From Ignavibacteriota bacterium (lineage in GTDB: Bacteria > Bacteroidota > Ignavibacteria > UBA10030 > CAVZMI01): a stretch of DNA of 64,000 bases. Positions 1 to 64,000 of this stretch are shown in pieces. A program made the position numbers and the translations under genes. Each line of letters starts with the position of its first letter. Within the stretch, counting starts at the first letter, position 1. The DNA is taken from the NCBI GenBank assembly GCA_963776275.1, contig CAVZMI010000023.1, positions 64,001 through 128,000 on the forward strand, read 5' to 3'. The notes beneath the pieces were generated by a model. That model saw nothing but the letters and a program-made list of their open reading frames with translations, was not told the origin of the DNA and did not search any database.

Positions 1-99
1 AAGAACCGGTCTATTATTTATAAAGCTCTTGGACAAAAGGGTGAAGCTGACGAAGATCTTCGGAAGGCAGGTCTACTGCTAATAAACAAGCCAAAGTAA
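1..99 (+). CDS. 3' end of a TPR-containing (TMTC-like) protein, partial; paralog of 1704-3828
   Basis: Frame 1 reads KNRSIIYKALGQKGEADEDLRKAGLLLINKPK*, matching the C-terminus of ORF 2527-3828 (KNRSIVYKAMGEKRKAEEDVRKADLLLISRSKPK). Confidence 0.8.
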   Translation, partial: KNRSIIYKALGQKGEADEDLRKAGLLLINKPK

Positions 100-169
100 G
101 GGAGAGACGTGAAGGTGGCTGTAGAGAAGGAAAAAGTAAAAATTAAAAAGTAAAAAGTTAACCCCGAGT

Positions 170-1314
170 TGTACTGCTAAAGAGTCAAGTTAACAGTTTT
201 TGAAATTGTTGTCGTAAAGCACTATGTTTAGATTTAAATACATCAATCGGAATAGCCCCTTTTTTAGCTAGTCCGAAGTGAGCACGTTGAAAATTATAAT
301 ACCATAAATATTTATCAAGAGCTTGTTGTAACTCTGGAAGAGAATTGAAGAATCGAGTACGGAACATTGGTTGATAGAACTCTTCCAGGATTGTTCTTTG
401 AAAACGTTCACAGGTGCCATTAAGGATCGGCTTGCCTTTGGGTATTCGATTGTGCTTGATATCATAAGCAGCAAGCATACGCTGGAATTGACTGCCGGTG
501 AACTCAGTGCCATTATCCGTCAGTACATACTCGAGATTGATACCGTTGTCGTAGAACTTCGGGATAAGCACATTTTCGACCAAATCGATCGTTGCTGATT
601 GATCTTTACGAGTGTAGAGTTTTGCCCAGCCATAGCGAGAGCACAGATCAATACCAGAGATCTGGTAGATTCGTCCAACACGCTTGAGATGACCCACGTA
701 AAAGGTATCTAGAGCGACAATATGCCCCGGCCAGAGTCCTTCATTGACTTTGTTGATCTGACGTTTCATCACGCGTAACGTTTGTTCGGTCAATGGTCGG
801 TTGTCCATACGAGCACGTTCAAGATAGACCAATCGTTGATAGCGACGATTCAGACCAAAACGCTTTAGGTGGTACCAGAGCGCCACATGAGTAACGGAAA
901 TGCCTTGCTGTTGAAAAATATAGGCATATCGTCGTGGTCCCCATGCTGGATGTTCTTGGACGAGTTCTAGTAAGAGTTTTTTCTTGCTCAGTGCCATCTC
1001 ATTGGGCATTTTAGGCTTTCGTCGTACCTTTGGAGCTAATGACCCTGTTTTGATGAACTGTGCTTTTATTTTGTAGAAGCTCGTTCGGCTCATCCCAAAA
1101 GTACGGCATGCTTGGCTCACACCGTGACGTTCAGCGTAGATTAATAACGATCGACGCTGGTTAATGATCAGATCGTCTGTGGTCATTGGAGATCTCCCGG
1201 TTGTCCTTGTGTCCTATCCAGACACAAGTATACGACAACTCGAACTCCTTCCAATGACCTTCATTTCAAAGAACAGTTAACTGATGTGTGTAAACACATC
1301 TCCTTAATAATACA
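170..1314 (-). mobile_element. IS481-family insertion sequence, apparently complete
   Basis: TGT...ACA ends. Imperfect ~26-bp terminal inverted repeats (tgtactgctaaagagtcaagttaaca vs tgtattattaaggagatgtgtttaca). Flanking direct repeat CCCGAGT at 163-169 and 1315-1321. One transposase ORF. Confidence 0.85.
185..1186 (-). CDS. IS481-family DDE transposase (N-terminal HTH + rve integrase core)
   Basis: HTH (GVSQACRTFGMSRTSFYK) and DDE-core motifs LDTFYVG, LTDNGTEF, NGTCERFQRT, YNFQRAH. Confidence 0.92.
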   Translation of the reverse strand: MTTDDLIINQRRSLLIYAERHGVSQACRTFGMSRTSFYKIKAQFIKTGSLAPKVRRKPKMPNEMALSKKKLLLELVQEHPAWGPRRYAYIFQQQGISVTHVALWYHLKRFGLNRRYQRLVYLERARMDNRPLTEQTLRVMKRQINKVNEGLWPGHIVALDTFYVGHLKRVGRIYQISGIDLCSRYGWAKLYTRKDQSATIDLVENVLIPKFYDNGINLEYVLTDNGTEFTGSQFQRMLAAYDIKHNRIPKGKPILNGTCERFQRTILEEFYQPMFRTRFFNSLPELQQALDKYLWYYNFQRAHFGLAKKGAIPIDVFKSKHSALRQQFQKLLT

Positions 1315-1469
1315 CCCGAGTACACTGAAGACGTATCGAGTGGTAAAAAGTAAAAAATCTTGTTTATTGTCAAGAAGTCTATTATGCCTCGGGAGGAGCG
1401 ACTCCCTTGTAACATGCTCTTTTTTATTCGGCCCGTTCCGAGGGAGCTGTGCTCCCGAGGGTAGTTGGA

Positions 1470-1590
1470 TCGAGGCCAAGAAGAAGTTGTGAATTACGAG
1501 TTGCGAATTGTGAATGGTCGAAGGTTGTTTCAACAGCCAGGTGGCCGAGCGTCCGCCCCGCTTTTAGCGGGCCGGAACGTCGAGGCCACC
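1470..1590 (+). repeat. Composite dispersed repeat: heptamer run + short hairpin + GGTGGCCGAG..TCGAGGCCACC REP-like palindrome
   Basis: Homologous to the repeat units downstream of tRNA-Val (57401-57479). Confidence 0.7.
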
Positions 1591-1703
1591 TGTGTAAAGT
1601 CGAAAAACACTATAGTTCAATATCTTTGGTATATGGATTGTTTCCCTTCCCGTCCTGTGGGCAGGACAGGACTCGGGAAACTGGCAATTGTAAATTGTGA
1701 ATT

Positions 1704-3828
1704 GTGAAGAACTCAATTAAAAACAAACGATCGGAGAATGATATAACAGCGACCGACGCCGTGGGGCCGGCATTTTCCATTGTGCTGTTGTGTCTGGCAG
1801 GAATACTCGTCTATTCTAATACGTTTACAAACTCTTTTCATCTTGATGATGCAACGATCATCGTTGAGAATAACACCATCCGTGAACTTGATAATTTCGA
1901 TGCACTCTGGCATAAAACGCCGACCAGAGTTTTTTCATGCTGGACTTTTGCATTAAATTATCATTTTGGCGGTCTAAACGTTTTCGGTTATCATCTCGTC
2001 AATATCGTCATCCATATTCTTTCGGGAATAGCTCTCTGGTGGTTGATTCAACTTCTTTTCAAAACACGAGTGCTGAGAAGAACTTCTGCCTACCGGTATA
2101 AAACAATACTCTCACTAGGCGGGGCACTCCTTTTCATTGTGCATCCGGTGCAGACACAGGCAGTCACTTATATCGTGCAGCGCATCGCATCTCTGGCAAC
2201 GTTATTATATCTTGTTTCACTGGCGTGCTATGTCAGAGCGCGATTGGAGCAGCAGAAAAAAAATATTAGAATCGCGTTCTTCCTTTCATCAATCTTCTCG
2301 GCATTTCTGGCAGTGTTTTCGAAAGAGACATCATACACGCTGCCCCTGGCCGTTGTATTGTTTGAAATCTTCTTTATGGACGAGGAATCCCGTATCCGAA
2401 AATTAATAATATATTTTGGTGTCGGTACAACAATAGCCGTCCCACTGCTTTTTTATTTCTTGGGGAAAATAGAGGTAACACAAACCCACGATATAACGCA
2501 GCCAATACCTGCTTACTCAATTCACAGTGATCCCTGTCTATATGAGATTATTGGTCCTTCCCATTAATCAGAACCTTGATTATGATGTCGCAGCGGTGAA
2601 ATCTTTTTCAAATCTTTGGGCGTGGTCAGGACTTACCCTTATCCTCGCTGTTCTAGCGGTCGGTTTTTTTCTCTATCGACGATATCGTTTACTCTCATTC
2701 GGTATCTTCTGGTTCTTCTTGACCCTGACGATCGAATCGAGCATTTATCCGATCACTGATGTAATGTTCGAACACCGGCTCTATCTGCCAATGGCCGGAT
2801 TCTGCTTCATATTTATTGCGCTCTTTGAGGAAGCAAGCAAAATTTTCTCTCGTCACGTGATTAAATTTGCCGCGGGGATAATCATTCTTGTTTTTGCCGT
2901 ATCAGCCTATGCCAGAAATGAGGTTTGGAAGGAGGAGATATCGTTGTGGAATGATTGTGTTGAAAAGTCACCGGCCAAAATACGCCCACACATGAACAGG
3001 GGAACGGCATATCAGAAGAAGGGAATGCTCGATAAGGCCATGCAGGATTATGAGACCGTTCTCAGATTGGCACCCGACAACTGGACGGCTTTGAGTAATA
3101 TAGGATCGATATACGAGATGAAGGGTGATTATGATAAAGCTATCGATATGTACACAAGATCCATCGTTGTCAATAAGGGGAAAACAGCAGAGACGTTCTA
3201 CAGCCGCGCCAATAACTATATAAAGAAGGGATTCTATGTGGAAGCAATTCATGATCTCGATGTATACCTCAGAAAAAAACGCGACAATGCCGGGGGGTTC
3301 TATAGCCGCGGCGGTCTTAAACGGCTGCTGCATGATTCAGAGGGAGCGATAGCCGATTTCACCCGGGCAATTGCGCTCGATTCTTCACAGGGCATCTACT
3401 TCTTTGAAAGGGGCGCTCTGTACGATCAGGCCGGCCGGTTTGATGAAGCGATGTCGGATTATGAAAAGGCTATTCAAAGAAGTTCCCATAGCTTCGATTG
3501 CCACATTAACAGAGGATTCATTCTGGCTCGACGCGGCAAGCTTAAAGAAGCGATCGAAGAATATACTCTCGCCTTACAGGATAAACCAAATTCAGTTCAC
3601 GTTCTGTGTGACCGGGGACTAACAAGATATAAGAATCGAGAATATCAAGAAGCACTCGACGATCTGAATAAAGCTATACAGTATGATTCGCTTTCTCCGC
3701 TGCTCTACAAGAATCGATCAATAGTCTACAAGGCAATGGGGGAAAAGAGAAAGGCCGAGGAAGATGTTAGGAAGGCGGATCTCTTACTTATAAGCAGGTC
3801 AAAGCCGAAGGGAAGAGCGGGACAATAG
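1704..3828 (+). pseudogene. TMTC-like membrane glycosyltransferase (GT-C type) with C-terminal TPRs; split by a frameshift near 2500 (possibly a sequencing error)
   Basis: ORF 1704-2567 has FHLDD, FGYHLVNIVIH, HPVQTQAVTYIVQR, SKE. The frame of ORF 2527-3828 continues QYLLTQFTVIPVYMRLL..NLDYD..FEHRLYLP..RNEVW followed by TPRs. Confidence 0.8.
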
Positions 3829-3844
3829 AATCGGCTATTGATAA

Positions 3845-4066
3845 GGAAAAAGTAAATCCTTCGACCCTTCGACTACGCTCAGGGCAGGCATGCTCAGGAC
3901 AAGAATTAAAAAGGAAAAAAGTTAACATAAACAGACCGACATAAAGACAACATAATACATTCAAACTTTCTCTTTTAGACTTTTTCTTAATTTCAAGCCA
4001 ATTGACTCATTAAAGGGAACACACACCATCTCACACTTTTTCCTTTCACCTTTTACCTTTTTCCTT
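3845..4066. repeat. Inverted heptamer-run arms with an inserted REP-like palindrome (CCCTTCGACTACGCTCAGGG)
   Basis: aggaaaa/agtaaa/aaaaagg runs on the left, cctttca/cctttta/ccttttt on the right, REP at ~3858-3903. Confidence 0.55.
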
Positions 4067-4114
4067 GTTTTAAGCTTTTTGACCCCCATCACGGCCATTC
4101 GCCTGCTTTTTTAC

Positions 4115-4241
4115 TTCCCGCACTTCTATCACCTGATTCCCGCACTTCACGGAAGAGCTTAGTATGAATTGAGCATAAAAACCCAATAAAATCGTTTAAA
4201 AACAACAATTTCTTGTTAATAATTACTGGCATAGTCTTTGG
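4115..4241 (+). promoter_or_regulatory. Paired direct-repeat operator (TTCCCGCACTTC x2, 22-bp period) with a downstream sigma54-like TGGCA-N6-TTG element
   Basis: Repeats start at 4115 and 4137; tggcatagtctttgg at 4227-4241. The same architecture recurs at 14216-14355. Confidence 0.5.
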
Positions 4242-4322
4242 GTATATTTAGAGATAACTCAGGATATGCAGTACTCCGTTATGAGTTGAGGAGGTCGACA
4301 GGGGAGGGCTTCCTCGGGAAGA

Positions 4323-4428
4323 AGTTAAGAGGTTTGAGGTTGAAAGTTGAAGGTTTAAGGTTGAAAGTTGAAGGTTGAGGGGTGGATAAGGGGGCTTGCC
4401 CCGAGTCCGCCGGAGGCGGATCGAAGGA
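4323..4428 (+). repeat. Heptamer tandem run (AGGTTGA/AAGTTGA) followed by a REP-like palindrome
   Basis: aggtttg aggttga aagttga aggttta aggttga aagttga aggttga, then ccccgagtccgccggaggcggatcgaagg. Confidence 0.65.
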
Positions 4429-4478
4429 CTAAGCAGCATTAAAATTGCGTTAATAATGTAATTCACTTAAAAAATCTC

Positions 4479-4507
4479 TTGACATAGATGTTGAGAATCT
4501 CTATATT
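4479..4507 (+). promoter_or_regulatory. Sigma70-type promoter of giant-protein operon copy 1
   Basis: TTGACA-17 bp-TATATT; conserved in copy 2. Confidence 0.75.
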
Positions 4508-4789
4508 AACACACATACTTTACGCTGGGAAGCTTACGATAGGGATTTACCAGGAAGCCGAAGCGGTGTGTCATATCTTATTTGCTAATCGATTTTTTCC
4601 TTTTGTAATTCGCAATAATATTATTTCATTCAATCAATTCACAACTTAATAATCACAGAGATAACTAAGGAGGTGATTTCTGCGCAACAAGGAATTTTGT
4701 TTTTTCTGAAGCCTTGATCACTTCAGAAGCCCAGGTTAGGGTACTATTTTCTGATCTCCTAAACAATACTCTATTTTTGGAGGAAACAA

Positions 4790-7700
4790 ATGAACTCAAA
4801 AAAACTTTTGAAAATTGGCGTACTGCTGGTAGCAATGCTGATGCTCGTTGCGGGCACATCATTTGCTTCAACCAAGTATTACGTCAACGTTCAAACCGGG
4901 TTGGACACCAAAGATGGTCTCACACCGGGTAATGCAAAGCATTCTATTATGAATGCTATTGCAGCAGCAGCTCCCGGTGATACCATCAGCGTCGACCAGG
5001 CAAACGGGAATCAATATCTCGAGGATGTCTATGTCGACAAGGTGCTCTATTTCACCTCTACAACTGGATCTCCGTCAGTGACAAACTGGCGAGTCAAAAT
5101 TGTAGCAGCCGTCGGGTCGGGGATTACAGGCAATAGGTGTACTTTCCTCGGTCCGTATACGCTTACGGGCGGCCTGGAAATTGAAAATGGCGAAATCTAC
5201 GGCGGTGGCAATCTCACGGTTGGAACGCAACTTGTACGGTATGGCGTAAATACAAGTACGCCAACACCAAATTATAGCACAGTAGTCCACGGTCAGATTT
5301 TGTTTACCCCATATGTGGATTTTTATGATTCCACGAATGGTTACAACATGACGACTGGGGAAGAGATGCCGCCGACAGCAGTTAGTGCCATGCACAATTT
5401 TACAACGACTGGTTCAGGTACTGTGACGTTGAATCAGAGTAAATGGATGAATGGTACATTGACTACAGGCGGAGTGTTAGCCTTAGGTTCAAGTATACTC
5501 ACAATCAACGCTCAAAGTCTACTACATTCGGTGGGCGGCAATATAACCGGCGCAGCGTCGGGTGGTACGCTGACGTTCACAATGAACGGCCCCACGACAA
5601 TCCAAGGCAATACATATACGCTACCGAATATCATTACTTCGGGTGGTTCGTACTTACTGACAATCGACGGTGCGACTGGCGGGATAGGAAATGTTACGTC
5701 CGGTGGAACAACGAGCATTACTATTCTAAACTTTGTCGGTGCAGCATCGACCAATGTTCTTGGTGACGTCACGAATAACAGCGCCCCAGGGACTATTACA
5801 CTGACCCTTGCTCAATATATCAAATCGTTGACGAATACAGGTAGCGGTCACATTCAAGTGGATGCTGCTGCGGCGATAGATGTTTCCGGAATCGTTTTAC
5901 AGTCCGGATCAAACGCCGCAAACAGCTATATTTCATTTACTAATACTGCTGCTACGGTATATGTTCACGGCAGTGTTACAAATTCAAATGCCGGATATAT
6001 CCTTTTCAACAACACTTCGGATGCAGCCACAACGATTCGCACCGGCGCTGTTTTGCAAAGTGGAACCGGTAGAATCCTATTCAACGGCGGCACAACTGCC
6101 AGCAGCGTATCGAATAACCCAGCTAGCTCATTAACATTAGCAACTGGGACCAAAGCTGTAGGTGATAATTACGCCGTTATTCGTTTTACAAGTGGTACTG
6201 GAATTGTAACGATTAATGGAAACGTTTCGAATATAGTTACATTTTCAGGATCGGCTACATATACTGCTACAGGCACAACAAACTGGACACATACGGGTGA
6301 GATCACGTTTGCAGCGACAGCTGCAGCGCTGACCATTACTGGTTACATTGATGTTTTCGCAACGGGTAATTATAATGCAGTTAGTGGAGGTGGATCTGCA
6401 CTCAATGCGACAGTGAGCACCAACGGTTCTGTCATTATTGCCTCTGTAGGCGGTAATGTAGCTATTAATGGCGGGATTAGAGACCGTACAAACTGGCCGA
6501 CTATTTCCAATGTCACATCTGTCGGTAATGGTATGGTCGACATATCGGCACGTACGACTGGTCATCTCGGTGAATCAGGTACACGCATTGGCGCGATTTC
6601 GAACACATCGTCAACGACAGGTGACTTGGTGCACGGCAATATTCTTCTTGGCGGTACACCAGACGGAGTTCCTTTCTACGGGTCCTCGATGATCTCGACC
6701 GGAGGACACGGCGGTCAGATACTTCTTGGTAACCAAACAGTTGATATGTCCCAGGGCGTTCTCAATCAACGCACGGAAAGTGCCTATCATATCCAATTTG
6801 GAAGTGCGCCGACACCGGGTATTGCTGTGTCGATCAGCGGCAATGTTCAGAATACAGGTAAATCGACAATTTATTTCAAGGTATTCCAGGGAAATGGCGG
6901 TGAGAATTTCCTGGCCGGGGGACTTATTTCAAGCGGTGCAAGCGGTAATATTCTTGTAGATGGTCCTTGCACAGATGCGAATGGACAATTCCGGCTTGGC
7001 AGTATCACACTTTCGAATGGTACTATTACTCTTGGAGACAGCGTAAGTGGACCCATAATGAATGTAATTGTCAGCACGCTCTACGGTACTGGCAATGTGA
7101 GTTTCACAGGAGGCACATTCAAAATGGGTACAACGGTTGCTCCTTGCGGTCGCCTTCTTGTACTCGATGGATACGCTCACAAATTCAGCTCTCCGACTAC
7201 AAGAACAGATTTCACTAGCGATAAAAACTGTCAGCTCCTTGTCCAGCGTGTTTCATCTTTCGTTGCGGCACAGACACTGACAGGCGACCTGACAGAAACT
7301 GTATGGCCGGGTACGTTATATATTAATAACCTTACCGGAGTTCCCGATAGCGACGCCGTGAAATTCGACGGCGGTAATTTCCGCATTCTGGATTCCGTGA
7401 ACTTCATGGCCGGCAAAGTCAGCATTAACAATATGCACATATTCATCGGCGGTCAGATACCCGGACCTACCGGTGTTGGAAACTTTATAAACGTTTCAAG
7501 TTACCACACAATAGCAGATGGATTTATTACCATGAATGGTAATAATGAAAGTGCTCCGGGACAGACAGTCGCTGGAGCCGGTTCATTCGGTAATTTTGAA
7601 GTTGATGTTGATTCTATCGTGACAGTAGAACCTAGTACTGGTCCATTCACGGCGATCTTCGGTCTTACAAAAGGTCGTGTATATGGTGGAACGGACGTTA

Positions 7701-10700
7701 GGTTCGATACACTCAAATTTACCGGTACCTGGCCGACTATTCGCCGTAATGCCGGTACATTCGATAGCGCACCAACGTTCGTCACGATGGTCAATGTGAT
7801 TTACATCGGCGTCGATAAAACGTCATCGAATGAGTTACCGGTTGCAACCGATAAGTTGTGGAACCTTACGGTTTCAACAACGAACGGTTTGCAAGCAGGA
7901 GCTGCCGGTAAAGGCACGGTACAGGTTACCGTAAATACAACCGTCAACGGTAAAATCAATGTGTATCCGGGTCAGGCCCTTGAGCTTTATGATGCCGATC
8001 TAACTATGAAGGGTGACTCGATCATACTTAACGGTGATATTGCAAGTTACGAGATGGAAGACGAGCTCTGGCTTATACGTCCGACCGGAACGATCATTAA
8101 AGGTGCGGGTGTTTTGCCGAATACGCACGTTGATACGGGTTCGGTTGGAAACGTGATCGACGGAGCTCAGGGTATAGCCATGTATCTTCTTGGTCCAAAT
8201 GGCTGGCGCGGCGGCGGCGATGACACTATTCCGGGTTATTCCGGGTTGCTCGTCGTTGGTAATTATGACAACACGCCTCCAGCAGGGATCACGTTGAAGT
8301 TTGGAGCCCCGAATTCCTCGTCAAAAGCACATATTGGCTGCTTTGATTACGTTGGATATTTTCCAGGCTTGATAGTCAAAAAGGCTGGAACTGTAACACT
8401 CGCAGCAGATGCGATTGTCAGAGGAATTAACCAATATGGAACAATCAATGTCGACGGATATACTTTAACCGATCGCAGCGCAGTCAGTTATTTTGGTAAT
8501 AGATCTGTTACCACAGGTTCGAGTATGGGTGTACTACGATTCGAACCGGATGACATGTTCGCGGCAATATCGGTTAAGACGCCGCCTGTTGATGCTAAAC
8601 GAAGCGCGGCGCTTGAGGCATTTGCAGCGAAATACATTCCGAAAAATTTGCCTGCAACAAAGATGACATTACCGGATGGTGAGATGAAATCTCTGAAATC
8701 TCCGCAACCAAGTCTAACTGTATCATGGCAGTGGCTTGAATTGTATGGCGTCAGTGATACCATTGTTACGATCAATACAAACGTCACACTGGCATCATCA
8801 GCTAATTTGCCCACCGTCAGAGGTATTTTGGAACAGTATAATGATTTCAAAATAACGGGAAATGTACGGCTCGATAGTCTGACGCGCTGGGATATGGAGG
8901 ATACATTGACATTAACTGGTCAGACGATCAGGGTAGCCAAAGGATGCAAATTCTGGACGAGTGGGTCAGCGCTTCATCTGAATCCGTCCACACCTCCGTT
9001 AATCTACACAACTAATAACAATCCGGAGGAGATTACCAATCTGATCGTTAGCAATAATGTGAAGATTACCGGCGGAACTTTCGAAGTATACAACTTACTT
9101 CATGATGGAGGCGTACTGGATTATAGCGATCCCGACATCAGAATTGATGGTATATTTACGCGAAGGGGTAATTCCAGCTATAATTGTGGTAATAACTGGT
9201 TTATCTTCGCAGGTACTACGTTCGATCAAGACACGACTGATATGACCCTGGTAAATCTTTCATTTGAAAGCACAGGGGCATCCGCTCTAATAAATAGGGG
9301 TATCGTGAACGTATCGAACAAGTTGAGACTTGCTGCGACTGACGCTTATGCGGTGGATATCAATAATACTCCGCCAACGGCAGGAGCAACCAGACTAGCG
9401 GTTGCCAATCAAGATACGGTAATTTATATTGGCGGTCGTTTTGACGTTAAACCCACTTATGGAGGCACGATAACACTTATCACACAGTTGACCACAAGTA
9501 AGGTCATTCATGAAACTGTATGGGCCTCCAACAGTGCATCGCTGGTCGACACTCTCATAATTGATAACGTAGGTAGCGGTGTTAAATCGTACATGCCAAC
9601 CTCGCCAAGGAGTTATCGTCAGATCAATAATTCTCTCGAGCTCAGAGTTGGTATACTATCATTGGATGGTGATACATTGAATCTGCCCGACACCTTAACG
9701 ATTCGCCGTCGTCAGACCGGATCGCTCGATCTAGACGGTGGGACGATTCCATGGCATTGGACCAATGTAGTGTACGAGCCGACAGCTGCTTCTCCAGATG
9801 GTAATATTAGCACAGGTCCTGAACTTCTATCACCTGTGAATAACCTTACAATCACGAAATACGGTACTCCAGCTCCGGGCAATGCACTAACTACCCTGAC
9901 TAGAGATCTCGTGGTTAATGGTACGCTTCGTGTGGCGAACAACTTCAGTATGGGTACCCATACTCTCGAGCTAGACGGTCACATGGTAGTAACAGCCCCG
10001 CAGTTGACGTTTAATGGTACGTTGATATTCGGTGGTTCGCTTCCAGTTCAGACAGTACAGTTGAATGGAACGCTCAGCCCCACTAACGTGATCATGCAAA
10101 AAACGGCTCAGGGCCTTGTCAATGTCTCGGGCGGTAATATGGATGTGGCACTCATGCTTACCTTCTACAATGGCATATTAAATATAACTCCACCGTCGGT
10201 TGTCATTATTCATAAGCCGGGAGGTGGTGGTCAAGGATTTGACCATTCGGGAGTTGTATATGGAACGTGTTTGAGTCACGTTCGTGGCAAGGTACGGCAA
10301 CAGGTTCCTGCCGGAGCGGGAAACATTTCAGACGGTCGGTTTGAGTTCCCTGTTGGAGGGTTAACGAGGACCAGTTATCGTCTGATAGCGTTCACATTCA
10401 CACAGAATTATCCGGTGATCAACACAACGAACATCGAGGTGATGAACGTTGATACGATACCGGAAGGTGTGAAGAACATGCCGATCAATGGTGGTTATGG
10501 CATAAAGATCAGGAACTATCCGAATTACTTCTGGTTAGTCAATGCGACGCCGTCGAGCTTCACGCAGACACAGCAATTTGACGTTGAGCTCCACGGAACA
10601 GACCTGATCTATCCTGATATATTGAAGGATGATCTGCGTATCATCCGTCGTCAGGATGGTAATGCATTAATCAACGGGTGGTTCATGCAGGGTGATTCAA

Positions 10701-12274
10701 CCGTTTATACAGAAAACTACGTATATCGTCCAGATCCTGACCATTATCCGACAGATAGCGTTGTGGCGGTCCGCAGTTCGTCCACCTCTGGTGGAATAGT
10801 ATATGCGGGTACGCGCTTCGCGGTTGGAATACCGGCACGAAATCCGGAGTTCCTGTCAGTGATGCGGGATACGACTATCGCGCAGGTTGATAGTGTTGCC
10901 TGGACGTACTCGGCGAAGTCAAATAATATCGGTGGGAGTATTACATCTTACTCGCTCGTCAATCCACCGACGGGTGCGGCGATTAATAGTTCAACAGGCA
11001 AGATGGTATACAAACCGGGTTATACGACAACTCCGGGTATCTACCAAATAATCGTATCGGCCAATGATAGTTCAATGTCGAAACTCGATACCGCGAATGT
11101 AACGGTAACGAAGTCGAACCGTGCGCCATCGTTCACGGCCACGGGGGCAGCGATATGGACGATAGATTCAGTGGTCGAGAGAGTTCCACAAGCCTTAACA
11201 TACATTGCATTGGACGCCGATCCGGGTGATGTCGTAACATACTCGATAGACACGACGTTTGGTGCACATATTAACGCAACAACGGGTGCGATGACCTGGA
11301 CGCCGACTTTTGCACAGGCCGGACATAGCTATATTCTGAAGGTGAAAGCTACCGATGGTACAGCAACAGACTCCACATCGCATAGTGTATTTGTGAAGCA
11401 CAGCAGAAGGAAGGGAGATACGAACGGATCAGGGAGTATTTCAACGACGGATGCAACGGCAATATTACAGTCTATTGTTGGAATAGATCCAGGAATGACC
11501 ACTCTATTGGATCCAGCTGCAGCGTGGGCTGCGGATGTATCTCTGAACAGTTCGGTATCGGCGCTTGATGCTTCCTATATTCTGCAATATCTAGTAGGCA
11601 AACGTGGTTTACCGAACCTACCGAAACCGATCGTGGCAAGCGGTACACTGAGCTGGGGTAATCTGGTATCCGGCGAAGTAGCAGGAACGATAACGCTGCC
11701 ATTAAAGGTTAGGAATGCTTCGAATATTTATTCAGTAGAATTCAAGGCAAACATTGGTTCATTGAAGGTTGATGATCTGAAGGCGAATTTGCCGAAGGAT
11801 TGGCTAATCATCTATAAGGCGACCGAAGGGAAGTTAGCGGTTGCAGCAGCTGGTGTAACGCCGATCTCGGATGGTAACATTGCTACAATATGCTTCAAGG
11901 TCGATAAGGATCAGAAGCCGGAGAAGGTGGATGTTGATGTTCTTATGAACGAGAGCACCAATCAGACGCTTTCAGTCCAGGTAGCACCGTTGCCAACGGA
12001 GTTTGCCTTAGAGAACAACTATCCGAACCCGTTCAACCCGACGACAACGATCAAGTATCAGTTGCCGGAAGATGTCCGTGTTAGCGTGACAATCTACAAT
12101 ATTCAAGGTCAGGTTGTCCGGACACTGGTGAACGAAGATCAGAAAGCTGGATATTACACGATTCAGTGGGATGGTCGGAGTGAAGCTGGAACAACGGTTG
12201 CGACGGGAATCTACATCTACCGAATCAACGCTGGTTCGTTTGTAACAGCGAAGAAGATGGTGATGATGAAATAA
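4790..12274 (+). CDS. Giant secreted protein (2494 aa): signal peptide, G/T/S/N-rich beta-solenoid-like body, two cadherin/He_PIG-like Ig domains, dockerin, cohesin-like domain, FlgD-Ig/T9SS-type CTD
   Basis: Signal MNSKKLLKIGVLLVAMLMLVAGTSFA. Ig-like motifs YSLVNPPTGAAINSSTG, NRAPSF, DADPGD. Dockerin KGDTNGSGSISTTDATAILQ..AADVSLNSSVSALDASYILQYLVG. C-terminal LENNYPNPFNPTTTI..WDGR..GIYIYRI. RBS ggagg. Confidence 0.88.
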   Translation: MNSKKLLKIGVLLVAMLMLVAGTSFASTKYYVNVQTGLDTKDGLTPGNAKHSIMNAIAAAAPGDTISVDQANGNQYLEDVYVDKVLYFTSTTGSPSVTNWRVKIVAAVGSGITGNRCTFLGPYTLTGGLEIENGEIYGGGNLTVGTQLVRYGVNTSTPTPNYSTVVHGQILFTPYVDFYDSTNGYNMTTGEEMPPTAVSAMHNFTTTGSGTVTLNQSKWMNGTLTTGGVLALGSSILTINAQSLLHSVGGNITGAASGGTLTFTMNGPTTIQGNTYTLPNIITSGGSYLLTIDGATGGIGNVTSGGTTSITILNFVGAASTNVLGDVTNNSAPGTITLTLAQYIKSLTNTGSGHIQVDAAAAIDVSGIVLQSGSNAANSYISFTNTAATVYVHGSVTNSNAGYILFNNTSDAATTIRTGAVLQSGTGRILFNGGTTASSVSNNPASSLTLATGTKAVGDNYAVIRFTSGTGIVTINGNVSNIVTFSGSATYTATGTTNWTHTGEITFAATAAALTITGYIDVFATGNYNAVSGGGSALNATVSTNGSVIIASVGGNVAINGGIRDRTNWPTISNVTSVGNGMVDISARTTGHLGESGTRIGAISNTSSTTGDLVHGNILLGGTPDGVPFYGSSMISTGGHGGQILLGNQTVDMSQGVLNQRTESAYHIQFGSAPTPGIAVSISGNVQNTGKSTIYFKVFQGNGGENFLAGGLISSGASGNILVDGPCTDANGQFRLGSITLSNGTITLGDSVSGPIMNVIVSTLYGTGNVSFTGGTFKMGTTVAPCGRLLVLDGYAHKFSSPTTRTDFTSDKNCQLLVQRVSSFVAAQTLTGDLTETVWPGTLYINNLTGVPDSDAVKFDGGNFRILDSVNFMAGKVSINNMHIFIGGQIPGPTGVGNFINVSSYHTIADGFITMNGNNESAPGQTVAGAGSFGNFEVDVDSIVTVEPSTGPFTAIFGLTKGRVYGGTDVRFDTLKFTGTWPTIRRNAGTFDSAPTFVTMVNVIYIGVDKTSSNELPVATDKLWNLTVSTTNGLQAGAAGKGTVQVTVNTTVNGKINVYPGQALELYDADLTMKGDSIILNGDIASYEMEDELWLIRPTGTIIKGAGVLPNTHVDTGSVGNVIDGAQGIAMYLLGPNGWRGGGDDTIPGYSGLLVVGNYDNTPPAGITLKFGAPNSSSKAHIGCFDYVGYFPGLIVKKAGTVTLAADAIVRGINQYGTINVDGYTLTDRSAVSYFGNRSVTTGSSMGVLRFEPDDMFAAISVKTPPVDAKRSAALEAFAAKYIPKNLPATKMTLPDGEMKSLKSPQPSLTVSWQWLELYGVSDTIVTINTNVTLASSANLPTVRGILEQYNDFKITGNVRLDSLTRWDMEDTLTLTGQTIRVAKGCKFWTSGSALHLNPSTPPLIYTTNNNPEEITNLIVSNNVKITGGTFEVYNLLHDGGVLDYSDPDIRIDGIFTRRGNSSYNCGNNWFIFAGTTFDQDTTDMTLVNLSFESTGASALINRGIVNVSNKLRLAATDAYAVDINNTPPTAGATRLAVANQDTVIYIGGRFDVKPTYGGTITLITQLTTSKVIHETVWASNSASLVDTLIIDNVGSGVKSYMPTSPRSYRQINNSLELRVGILSLDGDTLNLPDTLTIRRRQTGSLDLDGGTIPWHWTNVVYEPTAASPDGNISTGPELLSPVNNLTITKYGTPAPGNALTTLTRDLVVNGTLRVANNFSMGTHTLELDGHMVVTAPQLTFNGTLIFGGSLPVQTVQLNGTLSPTNVIMQKTAQGLVNVSGGNMDVALMLTFYNGILNITPPSVVIIHKPGGGGQGFDHSGVVYGTCLSHVRGKVRQQVPAGAGNISDGRFEFPVGGLTRTSYRLIAFTFTQNYPVINTTNIEVMNVDTIPEGVKNMPINGGYGIKIRNYPNYFWLVNATPSSFTQTQQFDVELHGTDLIYPDILKDDLRIIRRQDGNALINGWFMQGDSTVYTENYVYRPDPDHYPTDSVVAVRSSSTSGGIVYAGTRFAVGIPARNPEFLSVMRDTTIAQVDSVAWTYSAKSNNIGGSITSYSLVNPPTGAAINSSTGKMVYKPGYTTTPGIYQIIVSANDSSMSKLDTANVTVTKSNRAPSFTATGAAIWTIDSVVERVPQALTYIALDADPGDVVTYSIDTTFGAHINATTGAMTWTPTFAQAGHSYILKVKATDGTATDSTSHSVFVKHSRRKGDTNGSGSISTTDATAILQSIVGIDPGMTTLLDPAAAWAADVSLNSSVSALDASYILQYLVGKRGLPNLPKPIVASGTLSWGNLVSGEVAGTITLPLKVRNASNIYSVEFKANIGSLKVDDLKANLPKDWLIIYKATEGKLAVAAAGVTPISDGNIATICFKVDKDQKPEKVDVDVLMNESTNQTLSVQVAPLPTEFALENNYPNPFNPTTTIKYQLPEDVRVSVTIYNIQGQVVRTLVNEDQKAGYYTIQWDGRSEAGTTVATGIYIYRINAGSFVTAKKMVMMK

Positions 12275-12290
12275 CGCTTTCGCAATTTAT

Positions 12291-12343
12291 CCGGGAGGGG
12301 TGGAGTGTCCCGATGAAAACGGGATGCTCCGCCTTTGACCGGG
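12291..12343 (+). other. Intergenic hairpin (RNA stabiliser or partial terminator) between giant and cohesin genes
   Basis: ccgggaggggtggagtgtcccg atgaaaa cgggatgctccgcctttgaccggg; identical in copy 2. Confidence 0.5.
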
Positions 12344-12403
12344 AGTTGTGAAGAGACATTTAAATGAATTAACAAATTTTACTCACAAAGAAAAGGGGGC
12401 AAG

Positions 12404-13603
12404 ATGCGCAAAGTTACATTTCCTTTCCTGAAGACCCTAGTAATAGTCTTTGGGGTGCTTTTGCTTGCCACCAATGTTGCCTTGGCACAGGTACCGGTAA
12501 GCCTGCCGAATATAGCATCGAGAGTAGGAATAACCAGACCCATCGACGTGACAGTAGGAACAATATCCAGAGCGATGGCTGTGATATCGTATCAGTTCGA
12601 TCTATTATACGATTCTACAACTATCCTTGTCACTAACTACACCTTGGAGGGAACGATATCAGCGGGAGTAAAAGCGCCCGTGGTAGTGATATCGACTCCA
12701 GGGATCGTAAGGGTAGCGGTAGCCAGTGATTCGGCGATTTTTGGGTCTGGAACGCTGATTAGATTCTATGCGCTGATGAAAACACTGAACGACACGTCAT
12801 ATTTAAACCTGTCAGGGTTTAAATTCAACGAAGGTAGTCCGGCAAGTACGGTAACGAACGGCCGGGTAATTATTCCGTTGTTTAGTGTGAGCCTGCCTGC
12901 GGTAGATAGTGTTAAAGTCAAACAAGACTCGATATTCAACATACCGATTACTACGGATTTTATCACAGGTAGAGGGATACTGTCATATCAATTTGCCGTA
13001 TCGTACGATACCAATTTTATTGTGATCACAGGAGTGGACAAGGCAGGAACAATCTCTGCAAATATGAGTATTCTTGTGAACGCAACTGTAGCCGGACGGA
13101 TATCGGTTGCAGCGGCATCGGACAGTATACTTTCTGGAGGAGATGGAGCGACATTAATCTATCTTCAGGCAAGGATTAAACCAAATGCACATGGGACATC
13201 GGCGTTGACATTTGTGGATGGTTTCTTCCAGTACAATGAAGGGACCCCGCCAGTTGGTGCAGTTGATGGTAGTATCTATGTTAAAGATATTACCGCAATC
13301 AGGCAGACAGACCCAGTACCGACAAAATACGTGCTCGATCAAAACTATCCGAATCCGTTTAACCCGACGACAATGATAACTTTCGGGTTGCCGAAGGAAT
13401 CGAACGTGACGCTCGAGGTGTACAACATACTCGGGATGAAAGTACGCACGTTGATAGCCGGAGAGCGGATGAATGCAGCGAAGTACTCGATAGATTGGGA
13501 TGGTAAGGACAACTCCGGGATGTCAGTCCCGAGTGGAGTGTATCTCTACCGTCTTCATACGGATAAGTTCGACGCGGCAAGGAAGATGGTATTGGTGAAA
13601 TAG
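12404..13603 (+). CDS. Secreted double-cohesin-domain protein with FlgD-Ig/T9SS-type CTD (399 aa)
   Basis: Signal peptide; two ~130-aa repeats (ISYQFDLLYD / LSYQFAVSYD; GIVRVAVAS / GRISVAAAS; GSGTLIRF / GATLIYL; FNEG / YNEG); C-terminal QNYPNPFNPTT. Confidence 0.85.
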   Translation: MRKVTFPFLKTLVIVFGVLLLATNVALAQVPVSLPNIASRVGITRPIDVTVGTISRAMAVISYQFDLLYDSTTILVTNYTLEGTISAGVKAPVVVISTPGIVRVAVASDSAIFGSGTLIRFYALMKTLNDTSYLNLSGFKFNEGSPASTVTNGRVIIPLFSVSLPAVDSVKVKQDSIFNIPITTDFITGRGILSYQFAVSYDTNFIVITGVDKAGTISANMSILVNATVAGRISVAAASDSILSGGDGATLIYLQARIKPNAHGTSALTFVDGFFQYNEGTPPVGAVDGSIYVKDITAIRQTDPVPTKYVLDQNYPNPFNPTTMITFGLPKESNVTLEVYNILGMKVRTLIAGERMNAAKYSIDWDGKDNSGMSVPSGVYLYRLHTDKFDAARKMVLVK

Positions 13604-13627
13604 CATTGGTCAAGTAGAAATAAGTTC

Positions 13628-13673
13628 AGAGCAGCCCTGTCCCGATACAATCGGGATGGGGCTGTGCTGTTTA
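13628..13673 (+). terminator. Putative intrinsic terminator after cohesin gene 1
   Basis: gcagccctgtcccgat acaa tcgggatggggctgt hairpin followed by tgttt. Confidence 0.6.
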
Positions 13674-13697
13674 AGAGAGAGAGATCGAGATCGAGGT

Positions 13698-13748
13698 CAA
13701 TCCTTCGATTCGTCCCGATATAGAACATCGGGACTCGCTCAGGGCAAG
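13698..13748. repeat. REP-like nested palindrome
   Basis: caatccttcgattcgtcccgat atagaac atcgggactcgctcagggcaag; same family as 31030-31180. Confidence 0.7.
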
Positions 13749-13776
13749 GATTGAGGTCGAGGAGAGAAAGAAATTT

Positions 13777-14151
13777 ATGTATAAATCTTTCAAAGAGATG
13801 CCTGTCTGGCAGGAAGCGATGTCAATTGCAGTGGATATATTCCATATGACGGAGAGTCTTCCGAAGAAAGAGGATTATGGATTGACCTCACAGTTACGCC
13901 GATCGGCATTAAGTATCTCGGCCAATATATCCGAAGCCTTTGGCCGAAAACATAATAAGGATAAAATCAATTTTTATTCTTTCGCGAGAGGTTCTTTAAT
14001 TGAGACTCAGAGCCATTTGGAGTATGCAAAGAGAGTGGGATATATCGAAGAGGAAGTACATCAACGCATCGATGAGCACTTGGATGTCCTACATAAAGAT
14101 CTGAATAAAATTATGTTGACTCTTAGGTCTCAATCGCGTTCTAAACCTTAA
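13777..14151 (+). CDS. Four helix bundle protein (23S rRNA intervening-sequence protein family)
   Basis: Motifs EMPVWQEA, LPKKEDYGLTSQLRRSALSISANISEAFGR, FYSFARGSLIETQSHL. Confidence 0.92.
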   Translation: MYKSFKEMPVWQEAMSIAVDIFHMTESLPKKEDYGLTSQLRRSALSISANISEAFGRKHNKDKINFYSFARGSLIETQSHLEYAKRVGYIEEEVHQRIDEHLDVLHKDLNKIMLTLRSQSRSKP

Positions 14152-14215
14152 TCTTGACCTTAATCTTAACCTCTCTCTTGCCCTTTCAAAGCGCATTTAC
14201 TGCTGCTTTTTAAAC

Positions 14216-14355
14216 TTCCCGCATTTCAACCGTCGGATTCACGCATCTTGTGTCTCAAGAGAGTATCCATCGAAATCGAAAAAGAGCAAATCACATTGAT
14301 ATTAATAGTCTAAATCTCAATAAGTGATCCTTTTCCTTCCTGGCATTAGGTTTGA
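14216..14355 (+). promoter_or_regulatory. Second copy of the 22-bp-period operator pair plus sigma54-like element
   Basis: ttcccgcatttc (14216), ttcacgcatc (14238); tggcattaggtttga at 14341-14355. Confidence 0.5.
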
Positions 14356-14421
14356 TTATATTATCGACAAGAGCGATGATAATTTTTATATTGATTCTCA
14401 TACCGCAAAGGAAGGGGCAAG

Positions 14422-14650
14422 ATGCGCAAAAGTTACATTTCTTTTCCTGAAGGCTCTGGTAATCGTCTTTGGGGTGCTTCTGCATGCCACCAATGTTGTC
14501 TTTACAGGTACCGGTAAAACTACTGAATATAGTAGCAAGAGCAGGGACAACCAGAACCATAGACGTGACAGAGTGTTATATCAATATCATTGTGTCGTAC
14601 GATACCAATTATATTATGATCATAGGAGTGAGCACTACAGGGACGAGTTC
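14422..14650 (+). pseudogene. Degenerate, internally deleted third copy of the double-cohesin gene
   Basis: ggggcaagATGcgcaaaagttacatt matches the 12404 start, with frameshifts. After gacgtgacag it jumps to sequence matching ~12980-13050 (tcgtacgataccaatt, second cohesin). Confidence 0.8.
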
Positions 14651-14668
14651 TTTACCGATAAAACTATC

Positions 14669-14697
14669 TTGACATAGAGGTTGAGAATCTCTATATT
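14669..14697 (+). promoter_or_regulatory. Sigma70-type promoter of giant-protein operon copy 2
   Basis: TTGACA-17 bp-TATATT. Confidence 0.75.
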
Positions 14698-14877
14698 AGC
14701 GTACATACTTTATGCTGGGAAGCTTACGATAGGGATTAAACAGGAAGCCGAAGCGGTGTATTATATCTTATTTGCTAATCGATTCTTTCCTTTTGTAATT
14801 CGCAATAATATTATTTCATTCAGTCAATTTACTACCTTCTGATCTCCTAAACAATACTCTATTTTTGGAGGAAACAA

Positions 14878-17800
14878 ATGAACTCAAAAAAACTTTTGAA
14901 AATTGGCGTACTGCTGGTAGCGATGCTGATGCTCGTTGCGGGCACATCATTTGCGAACACGTATTACGTCAACGTTCAAACCGGGTTGGACACCAAAGAT
15001 GGTCTCACACCGGGTAATGCAAAGCATTCTATTTCGAATGCTATTGCAGCAGCAGCTCCAGGTGATACCATCAGCGTCGACTGGGCAAACGGGAATCAAT
15101 ATCTCGAAGAGGTCTATGTCGACAAGGTGCTCTATTTCACTTCTACAAATGGAACTCCATCCGTGACAAACTGGCGAGTTAAAATTGTCGCAGCCTCCGG
15201 GTCGGGAATTACAGGCAATAGATGTACTTTCCTTGGCCCGTATTTTTTTACGGGCAGCCTGGAAATTGAAAATGGTGAAATCTACGGCGGTGGCAATCTC
15301 CTGGTTGAAACACAACTTATACGTTACGGCGTAAATACAAGTACGCCAACACCAAATTATAGCACTGTAGTCCACGGTCAGATTTTGTTTCTCCCCTATG
15401 TGGATTTTATTGATTCTACGAATGGTTACAACATGACGACCGGGTATGAGCTTCCGCAGACAGCAGTTAATGCCATGCGGAATTTCTATACCAGAGGCAG
15501 CGGTACAGTGACGTTGAATGAAAGTAAGATAATGAATGCTCAATTGATCACTGAAGGTGTATTAGCCTTAGGTGGGAATACTCTTACAATTAACGGCAAT
15601 TATGCTCATACCATAGGTGGCAATGTAACGGGCGGTTCAGCGGGTGGCAAAATGATATTTGCCATGAGTGGTGGTGGTGCAACCGTTATTGGTAATTATG
15701 TAATGCCGAACATTGTAGCTTCAGGTTCAGGTTCCAACACATTAACACTCAACACAAATGCCGGTGGCATTTATAGCATTTTGGCTACAGGTGGTGCAAG
15801 TGTCAATGTCCCGAGCTATGTCGGCACCGGTTCCGGATCTGGTGATGTTATTAATAAAATCGGAGCTGTTACTGATAGCAGCAAGGATGGGAATATTACT
15901 CTGAACGCTGCTCGATATATTACCTCGTTGTCAAATACGAACACGGGGTATATTCTATTAGCAACTGCTGCGGCGATAGATGTTTCCGGAAACGTTTCCA
16001 ACAGCGGCAATGGAGGTTACATTTCATTTGGCAATGTTGGTTGTACGGTTAATGTCCATGGCGCTGTTACAAATTCAAATGCAGGATACATCTCTTTCGC
16101 AGCTACTAATGATGCAGTCACAACGAATCAGGTTGGTGACGTTACGCAGAGTTCAAGCGGTTTTATAGAGTTTGATGGCGGCGCAACAGCTAAAAGTTTA
16201 ACGAATAACATTTCTAGCTTAGCTTTAGGTGCTAATACCAGAGTTGGAGCTAATTATGTTGGTGTTATTCGTTTTACAAGGGCTACTGCAACTATAACAA
16301 TTAATGGAAACGTCTCGAATATAGTCACTTATACAGGAACGGCTACATATAATAATGCTGGAAATACAACGAACTGGACACATACCGGCGAGATCTCATT
16401 TGCAGCAACAGGCGCAGCGTTGACCATCACTGGTTACATTGATGTTTTCGCAACTGGTAATTATGGGGCAGTTAATGGGGGTACAGGTTCGACCAACGCA
16501 ATTGTGAGCAACAACGGTTCTGTCATTATTGCCTCTGTAGGCGGTAATGTAGCAATCAATGGCGGTATTAGAGACCGTACAAACTGGCCGGATGTCAGCA
16601 GTCACGTCACATCTCTCGGTAATGGTATGGTCGACATGTCGACACGTACGACTGGTCATCTCGGTGAATCAGGTACACGCATTGGCGCGATTTCGAACAC
16701 ATCAACAACAGGGACAACTGACCTGGTGCACGGTAATATTCTTCTTGGCGGGACACCAGACGGAGTTCCTTTCTACGGGTCCTCGATGATCTCGACCGGA
16801 TCACACGGCGGTCAGATACTTCTTGGTAACCAAACCGTCGATATGTCGCAGAGCGTCGTCAATCAACGCACGATTACTGCCAATCATATCCAATTTGGTA
16901 GTGCAGCGACACCGGGTATTGCTGTGTCGATCAGCGGCAATATTCAGAATACTGATAAATCAACAATTACATTCCCGTCATTCCAGGGAAATGGCGGTGA
17001 GAATTTCCTGGCCGGGGGACTTATTTCAAGCGGTGCAAGCGGTAATATTCTTGTAGCTGGTCCTTGCACAGACGCGAATGGACAATTCCGTCTTGGTAGT
17101 ATCACGCTTTCGAATGGTACTATTACTCTTGGAGACAGCGCAAGTGGACCCACGATGAATGTAATTGTCAGCACGCTCTACGGTACTGGCAATGTGAGTT
17201 TCACAGGAGGCACATTCAAAATGGGTACAACGGTTGCTCCTTGCGGTCGCCTTCTTGTACTCGATGGATACGCTCACAAATTCAGCTCTGCGACTACAAG
17301 AACAGATTTCACTAGCGAAAGAAACTGTCAGCTCCTTGTCCAGCGTGTTTCATCTTTCGTTGCGGCACAGACACTGACAGGCGACCTGACAGAAACTGTA
17401 TGGCCGGGTACGTTATATATTAATAACCTTACTGGAGTTCCCGATAGCGACGCCGTGAAATTCGACGGCGGTAATTTCCGCATTCTGGATTCCGTGAACT
17501 TCATGAACGGCAAAGTCAGCATTAACAATATGCACATATTCATCGGCGGTCAGATACCCGGACCTACCGGTGTTGGTAACTTTATAAACACTTCAAGTTA
17601 CCACACGATAGCAGATGGATTTATTACCATGAATGGTAATAATGAAGTTGCACCGGGACAGACAGTCGCTGGAGTCGGTTCATTCGGTAATTTTGAAGTT
17701 GATGTTGATTCTATCGTGACAGTAGAACCTAGTACTGGTCCATTCACGGCGATCTTCGGTCTTACAAAAGGTCGCGTATATGGTGGAACGGATGTTGTAT

Positions 17801-20800
17801 TCGATACACTCAAATTTACCGGTACCTGGCCGACTATTCGCCGTAATGCCGGTACATTCGATAGTGCACCATCGTTCATCACGATGGTTAACGTGATTTA
17901 CATCGGCGTCGATAAGACATCATCACTGGAGTTGCCGACTGCAGAGAATAAGTTGAATAACCTTACAGTCGCAACAACGAACGGTCTACAAACGGGTGGT
18001 GCCGGTAAAGGCACTGTACAGGTTACCGTTCCGACGTACGTCAACGGTAAAATCATTGTGAATCCGGGTCAGGCTCTCTGCCTCTTTGGGGCCAGTCTGT
18101 ATATGAGGGGTGACTCGATCATACTGAACGGTGATATTACAAGTCATATGTTATTCGACATGCTTATATTAGACCGTCCGACCGGAACGATCATTAAAGG
18201 CGCTGGTGTTTTGCCGGCCGTGCAAGTCGATACGGGTTCGGTTGGAAACATGATCGACGGAGCAAAAGGTATTACACAGTTTCTCCTCGGTGCTGACGGC
18301 TGGCGTGGTGGTGCTGCTGATAATCTTCCCGGTAGTACGGGTGCACTCTTCATTGGTTATGTGGGAGGCACCGACACGGCACAGATCACTGTGAAGTTCG
18401 GCCCTCCGGATTCCACGACAAAAGCGCACATCGGATACTTTAACGGCACATACGGCTTGATAGTCTTACCACACGGGAATTTAACGCTTGCGGCTGATAT
18501 GATTGTTAAAGGAATTTACCAATACGGGACGATCGATGTTAAAACCTATACATTAACCGATCGATTCAGGTTTAGCTATTTTTCTGCGACCTCCGTTACA
18601 ACAGGCACGGGTGTTTTGCGATTCGAACCGGAAGGTTTGGTCGGACCACCACCATCCGTGAAGGCACCATCTCAGGAAAAAATCGCAGCACATAAAGAGT
18701 ATGCAAAATTTATTACGGCAGATATAGCAACTCGTGAGATACCTCAATCTGCTGTGAAATCCATGCAATCATGGATATCTAAAAAATCTCCAAAATCTCC
18801 ATCAACAAGTGGTAAAGCGTTGTTCTACGAATCAATACTGGTCGGTGATGGTGGACCAGTTACAATCAACACAAACGTGCAGGTTGCATCAGTTCCGGAT
18901 GGGACTCCCGGCTTGTTAGTCCAGGAGGGTATATTTGATCATATCACAAAGGTTGCATCAGTTCCGGGAGCAATTCCCGACCCTGCTATTCCTCTGGAAG
19001 GTGCCGGTAATTTTACTATCACGAAGAACCTGCAGCTTGATAGTATAACGACCTGGCTTATTAGCTATGATTTCGTATTAACGGTAACCGGCTCCTCGGT
19101 GCGGATGGCGCCAACGACAGCATTTTTAACCGGAGGAGATTTACTAATAGATTCAAAGAAACCTGTTCCGACTACTGCCGACGCTCTGCTTGACGATGGA
19201 ATGCTCAGACTCAATCCGACAGTACCTCCGTTAACATTCGCATGCTACGGGGACCCGGAAATCAGGAATCTATGGGTCAGCAACGACGTGATACTTGCAG
19301 GTGAAGGTCTCTATATAAATAATTTTCTTCATGATGGAGGCGTACTGGATTATAGTGCAGACGATTTCTCCGTTTTGGATACATATATCAGGCGTGACAA
19401 CGCTTCCTACAAGACCGTCAATACCTGGTTTATCTTCAAAGGTATCACGTTCGATCAAGACACGACTGATATGACCCTGGTCAATCTTTCATTTGAAAGC
19501 ACAGGGCCAGACTCTCTAATAAATAGGGGTATCGTGAACGTATCGAACAAACTGAGACTCGCCTCGAACATAAATTATCCGGTGGATATCAATAATACTC
19601 CGCCAGTGGGAGGAGCAACCAGACTAGCGGTTGCCGCTCTTGATACGGTAATCTATATAGGCGGTCGTTTTGACGTTAAACCCACTTATGGAGGCACGAT
19701 AACACTTATCACACAGTTGACCACAAGTAAGGTCATTCATGAAACTGTATGGGCCTCCAACAGTGCATCGCTGGTCGACACTCTCATAATTGATAACGTA
19801 GGTAGCGGTGTTGTATCGTACATGCCGGGTACTCGTCAGATCAATAATTCTCTCGAACTCAGAGTCGGTGTATTATCATTGAATGGTGATACATTGAAAC
19901 TGCTCGACACCTTAACGATTCGCCGTCGTCAGACCGGATCGCTCGATCTAGACGGTGGGACGATTCCATGGCATTGGACCAATGTGGTGTACGAGCCGAC
20001 AGCTGCTTCTCCAGATGGTAATATTAGCACAGGTCCTGAACTTCTATCACCTGTGAATAACCTTACAATCACGAAATACGGTACTCCGGCTCCGGGTAAT
20101 GCACTAATTACCCTGACTAGAGATCTCGTGGTTAACGGTACGCTACGTGTGGCGAACAACTTCAGTATGGGTACCCATACTCTCGAGCTAGACGGTCACA
20201 TGGTAGTAACAGCCCCGCAGTTGACGTTTAATGGTACGTTGATATTCGGTGGTTCGCTTCCAGTTCAGACAGTACAGTTGAATGGAACGCTCAGCCCCAC
20301 TAACGTGATCATGCAAAAAACGGCTCAGGGCCTTGTCAATGTCTCGGGCGGTAATATGGATGTGGCACTCATGCTTACCTTCTACAATGGCATATTAAAT
20401 ATAACTCCACCGTCGGTTGTCATTATTCATAAGCCGGGAGGTGGTGGTCAAGGATTTGACCATTCGGGAGTTGTATATGGAACGTGTTTGAGTCACGTTC
20501 GTGGCAAGGTACGGCAACAGGTTCCTGCCGGAGCGGGAAACATTTCAGACGGTCGGTTTGAGTTCCCTGTTGGAGGGTTAACGAGGACCAGTTATCGTCT
20601 GATAGCGTTCACATTCACACAGAATTATCCGGTGATCAACACAACGAACATCGAGGTGATGAACGTTGATACGATACCGGAAGGTGTGAAGAACATGCCG
20701 ATCAATGGTGGTTATGGCATAAAGATCAGGAACTATCCGAATTACTTCTGGTTAGTCAATGCGACGCCGTCGAGCTTCACGCAGACACAGCAATTTGACG

Positions 20801-22491
20801 TTGAGCTCCACGGAACAGACCTGGTCTATCCTGATATATTGAAGGATGATCTGCGTATCATTCGTCGTCAGGATGGTAATGCATTAATCAACGGGTGGTT
20901 CATGCAGGGTGATTCAACCGTTTATACAGAAAACTACGTATATCGTCCAGATCCTGACCATTATCCGACAGATAGCGTTGTGGCGGTCCGCAGTTCGTCC
21001 ACCTCTGGTGGAATAGTATATGCGGGTACGCGCTTCGCGGTTGGAATACCGGCACGAAATCCGGAGTTCCTGTCAGTGATGCGGGATACGACTATCGCGC
21101 AGATTGATAGTGTTGCCTGGACGTACTCGGCGAAGTCAAATAATATCGGTGGGAGTATTACATCTTACACGCTCGTCAATCCACCGACGGGTGCGGCGAT
21201 TAATAGTTCAACAGGCAAGATGGTTTACAAGCCGGGTTATTCGACGGTTCCGGGTATCTACCAAATAGTAGTATCGGCCAATGATAGTTCAATGTCGAAA
21301 CTCGATACCGCAAATGTAGCGGTAACGAAGTCGAACCGTGCGCCATCGTTCACGGCCACGGGGGCAGCGATATGGACGATAGATTCAGTGGTCGAGAGAG
21401 TTCCACAAGCCTTAACATACATTGCATTGGACGCCGATCCGGGTGATGTCGTAGCATACTCGATAGACACGACGTTTGGTGCACATATTAACGCAACAAC
21501 GGGTGCGATGACCTGGACGCCGACTTTTGCACAGGCCGGACATAGCTATATTCTGAAGGTGAAAGCTACCGATGGTACAGCAACAGACTCCACATCGCAT
21601 AGTGTATTTGTGAAGCACAGCAGAAGGAAGGGAGATACGAACGGATCAGGGAGTATTTCAACGACGGATGCAACGGCAATATTACAGTCTATTGTTGGAA
21701 TAGATCCAGGAATGACCACTCTATTGGATCCGGCTGCAGCGTGGGCTGCGGATGTATCTCTGAACAGTTCGGTATCGGCGCTTGATGCTTCCTATATTCT
21801 GCAATATCTAGTAGGCAAACGTGGTTTACCGAACCTACCGAAACCGATCGTGGCAAGCGGTACACTGAGCTGGGGTAATCTGGTATCCGGCGAAGTAGCA
21901 GGAACGATAACGCTGCCATTAAAGGTTAGGAATGCTTCGAATATTTATTCAGTAGAATTCAAGGCAAACATTGGTTCATTGAAGGTTGATGATCTGAAGG
22001 CGAATTTGCCGAAGGATTGGCTAATCATCTATAAGGCGACCGAAGGGAAGTTAGCGGTTGCAGCAGCTGGTGTAACGCCGATCTCGGATGGTAACATTGC
22101 TACAATATGCTTCAAGGTCGATAAGGATCAGAAGCCGGAGAAGGTGGATGTTGATGTTCTTATGAACGAGAGCACCAATCAGACGCTTTCAGTCCAGGTA
22201 GCACCGTTGCCAACGGAGTTTGCCTTAGAGAACAACTATCCGAACCCGTTCAACCCGACGACAACGATCAAGTATCAGTTGCCGGAAGATGTCCGTGTTA
22301 GCGTGACAATCTACAATATTCAAGGTCAGGTTGTCCGGACACTGGTGAACGAAGATCAGAAAGCTGGATATTACACGATTCAGTGGGATGGTCGGAGTGA
22401 AGCTGGAACAACGGTTGCGACGGGAATCTACATCTACCGAATCAACGCTGGTTCGTTTGTAACAGCGAAGAAGATGGTGATGATGAAATAA
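14878..22491 (+). CDS. Giant secreted protein paralog (2537 aa), same domain architecture as 4790-12274
   Basis: Same signal peptide, dockerin, cohesin-like domain and CTD; divergent internal blocks. Confidence 0.88.
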   Translation: MNSKKLLKIGVLLVAMLMLVAGTSFANTYYVNVQTGLDTKDGLTPGNAKHSISNAIAAAAPGDTISVDWANGNQYLEEVYVDKVLYFTSTNGTPSVTNWRVKIVAASGSGITGNRCTFLGPYFFTGSLEIENGEIYGGGNLLVETQLIRYGVNTSTPTPNYSTVVHGQILFLPYVDFIDSTNGYNMTTGYELPQTAVNAMRNFYTRGSGTVTLNESKIMNAQLITEGVLALGGNTLTINGNYAHTIGGNVTGGSAGGKMIFAMSGGGATVIGNYVMPNIVASGSGSNTLTLNTNAGGIYSILATGGASVNVPSYVGTGSGSGDVINKIGAVTDSSKDGNITLNAARYITSLSNTNTGYILLATAAAIDVSGNVSNSGNGGYISFGNVGCTVNVHGAVTNSNAGYISFAATNDAVTTNQVGDVTQSSSGFIEFDGGATAKSLTNNISSLALGANTRVGANYVGVIRFTRATATITINGNVSNIVTYTGTATYNNAGNTTNWTHTGEISFAATGAALTITGYIDVFATGNYGAVNGGTGSTNAIVSNNGSVIIASVGGNVAINGGIRDRTNWPDVSSHVTSLGNGMVDMSTRTTGHLGESGTRIGAISNTSTTGTTDLVHGNILLGGTPDGVPFYGSSMISTGSHGGQILLGNQTVDMSQSVVNQRTITANHIQFGSAATPGIAVSISGNIQNTDKSTITFPSFQGNGGENFLAGGLISSGASGNILVAGPCTDANGQFRLGSITLSNGTITLGDSASGPTMNVIVSTLYGTGNVSFTGGTFKMGTTVAPCGRLLVLDGYAHKFSSATTRTDFTSERNCQLLVQRVSSFVAAQTLTGDLTETVWPGTLYINNLTGVPDSDAVKFDGGNFRILDSVNFMNGKVSINNMHIFIGGQIPGPTGVGNFINTSSYHTIADGFITMNGNNEVAPGQTVAGVGSFGNFEVDVDSIVTVEPSTGPFTAIFGLTKGRVYGGTDVVFDTLKFTGTWPTIRRNAGTFDSAPSFITMVNVIYIGVDKTSSLELPTAENKLNNLTVATTNGLQTGGAGKGTVQVTVPTYVNGKIIVNPGQALCLFGASLYMRGDSIILNGDITSHMLFDMLILDRPTGTIIKGAGVLPAVQVDTGSVGNMIDGAKGITQFLLGADGWRGGAADNLPGSTGALFIGYVGGTDTAQITVKFGPPDSTTKAHIGYFNGTYGLIVLPHGNLTLAADMIVKGIYQYGTIDVKTYTLTDRFRFSYFSATSVTTGTGVLRFEPEGLVGPPPSVKAPSQEKIAAHKEYAKFITADIATREIPQSAVKSMQSWISKKSPKSPSTSGKALFYESILVGDGGPVTINTNVQVASVPDGTPGLLVQEGIFDHITKVASVPGAIPDPAIPLEGAGNFTITKNLQLDSITTWLISYDFVLTVTGSSVRMAPTTAFLTGGDLLIDSKKPVPTTADALLDDGMLRLNPTVPPLTFACYGDPEIRNLWVSNDVILAGEGLYINNFLHDGGVLDYSADDFSVLDTYIRRDNASYKTVNTWFIFKGITFDQDTTDMTLVNLSFESTGPDSLINRGIVNVSNKLRLASNINYPVDINNTPPVGGATRLAVAALDTVIYIGGRFDVKPTYGGTITLITQLTTSKVIHETVWASNSASLVDTLIIDNVGSGVVSYMPGTRQINNSLELRVGVLSLNGDTLKLLDTLTIRRRQTGSLDLDGGTIPWHWTNVVYEPTAASPDGNISTGPELLSPVNNLTITKYGTPAPGNALITLTRDLVVNGTLRVANNFSMGTHTLELDGHMVVTAPQLTFNGTLIFGGSLPVQTVQLNGTLSPTNVIMQKTAQGLVNVSGGNMDVALMLTFYNGILNITPPSVVIIHKPGGGGQGFDHSGVVYGTCLSHVRGKVRQQVPAGAGNISDGRFEFPVGGLTRTSYRLIAFTFTQNYPVINTTNIEVMNVDTIPEGVKNMPINGGYGIKIRNYPNYFWLVNATPSSFTQTQQFDVELHGTDLVYPDILKDDLRIIRRQDGNALINGWFMQGDSTVYTENYVYRPDPDHYPTDSVVAVRSSSTSGGIVYAGTRFAVGIPARNPEFLSVMRDTTIAQIDSVAWTYSAKSNNIGGSITSYTLVNPPTGAAINSSTGKMVYKPGYSTVPGIYQIVVSANDSSMSKLDTANVAVTKSNRAPSFTATGAAIWTIDSVVERVPQALTYIALDADPGDVVAYSIDTTFGAHINATTGAMTWTPTFAQAGHSYILKVKATDGTATDSTSHSVFVKHSRRKGDTNGSGSISTTDATAILQSIVGIDPGMTTLLDPAAAWAADVSLNSSVSALDASYILQYLVGKRGLPNLPKPIVASGTLSWGNLVSGEVAGTITLPLKVRNASNIYSVEFKANIGSLKVDDLKANLPKDWLIIYKATEGKLAVAAAGVTPISDGNIATICFKVDKDQKPEKVDVDVLMNESTNQTLSVQVAPLPTEFALENNYPNPFNPTTTIKYQLPEDVRVSVTIYNIQGQVVRTLVNEDQKAGYYTIQWDGRSEAGTTVATGIYIYRINAGSFVTAKKMVMMK

Positions 22492-22620
22492 CGCTTTCGC
22501 AATTTATCCGGGAGGGGTGGAGTGTCCCGATGAAAACGGGATGCTCCGCCTTTGACCGGGAGTTGTGAAGAGACATTTAAATGAATTAACAAATTTTACT
22601 CACAAAGAAAAGGGGGCAAG

Positions 22621-23820
22621 ATGCGCAAAGTTACATTTCCTTTCCTGAAGACCCTAGTAATAGTCTTTGGGGTGCTTTTGCTTGCCACCAATGTTGCCTT
22701 GGCACAGGTACCGGTAAGCCTGCCGAATATAGCATCGAGAGTAGGAATAACCAGACCCATCGACGTGACAGTAGGAACAATATCCAGAGCGATGGCTGTG
22801 ATATCGTATCAGTTCGATCTATTATACGATTCTACAACTATCCTTGTCACTAACTACACCTTGGAGGGAACGATATCAGCGGGAGTAAAAGCGCCCGTGG
22901 TAGTGATATCGACTCCAGGGATCGTAAGGGTAGCGGTAGCCAGTGATTCGGCGATTTTTGGGTCTGGAACGCTGATTAGATTCTATGCGCTGATGAAAAC
23001 ACTGAACGACACGTCATATTTAAACCTGTCAGGGTTTAAATTCAACGAAGGTAGTCCGGCAAGTACGGTAACGAACGGCCGGGTAATTATTCCGTTGTTT
23101 AGTGTGAGCCTGCCTGCGGTAGATAGTGTTAAAGTCAAACAAGACTCGATATTCAACATACCGATTACTACGGATTTTATCACAGGTAGAGGGATACTGT
23201 CATATCAATTTGCCGTATCGTACGATACCAATTTTATTGTGATCACAGGAGTGGACAAGGCAGGAACAATCTCTGCAAATATGAGTATTCTTGTGAACGC
23301 AACTGTAGCCGGACGGATATCGGTTGCAGCGGCATCGGACAGTATACTTTCTGGAGGAGATGGAGCGACATTAATCTATCTTCAGGCAAGGATTAAACCA
23401 AATGCACATGGGACATCGGCGTTGACATTTGTGGATGGTTTCTTCCAGTACAATGAAGGGACCCCGCCAGTTGGTGCAGTTGATGGTAGTATCTATGTTA
23501 AAGATATTACCGCAATCAGGCAGACAGACCCAGTACCGACAAAATACGTGCTCGATCAAAACTATCCGAATCCGTTTAACCCGACGACAATGATAACATT
23601 CGGGTTGCCGAAGGAATCGAACGTGACGCTCGAGGTATACAACATACTCGGGATGAAAGTACGCACGTTGATAGCCGGAGAGCGGATGAATGCAGCGAAG
23701 TACTCGATAGATTGGGATGGTAAGGACAACTCCGGGATGTCAGTCCCGAGTGGAGTGTATCTCTACCGTCTTCATACGGATAAGTTCGACGCGGCAAGGA
23801 AGATGGTATTGGTGAAATAG
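22621..23820 (+). CDS. Secreted double-cohesin CTD protein, copy 2 (protein identical to 12404-13603)
   Basis: Identical translation with a few synonymous SNPs (act/aca, gtg/gta). Confidence 0.85.
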   Translation: MRKVTFPFLKTLVIVFGVLLLATNVALAQVPVSLPNIASRVGITRPIDVTVGTISRAMAVISYQFDLLYDSTTILVTNYTLEGTISAGVKAPVVVISTPGIVRVAVASDSAIFGSGTLIRFYALMKTLNDTSYLNLSGFKFNEGSPASTVTNGRVIIPLFSVSLPAVDSVKVKQDSIFNIPITTDFITGRGILSYQFAVSYDTNFIVITGVDKAGTISANMSILVNATVAGRISVAAASDSILSGGDGATLIYLQARIKPNAHGTSALTFVDGFFQYNEGTPPVGAVDGSIYVKDITAIRQTDPVPTKYVLDQNYPNPFNPTTMITFGLPKESNVTLEVYNILGMKVRTLIAGERMNAAKYSIDWDGKDNSGMSVPSGVYLYRLHTDKFDAARKMVLVK

Positions 23821-23844
23821 CATTGGTCAAGTAGAAATAAGTTC

Positions 23845-23890
23845 AGAGCAGCCCTGTCCCGATATAATCGGGATGGGGCTGTGCTGTTTA
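23845..23890 (+). terminator. Putative intrinsic terminator after cohesin gene 2
   Basis: Same hairpin as 13628-13673 with one loop substitution. Confidence 0.6.
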
Positions 23891-23961
23891 TGTGGGGTAC
23901 GGCAATTTTAGAAATCCATTAAGGTTTAGATTGAGGTTAAGGTTTAGGGAATATAAAATCT

Positions 23962-24050
23962 GTGTATTAGTCTCTTAGAGAAATGCCTGTGTGGTAGGGA
24001 GCGATATCAACCGCGGAGGAAATATTCCGAATTACTGAGAGATTTCTAAG
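23962..24050 (+). pseudogene. Truncated remnant of a four helix bundle gene
   Basis: Translates VY*SLREMPVW*GAISTAEEIFRITERFL vs MYKSFKEMPVWQEAMSIAVDIFHMTESLP of 13777; flanked by hexamer-repeat arms. Confidence 0.75.
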
Positions 24051-24212
24051 CATTCTTTCGGCGGGGATGAGAAAAAAACCTTAGTCTCAATATAAGACTT
24101 GATCTAATTCTCGATTTTGACCTCTCATCTCCCATTTATTTGCAAAAAAGGCTCATTTTCCTTAAACTTTTACAGTGATAAGGCCATCCAATAAACAGCC
24201 AGAATCGTGTGA

Positions 24213-24797
24213 ATGACGACCCAGACTGATCAGCAGCTTCTTGATGAATTCTTACGGGGGGATGAACGCAGCTTTAATGAGCTCGTACGTCGATACCAGG
24301 GAAAGGTTTACTGGGTTGCCCGACGAATGGTGATCGATCATGACGAAGCTGATGATATTGTACAGGAAGTATTCATTAAATTATATCAGTCGGTCAAAGA
24401 GTTTCGTGGTGAGTCGTCGCTCTATACATGGTTATATCGTGTGACTGTGAATGCGTCGCTGAATGCTCTTCGCCGAAAGAAGGTACGCGAGTATCTTTCA
24501 TTCGGTGAAGCGAGGGTACAGTTTGAATCGGACACACCGCGCCCGGATGAATTGTACGAAAGGACTGAGCAGAGCGCTGAACTCGAAAAGGCAATTGCCT
24601 CGTTGCCCGAGAAACAGCGTGCGGTGTTTGTACTTCGTTATTATGAAGAGAAATCATACGAAGAAATATCAAAATTATTGAAGACCTCTGTTGGTGGATT
24701 GAAGGCAAATTATTTTCATGCAGTCAAGAAAATAGGTAAAGCGATCAGGGCGAAGGATTTTAAGAAAACACACGTAGAAGGAAAAAGCTTGCCCTGA
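24213..24797 (+). CDS. ECF RNA polymerase sigma factor
   Basis: Region 2 (EADDIVQEVFIKLY, F..WLYRVTVN) and region 4 (LPEKQRAVFVLRYYEEKSYEEIS). Confidence 0.93.
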   Translation: MTTQTDQQLLDEFLRGDERSFNELVRRYQGKVYWVARRMVIDHDEADDIVQEVFIKLYQSVKEFRGESSLYTWLYRVTVNASLNALRRKKVREYLSFGEARVQFESDTPRPDELYERTEQSAELEKAIASLPEKQRAVFVLRYYEEKSYEEISKLLKTSVGGLKANYFHAVKKIGKAIRAKDFKKTHVEGKSLP

Positions 24798-24893
24798 GCG
24801 AGCGGAGCGAGTCGAAGGGCTTGCCCTGGGCGACACCGAGTGAGTCCCGCGGAGCGGGACGAATCGAAGGGGAGTCGAGGGTGCGTCGAGAGG
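24788..24893. repeat. Cluster of nested REP-like palindromes
   Basis: ccctgagcgagcggagcgagtcgaaggg, then nested gag..tcga units; flanked on both sides by ggaaaaag. Confidence 0.75.
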
Positions 24894-24946
24894 GAAAAAG
24901 GAAAAGGAATAAATAGGCCGGTACCACCGAGATATGGAGCCGTCGA

Positions 24947-25597
24947 ATGAATAAAATCTGCAAGATAATTCTTCTTCAGCTTCCTGATTTTGTTCAAGGG
25001 AAGACAAGCAAGGATGACTCCCGCATCATTCAGGAGCACATTCAAGAGTGCACAGACTGCCGAAAAGAGGCGGAAGATCTTAGGGAGGTTTTTACATCCA
25101 TTCTTCCGGAAGGCGCTTTTTCGGCGCCGTCAGAGGCATATTGGAGCACAATTGTTCCACGTATTCATGAGCAGTTGGAGAGGCGAGGGCGTCGATTTAA
25201 GTTTATGCCATGGTGGATTTATCGGATTGTTCTCCCGCTGGCAACAGTATCTCTGGTTATTGTACTGCTTTTTCGTAATAGCATATTCTCGCCGGCTACT
25301 TCACAGGAAGATATTCGCAAGGCGATACAACAGATGACAGATGAAGAACGGACGGTCGTCTTTCATGAAACTATAGCGACAACAGAGGAAGGCATTGATG
25401 AATATCCGGTAGCCGATTCGCTGTTTGTATTATTTAGAAGTGATATAAGAGATGCTGCAAAATCAGGGATATTCGAGTATACCTTGACCCCGTTTGAACA
25501 TCAATTTGCGCCTGAGGCGCTGCTCGAATCGCTTTCACCGGAAGAAGTCGAGCAGATACTCGAAAAATTACAAACACAACAGAATATTACATCATAA
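24947..25597 (+). CDS. Anti-sigma factor with zf-HC2 motif and one TM helix
   Basis: HIQECTDC (HxxxCxxC) and a TM segment; follows the ECF sigma gene. Confidence 0.8.
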   Translation: MNKICKIILLQLPDFVQGKTSKDDSRIIQEHIQECTDCRKEAEDLREVFTSILPEGAFSAPSEAYWSTIVPRIHEQLERRGRRFKFMPWWIYRIVLPLATVSLVIVLLFRNSIFSPATSQEDIRKAIQQMTDEERTVVFHETIATTEEGIDEYPVADSLFVLFRSDIRDAAKSGIFEYTLTPFEHQFAPEALLESLSPEEVEQILEKLQTQQNITS

Positions 25598-25607
25598 GAG
25601 GTCCCCA

Positions 25608-26102
25608 ATGAAACAAATGTACAGTGTGATTATTTTTTTGTGTTTTACCTCGGCAGTTGGTTTTTCCGTAGGATATGCACAATATGGTGAAGATCATCCG
25701 TCCGGTCCTAGAGGGCGGGAGAGGGTTGAACAGCTTCGGAAAATGAAGCTTATCGAGACACTCGGTCTCGACGAGGATAAGTCTGTCCGGTTTATATCCC
25801 GCTTTTCCAAACATCAGGAGCAGATGCGTTCGCTTTTTAACGAGCGGAGTACAACTGTCGATAATCTCGAACAGGCAATAAAGGATTCTCGTGAGAGCGA
25901 GTATTCCAGACTCATCGAAATAGTATTCGCGGTCGATCGAAAAATCATTGACGAGAGAGTAAAATTCATTAAGAGCCTGGATGATCTTCTTACAAAAGAG
26001 CAGCAGGCAAAATTTCTAGTTTTTGATCGCAATTTTAATCGCGACCTCCGCGATATGATTTTCGATGCCAGGCGTGGACCACCACAAGGACGGGAACATT
26101 AA
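25608..26102 (+). CDS. Periplasmic helical protein, Spy/CpxP-like (third gene of ECF operon)
   Basis: Start reassigned to MKQMYSV after RBS gagg; signal peptide; LGLDEDK..F and LLTKEQQAKFL motifs. Confidence 0.7.
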   Translation: MKQMYSVIIFLCFTSAVGFSVGYAQYGEDHPSGPRGRERVEQLRKMKLIETLGLDEDKSVRFISRFSKHQEQMRSLFNERSTTVDNLEQAIKDSRESEYSRLIEIVFAVDRKIIDERVKFIKSLDDLLTKEQQAKFLVFDRNFNRDLRDMIFDARRGPPQGREH

Positions 26103-26194
26103 AGCATCTCACAAGTTGAAGTCCTGTGAACAGAATCACGTTATATTCCAATAATCAGAGAGCCAATACCGTAAGGCCTGAAATCTTGGTAATA

Positions 26195-27116
26195 TTAAGT
26201 AAAGGCATTCATTGCAATTCCGTATCGCAGACCACGGTCGCTTGCGATGATGTTGGCACCATGGACACAGTGCATGAATTCCTTCAGGATAAGTACTCCG
26301 GCAAGGATGATATCAGCTCTCCCGGGTACTATTTGCGGGATGGCTTCTATTTGTTCGACGGTGAGCGGTAGTAACTGTTCATATATTGATTCGATTATCT
26401 CCAGAGATAATTTGTATCCGCTGACTTTTTCGCGGTCGTAAGCAGGCAATTGTTGATGAAGTGCTGCAAGGGTAGTGACTGTCCCCGCTACACCAACGAG
26501 AATGGTATCATCGAGCGATCCAAATTGGGCGCTTGAAAGAGTGGCCCGGATATAAGAGGCCGCCTCATCAAGTTGTGAATAGGTTGGAGGAGAAGATAGT
26601 AAAAATCGTTCTGTAAGGCGGACTGAACCGATATCGAGACTAATATGGTTCAGGATTTTTTGATTTGTCCCCAGAACAATCTCTGTGCTTCCGCCGCCAA
26701 TGTCAATCACCCCGAATGTGTCGTGCGTTGATGGATACTCTAAAACAGCACCCTGGAAGGTAAGGCGCGCTTCCTCTTCTCCCGAAAGGACTCGGATAGC
26801 AAGGTCAATTTCTTTCTTCATAAAAGCGAGAAATTCATCCCGATTTACCGCATCCCGCAATGCACTTGTTCCGCAGGCAATCATCGTATCGACTGCATAT
26901 CCTTTGGCAATGCATTGATATTCACGCAGATACTCTTTTATCCTTTCGAAGGCTGCCGGAAGAATTCTTCGATGTTCATCGACTCCTTTGCCGAGACGGG
27001 CAATGACAAGCTCATCTTTCAGGACAGTGAATCGATACCGATCGGAGTCCCGTTCGAACGTCGGCGATTAGCATAAGGATTGTATTCGTTCCGATATCGA
27101 TCGATGCAATTCTCAT
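26195..27116 (-). pseudogene. ppx: Ppx/GppA exopolyphosphatase family protein; +1 frameshift near 27058 (likely sequencing error)
   Basis: N-terminus MRIASIDIGTNTILMLIAD at 27116; other frame ..IARLGKGVD..TSALRDA, IDIGGGSTE, GRADIILAG, SDRGLRYG. Confidence 0.85.
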
Positions 27117-27973
27117 AACGGTCTCTTCAATGCAGTAATTCCGATCCATTCTGCTTCACAGAGAATTTCCTCGACAGTACATCCGGACGACGCAAGAATG
27201 TTGCATATTCTTTTTTCATCCGAATCCGTTATGCCCGAAATCAGAAGGTGTCCACCAGAGGCGGTATGCTCCAGTAATTCTTCAATCATCTCGACAACGA
27301 TTTTATAATTGATATTGGCAAGGACGAGATTAAAGTCGTTTTCCTGGACACTTCCGATCGAACCGGAACGAATGATGACGCGGGAAGTGACGTTGTTCAG
27401 AGCCACATTTTCCAGTGCGTTATCATATGACCATTCGTCATTATCAACGCCGATAGCCAATGAGGCGCCGAGTCGTACTGAAGCAATTGCGAGAACACCG
27501 GTGCCTGTTCCGATATCCAGTACTCGATCACCAGGATGGATGACGTTTTCGAGCATTCTGAGCATCAATCGGGTTGTTTCATGATAGCCGGTGCCGAACG
27601 ACATTTTTGGGTTGATTGTCAATACGATGAGCCCCGTCTGCGGGATCACGGGCGACCAGCTTGGCCGGATAATGATGTGGTCGGTTGCTTGAATCGGTTC
27701 GATGGTTTTTTCCCATTCTTCATTCCAATTCTGGTCTTCGACGGAGGTAATCTGCACACCAGATATAACTTTTCCTTCAGCCCTAAGTTTTTCCTGATAG
27801 AGTGAAAATCGTTTTGAGACTTCGTCGTTCCAGAGTTGTTCCGGGATATAGGCCGTGATATCATTCTCTCCTTCCATAAATCCATTCGCACCAGATTCCC
27901 ATAAAAATGGGATCAACAATTCCTGAACATCAGTCGGGCATGTAATAGTGACCGCAATCCACGTTCTTGCCAT
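27113..27973 (-). CDS. prmA: Ribosomal protein L11 methyltransferase
   Basis: DQNWNEEW, INPKMSFGTGYHETT, VLDIGTGTGVLAI, LANIN. Confidence 0.95.
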   Translation of the reverse strand: MARTWIAVTITCPTDVQELLIPFLWESGANGFMEGENDITAYIPEQLWNDEVSKRFSLYQEKLRAEGKVISGVQITSVEDQNWNEEWEKTIEPIQATDHIIIRPSWSPVIPQTGLIVLTINPKMSFGTGYHETTRLMLRMLENVIHPGDRVLDIGTGTGVLAIASVRLGASLAIGVDNDEWSYDNALENVALNNVTSRVIIRSGSIGSVQENDFNLVLANINYKIVVEMIEELLEHTASGGHLLISGITDSDEKRICNILASSGCTVEEILCEAEWIGITALKRPL

Positions 27974-27976
27974 CGG

Positions 27977-28660
27977 TTAGTATTCCTTTCCTGCGGCCGG
28001 CACCGGTGCTTCACGATGTTGAATGATATAGAGAACGAGTTTCTGGTTCATGGCGAGCCATTGGATCTGATCTTGGTAATTCTCCTGCATTTTCCTGTCG
28101 GCTTTATTATAACGCGCATTGATCATATAGATGAATAACAGAAAAAGGATTACCATGATCAGTGATGGGGTAACGCGATCGAACTGTTGTGTTACTGCAA
28201 AGGTACCGAGCGTGACAAATCCTGCTATAGCGAAAAAAAGCGATATACGCCGGATTGTTGTAAGAACATGAAAGACCATTCCGAAAAAGAAAATTCTTTG
28301 ATGAAATGTAGCCGGCATGTAAGAGTTGAGAATAAAAAAGTACAATCGTTGGGCTTCCCGCTCATCGATTGGGGGTGAAACGTTCAGGGTCCGGGAAAGT
28401 TCAAGAATATGCTGACTCGGCTGGTTCTCGCGAAAGGCTTTCCGGCGTTTTGAACCTTCAGTGGCATACAGGAGCAATCCGGCGATGGAGCCGCTGACAA
28501 GAATCAATAGGGTTGATGCACTCGATCCGGTGAAAAAGAAATCGATATTAAAAGCCACGACCCCATAAAGCCATGCGAGAGTGACACAATAAAAACCGGG
28601 CAGGAGAATTCGAAGACCTTCATAAGCTCCGAAACTCGAGAATGAATGATTATGTGTCAT
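27977..28660 (-). CDS. Hypothetical membrane protein (about 4 TM)
   Basis: Long ORF with hydrophobic segments; start reassigned to MTHNHS after RBS aaagg. Confidence 0.7.
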   Translation of the reverse strand: MTHNHSFSSFGAYEGLRILLPGFYCVTLAWLYGVVAFNIDFFFTGSSASTLLILVSGSIAGLLLYATEGSKRRKAFRENQPSQHILELSRTLNVSPPIDEREAQRLYFFILNSYMPATFHQRIFFFGMVFHVLTTIRRISLFFAIAGFVTLGTFAVTQQFDRVTPSLIMVILFLLFIYMINARYNKADRKMQENYQDQIQWLAMNQKLVLYIIQHREAPVPAAGKEY

Positions 28661-28677
28661 CGATCGACCTTTCTCTG

Positions 28678-29664
28678 TTAAAACTCCGATGATTTTGAAT
28701 AGAGAATATGGACAAGAACTTTTCCGACAGCTTCGAGACTTTCCGGACTGCATCTGTCCGGAGTATCCTGATGAGTATGCCAGTATTTTCGTTCGGGTTG
28801 TGGTGCCGAGCCACCGACGAGGTCAAGGTCGATTATATCCACGGTCTGAATTCCCGTATTGTTCAGCGGGATATGATCGTCCTCGATTGTACCGCCGATG
28901 AAATCCATGAATTGGGACACACCAAGCTCATGTGCGGTTTCCCAGATGAGTCGCACAACTTCCGGTGCGAACTGAACTGAATATCCCTCTTTTGGTAGAA
29001 GAAGATTCTTATCGCCAACAAGATCAAGCAGGATAGCAAATCGGGGATTAAATGAAGGCGGTTTCACACTTGTAAAATATCGTGAACCGAGGAAGTAATT
29101 CTGAAGATCACCGGAGTGGCCGAAATCCTCGCCATCGAAGAGAACAATATCTACGCCGATTGACAGCGGGTTGTATTTGAACAAACGGGCAAGTTCCAGA
29201 AGTACTGCTACTCCACTCGCACCGTCATTTGCTCCTAATATGGGAAGAGACCGTTTCGCATTGTTATAGTCCATGTCAGCCTCCGGACGGGTATCCCAAT
29301 GCGCACATAACATCACCCGCTTGGTTGCCTGGAGATTGAATGAAGCAATGACGTTGGTCATTGTATAGTGTTCACCTCGGTATCCGACATGGGAGAACGG
29401 TTGTAGATCGACCTTATCGGCAAATTGTTGGAGTTCTTGTGCGAGGTAATTCTTGCATCGTTCATGAGTTGCTGAACCGGGATTACGAGGTCCAAATGCA
29501 GTCTGCGCCTTTAAATACCGGAAAGCATTTTTTCCGTCAAATCGGGGGATAGTGTTAACGCGTGTGGTCTGTGGTGTTACTTTCGATTGTTGGTCAGGGC
29601 TGGTTTTCTGGCCACACGCTGATATAACGAATCCGATCAAAAAAACAAGAGAAAGCCGATCCAT
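28678..29664 (-). CDS. M28 family peptidase / glutaminyl cyclase-like lipoprotein
   Basis: Lipobox ISAC, FGPRNPGS, AHWDTRP, GANDGASGVAVLLE, FDGED, DDHIP, WHTHQD. Confidence 0.9.
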   Translation of the reverse strand: MDRLSLVFLIGFVISACGQKTSPDQQSKVTPQTTRVNTIPRFDGKNAFRYLKAQTAFGPRNPGSATHERCKNYLAQELQQFADKVDLQPFSHVGYRGEHYTMTNVIASFNLQATKRVMLCAHWDTRPEADMDYNNAKRSLPILGANDGASGVAVLLELARLFKYNPLSIGVDIVLFDGEDFGHSGDLQNYFLGSRYFTSVKPPSFNPRFAILLDLVGDKNLLLPKEGYSVQFAPEVVRLIWETAHELGVSQFMDFIGGTIEDDHIPLNNTGIQTVDIIDLDLVGGSAPQPERKYWHTHQDTPDRCSPESLEAVGKVLVHILYSKSSEF

Positions 29665-29839
29665 AAATGTTCTAGAAAGGATGTTTCTTCGAAGACAGTC
29701 CTTGTATTTCATATCTTATATATACCGAAAAATCGGCCGAAATTCAATGGGTTTAGGTGTTTTGAAGGTTCTCGTGATCTATGAAACAAATTAAAACGCT
29801 TAGTTGTATATTTAAAGGGGGGATTAAAAGGGGGGTGAG

Positions 29840-29866
29840 AAACTTTTAGTGGAGTCGTGAGTCTAA
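29840..29866 (+). promoter_or_regulatory. ECF (sigmaE-like) promoter upstream of the second ECF sigma gene
   Basis: AAACTT-N16-TCTAA. Confidence 0.5.
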
Positions 29867-29925
29867 TTACTAGAGAAAGCATTTTTTGTCCCGGTTCAGG
29901 CGGGGATATCGAAGAAAGACTTATC

Positions 29926-30481
29926 ATGCGTACTTCTGAAGACGATCTCGTCAGGGACTTTCAACGGGGCGAGGAACTCTGCGTACGCGGCGCTATATAA
30001 TCGATACAAGAGGCATATCTATTGTTTCTGCCTGAAAATGGTGGGAGATGAAGATGAAGTCAAGGATATCGTGCAGGAGGTATTCCTGAAAATGTACGAA
30101 CACCGGTGGCAGCTCGCCAATCCGTCGCGATTCCGTGCATGGCTTTTTATGATAGCTCGAAACCAATGCCTCACACATTATCGTGATGAGAAGAGAACAA
30201 CACCCTTTGATGAAAGATGGTCAATGTTGGAGAGTCTGGAAACAGAATCGCTCATACAGGAAATTGAACGTAACGAGGAAGTGTCCCTGGTTCGCGCGTT
30301 CATCAATCAATTGAAACCAGAGTATCGTGAGGTTATCGTGCTTCGTGAATATCAGGGTTTATCTTACGAGGAAATTGCTGATGTCATCGGTGCAACCATT
30401 GCTGCCGTCAAGGCGAAACTCTTCAAAGCGCGGAAAGAATTATTCGAGAAAATGAAACCAGTTTTTATAGAGAGGAGATAA
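29926..30481 (+). pseudogene. ECF RNA polymerase sigma factor; +1 frameshift near 29973 (likely sequencing error)
   Basis: MRTSEDDLVRDFQRGE, then shifted frame NSAYAALYNRYKRHIYCFCLKMVGDEDEVKDIVQEVF..FRAWLFMIARN..LSYEEIA. Confidence 0.85.
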
Positions 30482-30485
30482 TCAT

Positions 30486-31016
30486 ATGAACAGCAAATTT
30501 TCTCGTCGTGATTGTAAACAGTACCGTGAGATGGTGAGCCTGTTCATTGATACAGAATTGGAACAGGGGCACGAGCATGCACTGTTTAAGCACCTCGGAG
30601 GGTGTGAAGAGTGCCAATCGTATCTTGATGTGCTGATGAAATTCAAGGTCGTCAGGCAGCGGGATCAGGCCGAATATCCTACGGAACTTGACAGCTCGAT
30701 TTTTGAGGAGTTGAAAATTCGAAAGAATGTCTATGCTTTCGGAAAAATTGAGCCACAACCTGTCCGTCTACCACTCTGGAAACGAAGAATTGCGCTGTCA
30801 ATGCCTCTCGTTGCGGCATTCATGTTTGTTGTTCTTCTCGGACTGGGTTCTATTATCTTCAATATTGAAGGGCCATTGGGACCACTCAAACAAGGCATCG
30901 TCAGTATATTCCAGGGACATCCACGAATTGAAGTACGGGATCAATTTATTTACCCGATGCCGATGCAAACGGTTGTTGCGGGGAAAGAACAACTTCAGAG
31001 GACGCAGAATCTGTAG
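30486..31016 (+). CDS. Anti-sigma factor with zf-HC2 motif
   Basis: HLGGCEEC and a TM helix; adjacent to the ECF sigma gene. Confidence 0.82.
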   Translation: MNSKFSRRDCKQYREMVSLFIDTELEQGHEHALFKHLGGCEECQSYLDVLMKFKVVRQRDQAEYPTELDSSIFEELKIRKNVYAFGKIEPQPVRLPLWKRRIALSMPLVAAFMFVVLLGLGSIIFNIEGPLGPLKQGIVSIFQGHPRIEVRDQFIYPMPMQTVVAGKEQLQRTQNL

Positions 31017-31029
31017 AAAAAAGTGAGAT

Positions 31030-31180
31030 CAATCCTTCGACTCGTCCCGATATCCCCACTGTGAAACGTGGGGCGTAAATCTCACTGGGCACCCATATAA
31101 GACGTAAGGGCGTAAAGAACACGGGAACGTGAGACGGAAAAAAACGGAACACGAGAACATCGGGACTCGCTCAGGACAAG
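31030..31180. repeat. REP-like palindrome with expanded loop
   Basis: caatccttcgactcgtcccgat [~105 bp] atcgggactcgctcaggacaag. Confidence 0.7.
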
Positions 31181-31334
31181 GGTCAGGATTAAGAAAGATG
31201 TTAAAAAATGCTTTGACCCAACAAAAGATGCGGCTCCGCTTTTTTCTTTTTTACTTCAATAAAACCCTTGCTATCTCAAGCTTGATATTGGCTTGTTTTT
31301 CGATACATAACCTATCTTGCAATGAGTGAAAGGC

Positions 31335-31360
31335 TGCAACTTTTTCCTCCTAACTCCGTT
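31335..31360 (+). promoter_or_regulatory. ECF (SigW-like) promoter
   Basis: TGCAAC-N16-CGTT upstream of the RBS ggagg and ATG at 31391. Confidence 0.5.
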
Positions 31361-31390
31361 AATATAGCAGGATATATCAACGGAGGCACC

Positions 31391-32386
31391 ATGAAACGTT
31401 CAACAGCTATTGGAATTAAGCTTGCTGTTTTTATCGGGATTGTCCTGCTTTTTGTGTGGGCATTGATTGCCTACGCCGCGATTCATCGGAAAGGTGGCGG
31501 ACACCCCTCGACGAAGGAAACATTCTGGGGAGATCGTAAACGCGTCGAAAAGATATTTGTCTTAAAATCCGGTGGATCGTTTGAACTCTCGACAGATATC
31601 GGCGAAGTAATGGTTGAAGGCTGGGAGAAAGAGGAAGTCTCATTTCAGGCGGAGATCACCGGAGAGCCCCGCTTTGTTCAAGATTTTACATTGTCGTTTG
31701 ATACTACCAATCAACGTATCGTTGTACGCGGGAAATACGAACACAATATATGGTTCTTTAATGACTGGGATAATGCCGATGTCCATTTCAATATCAAAGT
31801 ACCCCAACAATGTTCGATCGATGTGAAGACATCGGGAGGAAATGTGACTGTCGCATCGTTGCAGGGTGAGGTTCGGGGATCAACATCAGGCGGTTCGATG
31901 ACCGTTCATGATGTGAAAGGTATTACGGTTCTTCACACGTCGGGGGGATCCGTGAATGCGAAGAATGTCGAGGGTTCATGCGAAGCAAAAACATCGGGCG
32001 GTGGTATTAATATCGAAAATGTTAAAGGAAGTACGATTGCAAATACCTCGGGAGGTAATCTTGATCTTGAAGAAATCGAGGGGAAGATTGATGCTTACAC
32101 GTCGGGTGGAAATATCTACGCAAGGATACGCGGTTCCAACGAAGGGATACTCATGCGAACATCCGGCGGCTCGATTACACTTGAAGTGCCTCTGACGATT
32201 TCTGCCGATGTCGATGCATCGACATCGGGTGGAAGTGTCCAGTGTGATTTGCCTATCAGTGTTCGCGGGAAGATGGATGAAGATGAAGTGACGGGAAAGA
32301 TCAATGGTGGGGGGAACATCGTTCGCCTGAGAACTTCCGGAGGCAATATCCACATCCGGGGCATGCAATCCCCAGAAAAACATTGA
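31391..32386 (+). CDS. DUF4097 family beta-strand repeat (adhesin-like) protein
   Basis: Repeated TSGGxI/V motifs, N-terminal TM anchor, C-terminal INGGG..RLRTSGGNIHI. Confidence 0.85.
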   Translation: MKRSTAIGIKLAVFIGIVLLFVWALIAYAAIHRKGGGHPSTKETFWGDRKRVEKIFVLKSGGSFELSTDIGEVMVEGWEKEEVSFQAEITGEPRFVQDFTLSFDTTNQRIVVRGKYEHNIWFFNDWDNADVHFNIKVPQQCSIDVKTSGGNVTVASLQGEVRGSTSGGSMTVHDVKGITVLHTSGGSVNAKNVEGSCEAKTSGGGINIENVKGSTIANTSGGNLDLEEIEGKIDAYTSGGNIYARIRGSNEGILMRTSGGSITLEVPLTISADVDASTSGGSVQCDLPISVRGKMDEDEVTGKINGGGNIVRLRTSGGNIHIRGMQSPEKH

Positions 32387-32407
32387 AATACCCGTGATGG
32401 GGTATTT

Positions 32408-33885
32408 TTATCGGCGGAATGAGCAGAGTGCAACGGTGAGGGAATCCTGCATATTTCGGTAAGGCTTTGCAGATCCGGTGTAGTTTTCCATCATGAACGA
32501 AAAGGCAAGCGTTTCTCCATTGGCGGCGATAGCGTACCCTGAAAGAGAGCTTACCGCAGTAAGTGTTCCGGTTTTTGCATATACCTTCCCTTCGGCAGAT
32601 GTATCGTTCATCCTGAAGTGAAGGTTCCCGGATTCCCCGGCAATAGGAAGGGTTTGCCGGAACATCTCGCCAAGCTGCCTTTCTTTTGATGCATTACCTC
32701 CAGGAGGCGAATTATCGTCTCGGGACTCACCAGATTATAAAATGAAAGGCCCGAACCGTCAACGATACTAAGGCGCGTCGAATCGATTCCAATTGAAATC
32801 AGCCAGTTATTGAGTTCTGCCAGTCCGCCGGCAGTGGAACCGCGCTCTTTTCTCTTTTCCGCGGCGATGGTTTTCACAAGATTTTCTGCCGCAAGATTAT
32901 CGCTGCTCCTGTTCATTGCTATCAGAACCGTATCAAGCCTACGTGAATATTCTGCAAGTAAGAGTCTACGGGACGGGATAGTATCTATCCGTATGTTTCC
33001 ACCGAACACGATACCGGCATGCCGGAGCTCTTCTTTGAAGAGTGTCAACGTATACATCTCGGGTTGCCAAACGTTGATTTTTTTTCGTACGATGGAAGCC
33101 GTATTGGGGATTGAACCGCGGACGATGATCGTGTTTAATTCCGGTCGTACCTGTCGGGTGATTTCGAGGGTGAATTGACTGCTGTCCGAGCCCGTGATTC
33201 CTTCATTCCGGATCGTGACATATGATGTTTGCGGTGTCACAGTAATCCATGCCAGTTTCCCCGGCGTCGAATTTGGAGTAACCGATATGATAATACAATT
33301 CTTGTTTATACTTAGCGGTGAAATATGCATTGCGTCACTTGATGGATCATCATCCCACATCCACCCGGACCCCCATTCCCTGTCATCAAAATAAGTTACA
33401 TCGCCTATAAGATCACCTCTAATCTTGCGTATTCCTTTTGCCTGTATTTGCTGAACCATTTCCCGAAGGTCGTTTGAAGTAAGGTCGGGATCACCCGATC
33501 CTTTTATATAAAGGTTTCCTTTGATGACTGTCGAATCGTGAAGTGAGTCAGTGAATATCTGTGTCGCAAAAACAAAATCTTTTCCAATAGTGTTAAGCGC
33601 CAATGCCGTCGTAAAAAGTTTTGTGTTCGACGCGGGATGAAAGAGTTTTTTACTGTTCAGATCATACAGGACATCACCGCGTGTGAGGGAAACGATTTTT
33701 ATTCCAACCTGCGCAGGGATAAAAATGCTGTCGCTCAGCAATCGGTCAATCGTATTCTGGAATTGACGTTCAGGTGTTGGAGGTGGAGTTGGAATTGGAA
33801 CTGGAATTGGAAGCGGACGGACAGTACTGCATGATAAAAAAATACCGGTACAGATAATAAAGTAAAGAATTCTGGTCAAGCTCAT
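32408..33885 (-). pseudogene. dacB: D-alanyl-D-alanine carboxypeptidase/endopeptidase (peptidase S13) lipoprotein; frameshift near 32680
   Basis: PASNTKL (SxxK), GSGDPDL, SDN, DGSGLS; the KTG motif (YAKTGTL) lies in the downstream frame. Confidence 0.85.
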
Positions 33886-33891
33886 TATTGA

Positions 33892-35360
33892 TCAACCAGT
33901 CGATTTGTTCCGGGTATAGTTGGCCAGAATAATACCGATTCTATCCTGAATCGATTTGCACCGGCGTCTGCCTCGACCGAAATCGTTTGAGATCATTGAA
34001 AACACAAGAATTTCTCCATCGGCTGAGGTGACGTATCCGGCCATTGATGTAACGCCGCTCAGTGTTCCGGTTTTTGCATGAAGATTATTTTCTGCGTCGG
34101 TACCAAGCATCCGTCGTCGGAGGGTACCATCAACTCCTGCAGTCGCCAGAGATTGATAGAAATAGTCAAAAATATTCTTTCGCTGGTACATGGTTCGAAG
34201 GACGGCGATAAGGATGTCAGAGCTGATCTGGTCACTGTGGGAAATACCGGAACCGTCGTGGATCTCGTAATCGGTCTGAGAAATACCCAGTTCCCCGAGA
34301 AACTGTCGTATTACACTCAGACCTGCTGCTGCGCTTCCTGGAGTACCGCGAACCTCAGCGCCAAGGACTTTCAACATCATTTCGGCGGCGAAATTGTTGC
34401 TGCGTTTATTCATTATCGTTATGATATCGGTAATCGGTGTTTCGTTGGCCAGGAGTTCTTTTACATGCTTCGGGGTCTTTCCAAGACGGACTGTTCCTTC
34501 GACCCTGATACCTTCTTCTTCGAGTGCTGCTTTGAGGATCATGCCGGCATACCATGCAGGACGCTTGACCGGGACGGTGTACGTTCGCCAACCGGTTCCT
34601 GCTCTCATTTTGCCGGTAATATAAAGTGTCGGATTTTCGTCGTTCCATTCGATTCGGATCGAAGGACGGACACGATATATGGTGTGAACCGAAACCGCAT
34701 TGTTTTCAATTCGGAGTGAAGATAAATATGGTGTTGTACTGACTTGAATTTTCTGTCCCGCCTTTAACGGAGCCGAGACCATGACAGCGATTGAATTCTC
34801 TTCGATAGATAGCCCGCTCATGAGAGGTGTTTTAATGGATGTATATTCGTCAGACCAGTCCTTTCTATCATATAGCCCATCGAGGAATGATTCATCTGCA
34901 ATGATATCACCGGAGATCGATTCAATCCCGGTAGTCCGGAGATACTTCACCATTTGTTTTAAATGATCAGCCGTCAGGTAGGGATCGCCTCCCCCCGGAG
35001 ATACAAATTCCCCATAACTCTGCCGAGCAAGACCGTCGAATCTTCGATTGCGATTGACGTACGGAATTTATAGTTTGGTCCAAGTTTCGCGAGCGCTGTT
35101 GCCGAGGTGATAAGTTTCATTGTGGAAGCGGGGGTCATCGGTATGCCGCTGTTACGGCTGTATAAGACGTTACCGTCTTCAGCAGCGATGATTTTGACGG
35201 ATGTCCCCACAAGTCTTGATGAAGTCCGAAAGAGTCTGTCGAGTGAGGGCTCGAGTGCAGCTGATGACGAACGGCCTGAACTCCCCGGTTTTGTAAAACA
35301 AAGCGATGTTGTAAGACTCATGACAAAGATCAGGTAGAGAAGAGATCTTGTCATTGTCAT
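33892..35360 (-). pseudogene. dacB: Second peptidase S13 (DacB); -1 frameshift in a G homopolymer at ~34991-34996
   Basis: PASTMKL in the upstream ORF; adding one G restores LRGGGDPYLT; SNN, DGSGIS, HAKTGTL in the downstream ORF. Confidence 0.85.
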
Positions 35361-35445
35361 AGTCACCTCTATGAATTGCTTGAAAGATACAATTTTATTA
35401 TATTTTACATGAAAATAAATCAGATGCAACTATTATTTTCTTTGA

Positions 35446-36804
35446 ATGAATAAAGTTCTTTTCAGTTTAGTATTCCCGTGCAACCTGCTCTTTGCTCAAG
35501 TCGAACTCAGCATCTCTTTCGATCAATTTTCTCAAGAGGTTGGTAATATTTTTTCGCCTGATCAGATAGCCTTTGTCCGCGAGCGTCTTCCTCCCCAGCA
35601 CGATATCTATGGTTTTGCGATCGGTGATTTTTCGGGAGATTACCTACCCGATCTTGCCATATCCGTCCGTACGAAAGAACTCAAAGGTAAGAAAATGAAA
35701 GTATACTATTTTGTCAGTGATGAGGAACAATTGCTTGAAGTCCGCCGGAATATCCTCGAATTTTACGATGTTCCGATTGAAATTGGATTTACGATCGAAA
35801 ATGGGATTTGCTACACAACCCAAAAAAAAGGGAGAAACTATTGGACGATCCGCGGGTATACATACCGCGAAGGGAATTTCTTTTTGGTAGATTCGTATGA
35901 AAGTACAAGAAAATATATCCGTGGAAGCGGTGGCTCGGAAGTCGGTTACGAAACGACCACAAATTATCGGGCGCTTAGCACAAGCGAACATTATTACAGC
36001 CTTGGGAGCGGACAATCGTATCTGGATGCACAGTATTATACTTTCCCGGCATATCCCATCGAACGAAACATTCATCCGTTTCTATACTACGTAGTTCGCG
36101 ATACCGCAATGAAACATATCATTTCGGGAAAAGAATACTGGAGAGGACGGTTCGATGCCGGGTTTGAATCAGCGGCGTTCTACGATGATGCATTTTTATA
36201 TGTTTTTGCATGGGTAATCGATGATACGGTGGAAACACAATCACAACAATGGGAGGAGTGTGATCATGTTCAGCTCTGGTTTGATCTGAATGAAACGGGA
36301 AAGCTCGCCAACAGTAAGACTGCGACTCCGAATTTCCGCGTTATTCCTGATGATGATGTTCTTATGGTCGCGATTGCACCGGTGAATGGCGAGGAGGATC
36401 AGCAAAGAGTAAAAGTGATTTTCCGGAATGATACTATTTCACAGAATGTATCTGAGTATTCGTCTCAGACAGTACGACTGGATGCAATAAATGAAATTAG
36501 GGTTCTGGCAGACCGGACCATTGACGGGTATGCGCTTCGGATCAGGATTCCCTTCGGACTGTTTGGAGGAATTGAACGCTTACATAAGCCGATTGGTTAT
36601 TCCCTTGTGCTCCACGATGTTGATGGTCATGACAGCACCGCCCATGTCACCGAACTAGCGACGTCGTTATTCAGGGAATGGAATCCGTCGACATTCGGCG
36701 TACTCAGATTGATGTTTGATAATAATTATTATGGCGAGGTTATTGATCTCAATATGGCTGAAATGATAAGGAAACTCAGCAATGTAGGAATTGATGTCAT
36801 GTAG
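35446..36804 (+). CDS. Secreted hypothetical protein with FG-GAP-like motif and a C-terminal CBM9/DOMON-like sugar-binding domain
   Basis: IGDFSGDYLPDLAI; YDDAFLYVFAWVIDD, DHVQLWFD, GYALRIRIPF, IGYSLVLHDVD. Confidence 0.6.
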   Translation: MNKVLFSLVFPCNLLFAQVELSISFDQFSQEVGNIFSPDQIAFVRERLPPQHDIYGFAIGDFSGDYLPDLAISVRTKELKGKKMKVYYFVSDEEQLLEVRRNILEFYDVPIEIGFTIENGICYTTQKKGRNYWTIRGYTYREGNFFLVDSYESTRKYIRGSGGSEVGYETTTNYRALSTSEHYYSLGSGQSYLDAQYYTFPAYPIERNIHPFLYYVVRDTAMKHIISGKEYWRGRFDAGFESAAFYDDAFLYVFAWVIDDTVETQSQQWEECDHVQLWFDLNETGKLANSKTATPNFRVIPDDDVLMVAIAPVNGEEDQQRVKVIFRNDTISQNVSEYSSQTVRLDAINEIRVLADRTIDGYALRIRIPFGLFGGIERLHKPIGYSLVLHDVDGHDSTAHVTELATSLFREWNPSTFGVLRLMFDNNYYGEVIDLNMAEMIRKLSNVGIDVM

Positions 36805-36867
36805 TCACATTGTTTTTCAATACACGAATGGTTATATTGAAAAGAATTTTTATTCGCGATAGGACCT

Positions 36868-39800
36868 ATGTTCCAATTTCTTGCAAGATTATTCGGCAGT
36901 AAGGGCGAGCGGGATATCGGCGTGTTACTGCCTGTGGTTGATCAGATCAATGCAGAATTTGAAAAGCTTGCATCGTGTTCTGATGATGAATTGCGGGCAA
37001 AGACCCAGGAATTCCGGCAGCGGATACAGAACGAGACCGCCGAATACGAGAAACATACGGCTGAGTTACAGGAACGGCTCAAGCAAGATATTCCTCATAA
37101 AGAACGGGAGGAAATACTAGAAGAGATTCAAGAGACCGAGAAGGAACTCTATGAGATGACGCAGGATATTCTCAATGAAATCCTTCCCCAGGCGTTTGCT
37201 GTCGTCAAAGAAACCTGCCGCCGCCTTGTCGGCCAATCATGGGATGTCGCCGGTACAAAAATGATGTGGGACATGGTTCCATTTGATGTTCAACTGATCG
37301 GTGGTATTGTACTCCACCAGGGAAAAATCGCTGAAATGGCGACTGGTGAAGGAAAAACACTCGTAGCAACCCTTCCTACATATCTTAATGCACTTCCCGG
37401 CAAGGGGATTCATATCGTTACTGTGAATGACTATCTTGCCCTCCGTGATTCCGAATGGATGGGAAAGATCTTTGAATTCCACGGGTTGACTGTCGGCTGT
37501 ATTCAATCCCAGATGGATCCGCACCAGCGCCGACATCATTATAATTGCGATATTACCTACGGGACAAACAATGAATTTGGATTCGATTACCTCCGTGATA
37601 ATATGGTAATAGATCCGGAAGAATTAGTACAACGCGGTCATAATTATACCATCGTTGATGAAGTGGATTCGGTCCTTGTTGATGAGGCACGAACGCCGCT
37701 GATAATCAGCGGTCCGGTGACCCAGGAAGATCATAAATACAATGAAATGAACCCACGTGTCGAACGTTTGGTTAATGCACAACGGAATTTCATCTCGAAA
37801 ATTGTTAATGAAGCTGAACAGTTACTGGAACAGGGGAAGGAAAAAGAAGCGGGTGTTCAGTTATTGCGCGCCCATCGCGGTCTCCCCAAACACAATCGTT
37901 TGCTTAAAGTATTTGCCGAGCCGTCGAATAAGAAGCTTATGCAGGATACTGAAGGCGAATATTTGCGCGAACAGGAACGCCGTATGCATGAGATTGACGA
38001 TGAACTTTATTTCAGCATCGACGAGCGAAACCACATGATCAGTCTCACCGAAAAGGGGCGCGAATTTCTCGCAACGAGCGAAGACAAGGAATTTTTCGTG
38101 CTTCCAGACCTCGGTACGGAGGTCAGTGTCATCGAACATGATGATTCGCTCACTCCTGAACAAAAACTCGAGAAAAAAGACGGGTTCAACCAGCTTTATG
38201 CTGAGCGAAGCGACCGTATACATACAGTCACACAGCTTCTGCGGGCATACGCGTTATATGAGAAGGATGATGAGTATGTCGTGACCGATGATGGAAAGGT
38301 GATGATAGTCGATGAGTTTACCGGCCGGCTTCTGCAGGGAAGACGATATTCCGACGGACTTCACCAGGCAATCGAGGCGAAAGAAGGGGTGAAAGTCGAA
38401 CGGGATATGCAAACCCTTGCCACGATTACGCTTCAAAATTATTTCCGCTTATATAAAAAGCTTGCCGGTATGACAGGGACTGCAGTTACCGAAGCCGCTG
38501 AATTTTTCGATATCTATAAACTTGATGTTGTTATCGTGCCGACAAATAAACCGGTGGTACGGCAGGATGAGAATGATTTTGTCTATAAAACAAAGCGGGA
38601 AAAATATAATGCAGTGATCGATGAAATAGAAAACCTGCGGAAAAAAGGGCAGCCGTTACTGGTCGGTACGACAAGCGTCGATGTTTCCGAGACTCTCAGC
38701 AGGATGTTGAAACGAAAAGGAATTCCGCATAATGTATTGAATGCAAAACAGCATCAACGTGAAGCAGAAATTATTGCTCATGCAGGTCTGCAGGGCTCGG
38801 TGACGATCGCAACCAATATGGCGGGTCGCGGTACAGATATTAAACTCGGACCCGGTGTCAAAGAGGTTGGCGGACTGCACATTATTGGCACAGAACGGCA
38901 TGAAGCACGGCGGATTGATCGGCAGCTTCGAGGACGCTCAGGCCGTCAGGGAGATCCTGGATCTTCACGTTTCTATCTATCACTCGAAGACGATTTGATG
39001 CGTCTGTTTGGAAGCGAACGGATAGCGAAGATTATGGAACGCCTCGGTTTGAAAGAAGGTGAGGTCATACAACACGGCATGATCACACGTTCGATCGAGA
39101 GGGCGCAAAAAAAGGTTGAAGAGAATAATTTCGGGATCCGAAAAAGACTGCTTGAATATGACAACGTCATGAATCAACAGCGTGAAGTGGTGTATGCCCG
39201 GCGCCGGCATGCATTGATGGGCGAACGGCTGAAAGACGAAATTCTCGATATGACATCAGACTGGATTCTCGCATCGGTGAACAAGTATTACAAGGAAGGC
39301 GAGATTGAGGAATTGTGCAATGAAGTACGAGCGATGTTGCTGATTGATATAAAATTTACACCCGAGGAATTCCAGAAGCTCGGACCCGATGGCATAAGCT
39401 CGAAGATTTTTACTGCGTCGGAAGATTTCTATAAGAGAAAAGAGGAACGCATCGGAACTGAAATGATGGCGAATCTGGAGCGGATGGTGACACTTCAGGT
39501 TATCGACGAGCGATGGAAAGAGCACCTGCGTGAGATGGACGATTTGAAGGAGGGCATCAATCTCCGCGCTTACGGCCAGAAAGATCCGGTTCTTGAGTAC
39601 AAAGGCGAAGCCTTCAATATGTTTGCACAAATGATCGAAATGATTAACACCGAGGTGTTGGGAATGGTCTATAAACTTTTCCCGGCCACTCCGGAACAAG
39701 TACAGGTTCGACGCCCCTCACGTGCTCCGCGTCAAATGATGATGACGCACGAAGAAAGTCTGGGCTTGGGTTTCCAGGGGAATCGGGCGCCGGCACCGAG

Positions 39801-39927
39801 TGGGAACGTGGAAGGACGACCGAGAGCCGGGAAGCAACAACCGGTCCGTGTCGACGAGAAAATCGGGCGAAATGATCCGTGCCCGTGTGGAAGCGGGAAA
39901 AAATATAAAAACTGCCATGGGAGGTAA
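36868..39927 (+). CDS. secA: Preprotein translocase subunit SecA
   Basis: EMATGEGKTL, IVDEVDSVLVDEARTPLIISG, ATNMAGRGTDI, C-terminal GRNDPCPCGSGKKYKNCHG. Confidence 0.99.
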   Translation: MFQFLARLFGSKGERDIGVLLPVVDQINAEFEKLASCSDDELRAKTQEFRQRIQNETAEYEKHTAELQERLKQDIPHKEREEILEEIQETEKELYEMTQDILNEILPQAFAVVKETCRRLVGQSWDVAGTKMMWDMVPFDVQLIGGIVLHQGKIAEMATGEGKTLVATLPTYLNALPGKGIHIVTVNDYLALRDSEWMGKIFEFHGLTVGCIQSQMDPHQRRHHYNCDITYGTNNEFGFDYLRDNMVIDPEELVQRGHNYTIVDEVDSVLVDEARTPLIISGPVTQEDHKYNEMNPRVERLVNAQRNFISKIVNEAEQLLEQGKEKEAGVQLLRAHRGLPKHNRLLKVFAEPSNKKLMQDTEGEYLREQERRMHEIDDELYFSIDERNHMISLTEKGREFLATSEDKEFFVLPDLGTEVSVIEHDDSLTPEQKLEKKDGFNQLYAERSDRIHTVTQLLRAYALYEKDDEYVVTDDGKVMIVDEFTGRLLQGRRYSDGLHQAIEAKEGVKVERDMQTLATITLQNYFRLYKKLAGMTGTAVTEAAEFFDIYKLDVVIVPTNKPVVRQDENDFVYKTKREKYNAVIDEIENLRKKGQPLLVGTTSVDVSETLSRMLKRKGIPHNVLNAKQHQREAEIIAHAGLQGSVTIATNMAGRGTDIKLGPGVKEVGGLHIIGTERHEARRIDRQLRGRSGRQGDPGSSRFYLSLEDDLMRLFGSERIAKIMERLGLKEGEVIQHGMITRSIERAQKKVEENNFGIRKRLLEYDNVMNQQREVVYARRRHALMGERLKDEILDMTSDWILASVNKYYKEGEIEELCNEVRAMLLIDIKFTPEEFQKLGPDGISSKIFTASEDFYKRKEERIGTEMMANLERMVTLQVIDERWKEHLREMDDLKEGINLRAYGQKDPVLEYKGEAFNMFAQMIEMINTEVLGMVYKLFPATPEQVQVRRPSRAPRQMMMTHEESLGLGFQGNRAPAPSGNVEGRPRAGKQQPVRVDEKIGRNDPCPCGSGKKYKNCHGR

Positions 39928-40275
<348 letters not shown>

Positions 40276-40385
40276 GCCGTTTTGTGAAAATGTTTTGCGA
40301 AGTACCACTTTTTCCCTCCTGTGTGTTTGCTGGAATCGTCGAGCAGGAATTCATCATTGAAACTCATTCTTCTTTTCGATACATT

Positions 40386-40415
40386 AAAAGCGTCAGGGTA
40401 TCCGACGCTTTTTTT
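40386..40415 (+). terminator. Intrinsic terminator after glnB
   Basis: aaaagcgtc agggtatcc gacgc followed by a T run. Confidence 0.7.
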
Positions 40416-40424
40416 ATTGTGCCA

Positions 40425-41345
40425 ATGAACGGACTGAATCAGAATATATTGTTCCACACGGGATATGTGGCCATCGTCGGTGAGCCGAATGTCGGTAAAT
40501 CGACGCTCATGAATGCCCTTGTCGGTCAAAAACTCTCAATTGTCTCCAAGAAACCTCAGACAACCCGGCGGCGCATTCTTGGTATCGTTTCCGACGAGAC
40601 ATCTCAGATTGTGTTTCTCGATACACCCGGCATTATAAAACCGAAATATCTTCTTCATGAAGCCATGATGGCATATGCCGATTCGGCGTTGAAGGATGCG
40701 AATATCATCGTTGTTCTCGTCGATGTCACGCAACCAAGGATGGAGTCGAAAAGTACGCACGATGAAATGTGGAAAAAAATCGAACATTTACAGACGCCGA
40801 TCTTCCTTCTGTTGAATAAAATTGACAGGATTGAGAAGAATAATCTACTTCCCCTGATCGAATATTACATCAAAGGATTTATTTTCAAAGAGATACTTCC
40901 GATAAGTGCGCTGAATGGAGAAGGCCTCGATGAACTTAAGGAGACACTGAAGAAATATTTGCCTGAGCACCCGCCTTTCTATCCGCCCGATATCGTCAGT
41001 GAACAACCGGAACGATTCTTTGTAAGCGAGATCATTCGGGAAAAGATATTTAACCAATTCAGCAAAGAGATTCCCTATTCAACCGAAGTGGAGGTTATAG
41101 AATTTACCGAACATCCGGCAACGAAAGATTTTATTCGCGCCGAGATTATCGTGGAGCGTTCATCTCAGAAGGGAATACTGATCGGCAAAAAAGGGGCGGC
41201 GTTAAAGCATATTGGGGAAACAGCACGACGCGACATCGAAATATTTCTTGAAAGGCCGGTGTTTCTGGAGCTGTATGTTCGTGTCCGCGAAAAATGGAGA
41301 ACTCAAGCGGTCTGGTTAAAACGCCTGGGATATCCGGCGCATTAA
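40425..41345 (+). CDS. era: GTPase Era
   Basis: GEPNVGKSTL, KPQTTR, DTPG, NKID, KH domain (GILIGKKG); start reassigned to 40425. Confidence 0.96.
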   Translation: MNGLNQNILFHTGYVAIVGEPNVGKSTLMNALVGQKLSIVSKKPQTTRRRILGIVSDETSQIVFLDTPGIIKPKYLLHEAMMAYADSALKDANIIVVLVDVTQPRMESKSTHDEMWKKIEHLQTPIFLLLNKIDRIEKNNLLPLIEYYIKGFIFKEILPISALNGEGLDELKETLKKYLPEHPPFYPPDIVSEQPERFFVSEIIREKIFNQFSKEIPYSTEVEVIEFTEHPATKDFIRAEIIVERSSQKGILIGKKGAALKHIGETARRDIEIFLERPVFLELYVRVREKWRTQAVWLKRLGYPAH

Positions 41346-41379
41346 TAACGACATCAACCACTTTGATGGATCGGCATTT

Positions 41380-42597
41380 ATGACTGAAATCATTCCATTT
41401 CAAGGTATCACATACAATCCAGCGGGGATTCCCCTTTCGAAAGTCATTGCACCGCCGGCCGATACGATCACACCGGAGAAGCTGACCACGTTGTTGGAAC
41501 AGCATCCGCAAAATATCACCTGGATGATATATCCTCAGGCTGACTCTTCTGCTGTGGAATCTGTCCGGATTTTCCAGGAATGGAGTTCAGAAGGGGTGCT
41601 CCTGACGGAAAAGAATCCTGTTATCTATGTTGTCGAACAGATTTTCCGTACCTCAGAGGGAAAACAGCAACGGAGACGGGGATTTATAGCACTCTGGAAA
41701 TTCGATGATCAAACCGCTACGATCAATCAATCACTCACTCGAAGTCTGGATTGGATCGGTGATACCGGAATATGGCCAACACCGCTGGTTGTTATATATG
41801 ACGATTCGACGCGAAGAATCGATCGGTATATCAGTTACGCAGTCCGATCCGTCCCGGTTGTTGATGTAACGGCCGATGATGTCCGGACAACCATGTGGAA
41901 ATTGAATGAAGGGGGAGCCATTGCCGGGATTATTCGGGAAATTAGAGAAAAACATGTTGGTGTAACCGGGGATGGAACAGATATCTCAACGGCTTGTGCA
42001 CTTAGGTCGGCGCATCCACATCATGCTGGACCTGAGCCATATAATTATGTTTCCACGCTGTTTGTCAACGCCGGCGAACCGGGTCTTGTCAGCGTTCCAA
42101 TGCATCGCATCTGTACATTTCATCGCGAATTCTCAACTGAAGATATTAAAAGTCGATTGGGACAGATCTTTACACTGACCGAACTTGAAGATAGAAATGA
42201 ATTGATTATAGGGATGGCCCAATATGGTTCACATGCTGTCGGGATAGGATTTTCTGGCGAACATCGATATTCACTTGCGGTGCTGAAAGAGCCCGTTGAT
42301 TATGAAAATCCAGATGGAGCAATACCGATAAGATATGCTCTGAAGCTTTTTGATGATGTGATTCGGACCATCAATGGTAACGGTTCGGATACTCTGAAAG
42401 TCAGATATACCAGCGATACAGTAAAAGTCTGGAATGCACTAGAATCCAGCGAAGCACAGGTTGTCTGTTTCGCGAATCCAACACCGGTGGAAACCATAGT
42501 TGCTGCGCTGTCGTCGAGACTTCCGATTCCGGAGGGAATAATAGATTTTTACCCCCATCTTCCTCTGGGATTGGTACTCCAAACATTTCATGAATGA
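41380..42597 (+). CDS. DUF1015 family protein (divergent)
   Basis: IIPFQGITY..VIAPP.D.I, IYV.EQ.F..RRGFI, C-terminal FYPHLPLGLV. Confidence 0.75.
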   Translation: MTEIIPFQGITYNPAGIPLSKVIAPPADTITPEKLTTLLEQHPQNITWMIYPQADSSAVESVRIFQEWSSEGVLLTEKNPVIYVVEQIFRTSEGKQQRRRGFIALWKFDDQTATINQSLTRSLDWIGDTGIWPTPLVVIYDDSTRRIDRYISYAVRSVPVVDVTADDVRTTMWKLNEGGAIAGIIREIREKHVGVTGDGTDISTACALRSAHPHHAGPEPYNYVSTLFVNAGEPGLVSVPMHRICTFHREFSTEDIKSRLGQIFTLTELEDRNELIIGMAQYGSHAVGIGFSGEHRYSLAVLKEPVDYENPDGAIPIRYALKLFDDVIRTINGNGSDTLKVRYTSDTVKVWNALESSEAQVVCFANPTPVETIVAALSSRLPIPEGIIDFYPHLPLGLVLQTFHE

Positions 42598-42663
42598 AAC
42601 TTGGATAGAAAAGATGATGTTACAATTTCTAGACGGTCCTTATAATACAAACTGATATTTTTT

Positions 42664-44742
42664 ATGATCAATATGAGAATAAAAACCCTTATTACTCTCA
42701 TGTTTACCGTCTCGTTGATCTACGGTCAGGAGATGAAATTCTTACCGAATCTTAAAAGTATACAACCATGGATGGCGCATGAAGGATTATCGGGTATCGA
42801 TACGGGAATTGTTCACCAAGAACTCAATATCAATCTTGTCGATGGATTAAATTCCGACACCGCGTTGTATTCTGTTTATCAACGAATTACATGTAGATAT
42901 GATTCACCCACCCCGCGTCCGGTGACTTTTGACGCTGAGTCTACACTTATAATCGATTCGGTGAGTATCAAGGGGAGCCCAAAATCTGTAGCACGTGATG
43001 CACATCAGCTGACGGTTCAACTTTCAACGCAGGATTTCACATCTGACAGTTGTATCATTGATCTCTGGTATCGTTATGTGGGGAGTGGGCTAAAAGGATT
43101 CTTTTATTATAAGAAAAACCCTCCACAGACTCTTGAACCCCTTGCCTATACTTTCACAGAACCGGATGATTCGCCTTACTGGTTCGTTACAAAAAATGAT
43201 AATCGTATAAAACCGACACTGGCCATGAATATTACTGTTCCTGAGGATTATAAGGTAGGTTCCAACGGAATTCTCACTGATACGATCTCGAACCCGAATG
43301 GCTCGGTAACGTTTCAATGGCGCGAAAATCATCCGATCGCAATGTACCTCACGGCATTTGCTGCCTCAAAGTATAATACATTCTCGGATTACTACCATAG
43401 GGTGGGTAACCCACACGACAGCGTTGAGATCAAATATTATGTATGGTACGATGATTATGACATGCCCATTACGAGCACGATCACATACAGTGCCAAACGA
43501 TGCTTTGTGAATGTTGTAGATATGATGGAGTACTATTCCAGAATATTTGGTGAATATCCCTTCGAAAAATACGGAATGGTCGCTGTTAATCCTTTTAAGG
43601 CCGGAGGAATGGAGCATCAAACGCTCACAACAATTCATCGGAATTGGATCAGGGTGCAGCAGGGGCATGAATATGGTTTTAGTGAGGGTGGAATTGCTCA
43701 CGAGATGGTTCATCAATGGTTCGGCGATTTAATTACATGTGGGACATGGGCAGATATCTGGCTGAATGAAAGTTTTGCCACATACGGCGAAAAACTGTGG
43801 CAGGAGCATTTTTATGGAAAGCAGAAGTTCAACGATTTAATGCGCACCACGATGAATTTTAATGGAAGTGGGTGGCAGAATCCGATTTATGTCAATCCGC
43901 CGCCTCCAAATTTATTTAATGATGTTGTATATAATAAAGGATCCTGGGTACTTCACATGCTCCGTTATGTCATGGGCGATTCAAGCTTCTTTACCCTTCT
44001 TAAAACGTATGCAACCGATCAGAGTTTTTATTTTAAAACTGCGCTGACGTCACAATTTGCCGACCTTGCTTCACAAATTGCCGGACAAGATCTGTCACAA
44101 TTTTTTGACCAGTGGATATATCACACAGGCTGGCCTGTGTATGAATATTCATCGCTTCAATCACCATCATCGGATGGGTATACCATCTGGTTGCTTCTGT
44201 CGCAAGTACAAAACGATCCGATAAAATCGGGGAATATTCCACGTGATGGGACTGTCTTTGTGATGCCGGTACAACTTCGATGTTATATGAATGGGAAAGA
44301 CACACTTATCACAGTGATGAATACCCGACAGCATGAGGCTTTTTCATTCATTTTACCGCAACATGTCGACAGCATTGTTGTCGACCCTGATAACCGAATC
44401 CTGAAGCAGTTCTACGATCCACAGACCATACCGTATCCCGGCTTAAATATTTCAACACTACCGACGGAATTCAAATTGTATCAAAATTATCCTAATCCGT
44501 TCAATCCATATACTATTATTCGTTATGATATCCCACAAAGGACCCATGTAATATTGAGTGTGACGGACATACTAGGTCAGGAGGTCCGGCGGCTTATCGA
44601 CAACGTCAAAGAAGCAGGGAAGCAGAGCGTTGTCTGGGATGGACGAAATAAAGACAGCCTATTACTTTCCAGCGGGGTATATTTCGCGACGCTTCGTGCT
44701 GGCAATTTTCAGTCGACACAAAAAATGCTTATTCTACGGTGA
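42664..44742 (+). CDS. M1 family zinc aminopeptidase with T9SS-type CTD
   Basis: GGMEH, HEMVHQWFG-x-WLNESFATY, YNKGSWVLHML, C-terminal QNYPNPFNP. Confidence 0.92.
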   Translation: MINMRIKTLITLMFTVSLIYGQEMKFLPNLKSIQPWMAHEGLSGIDTGIVHQELNINLVDGLNSDTALYSVYQRITCRYDSPTPRPVTFDAESTLIIDSVSIKGSPKSVARDAHQLTVQLSTQDFTSDSCIIDLWYRYVGSGLKGFFYYKKNPPQTLEPLAYTFTEPDDSPYWFVTKNDNRIKPTLAMNITVPEDYKVGSNGILTDTISNPNGSVTFQWRENHPIAMYLTAFAASKYNTFSDYYHRVGNPHDSVEIKYYVWYDDYDMPITSTITYSAKRCFVNVVDMMEYYSRIFGEYPFEKYGMVAVNPFKAGGMEHQTLTTIHRNWIRVQQGHEYGFSEGGIAHEMVHQWFGDLITCGTWADIWLNESFATYGEKLWQEHFYGKQKFNDLMRTTMNFNGSGWQNPIYVNPPPPNLFNDVVYNKGSWVLHMLRYVMGDSSFFTLLKTYATDQSFYFKTALTSQFADLASQIAGQDLSQFFDQWIYHTGWPVYEYSSLQSPSSDGYTIWLLLSQVQNDPIKSGNIPRDGTVFVMPVQLRCYMNGKDTLITVMNTRQHEAFSFILPQHVDSIVVDPDNRILKQFYDPQTIPYPGLNISTLPTEFKLYQNYPNPFNPYTIIRYDIPQRTHVILSVTDILGQEVRRLIDNVKEAGKQSVVWDGRNKDSLLLSSGVYFATLRAGNFQSTQKMLILR

Positions 44743-44751
44743 TATTGATCG

Positions 44752-46641
44752 ATGAATATTCCTGAGGAGAATATTGACATTCATATCCGCATTACAAAGG
44801 GGGATTTTTCACTCAAAGAAAAACTCGAAATGCTTCCCACCGACCCCGGCGTGTATCTTCATAAAAACAGCGAAGGAAAGGTGTTATATGTAGGTAAAGC
44901 CAAGAATCTGCGGAATCGTGTCAGACAATATTTCCAGAAATCGCGTCCACAAATTCCCCGTATTGAGCGGCTCATATCACAGATCTCTGACATCGAACTT
45001 CTTATCGCCGATTCCGAAGTCGAAGCATTAATCCTGGAAGCAAACCTCATAAAAAAATATTCACCGCGCTATAATGTCTCATTGAAAGATGACCGGAGCT
45101 ATCCCTATATCGTCATCACGAATGAACCGTTTCCCCGGGTCTTCGTGACCAGACGAATTATCAAGGATGGATCGAAATATTTCGGACCGTACACCGATGT
45201 GACGAGCGTACGATCGGCTCTTAAAACAATACATGAGATTTTCAAGATTCGGAGCTGCAATTACTACATTGATGAAGAAGTCGTAGCGCGGAAGAAAATC
45301 CGTGTGTGCCTTGATTACCATATTAAAAAATGCGACGGTCCCTGTGAAGGTCTAATCAGCCGTCAGAAGTATTGTGAGATGATCGGTGGTGTTGAACAAT
45401 TATTGAAAGGTAAGATTAACGATCTTGTAGCGACACTCGAATTCGAAATGCAACAACATTCTGAACGGCTTGAATTCGAAGCTGCCGGAGAGTTGCGCGA
45501 CAAGATCAATGCGCTCAGGGTTTATACCGAAAAGCAAAGTGTTGTCGATCTTGAACGCAGCGAACGCGATGTTGTGGCATATGCGATCGAAAAGGACGAT
45601 GCATGCGGGGTAATCTTTAAAATCAGGGATGGAAAGGTCATCGGGCGTCAGCATTTTTATATGAGCAATGTTGAGGGAAGGGATGCGGAGGAAATTCTGG
45701 AAAGTCTAATTGAAAGGTATTACCTCGAGGCGGAAGATATTCCGGTGGAGATTCTTCTTGCGGATCCTATCAAGGATACTGACACGCTTTCAAAATGGCT
45801 TTCGGAAAAGTCACACCAGAAGGTTTCGATAGGAATTCCGTCGAGTGACGACCAAAAAAAGCTTATTAAATTCTGTCAGACGAATGCACGGTATCTCCTG
45901 GAAGAACTTAAAGTGCAGAAATTGAAGTACGAGGAATTAATTCCTAAGAGTGTCGCCGCTCTTCAGTATGATCTCCGACTTCCCAAAGCCCCGCGGCGGA
46001 TTGAATGCTTCGATATTTCAAATATTCAGGGGAGCGATACAGTCGCATCAATGGTGGTTTTCATGGACGGAAAGTCAAGGAAGTCGGGTTATAGGAAATT
46101 CAAGATAAAGACTGTCGAAGGCCCTAACGATTTTGCCAGTATGCAGGAAGTTATTGAACGCCGGTATCAGCGGCTCCTTGAGGAACAGGGGAATTTTCCG
46201 GATCTCATCGTTGTTGACGGAGGAAAAGGGCAGCTCTCAGGTGCTGTAGAAGTGCTTCATCGGCTGGGCGTTACGGGGCAGCCGATCATCGGACTGGCGA
46301 AACGGCTTGAGGAAATCTTTCTTCCTGGTGAGAGCGAGCCGCTTCAACTGCCGAAAACTTCGTCCGCGTTGCGACTCCTCCAGCGGCTGCGCGATGAAGC
46401 GCACAGGTTTGCAATCACTTATCACAGACAGCTCAGATCGCGCCGTACTCTCCAGACCGAACTGGACCTGATCAAGGGGATAGGTAAAAAACGGGCAAAG
46501 GAGCTTCTCGAGACTTTTGGCTCAGTCCAAGGGGTAAAGTTTGCCACGCATGAACAGCATGTCGAAGTTGTCGGTGAAAAAGTGGCACAGAAGATCGCAG
46601 AATATTTTTATGTTGATGAAGAAATATCGGAATCACAATAA
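44752..46641 (+). CDS. uvrC: Excinuclease ABC subunit C
   Basis: PGVY..LYVGKAKNLRNRV, RIECFDISN, DGGKGQL, RDEAHRFA, HhH. Confidence 0.98.
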   Translation: MNIPEENIDIHIRITKGDFSLKEKLEMLPTDPGVYLHKNSEGKVLYVGKAKNLRNRVRQYFQKSRPQIPRIERLISQISDIELLIADSEVEALILEANLIKKYSPRYNVSLKDDRSYPYIVITNEPFPRVFVTRRIIKDGSKYFGPYTDVTSVRSALKTIHEIFKIRSCNYYIDEEVVARKKIRVCLDYHIKKCDGPCEGLISRQKYCEMIGGVEQLLKGKINDLVATLEFEMQQHSERLEFEAAGELRDKINALRVYTEKQSVVDLERSERDVVAYAIEKDDACGVIFKIRDGKVIGRQHFYMSNVEGRDAEEILESLIERYYLEAEDIPVEILLADPIKDTDTLSKWLSEKSHQKVSIGIPSSDDQKKLIKFCQTNARYLLEELKVQKLKYEELIPKSVAALQYDLRLPKAPRRIECFDISNIQGSDTVASMVVFMDGKSRKSGYRKFKIKTVEGPNDFASMQEVIERRYQRLLEEQGNFPDLIVVDGGKGQLSGAVEVLHRLGVTGQPIIGLAKRLEEIFLPGESEPLQLPKTSSALRLLQRLRDEAHRFAITYHRQLRSRRTLQTELDLIKGIGKKRAKELLETFGSVQGVKFATHEQHVEVVGEKVAQKIAEYFYVDEEISESQ

Positions 46642-46658
46642 TCAGGTAAAGGTCTGCA

Positions 46659-47330
46659 ATGAATTTTTCAGAACTCCAGCCTTCACCGGATGTGCGGATT
46701 GAGCTTGGTGTCTCTCTTTTGAAAGCACACCGATATGAAGAGGCTGTGAAAGTGTTAAGAGGTGTAATTGACGAAGTTCCGGAGAGTCCCGGTGCACATT
46801 ATAATCTCGGAGTGGCGTACGGATTATTAAACCGGCACGAAGAAGCTGTTCGAGAACATCGAGAAGCCCTTCGAATCAATCCGGGTTTCGTGTGGGCACA
46901 CAATGATCTTGCAGTATCGTACGGACGACTGGGAAAGTACGAAGAAGCCTATAGAGAGCTCATCGAGGTTATCCGGCTCAAACCTGACGAAGCCGATTCG
47001 CATTATGCCATGGGATGGACACTGTTTAATCTTGGTCGTTTTGAAGAATCTCTCGGTTCATTCCAGAAAGCACTCGTGCTCAATCCATCCCTTGCCGAAG
47101 CATATCAAGGACTCGGGTTATCGTACGCTTCGCTTGACCGGTATGCTGAGGCCGTCCAGGCTCACACAAAGGCAATAGAAATCAAACCCGATTACACCGA
47201 AGCATATTTCGGACGGGGAGCTGCATATGCAATCTCGGGTAACTCGGCGGCAGCAATGATCGAAGTGGAAACATTAAAAAAGCTTGATTCTGCAATGGCT
47301 GAGATTTTGATGAAACTCATCGGATCGTAA
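46659..47330 (+). CDS. Tetratricopeptide repeat protein
   Basis: About six 34-aa TPR motifs. Confidence 0.88.
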   Translation: MNFSELQPSPDVRIELGVSLLKAHRYEEAVKVLRGVIDEVPESPGAHYNLGVAYGLLNRHEEAVREHREALRINPGFVWAHNDLAVSYGRLGKYEEAYRELIEVIRLKPDEADSHYAMGWTLFNLGRFEESLGSFQKALVLNPSLAEAYQGLGLSYASLDRYAEAVQAHTKAIEIKPDYTEAYFGRGAAYAISGNSAAAMIEVETLKKLDSAMAEILMKLIGS

Positions 47331-47355
47331 CTCTTTCTTTAAAAAATATTTTCAC

Positions 47356-49347
47356 TTAATCTTCGATTTTTGCACGCATTGAATCCCATGTTGCATAAGC
47401 AACGAGAAGAATGAACATCCCGAGCCCAAGAATTTGGGCATAATCCGTTTCGACCCATGTTGCCAGATACCAATCGGGCAAATTGAATTTCTGAATGCCA
47501 AACCTCTGGAAGGCGCTCAATACTCCAAAAATTGACCCCCCGGCGATGAAGCCTGATGCTATGAGTGTTCCGCGTGATAAGCGTGCATTGTTGAGCTTTT
47601 CGTTTTTCGACCACGTGCTGACAAAATGGGCGATCAATCCTCCGACAACGAGAGGGAGATTAAGTTCGATCGGTATATACATGCCGAGGGCGAATGCAAG
47701 TGGTGAAATATTCACCATTGTCAAAATCAATGCAATGATGGCGCCGATGAAGTAGAGCATCCAGGGGACCTGAGCATGCGACATGAGCGGCTGTATGACG
47801 GCTGCCATGGCATTTGCCTGTGGAGCTGCAAGTTGTCCGGTTTTAAACCCATACGTGTCGTTCAGTATGAGAATTACCCCACCGACTGTTACCGCCGAGA
47901 GTAACACACCGAGGAACTTCCACATTTCTTGTTTTTTGGGGGTCGATCCGATCCAGTATCCGATCTTCAAATCGGTAATAAATCCGCCGGCAACAGAGAG
48001 CGCTGTGCAGACCACGCCGCCGATAATGAGGGCACTGACCATTCCGGATGAACCGGTAAGGCCGAACTGAACGAGAACGACCGACGAGATGATTAATGTC
48101 ATTAATGTCATTCCGGAAACAGGATTCGTACCGACAATAGCCGTGGCGTTTGCGGCAACGGTTGTGAAAAGGAATGATATGATAAAGACGAGGAGAAGAC
48201 CGATCAGTGCCTGGGTCAGGTTAAAGACGACGCCGGCGTAGAAGAAGATAAAAATCAGTAACGCCGTCAGAAGGAGTAAGAGTACGACAAATAACATCCG
48301 GATGTCGGTTTGCCATCGGACATTTGTTTCGGAGGCCATCGCCCTTCCCCGAACGATTTCGCGATAGGCAAGGGAAAATGCTCCAACAATAATTTTTGAC
48401 GATTTCAAAATTCCGACGATACCGGCCATTGCAATACCGCCGATTCCGATGTGACGAACATAGGTGCGGAATATTTCTTCGGCGGACATTGAAGAGATGA
48501 GTTTTGTTGTTGAAGCACCGAGTGTCACAGTGAGCGATTGTCCGATTTCGTAAAAAAGCGGAACCAGCACCAGCCACGACAGCAGCGAACCTGCAGCAAG
48601 GATAGCCGAGTACCGGAGTCCGATGATGTACCCCAGCCCGAGTACCATTGCGGAGATGTTGAATCGCACGACAATTTTTGTTTTATCGGCAATCATCGCA
48701 CCCCAGGCAAACATACGTGTTGTGATCACTTCTGCCCATGCACCGAAGGAGCTGAAGAGGAAATCAAAAAAACCGCCGATGAGTCCGCTCACAACGAGAA
48801 CAAGTGCCTGGGCGCCTCCTTTTTCTCCTGCTACCAGAATCTCGGTGGTTGCCGTGGCTTCGGGAAAGGGCAATTTACCGTGCATATCTTTCACAAAATA
48901 TTTTCGGAACGGGATGAGGAACAGAATCCCTAAAAAACCTCCAAGTGCAGAAGCGCAAAAGAGCTGGAAAAACGAGGTCGGGAGATCAAGGATATATAAG
49001 GCAGGGATTGTGAAAATCGCTCCGGCAACCACAACACCCGAACAGGCGCCAATCGACTGGATGATAACATTTTTACCGAGAGAATTTTTTATGGTAAATA
49101 ATGCCGACAAGCCGACCGCGAGGATAGCGATCGGGATGGCTGCTTCAAAGACCTGACCGATTTTCAATCCTGAATATGCAGCCGCAGCCGAGAAAAGAAC
49201 AGCCATGGCCAATCCCCAGAAGACAGACCATGGAGTAACCTCTGGATATATTTCAACTGGATCGATGATAGGACGATATTCTTCTTCCGCTTTTAATTCC
49301 TTGTATGCATTCGCTGGAAGTCCAAGCTTCGAGTCAGGTGGTTCCAT
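47356..49347 (-). CDS. OPT family oligopeptide transporter
   Basis: GLKIGQVFEAAIPIAI, LPFPEATAT, NPVSGMTL, DLKIGYWIG, APQANAM. Confidence 0.93.
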   Translation of the reverse strand: MEPPDSKLGLPANAYKELKAEEEYRPIIDPVEIYPEVTPWSVFWGLAMAVLFSAAAAYSGLKIGQVFEAAIPIAILAVGLSALFTIKNSLGKNVIIQSIGACSGVVVAGAIFTIPALYILDLPTSFFQLFCASALGGFLGILFLIPFRKYFVKDMHGKLPFPEATATTEILVAGEKGGAQALVLVVSGLIGGFFDFLFSSFGAWAEVITTRMFAWGAMIADKTKIVVRFNISAMVLGLGYIIGLRYSAILAAGSLLSWLVLVPLFYEIGQSLTVTLGASTTKLISSMSAEEIFRTYVRHIGIGGIAMAGIVGILKSSKIIVGAFSLAYREIVRGRAMASETNVRWQTDIRMLFVVLLLLLTALLIFIFFYAGVVFNLTQALIGLLLVFIISFLFTTVAANATAIVGTNPVSGMTLMTLIISSVVLVQFGLTGSSGMVSALIIGGVVCTALSVAGGFITDLKIGYWIGSTPKKQEMWKFLGVLLSAVTVGGVILILNDTYGFKTGQLAAPQANAMAAVIQPLMSHAQVPWMLYFIGAIIALILTMVNISPLAFALGMYIPIELNLPLVVGGLIAHFVSTWSKNEKLNNARLSRGTLIASGFIAGGSIFGVLSAFQRFGIQKFNLPDWYLATWVETDYAQILGLGMFILLVAYATWDSMRAKIED

Positions 49348-49401
49348 CTGAATACTCCTACATGATGATCGTTTCTATGGTGTATGTGATTACGGTAAGT
49401 T

Positions 49402-50655
49402 TCACTCAATACTTTTTTCGACCCAGATTTGGACAAGATGTATGATAGTCTCGAGTGATTTTTCCATACCGTACACCGAGAGCCATTCGGTGTGACCGTG
49501 ATAATTTTGTCCGCCGGTAAAGATATTCGGAGTCGGTAGGCCTTTCTCGGTCAAACGCGAGCCGTCGGTGCCGCCCCTGATCGGGACCCATTTCGGTTCG
49601 ATGCCCGTCCGTTTCACCGCTTCCCAGACGCAATCGAGAATACGCAGATCTTTTGTAAGGCCGTCGCGCATGTTGCGGTAGGACTCGGTGATTTGGAGTT
49701 CGAACCGTGCTTTTGGATGGAGAGGTTGCACTTCGGAAATGATCTTTTTAAGAATCTCTGCCTGCTTTTTCAATCCTTCGGTTTCAAAATCACGAAGAAG
49801 GAATTTCAGCGTTGATTTTGCTTCTTCGCCCTCAAGGACATGGGGGTGAATATATGGTTCATAACCCTCGGTGGTCTCCGGGGCCATGTCTTTCGGAGTA
49901 CGGACGATGACATCGGCAATTGCGCGAATGGAATTCACCATAATGTTCTTTGCAGTCCCCGGATGAATGTTTCTTCCGTGTATAGTGATGGTCGCGCTGT
50001 CTGCACTGAATGTCTCCTTATTCAGTTCACCGGTTGTATCACCGTCGAGGGTATAAGCGACATCGGCTCCGAATTTCTTTATATCGAAATATTTCGTGCC
50101 CGCGCCTACTTCTTCATCGGGAGTAAATGCGATCTTAACATCGCCGTGTAGGATCTCCGGATTGCTCAGGAGCACCTCTGCGGCTGTCATAATGATGGCA
50201 ACGCCCGCTTTATCGTCGGCTCCGAGAAGCGTTGTACCATCGGATGTAATGATTGTTTTGCCGATATTATTTTTCAGCTCAGGATTTTCAGACTCTTTGA
50301 TCACGACCGACGTATCGCCCGGGAGGATGATATCGCCGCCCCGGTAGGTGATGATCTGGGGTTTGACATTTGATCCGCTTGCTGATGGTGATGTATCAAC
50401 ATGAGCAATCAATCCGATTTTCGGAACTTTCCCGATAGCTGCATGTGTCGACGGTATATTTGATGGAATAGTGGCGATGACATAACCATAGTTGTCAATA
50501 CGTGTATCCTTGACGCCGATGGCCTGGAGCTCTTTCAACAGCAGAGAAAGCAGGTCGAGTTGTTTAGCCGTACTCGGATATTCGACCGAATCGTCTTTGG
50601 ATTGTGTATCGATCTTCACATAGCGCAGGAATCGTTCAAGGGCCGTCTCATTCAT
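49402..50655 (-). CDS. pepT: Peptidase T (tripeptide aminopeptidase)
   Basis: RFLRYVKIDTQS, AHVDTS, LLGADDKAG, FTPDEE, IRGGTDG, PNIFTGG. Confidence 0.96.
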   Translation of the reverse strand: MNETALERFLRYVKIDTQSKDDSVEYPSTAKQLDLLSLLLKELQAIGVKDTRIDNYGYVIATIPSNIPSTHAAIGKVPKIGLIAHVDTSPSASGSNVKPQIITYRGGDIILPGDTSVVIKESENPELKNNIGKTIITSDGTTLLGADDKAGVAIIMTAAEVLLSNPEILHGDVKIAFTPDEEVGAGTKYFDIKKFGADVAYTLDGDTTGELNKETFSADSATITIHGRNIHPGTAKNIMVNSIRAIADVIVRTPKDMAPETTEGYEPYIHPHVLEGEEAKSTLKFLLRDFETEGLKKQAEILKKIISEVQPLHPKARFELQITESYRNMRDGLTKDLRILDCVWEAVKRTGIEPKWVPIRGGTDGSRLTEKGLPTPNIFTGGQNYHGHTEWLSVYGMEKSLETIIHLVQIWVEKSIE

Positions 50656-51000
50656 ATTTATTCCTCAGAATTTAAGGCGTGGATTTCTTTAGTGAATGAA
50701 GATAGCAAGAAACGCGGAAAAAAACATTATAAAAACCGATTACACACCCCATCCCATACAAAGTGATATACACGACTGCCCGAAATGCGCCGAGTAAACC
50801 GGCTTTTTTAAGAAGAAAGAAGTGTTCATCCGTTATACCGATTCATGAACCTTGGTTAAGCAAGGATTTCGGTAGCTTGTTTCATATGTGAAAATTTTGT
50901 TTATTTCATATAAGTATCCCTAGATCACCTCAATAGACATATACCTCGATGCTCTTTATCAAAGGATTGACTAACCTGTGATTGATAGGATGAGCAACGT

Positions 51001-54000
51001 ATGGGGCAGGATATGAAAAGCTCGCTGCGATCTTCTTCGAAGAACCAATCAAAGAACATATCTGAAAATATTTTCCGTGAAGCATGGGACCATTCTCTCG
51101 ACGGAATGCGGATTATCGATGTATCGGGGATCATCCTGCAGGTCAACGAGGCTTATTGCCGGCTTGTTGGGAAGAATCGGAAAGAACTGGAAGGGAAATC
51201 ATTTTCTGTTGTATATGCTGAACGGCATCAGGCGGCAATGATAGAAAGACAGCGGAACCTTTTTTCGAATCATCTCAATGAGTCATTATTTGAACGTGAA
51301 TACGAATTATGGAATGGGAAAAAAGTCTGGTACCAGGTAAACAATTCATTTCTTTATCGAAAGGGTGAACCGGATCGGCTCTTGAGTATCTTTCGGGATA
51401 TCACTGCGAAGAAAATAGCCGAAAAAGAACTTCAAGAAAGTGAAGAGCAATATCGCAAGCTGATTGAACTCATGCCATTTGCAATTGCAATTCATGCGGA
51501 AGGGAAAATAGTGTACCTCAATCCGGCCGGGGTCTTAATGTGTGGGACATCGCTTGATAAAATTATTGGAAAGCCTGTGATGGATTTTGTCCATCCGGAC
51601 TATCGTGCAATTGTCGCGAAAAGGATAAAAGCAGGAATCGAAAAAGGGGAAATGGCAATGACGATGGAAGAGAAGTTCCTGCGTCCGGATGGTTCCGCAT
51701 TTGATGTTGAAGCGACCGCAATACCATTCATATACAATGGGAAACCGGCGATGCAGGTTTTTTTTCAGGATGTTACCCGTCGCAAAGAGACCGAAAGAAT
51801 CATGCGACTTTCACAATTCTCGATAGAACGGGCGCGCGATGCCGTTTTCTGGCTCAACCACGACAGACGGATCGTTTATGCGAATGAAGCTGCGAGTCGA
51901 TCTCTTGGTTATTCCCGCGAGGAGCTATTGTCGATGTCAATGTCCGATATTGACGTTGCTATGACACCCGACACATGGACGAATTTTATTCAGAATCTGA
52001 GATTACATGGATCGAAGACATTTGAATCACAACATCGGACGAAAAGCGGGCAAGTCTTCCCGGTAGAAATCATCAGTAATTATATCAATTTTGAAGGAGA
52101 AGAAGGTAGTTTTACTTTTGTTCGCGATATCACGGAGCGAAAGAAAGCCGAAGAAGCGTTGCGGGAGAGCGAGAGGAATTATCGGGAAATATTCAACGCC
52201 GTAAATGAAGCAATCTTCATTCTCGATGGAAAAACGACGAAAATTATCGACGTGAATGAAAGAGTGCTCGAGATGTTTGGCTATTCCCGTGAAGATGTCA
52301 TGAATAGTACAATCGCCGACCTGAGTGTCGGGGAAACACCCTATCGTATGGAGAATGCCGCTGAATGGATCTGCAAAACCAAGAGTGAAGGGCCTCAGGT
52401 ATTCGAATGGAAAACAGTAAAAAAGGGTGGGGAAAAATTCTGGGTCGAGATGGCATTGCGACATTCGACAATTGGCGATCAGGAGCGCGTAATAGCAGTT
52501 GTCCGGAATATCACCGATAGAAAAAAAGCAGAGGAGGCGTTGCGTGAAAGCGAATTCCGTCTGAAACGAGCTCAGGCAATAGCTCATGTGGGAAACTGGG
52601 AGCTTGACCTTGCAACACAGAACATATGGGCTTCCAAGGAAGCATTTCAGATTTATGGAATTGAACAACTGAATTCCGAGATTCCCTTTGATGTCTTCCA
52701 ACGACGTACACTACTGGATGATCAGCCGCGGATGGAGGATGCACTCCAGCGGCTTCTGCTCGAAAATCGGCGGTATGACGAAGAGTTTCAAATCCGGCGG
52801 GATGATGACGGGCAGATTCGATACGTCCACTCTCGTGCAGAGGTCGTTCGCGATTCGAGCGGTAATCCTCTTAAAGTTGCCGGAGTCATCCAGGATATTA
52901 CAGAACAAAAGGAAGCCGTAGAGTTATTGCGTGACCGTGAACAGGATCTTCAGGAAAGCGAACAGCGGTATCGAGCACTCGTCGAAACATCGCCCGATGC
53001 AATTCTCCTCACAGATTTGCGGGGTCGTATCCTTGCAGGAAATCATCGTGTTGCTAAAATGCATGGATTTAAAAATTTTGAAGAAATTCTTCAGGGTAGT
53101 CTGAGTATATTTGATCTTCTCGATCCTGATGAACTACCGCGGGCAAGAGAATTTCTAGCCAAGCTTCTCGAGGAGGGATCTATCCGCGAAGTGGAATTCG
53201 AGGCCCGAAGAAAAGATCATACAACATTCCCGATGGATTTGAGTGCCTCGGTCATTCCTGATGAGGATGGAGAACCCAAAGCTTTGGTCACTATTACGCG
53301 AGATATCACAGAGCGCAGACGCGCTGAAGACGCCCTTCGTCAAGCTCAAAAAATGGAGAGCATCGGACTTCTTGCCGGCGGAATCGCTCATGATTTTAAC
53401 AATCTTCTGCATGCATTAATGGGGCATGCGACAATAGCGATGATGAAACTTACTCCGGATAACCCATCCCGTACGCATATTCAGAAAGCAATGCATGCCG
53501 GAGAACGTGCGACAGAGTTGACAAAACAACTACTGGCGTATTCAGGACGTGGAAAATTTAAAATTGCTCCGGTAAATTTGAGCACGCTAATTGAAGAAAA
53601 CCTTCATCTGTTCGAAGTGGCGCTTCCAAAAAATGTCGTTCTTCGGATGAAACTCGATAAAAAACTCCCCTTTATAGAAGCAGATGCCGCGCAAATCCAG
53701 CAGGTGATTATGAATCTCATCATTAACGGGGCGGAAGCTATCGGGAATACTAACGGGGAAGTGGCTGTACATTCGGGCATAGTCGATATTCAATCGACAG
53801 ATACATACTGGTGGAAGTATACCGGAGAACCGCTGCAGCCGGGCGCATATACGTGCCTGGAAATCCATGATACCGGCTGTGGAATGGAAGAGGAAATCAT
53901 AGATCGGATATTCGAACCATTCTACACAACGAAATTTACCGGACGGGGACTCGGACTGGCCGCCGTGTTGGGAATTATTAAAGGGCATAAGGGCGGATTG

Positions 54001-54498
54001 TGTGTCAAGAGTCAACCCGGGAAAGGAACCACTTTTCGTCTTGCGTTCCCGGTCACGACCGAGGTCATTGAACAAACAACGACTGCGGTTGACATCATTA
54101 CAACCGTCAAATCAGATAAAGCAATTCTTGTTATTGATGATGAAGAGATAATCCTTGACCTCGTTGTAGATATACTGACATATGCCGGGTTGAAGGTTAT
54201 TACGGCCAATAATGGCGAGGAAGGAATAATGATCTATAAAAATCGCTGCAATGAAATAGCGATGGTTCTTCTTGACCTTTCTATGCCTGTTATGGGTGGA
54301 GAAGAGACACTGCGGCAGCTTGTTGCAATTAATCCGAATGTTCGGGTAATTCTTTCCTCCGGCTATACGGAGGAAGAAGTGGCATTAAGATTCCAGGGGG
54401 TCCGAGCAGCGGATTTCATACAAAAACCGTATCAGCCGAATTTGCTCCTTCGAAAAATTCACGATGTGATCGGTGAAAGCGGTGATTCAAGTCGATAA
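51001..54498 (+). CDS. Cytoplasmic multi-PAS hybrid sensor histidine kinase with receiver domain
   Basis: About six PAS/PAC units, AGGIAHDFNNLL, NLIING.EA, DTGCGM, GRGLGL, REC (LVIDDE, LLDLSMP, FIQKP). Confidence 0.95.
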   Translation: MGQDMKSSLRSSSKNQSKNISENIFREAWDHSLDGMRIIDVSGIILQVNEAYCRLVGKNRKELEGKSFSVVYAERHQAAMIERQRNLFSNHLNESLFEREYELWNGKKVWYQVNNSFLYRKGEPDRLLSIFRDITAKKIAEKELQESEEQYRKLIELMPFAIAIHAEGKIVYLNPAGVLMCGTSLDKIIGKPVMDFVHPDYRAIVAKRIKAGIEKGEMAMTMEEKFLRPDGSAFDVEATAIPFIYNGKPAMQVFFQDVTRRKETERIMRLSQFSIERARDAVFWLNHDRRIVYANEAASRSLGYSREELLSMSMSDIDVAMTPDTWTNFIQNLRLHGSKTFESQHRTKSGQVFPVEIISNYINFEGEEGSFTFVRDITERKKAEEALRESERNYREIFNAVNEAIFILDGKTTKIIDVNERVLEMFGYSREDVMNSTIADLSVGETPYRMENAAEWICKTKSEGPQVFEWKTVKKGGEKFWVEMALRHSTIGDQERVIAVVRNITDRKKAEEALRESEFRLKRAQAIAHVGNWELDLATQNIWASKEAFQIYGIEQLNSEIPFDVFQRRTLLDDQPRMEDALQRLLLENRRYDEEFQIRRDDDGQIRYVHSRAEVVRDSSGNPLKVAGVIQDITEQKEAVELLRDREQDLQESEQRYRALVETSPDAILLTDLRGRILAGNHRVAKMHGFKNFEEILQGSLSIFDLLDPDELPRAREFLAKLLEEGSIREVEFEARRKDHTTFPMDLSASVIPDEDGEPKALVTITRDITERRRAEDALRQAQKMESIGLLAGGIAHDFNNLLHALMGHATIAMMKLTPDNPSRTHIQKAMHAGERATELTKQLLAYSGRGKFKIAPVNLSTLIEENLHLFEVALPKNVVLRMKLDKKLPFIEADAAQIQQVIMNLIINGAEAIGNTNGEVAVHSGIVDIQSTDTYWWKYTGEPLQPGAYTCLEIHDTGCGMEEEIIDRIFEPFYTTKFTGRGLGLAAVLGIIKGHKGGLCVKSQPGKGTTFRLAFPVTTEVIEQTTTAVDIITTVKSDKAILVIDDEEIILDLVVDILTYAGLKVITANNGEEGIMIYKNRCNEIAMVLLDLSMPVMGGEETLRQLVAINPNVRVILSSGYTEEEVALRFQGVRAADFIQKPYQPNLLLRKIHDVIGESGDSSR

Positions 54499-54594
54499 TA
54501 AGATTTTTCTGTGTATTAATTAAGTTGATAATTAAACATAAAATTTGTAAATTCAACATTCAATTTTGATTATGTCACAATATGCAATTTTTCT

Positions 54595-56655
54595 ATGGAA
54601 TCGGCTGGTTCTGGCAATAGTGATGAAACATCAAATCCCCCAAATACTCAATCAGACCTCTCAGACAAACAATCGAAATCTGAACGCCTAAGACACATTA
54701 TTGTCGGCGCTCCCCGTAATATCAACGACCCAAATGTATTTCATCGTATTTCTCTTATTGCATTCCTTGCGTGGATTGGACTCGGAGCCGACGGTCTTTC
54801 CTCTTCATCTTATGGACCCGACGAAGCATTTCGTGCTATCGGAGGCCATCCTTATTTAGCAGTAGGGCTGGCTCTTGCTACGTTCTTAACGGTATTCATC
54901 ATTTCATACGCGTATTCAAGGATCATCGAGCATTTTCCATCCGGGGGTGGCGGCTACGTCGTGGCTAGTAAATTACTCGGTTCGAAGTTTGGAGTCGTGT
55001 CGGGTTCAGCACTCTTGGTGGATTATGTTTTGACAATTGCTGTTTCTGTCTCAAGCGGTCTCGATCAGTTATTCAGCGTTCTGCCGTATGAATATTCTCA
55101 TTACAAAATGATGGCCGTTGCATTGGTTATATGTATTCTCATGGTGTTAAATCTCCGCGGTGTGAAGGAGTCCGTCACGATCCTCATGCCTATCTTTTTG
55201 GTATTTCTGGTGACACATATTATACTTATTGCTGGTGGTGTCGGATCGCATCTCTTCGAAGCCAACAGAATCGTCAATGATGTACGACATGGATTTATGA
55301 CCGATTACACAGCAATCGGTCTGGTCGGGATATTTGCAATTTTTATTCGTGGATATTCGATGGGTGCTGGAACCTACACCGGTATTGAAGCGGTGTCAAA
55401 CGGAATACAGATTATGCGTGAACCAAAGGTCGAAACAGGAAAGCGGACAATGCTCTATATTGCGGTTTCGCTGGCAACCACAGCAGGCGGTATTTTTCTC
55501 TGTTATCTATTCTTTAATGTAACGCCCGAAACCGGAAAAACAATGAATGCGGTTCTCCTCGAGCGGTTTGCAGGGAGCTGGAATCTTGGTACGATTCCTG
55601 TCGGATATATCTTCGTCATTATCACATTGGGTTCAGAAGCTGCCCTGCTCTTCGTTGCAGCACAAACCGGATTCATAGATGGACCTCGTATTATGGCGAA
55701 CATGTCCATCGATTCCTGGCTCCCACACCGGTTTGGCTCGCTCTCTGATCGATTGACAATGCAAAATGGCGTTATTCTGATGTCCGGAGCGGCTGTTTTA
55801 ACGCTTTTTCTCACGGGCGGACACACCAGTACCCTTATCCTCATGTACTCGATCAACGTTTTTCTAACGTTCTCACTCTCCGAGACGGGAATGGTCCGAT
55901 ATTGGATTCAAAACCGGAATAAATACGACGATTGGTGGAAGCACATTACTATTCATTTGATCGGCCTTGTTCTCTGCTTGTCGATTCTGATTGTTAATCT
56001 CTTCGAGAAATTCGCTGAAGGAGGCTGGGTCACGCTCGTCGTTACGGCCGTTTTAATCAGCGTCTGTTTTATCATCAAACATCATTACGGTAAGGTTCGC
56101 TCTCATCTCGGTCGACTCGATGAGATACTTCAGGACCTGCCGGGGCTGGAGGAAGGCACACACAAGCCGCTCAATCCAAAAAATCCTACAGCAGTCCTTC
56201 TTGTCGGCAGCTACGGAGGATTGGGTATACACTCGTTTCTCTCAATTCATCGACTCTTTCCAAATCATTTTAAGAATTTTATTTTTATGTCCGTTAGCGT
56301 TGTAGATGCGGGAACGCTCAAGGGAGCCGATGAATTAGAGAGAGGGCGTGAAGAGACCGAGCATTCGTTGAAGCGTTATGTCGCTCTCGCCCAAAAGTTC
56401 GGATACGCTGCAGATTATCGGTTGGATGTGGGTATCGAAGTCCTCGAAGTTGCCGAAAAACTCTGTATCGAAATTGTACGGGAATATCCACGTGCAATAT
56501 TCTATACCGGCAAACTCGTATTTCAGAGAGAACGCTGGTATCAGAGGCTTCTCCATAATGAAACAGCAAATCAACTTCAACGGCGACTTCAATTTGCAGG
56601 TATCAATACAATGGTATTGCCGGTGAAGGTTTTCGATCCTACCATCTCTCCATAA
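54595..56655 (+). CDS. APC family permease, KimA/YdaO-like (possible K+ transporter)
   Basis: GADGLSSSSYGPDE, GGGGYVVA, LLVDYVLTIAVS, TGIEAVSNG, C-terminal soluble domain. Confidence 0.85.
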   Translation: MESAGSGNSDETSNPPNTQSDLSDKQSKSERLRHIIVGAPRNINDPNVFHRISLIAFLAWIGLGADGLSSSSYGPDEAFRAIGGHPYLAVGLALATFLTVFIISYAYSRIIEHFPSGGGGYVVASKLLGSKFGVVSGSALLVDYVLTIAVSVSSGLDQLFSVLPYEYSHYKMMAVALVICILMVLNLRGVKESVTILMPIFLVFLVTHIILIAGGVGSHLFEANRIVNDVRHGFMTDYTAIGLVGIFAIFIRGYSMGAGTYTGIEAVSNGIQIMREPKVETGKRTMLYIAVSLATTAGGIFLCYLFFNVTPETGKTMNAVLLERFAGSWNLGTIPVGYIFVIITLGSEAALLFVAAQTGFIDGPRIMANMSIDSWLPHRFGSLSDRLTMQNGVILMSGAAVLTLFLTGGHTSTLILMYSINVFLTFSLSETGMVRYWIQNRNKYDDWWKHITIHLIGLVLCLSILIVNLFEKFAEGGWVTLVVTAVLISVCFIIKHHYGKVRSHLGRLDEILQDLPGLEEGTHKPLNPKNPTAVLLVGSYGGLGIHSFLSIHRLFPNHFKNFIFMSVSVVDAGTLKGADELERGREETEHSLKRYVALAQKFGYAADYRLDVGIEVLEVAEKLCIEIVREYPRAIFYTGKLVFQRERWYQRLLHNETANQLQRRLQFAGINTMVLPVKVFDPTISP

Positions 56656-56789
56656 ATACGGGATTAGTTTATAAAGCCGGGGATGTAGTCCCAATCCAAC
56701 ATAACTTACCGAATGAGGTTAGTGGGAAATATTTTCCCTTTCGTTTTTTAAACAGGTACTTTTAGGACGACAATAGAGAAATAAAGAAT

Positions 56790-56818
56790 TTGCCTTAAAA
56801 ATTATAAATTTGTATATT
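56790..56818 (+). promoter_or_regulatory. Sigma70-type promoter for the tRNA locus
   Basis: TTGCCT-17 bp-TATATT. Confidence 0.6.
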
Positions 56819-56833
56819 TTATCGAGTTCATTC

Positions 56834-57047
56834 GGGCGCTTAGTCCCAATCCGACATACTTTACCGAAGGTAAAGTATAGGTCGGATTGAGGCCCCGACT
56901 TTTTTTAGTCGGGGCTCAATCATTGCCCGAAATGTCGAAAAAGCATTTATTTGGGCGCTTAGCTCAGTCCCGTCCCGACATACTTTACTGAAGGTAAAGT
57001 ATGTCGGGACGAGGATCCCGCCCACCGAAGGTGGGGCGGGACTGGTT
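56834..57047 (+). pseudogene. Two tRNA-Val 5' fragments interrupted by palindromic insertions
   Basis: gggcgcttag[56844-56914]ctcaa and gggcgcttagctcag[56968-57041]ctggtt match the first ~21 nt of the intact tRNA. Confidence 0.75.
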
Positions 57048-57093
57048 GGCAATCGATACAATTAATACAGTTCAGCAATTTGGAATGCTTTTT

Positions 57094-57168
57094 GGGCGCT
57101 TAGCTCAGCTGGTTCAGAGCGTACGCCTCACACGCGTAAGGTCGCCGGTTCGATCCCAGCAGCGCCCA
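57094..57168 (+). tRNA. tRNA-Val (CAC)
   Basis: Acceptor stem GGGCGCT/AGCGCCC, D arm gctc..gagc, anticodon stem TACGC/GCGTA with loop CT-CAC-AC, T loop TTCGATC (one C-A mismatch in the T stem); CCA not encoded. Confidence 0.93.
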
Positions 57169-57870
57169 CTTGTAAATGGTGAATTGTGAGTTGTGAATAG
57201 TGAATGGTTTTGGCTATTTCGATAGCCAGGTGGCCGAGCCTGTGGTGCCCTAAAGGACGACTTCGTCGAGCGAACCCTGAACGTAGTGAAGGGTGAGTCG
57301 AACCACTTGTGGTGAGCTTGTCGAACCATTCTTAACAGCCACCCTTCGATCCGCCTCCGGCGGACTCAGGGCAAGCCCTTCGATGAACTCAGGGCTAGTA
57401 TCGAGGCCACTTGTAAATGGTGAATTGTGAGTTGTGAATAGTGAATGGTTTTGGCTATTTCGATAGCCAGGTGGCCGAGTTAAATTGCCATACAAACAGC
57501 CATATCGAGGCCACTTGTAAATGGTGAATTGTGAGTTGTGAGTGGTGAATGGTTTTGGCTATTTCGATAGCCAGGTGGCCGAGCCTGTGGTGCCCTAAAG
57601 GACGACTTCGTCGAGCGAACCCTGAACGTAGTGAAGGGTGAGTCGAACCACTTGTGGTGAGCTTGTCGAACCATTCTTAACAGCCACCCTTCGATCCGCC
57701 TCCGGCGGACTCAGGGCCAGCCCTTCGATCCGCCTCCGGCGGACTCAGGGCCAGCCCTTCGATCCGCCTCCGGCGGACTCAGGGCCAGCCCTTCGATCCG
57801 CCTCCGGCGGACTCAGGGCTAGTATCGAGGCCACTTGTAAATGGTGAATTGTGAGTTGTGAATGGTGAAT
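57166..57870 (+). repeat. Array of 73-bp direct repeats (57166, 57407, 57511, partial 57831) separated by nested REP-like palindromes; includes 4 x 34-bp tandem at 57687-57820
   Basis: Unit ccacttgtaaatggtgaattgtgagttgtgaatagtgaatggttttggctatttcgatagccaggtggccgag; tandem cccttcgatccgcctccggcggactcagggccag. Confidence 0.9.
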
Positions 57871-57964
57871 GATAAATTTGCTATTCACTTTTCTATGTAC
57901 GTCTTCAGACTAAATCAGACCATTTAGGCAAGATATTAATAAACACCTATCAATAGTTCCGCCA

Positions 57965-58095
57965 TGCGACAGCTCTCGTTCGGGCTGCCGTTTGATTATT
58001 AATAAATTATTTCTTACCATTCAGTTGTACCTACAAGAAATATCCGACCAAAATGCTGCAATAAAATTATAGATCGACACGCAATTTCAATCAAT
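57965..58095 (+). repeat. Dispersed ~130-bp intergenic module, copy A (hairpin + AT-rich region)
   Basis: Aligns with 63500-63630: tgcg.cagctc..gtt.gggctgccgtttgattatta...atccgac...aatcaa. Confidence 0.7.
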
Positions 58096-58283
58096 AGCCT
58101 CTGAAGGATTTAGTACACATTATTTGTGAAATCCAAGGGCGTTGTATACGGATAAAAAACAAGAGCACCGTATGGTATGAGGATCAGTATAATTATATTT
58201 GGGCGGCCCAAACCTCATGATGTATTTCGCCCGCCCATGGAAGAAGATTGAATAATCTACGAGTCTTACATTAGGAGGATACC

Positions 58284-59558
58284 ATGCCAGTAGTATTGCG
58301 GTTTCTCGGGGCAGTATTGGGCGCAATAGTGACGCTGTTTTTTGTTGGGCTGATGACGCCGTTGCTTGTATTGGCGACTCCTTTTTTAAATGCCATCCTT
58401 TTCCCGTTTATCTCAGGGTCGTTGGTTTTGATCTTTTTCAGCTACATCTTCACGTATGCCCTCAGGATTTCAGGTGAGGCTGATCAACCTTGGAGTCAGT
58501 CTGCGCAGATCTATGAAATTGTTTATCTGATAGTATGCACTTGCATCATTCTCCTTACAGTGAGATATATTATCATGGGTCTTCTGTTGAGTGGTTTATC
58601 CACCCTGTTCATCGTCACAATTTTTATATTAATCGGTGCATTAGCATCAATCTTATTCATCGCTCTATATGCGATACCGGTCCTTCTGGGATATATCTTC
58701 GCGGCAATTTTTGCACCCGTTCATGGGGGAATTGAGGATTCGAGGGAATGTTTCTGGCGCGGCGCGTTAATAGGGGGGAATACGGTAATGAATGTTGTGC
58801 TTAGTCTTATTTTCTATGGCTGGCTATTCTCGCCCTACTTAAATAATCCAGTCTCGTTTATAGCAGGAATACCTGCTGTTGTTATAGTGGCCGCAGGAAT
58901 ATTTATCATAATACTCGCGAACTGTCTGACATTGATCCCATCGACGCAGTTTTACCTTCCGGCATCGATCAGAGGTAATGTGCAGGACTTTGTCAAGGCG
59001 TATGCCGGATATGTGTCCTGGTTAATGCCGATGTCATGGGGATACTGTATATTGGGTTGTATACTCTTCTATTTCAGTTGGATCGGTCACCTGATAGCAA
59101 TAATAGTATTAAACAATAGTAACGCAAATTGGTTAATTACTGCTGTACAATATTGGGGAATATCTCGTTTGCTAATAGATCCCCAAACCGGCACGATGGT
59201 CACGGAGAACGGCGGTTGCAGTAATTTTTCATCCCCTGGTTCACCATCTTACCCTTACAGTTGCGGTTGTTTCGCCTTTATTCCAGACAATTTCTCGAGT
59301 CGGTGCTATATAGACAATGCGATACCCCGGCAGCACGAATCCGGTCATGCCCTGAACCTGGCTGCCTTTGGTTCGGTCTATAACATGATTAACGCAATCA
59401 ATGAAGAAGGATTGGATATATTGGGGATTCACGGTTTAGGGCAAAACATTCATGCATACGGCGACCGCACGGCACAAAGTAATGTAGATGACGACTTAAT
59501 CCTAAATGCTTGGGACCCACAAAATAAACACCACCCGGAGGTAGAGATATGGCGATAA
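58284..59558 (+). CDS. Hypothetical polytopic membrane protein with a C-terminal HExxH motif
   Basis: RBS aggagg; many TM segments; QHESGHALNLAAFG. Confidence 0.7.
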   Translation: MPVVLRFLGAVLGAIVTLFFVGLMTPLLVLATPFLNAILFPFISGSLVLIFFSYIFTYALRISGEADQPWSQSAQIYEIVYLIVCTCIILLTVRYIIMGLLLSGLSTLFIVTIFILIGALASILFIALYAIPVLLGYIFAAIFAPVHGGIEDSRECFWRGALIGGNTVMNVVLSLIFYGWLFSPYLNNPVSFIAGIPAVVIVAAGIFIIILANCLTLIPSTQFYLPASIRGNVQDFVKAYAGYVSWLMPMSWGYCILGCILFYFSWIGHLIAIIVLNNSNANWLITAVQYWGISRLLIDPQTGTMVTENGGCSNFSSPGSPSYPYSCGCFAFIPDNFSSRCYIDNAIPRQHESGHALNLAAFGSVYNMINAINEEGLDILGIHGLGQNIHAYGDRTAQSNVDDDLILNAWDPQNKHHPEVEIWR

Positions 59559-60328
59559 CAGATGATCTTAAGCAAGACAAGAGTACAGGCGCACGTAAAG
59601 GCGGCCTGTCCACACTACTAGTGATCGCAGCTGCGATCTTTTTCGGACTGATCATCGTGGCGGCTGTGCTCATGCTGCTGCGGCAGGGCAACCCGACCCT
59701 ATTAAATCAGCAGACGATATTTGCACTCCCTGCACTTCCGTCGTTCAACGGTGGAACATTGTTACTCGTGCTCTTGACGATGATCCTTCTCGTTTTCGTG
59801 GGCATCTTTACTTTGCTTCTAATGCTGGTAATTTGTGTTTGCGGCTGCGGCTGCGGGAAGAGACTCCTGGAAATCCTCAAGAAGTTAGGGCTACTTCTAC
59901 CTGACTTGCCTAAGGGTCTGCGAGCGGCCGCGCTTGGGTTCGATGTTGCCGCCCAGGCTGCTCACATTTCCGCGGAATGTCTTGCCGCTATTGGAAACAA
60001 TCTGAGCACGGTCGTAATAAAAACTAACGAATTCCATTTTCCTATTATCCAAATGAACACCATGAAATTATGGGATGCTTTACGTGATCTTAATATCCCG
60101 GGGTTTCCCCCTATTCCACCCCCGCATTGGCATGATCCTGATGTAATTACCTTTAAGCAAGACATAGATACATATCCCTTTTCTAGCTCGGGATCGTTGT
60201 CCACGCCATTGGGTGACATCGCGACCAGAGTTAATATGGCGCGTATTCAGTCCGAGAATTTGGAAACCAAACTAGTCTTAGCAAGAGACGGTTTGAACGC
60301 AGTAGCGCATGTCTTCGATGGCCAGTAG
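59549..60328 (+). CDS. Hypothetical membrane protein with CVCGCGCG motif
   Basis: Overlaps the upstream gene; RBS ggagg; two TM helices followed by a Cys-Gly cluster. Confidence 0.65.
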   Translation: MAITDDLKQDKSTGARKGGLSTLLVIAAAIFFGLIIVAAVLMLLRQGNPTLLNQQTIFALPALPSFNGGTLLLVLLTMILLVFVGIFTLLLMLVICVCGCGCGKRLLEILKKLGLLLPDLPKGLRAAALGFDVAAQAAHISAECLAAIGNNLSTVVIKTNEFHFPIIQMNTMKLWDALRDLNIPGFPPIPPPHWHDPDVITFKQDIDTYPFSSSGSLSTPLGDIATRVNMARIQSENLETKLVLARDGLNAVAHVFDGQ

Positions 60329-60407
60329 AATAACCATTATTTCTTGCATGGTAGAGAATAAAGGTACGGGCGCGCCGTACCGGTAATAGCGCGCTAATGA
60401 GATAAAG

Positions 60408-60447
60408 AAAAAGCCCTGCATTGCTTGTTGGATGTTGGGCTTTTTTG
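60408..60447 (+). terminator. Putative bidirectional terminator
   Basis: aaaaagccc ... gggctttttt. Confidence 0.55.
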
Positions 60448-60637
60448 TAACCAGGCTAGCATTCACTCTAACAATTATATGAACGCCTCCGCCACCCATT
60501 ACGGCAGCGCTAGTTTTGGCTGCCATTGATTATTACTCAATTTTTCCGTACCATTTCCTGTACCCTTCAAAAGCTCCCGACTTCTTTTTGTGCCGGATAA
60601 GCTAATCATTGAATATTATCTAATCGAGGTATCTTTT

Positions 60638-61516
60638 ATGAAAAAGCCGCTCTTTTCGATTCTCGTTGTGATCATGAATGTCATGTTAATTTCATCACTC
60701 GTTTTTGCCGACGGCGAGACGCGTAAAGCTACTCAGAAGGAAAAAGATTTTTACAGGATGGTGATGGAGACTCTCATCAAAGCATTGCCTGCCGCCGGAC
60801 CCGAAGGATGGCGTGAAGAGAAGAACCAGTTTGCGGAACTCGAATTGGTCACACCAGACTGCGAGAAATATCCGTTCCAGGTTAATTATGGTGCATCGTG
60901 AACCGATGACACCCGGAAGCAGGCAGCCGATGAAGAAATACAAAAAGACCTGGTATCCAAAATGATGAACAATACTTCAAATCCCGAATACATAAAGTTG
61001 ACTGAACAGACCAATATATTGGCTAAAGAGTTAGGTGATGCTGCTGGAAAGAACGATCAACCTACGGTCGAGCGGCTTCAGAAAGAACTGGAGACGAACG
61101 CGAAAAATATACATGCCATCACGGACGCGAATGATAAGGAATCTGACGGCATTATGGAAAAGGCGAGTGCGCACGATGTAAGCATACAGGTCAGTATCCA
61201 GGTGAATGAATTTTCACACCCGCTGTATGAAACTGTGGTCAAGGAGGCACCCGTGGCAGGGGGTCTGACATATCGCTCGCAGGGAGTATGGATAAAGGAC
61301 AATGGATGGCGTGAAGGTACAACGTACGTATTTCTTGGAAAAGGATGGCAGATGAAAACCGATGGTGGAACTTCTATCGAGACTAAAGAACGAAAAGGAA
61401 TTCCTTCAACAGCAGTGCAAACAATTTTTGTTTGAGTCCAGGCAGATCCGGCGCGGGCAAAGCAGGTTCTCGAAAAGATAGATTGGAATGCGTTGAAGAA
61501 GCTGATTCAGAATTAA
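60638..61516 (+). pseudogene. Secreted hypothetical protein interrupted by two in-frame TGA codons
   Basis: Single frame: signal peptide..YGAS*(60899)TDDTRK..TIFV*(61433)VQADPARAKQVLEKIDWNALKKLIQN*. Confidence 0.75.
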
Positions 61517-61544
61517 TGGAATTATCTTTAATATAATAAGGAAT

Positions 61545-62359
61545 ATGATCATGAAAAAATTAATGCTTCTTGTCGCACTGTTATTAATATGTTCAATCCC
61601 ATTGCTTGCCCAGGATGCCGAAGGATGTAAAGATCATCCTTTTTTTAGCAGGATGCCGAATTTCTATATTGAATCTTGCAATCAAAATTTTGATAAACTC
61701 GAATATTATGTTTCCGATGGAGTTACAGATACCAAAGAAGGAGATTTAACCAAAATTTCCTATAATTTTCCGGATGATGCCCCAACTAAAGCTCCCAGTC
61801 CATTACAAATTATTAGAAATTATGAAAATGCAATTATTAAATTGGGGGGAAAAAAATATATGTTAATGATCATGATTTAACTTATTCATTAAAAAAGAAT
61901 TCAAAAGAATATATTATCTGTGTAGCAATGAATGGGAATATACAGCATAACCTTAGTGTATTGGAAATTGCACTAATGAAACAAGAAATTACTGCCAATG
62001 AAATGCTTGATGCACTGAATAAAGACGGTTATATAGCGCTGAATATTCTTTTCGAAACAGGCAAATCTACTATTCAAAATGAATCACTTCCAGTAGTAGA
62101 CCAAATATTCGAATTGATGAAAAGTGATTTAACACTTAAAATCAGTATCGAAGGCCATACCGATAATGTGGGCGATGCTGTAAGCAATAAAAAACTCTCT
62201 AATGATCGGGCAAAATCTGTTATGGACGCTCTTATTGCCAAAGGAGTTGACAAGACAAGAATGTCGTTTGTTGGCTGGGGACAAGAAAAACCTGTTGCCG
62301 ATAACAGAAGCGAAGAAGGCAGAGCCAAAAACAGGCGCGTAGAAATAGTTAAAAAATAA
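61545..62359 (+). pseudogene. OmpA family peptidoglycan-binding protein; -1 frameshift in an A homopolymer at ~61850-61857
   Basis: Signal peptide, DAEGCKDHPFFSRMPNF; C-terminal ILFETGKS, IEGHTDNVG, LSNDRA, NRRVEI. Confidence 0.85.
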
Positions 62360-62529
62360 ATCCACAACCGGCATTTTAAAAAATCAACCGGAAGGCAAGG
62401 ATTTCAGAAGGTATAAAAGTCGCATCAATAATCCCGCGGTTCATCCCGTTGTGAGGCGTTAGCTTCGCAACTAAGGGCAGTATTCAGATCCTGAGTCCCT
62501 CTTCATCACAAAAGAAATGGAGTTGAATT

Positions 62530-63405
62530 ATGAAATTGAGAGTTCTTTATCTCTTCATTATTTTTTCTATAATTTCAATTGTGGGTTGGAATTGGAAGAA
62601 AGATTCACCAACAAACGAAGGGAATTCGACACAAGGCAATTTAGTGCCTGTGGCAGGCGGTACATTTACTGCCGGCTCAACTCCCGTCGCAATCAGCAGT
62701 TTTAAGATAGATAAGTATGAAGTGACTTATGAGCTTTGGACAGAGGTGAGAAACTGGGGTTTGGCTCACGGATATACAGATCTTCCTGCCGGACAAAATG
62801 GAGGCAGCTATCCTTCTGGCAACCCCGCTATCAGATCGAACAACCCTGTTACACAGGTGAATTGGTATGATGTTGTAAAGTGGTGTAATGCCCGTTCGGA
62901 AAAAGACGGCTTCACACCAGTATATTACATAGACAATAAACAAAGGACAATATATCGCACCGGAGGAATAGAACTTAATATAGATGCAGTAAAGTGGACA
63001 GCCAGCGGTTATCGGTTACCGACGGAATGCGAGTGGGAGTATGCGGCACGCGGAGGGAACCAAACACATGGCTACATGTATAGCGGCAGTAATGATTTAG
63101 ACGAAGTTGCGTGTCATTTTGACAACTCTGATACTAGCACTCATCCTGTCGGTCAAAAAAAAGCAGACGAACTTGGTATATATGATATGAGCGGAAATGT
63201 CAATGAATGGTGTTGGGACTGGTTCGGTAAAGCATACCCATCGGGAGGCATTACCGATCCGAAGGGTACAAAAGAATTCCCCATTCGGGTGATGCGTGGG
63301 GGTTCATTCGACCTCTACTCGCTCTTCTATCAGGTAGACTTCCGCGACTCCCACTACGCGTGGGCTCGCGGCTTCAACATCGGGTTTCGTTGTGTCAAAA
63401 ACTAA
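62530..63405 (+). CDS. Formylglycine-generating-enzyme (FGE-sulfatase/SUMF1, CLec-fold) family protein; candidate DGR target
   Basis: F.IDKYEVT, NPVTQVNWYD, YRLPTECEWEYAARGG, GIYDMSGNVNEWCWD, RVMRGGSF..NIGFRCV. Confidence 0.92.
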   Translation: MKLRVLYLFIIFSIISIVGWNWKKDSPTNEGNSTQGNLVPVAGGTFTAGSTPVAISSFKIDKYEVTYELWTEVRNWGLAHGYTDLPAGQNGGSYPSGNPAIRSNNPVTQVNWYDVVKWCNARSEKDGFTPVYYIDNKQRTIYRTGGIELNIDAVKWTASGYRLPTECEWEYAARGGNQTHGYMYSGSNDLDEVACHFDNSDTSTHPVGQKKADELGIYDMSGNVNEWCWDWFGKAYPSGGITDPKGTKEFPIRVMRGGSFDLYSLFYQVDFRDSHYAWARGFNIGFRCVKN

Positions 63406-63499
63406 ATCTGCACATCTGTTTTTTTACCCTTGTATATCTTCGGATCGATTTACACCATTCAGGTTTCAATTTAACAGAGAATTATCAAGGATCTCACTC

Positions 63500-63630
63500 T
63501 GCGGCAGCTCCTGTTAGGGCTGCCGTTTGATTATTAGTATCTGATTGCTTACTTTCAATTGTTCACCCAAAGATACATCCGACAACCGGTGTTAGATTGA
63601 GTTATAAATATTCAAGCGATATATTAATCA
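63500..63630 (+). repeat. Dispersed ~130-bp intergenic module, copy B
   Basis: gcggcagctc ctgtta gggctgccgt hairpin + ttt; aligns with 57965-58095. Confidence 0.7.
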
Positions 63631-63741
63631 AAACTAATTTGAGCGCGTGTCGCTAACGATGGCTGAGTTGCCAACGACGGTTGGGCAATTCGGGCTAAGT
63701 GAAATCCAATCGGCCCCAGGACTCTTAAAGGAGTTTTAACA

Positions 63742-64000
63742 ATGAAGAATTTGTATACTACTATAATCGTGTTGCTCTTATGCGTCCTTCTCTTATCTTG
63801 CAAGAAAGACGAGAGCAATCCCACCCAAAACCCTGCAACGGGTACTGTTCAAGGTACAATAACTTATACTGGTGCCGGTGCACCAAGCGCATCTAAACTT
63901 TTGGTTGTAGGAATCTATCCCTTCAGCAACACCAACATGCAAGGTCGCCAGATGGTTCAACAATTCAATTTAGTAGTTCGTCAACATCACCATTTTCGTA
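63742..64000 (+). CDS. Lipoprotein, 5' part only (runs off the window)
   Basis: RBS aaggag; MKNLYTTIIVLLLCVLLLSCKKDESNPT.. with lipobox LLSC. Confidence 0.7.
   Translation, partial: MKNLYTTIIVLLLCVLLLSCKKDESNPTQNPATGTVQGTITYTGAGAPSASKLLVVGIYPFSNTNMQGRQMVQQFNLVVRQHHHFR

Follow-up and report, generated by a model that had tools for sequence, protein, structure and literature searches.

How does a tRNA gene come to stand behind a series of truncated copies of its own 5' end, each of them running into a hairpin? The question is raised by the tRNA-Val(CAC) gene of the genome studied here (GCA_963776275.1, referred to as G000; G001 is its sister genome, and other G-numbers denote genomes of the same order). 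The window is the whole stretch of DNA analysed, 64,000 nt in length, and all coordinates are positions in it. An initial annotation read the series as the work of a small mobile palindrome which repeatedly targets the 5'/D-arm part of the gene, the tRNA being regenerated downstream each time.

Anatomy of the tRNA-Val(CAC) locus

The anatomy of the locus is confirmed as it had been described, with the part concerning the outermost unit (unit 0) being weak. The gene is the sole tRNA gene of the window and the sole Val-CAC gene found in the assembly; the flanking ORFs encode an amino-acid permease and a protein without a Pfam family. The features are as follows (DH stands for the double-hairpin element):

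56679–56688, + strand: unit 0 stub, GGGGATGTAG, 10 nt resembling a tRNA-Ala 5' end; by eye, one of the 10 positions differs from the start of the G000 tRNA-Ala(TGC/CGC)
56689–56727, + strand: unit 0 insert, the decayed left part of a DH element (66% to unit A over 41 nt)
56834–56843, + strand: unit A stub, exact tRNA-Val(CAC) positions 1–10, GGGCGCTTAG
56844–56914, + strand: unit A DH element, from its fold; hairpin 1 at 56844–56892, hairpin 2 at 56893–56914
56915–56919, + strand: CTCAA, ambiguous between tRNA positions 11–15 (one change) and the 3' end of the element itself
56920–56952, + strand: spacer 1, homologous with the leader that adjoins the tRNA in G001 (79% over 56905–56967)
56953–56967, + strand: unit B stub, exact tRNA-Val(CAC) positions 1–15, GGGCGCTTAGCTCAG (E 2.7e-5)
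56968–57041, + strand: unit B DH element, 74 nt, from its fold and the order-wide pattern; hairpin 1 at 56968–57015, hairpin 2 at 57016–57041
57042–57047, + strand: CTGGTT, tRNA positions 16–21, resuming after insert B
57048–57093, + strand: spacer 2, leader (46 nt) of the intact gene, the ~19 nt at its 3' end being similar to the tRNA-Val(TAC) leader of G001
57094–57169, + strand: intact tRNA-Val(CAC) (Rfam, 60.6 bits; ARAGORN)
57158–57903, + strand: downstream block, in which the 3' tip of the tRNA and its trailer (CCACTTGTAAATGG...) occur four times

The stubs of units A and B run into related hairpins, as first reported. Both inserts begin with TCCC directly after AG, have the stem ccgacatacttta..taaagtat..gtcgg in common and fold into two adjacent hairpins each. 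As single-stranded DNA, insert A reaches -21.7 kcal/mol (z -7.65) and insert B -34.5 kcal/mol (z -11.5), and in both cases none of 200 shuffles is as good. The chance expectation for an exact tRNA 10-mer within 500 nt upstream is ~0.0005. The claim of a third, more decayed unit stands as well, if weakly: the left part of the hairpin is recognisable (by eye, ~27 of the first 30 bases of the insert match unit A) and the stub is Ala-like, but the insert has lost its fold (z -0.48; 64 of 200 shuffles are equally good).

Concerning the bases that follow the inserts, CTCAA after insert A matches tRNA positions 11–15 at only four of five bases. The same word closes a different hairpin family of G000 on the 3' side, and G001 has CTTGA at this place. 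The reading that CTCAG or CTCAA after such hairpins is always derived from the tRNA is weakened, because GGACTCAA(C) ends another hairpin family at tRNA-Met and tRNA-Asn. When insert B is removed, tRNA positions 1–21 are joined and unrelated sequence follows. A tRNA intron was rejected on the grounds that there is no otherwise complete host tRNA and that ARAGORN and Rfam call the downstream gene alone. In the Rfam search of the locus, only the tRNA reaches the gathering threshold, and two sub-threshold matches (E 0.1–0.2) are of the chance kind. The 3' remainder of the old Val copies was also sought downstream; only the T-loop word TTCGATCC was found, which with 8 nt and E 0.9 is insufficient to be claimed as such.

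Split tRNA genes and the double-hairpin family

The upstream region is syntenic in G001, which contains units 0 and A and lacks unit B; the unit 0 stub is conserved there with one change. The difference between the two genomes amounts to 141 nt (DH B, CTGGTT, the 46-nt leader and the second copy of positions 1–15), because the spacer which precedes unit B in G000 directly precedes the tRNA itself in G001. These 141 nt may represent either a gain in G000 or a deletion in G001 between the 15-nt direct repeats. The comparison agrees with the chronological record that had been proposed: unit 0 is decayed and present in G001, unit A is present in G001, and unit B, with its perfect stems, occurs in G000 only. 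Within unit A, the two genomes differ by a double compensatory change (aatccgac/gtcggatt in G000, aatttgac/gtcaaatt in G001), and the loops differ by nested insertions. Among public reads, no run with the exact G000 allele was found; the contigs of two runs carry a G001-type allele with units 0 and A, diverging at 56860.

The tRNA-Val(CAC) gene is not the only tRNA gene of G000 with such a neighbourhood. ARAGORN finds 46 tRNA genes in the whole assembly, and for eight of them the first 10 nt recur exactly in the 500 nt upstream. With the other tRNA genes masked, exact self-matches of 10 nt or more occur on the same strand within 700 nt of 18 of the 46 genes, vs 1 of 46 in the reverse-strand control; of 1968 comparisons between non-cognate tRNA pairs, 136 share such a word. 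The self-pieces are colinear with the tRNA and are separated by short hairpins, mostly TCC...GGA. A script lists 30 fragment/insert/fragment junctions in G000, most of them with TCC...GGA hairpins and at least two (Leu-cag and Gln-ttg) looking like chance matches. One tRNA-Met copy is full length yet interrupted by at least four inserts, and five tandem 86-nt units precede tRNA-Gly(GCC). The tRNA-Leu(TAA) gene is nested between positions 1–72 and 73–90 of an older copy, and the insert that holds it is bounded by a 13-nt inverted repeat. In the second valine gene, tRNA-Val(TAC), hairpin 1 of the window follows the gene's own stub GGGCGGTTAG, not the Val-CAC stub GGGCGCTTAG. 3' tRNA parts are duplicated too at many other loci of G000, and in this respect the initial annotation, which had contrasted the 5' fragments with the 3' duplications of typical islands, is too narrow.

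Short TCC...GGA hairpins are widespread also outside the neighbourhood of tRNA genes. With 7-nt arms, 252 are found in G000 vs 44 in a shuffle; 25 of them lie within 700 nt of a tRNA vs 4.5 expected, and 227 are away from tRNA genes. The hairpins of the window have a more specific form, TCCC-NNN-YYGRC...GYCRR-N'N'N'-GAGGA, followed by a second TCCC...GGGA hairpin. A search pattern for hairpin 1, written from the copies seen (TCCC NNN YYGRC, 12–42 nt, GYCRR NNN GAGGA), gave 125 matches in 52 of the 151 genomes of the order, and its reversed control gave 9. The number of copies per genome is low (0–9). Unit B is an exact match (G000:C23:120968-121015); unit A and the Val-TAC unit fit with one or two departures. 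Among 36 distinct copies, 30 are complementary at each of the three unconstrained arm pairs, where five kinds of triplet occur; the remaining six are hits inside genes without a palindrome. The membership of the window's hairpins in a mobile family is supported, as the DH is found in different tRNA genes in different genomes: it occurs in Val, Gly, Met, Ala, His, Arg and Pro genes and is polymorphic between the sister genomes, in line with the mobility first suggested for it.

The preference of the DH for tRNA genes is strong yet non-exclusive. We examined 70 loci, of which 30 were chosen by the search tool and 40 were taken from the hit list blind to context; these contain 88 pattern hits, 82 palindromic (64 loci) and six non-palindromic. 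Of the 82 palindromic copies, 48 (in 36 of 64 loci) have a tRNA gene within 300 nt, vs none of the six non-palindromic hits; the other 34 copies have no called tRNA within this distance. Hairpins inserted at random AG sites of the genome, the outcome which the initial annotation had set against its own reading, are not what is seen, because the DH family is strongly associated with tRNA genes. In 22 of the 82 copies the 9 nt directly 5' belong to a same-strand tRNA of the locus (Arg, Met, Ala, Pro, His, Gly or Val), with insertion points after positions 10, 15, 16, 23 and 38/39. In 12 further copies the 5' flank is the opposite strand of a tRNA, mostly in T loops.

The association with tRNA therefore stands, but the restriction to the 5' end and D arm does not: the DH also hits anticodon loops, T loops, loops of other hairpins, a composite repeat and the starts of Ser/Thr kinase genes. 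At least 10 copies (by eye) are inside the composite repeat, which is not a tRNA; four of its loci gave no Rfam match. The rule of insertion after AG holds for 48 of the 82 copies, but 19 have AA instead. After the DH, the tRNA resumes over 4–6 nt in 12 of the 23 direct cases; three units of a single array have 11 nt, one case has 24 nt and one has 29 nt, and the continuation script left the other six unassigned. After the short continuation there is a spacer of 10–77 nt and then the next copy.

Other genomes of the order contain variants of this layout. The Val-TAC gene has no unit in G001, one in G000 and two in G002, where they are placed after positions 10 and 15 as in the window. G002 also has three tandem tRNA-Gly(TCC) copies, with a 91%-identical hairpin 1 behind position 38/39. 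An old Val copy of the G000 sequence type is split in G026 after position 15 by hairpin 1 and a second hairpin, and the loop of the latter holds a leader and an intact, foreign tRNA-Val(CAC) of a different sequence type; after the hairpin the old copy resumes for 26 nt, up to the next insert. The same order of stub, DH and intact gene is seen at Ser/Thr kinase genes of G060 and G145. There the stub comprises a ribosome-binding site, the start codon and ~17 codons up to LGE, and the DH is followed by a new ribosome-binding site and the intact gene, which differs from the stub at many positions.

Candidate enzymes and known systems

The initial annotation had suggested a search for a cognate HUH (RAYT/TnpA) or GIY-YIG nuclease. 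GIY-YIG genes are found at other split tRNA loci and none at the tRNA-Val locus, while the Y1 (HUH) genes lack strict TCC[CG] hairpins within 300 nt. G000 contains 15 GIY-YIG (PF01541) matches, namely UvrC and 14 others; in the window, UvrC at 44848–45075 is the only one. Seven of the 14 non-UvrC matches are within 400 nt of a called tRNA gene, and two further matches follow hairpin-bearing tRNA-Met copies which ARAGORN does not call. GIY-YIG ORFs next to split tRNA loci are located on contigs C10, C20, C21 and C37, those on C37 and C20 being neighbours of tRNA-Ser and tRNA-Pro. One ORF ends within a hairpin-bearing tRNA-Met copy, the GTAG of the tRNA supplying the stop codon, and another match corresponds to the C-terminal region of a protein of 319 aa encoded immediately upstream of the Val-TAC unit. 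A strict TCC[CG] hairpin is found within 300 nt of 5 of the 14 genes (expected, ~0.06 per gene) and is missing at the other nine. The local GIY-YIG ORFs encode single-domain proteins of 87–100 aa; their best PDB sequence matches are the UPF0213 proteins 1ywl and 1zg2 and SLX1 (E ~3e-3). NCBIfam gave only weak N-terminal matches, far below the cut-off, to the group I intron endonuclease model, and a search for related loci with one of the proteins returned two relatives only. Concerning Y1 transposases, none of the nine Y1_Tnp (PF01797) matches has a strict TCC[CG] hairpin within 300 nt, and the five genes inspected are flanked by other, unrelated hairpins. A GIY-YIG nuclease is thus, by genomic association, the better candidate enzyme.

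The closest published system that we found is that of the Ssn nucleases (Chenal et al. 2025, PMC11893778), described in the main text of that paper as single-domain GIY-YIG nucleases of CDD family cd10448 which bind an NTS/SRM hairpin in single-stranded DNA and cut a few bases off it; the authors liken the NTS-ssnA-NTS arrangement to an insertion sequence. Judged against that text, both systems combine small (~90–100 aa) single-domain GIY-YIG proteins with short hairpin repeats, hairpin 2 has a core palindrome (TCCCGC...GCGGGA) identical to the core of NTS, and the C that follows it is the base called most crucial for binding. A cut at a few bases from the hairpin would also fit the 5–6-nt offset seen here. 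The differences are that the 5' flank is AG and not CGTCA, that the elements of this order are double hairpins which split genes and are accompanied by a replacement copy, and that the word 'tRNA' occurs 0 times in the main text of PMC11893778. The published degenerate SRM motif shows no enrichment in G000, with 6 hits vs 15, 9 and 14 in three shuffles, and none at the tRNA-Val locus.

REP/REPIN–RAYT systems, in which GTAG- and CGTC-tagged REPs are on record (PMC3733652, PMC3333891), resemble the DH family: both consist of short, dispersed palindromes with a conserved end word, occur as doublets and are presumably moved in trans. REPs are extragenic and are not known to be tied to tRNA genes or partial gene copies. 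DH copies, in contrast, lie within gene remnants at 0–9 per genome, and the Y1 genes of G000 carry other hairpins.

Free-standing GIY-YIG homing endonucleases spread by cutting a conserved target, which is then repaired from the allele that carries them. SegB of phage T4 is reportedly one of these, located in the tRNA cluster of the phage. The likeness is that of a nuclease gene among or against tRNA genes, as at other loci of G000. The Seg enzymes differ in having a DNA-binding domain, and are not known to have signature hairpins or a stub-plus-replacement layout; and the tRNA-Val locus, unlike a homing cassette, has no nuclease ORF. Double-hairpin elements and GC clusters of fungal mitochondria are short and mobile, and insert in intergenic regions and genes. 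They have the two-hairpin fold in common with the DH but are organellar and not centred on tRNA genes (compared by description only). In Allomyces, a mobile endonuclease ORF is said to carry a replacement gene end.

Origin of the stub units

We consider it rather probable that the region 56679–57093 consists of dead remnants of serial invasions by a selfish DH element, which now has no nuclease gene of its own; the case as a whole is one of comparative anatomy. The DH would insert directly behind an AG within a loop of the tRNA gene; at this locus the insertion points are those after positions 10 and 15. The architecture suggests that the tRNA is regenerated downstream at each hit: the copy hit would be replaced by a fresh one with its own short leader just downstream, and the old 5' stub, the DH and 5–6 bases of tRNA would be displaced upstream. 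Older units would in this way be pushed outwards, so that age would increase towards the outermost stub and the gene at 57094 would be the copy now in use. The formation of the stub and the replacement of the copy may be one event, and the DH may move by itself or with a nuclease. The enzyme would most likely be a small single-domain GIY-YIG nuclease from the other split tRNA loci, acting in trans. If it works as the Ssn nucleases do, it would bind the single-stranded hairpin and cleave at a distance of a few bases; a further tRNA copy, be it a sister copy or one on incoming DNA, would then serve as the template for repair of the break.

The main alternative to a targeted process is that the two parts of each unit are uncoupled: duplications of the 5' region, tandem or slipped, would arise alone, and generic GC-rich hairpins would later accumulate in the dead copies, with no targeting and no regeneration. 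The abundance of TCC...GGA hairpins elsewhere (252 with 7-nt arms, 25 near tRNA genes), the tandem stub arrays (five units at Gly-GCC, three at Gly-TCC of G002) and the few leader bases often included in the duplicated units are in its favour. We nevertheless judge it unlikely, since the stub ends where the hairpin starts in nearly all cases, with only 4–6 nt after the hairpin in 12 of 23, and the same DH family is found at the break in seven tRNA species and in kinase genes. The intact gene within the hairpin loop of G026 is also unlike the old copy in sequence, and the differences between the kinase stubs and the intact gene are those expected of orthologues. The stubs and hairpins could alternatively be a selected 5' leader of the tRNA (a processing signal, an RNase P decoy or a stabiliser). 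The units are positioned between a promoter-like TAAATTTG box, recognised by eye upstream of them, and the tRNA, and are therefore probably co-transcribed; compensatory changes in the arms, both between G000 and G001 and across the order, would suit such a role too. It is very improbable, given that no unit precedes the orthologous tRNA-Val in four other genomes of the order and that G001 lacks unit B and any Val-TAC unit. The hairpin is also found in other tRNAs, in either orientation, and in stubs of protein-coding genes, and matches no Rfam family; one public RNA run, as contigs only and so weak evidence, covers the tRNA alone.

Elements of the IS200/IS605 type insert directly 3' of a fixed short word and make no target duplication. 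A Y1 (HUH) transposase of the IS200/IS605–RAYT kind, inserting the hairpins 3' of AG in single-stranded DNA, would fit the junctions observed, and the nine Y1_Tnp matches of G000 and the published GTAG-tagged REP families (PMC3733652) point the same way. We regard this as quite improbable all the same: the split tRNA loci harbour GIY-YIG and not Y1 genes, and hairpins of the TCC[CG] type were found near 0 of 9 Y1 genes, the five inspected carrying others. The pieces could also be scars (attL/attR-type duplications) of lost tyrosine-integrase elements. Partial tRNA duplication is a classic mark of integrative elements, where incoming DNA restores the displaced part of the tRNA and the partial copy stays, as it does here. 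These insertions usually duplicate the 3' end, involve islands of several kb and require a tyrosine integrase, whereas the repeats of this locus are 5' stubs 119 and 141 nt apart, with a hairpin at the junction and no space for an island. No integrase was found, the neighbours being the permease and the Pfam-less protein, and at many tRNAs the same layout has hairpins alone between the repeats; integrase scars are thus close to refuted. REP/RAYT activity, integrase scars, tRNA introns and a leader RNA all fit worse than invasion by the DH.

More tentatively, and with a chance of being right that we put at about one in three, the DHs together with the small GIY-YIG proteins may form an undescribed homing-like class, which would recognise gene loops, cut ~6 bases off the hairpin and spread together with a replacement part of the gene. 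The loops recognised would be the D, anticodon and T loops of tRNAs and the glycine-loop coding start of Ser/Thr kinases. Since replacement copies would spread along, essential single-copy genes would become stacks of dated stubs, and foreign tRNA alleles would be carried between lineages. The order-wide DH consensus, the AG rule, the 5–6-nt continuation, the foreign tRNA of G026 and the kinase-gene cases are additions of the present analysis. A literature search (most subscription journals being outside it) found no bacterial tRNA stubs split by hairpins with replacement copies or GIY-YIG genes.

If the invasion by the DH is real, a very small hairpin element regularly enters tRNA genes throughout an order of Bacteroidota-like bacteria and has them rebuilt, which would account for many odd tRNA-like fragments that confuse annotation and would show how foreign tRNA alleles supplant resident ones. 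It would also give a natural role and target sites to the single-domain GIY-YIG nucleases, a large uncharacterised family in which, to our knowledge, only Ssn has been studied. The constant offset of 5–6 nt between hairpin and break is a testable prediction of the cut site of the nuclease, and the stacks of stubs could act as a relative clock of the invasions.

The region on the other side of the gene is also repetitive. The four copies of the downstream block are separated by nested GGTGGCCGAG...CGAGGCCAC hairpins and by 34-nt tandem units, which contain TTCGATCC and a TCCGCC hairpin. The block is absent in G001, where synteny stops at 57203, and may be a product of the same process as the upstream units. 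Its repeats (57205–57410) were considered as a flank of GIY-YIG genes and rejected, with 24 short hits of which only two are within 260 nt of a GIY-YIG ORF. By eye, the repeat block resembles flanks on contigs C22 and C26.

The intact tRNA-Val(CAC) gene

Three features of the window and one of the sister genome (G001) describe the surroundings and T stem of the gene in the source genome (G000):
window 57048-57093: leader of the intact tRNA-Val(CAC)
L017 (G001:C19) 540-583, reverse strand: leader of tRNA-Val(TAC)
window 57144-57161: T stem of the intact tRNA-Val(CAC)
window 57158-57903: repeat block 3' of the gene

Over its last 19 or so nucleotides, the G000 tRNA-Val(CAC) leader matches the tRNA-Val(TAC) leader of G001 at 16 of 19 positions (TCAGCAATTT.GA.TG.TT). 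This similarity hints that the newest tRNA-Val(CAC) copy may have a Val-type leader brought from elsewhere, or that the two leaders may share a promoter box. The T stem of the intact gene contains a C-A mismatch (GCCGG/CCAGC) in both G000 and G001; in other genomes of the order it is perfect (ACTGG/CCAGT or GCTGG/CCAGC).

The repeat block comprises four copies of the last four bases of the gene plus about 60 nt of trailer; what separates these copies is a series of 34-nt tandem units together with GGTGGCCGAG...CGAGGCCAC hairpins that are nested. G001 lacks the block, and its synteny stops at 57203. Pieces of it are present on eight other contigs.

GIY-YIG reading frames at tRNA loci

Two loci of G000 contain such reading frames:
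G000:C10:40586-42000: initiator tRNA-Met, then four 349-nt units
G000:C23:274580-275540: 319-aa ORF near the second valine gene, tRNA-Val(TAC), outside the window

Each 349-nt unit contains a small GIY-YIG ORF, the last codons of which enter a tRNA-Met copy, its stop being the GTAG of that copy. In these copies a 15-nt hairpin replaces D-loop bases 13-18, and in the last copy of the array the T loop is also replaced by a hairpin. The 319-aa ORF ends about 120 nt 5' of the tRNA-Val(TAC) stub and about 230 nt 5' of the gene. Its C-terminal GIY-YIG match scores 22 bits, equal to the Pfam cut-off, and its N-terminal part appears helix-turn-helix-like by eye. The ORF is absent from the corresponding place in G001.

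Hairpins at other sites

The hairpins are also found at the following loci, those prefixed L being loci examined in genomes of the order:
L070 (G060:C6:138830-139700) 351-560: kinase gene
L071 (G145:C15) 350-700, reverse strand: kinase gene
L072 (G145:C15) 356-560, reverse strand: kinase gene
G000:C4:235-287 and G000:C30:4507-4559: non-tRNA stem with hairpin 1
L021, L022, L030, L041, L042, L044, L053, L079: non-tRNA stem with hairpin 1
G000:C5:59013-59650; G000:C21:75300-75420; G000:C37:20640-20810: T-loop family

In two genomes of the order (G060 and G145), the double-hairpin family of the window splits Ser/Thr protein kinase genes at start regions that are present in duplicate. The hairpins follow the stub peptide MIG.TIS.Y.ILEKLGE, and just 3' of them the kinase gene begins afresh, intact and with a ribosome-binding site of its own; one of the three loci has two stacked stubs, unlike in sequence.

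The hairpin 1 seen in the window also tops a stem that is conserved but not part of a tRNA, with gccgcctaacgg..gctaa before the hairpins and gctgc.. after them. This stem is intergenic, lies beside small ORFs in several genomes and has no Rfam match.

The T loop is the specific site of a second double-hairpin family in G000 (GGTTC, TCCGC..ATTATG..GGTGAGGCGGA TCCGCC..GGCGGA, AAATCC), which splits copies of tRNA-Thr(CGT), tRNA-Pro(GGG) and tRNA-Ser(GGA).
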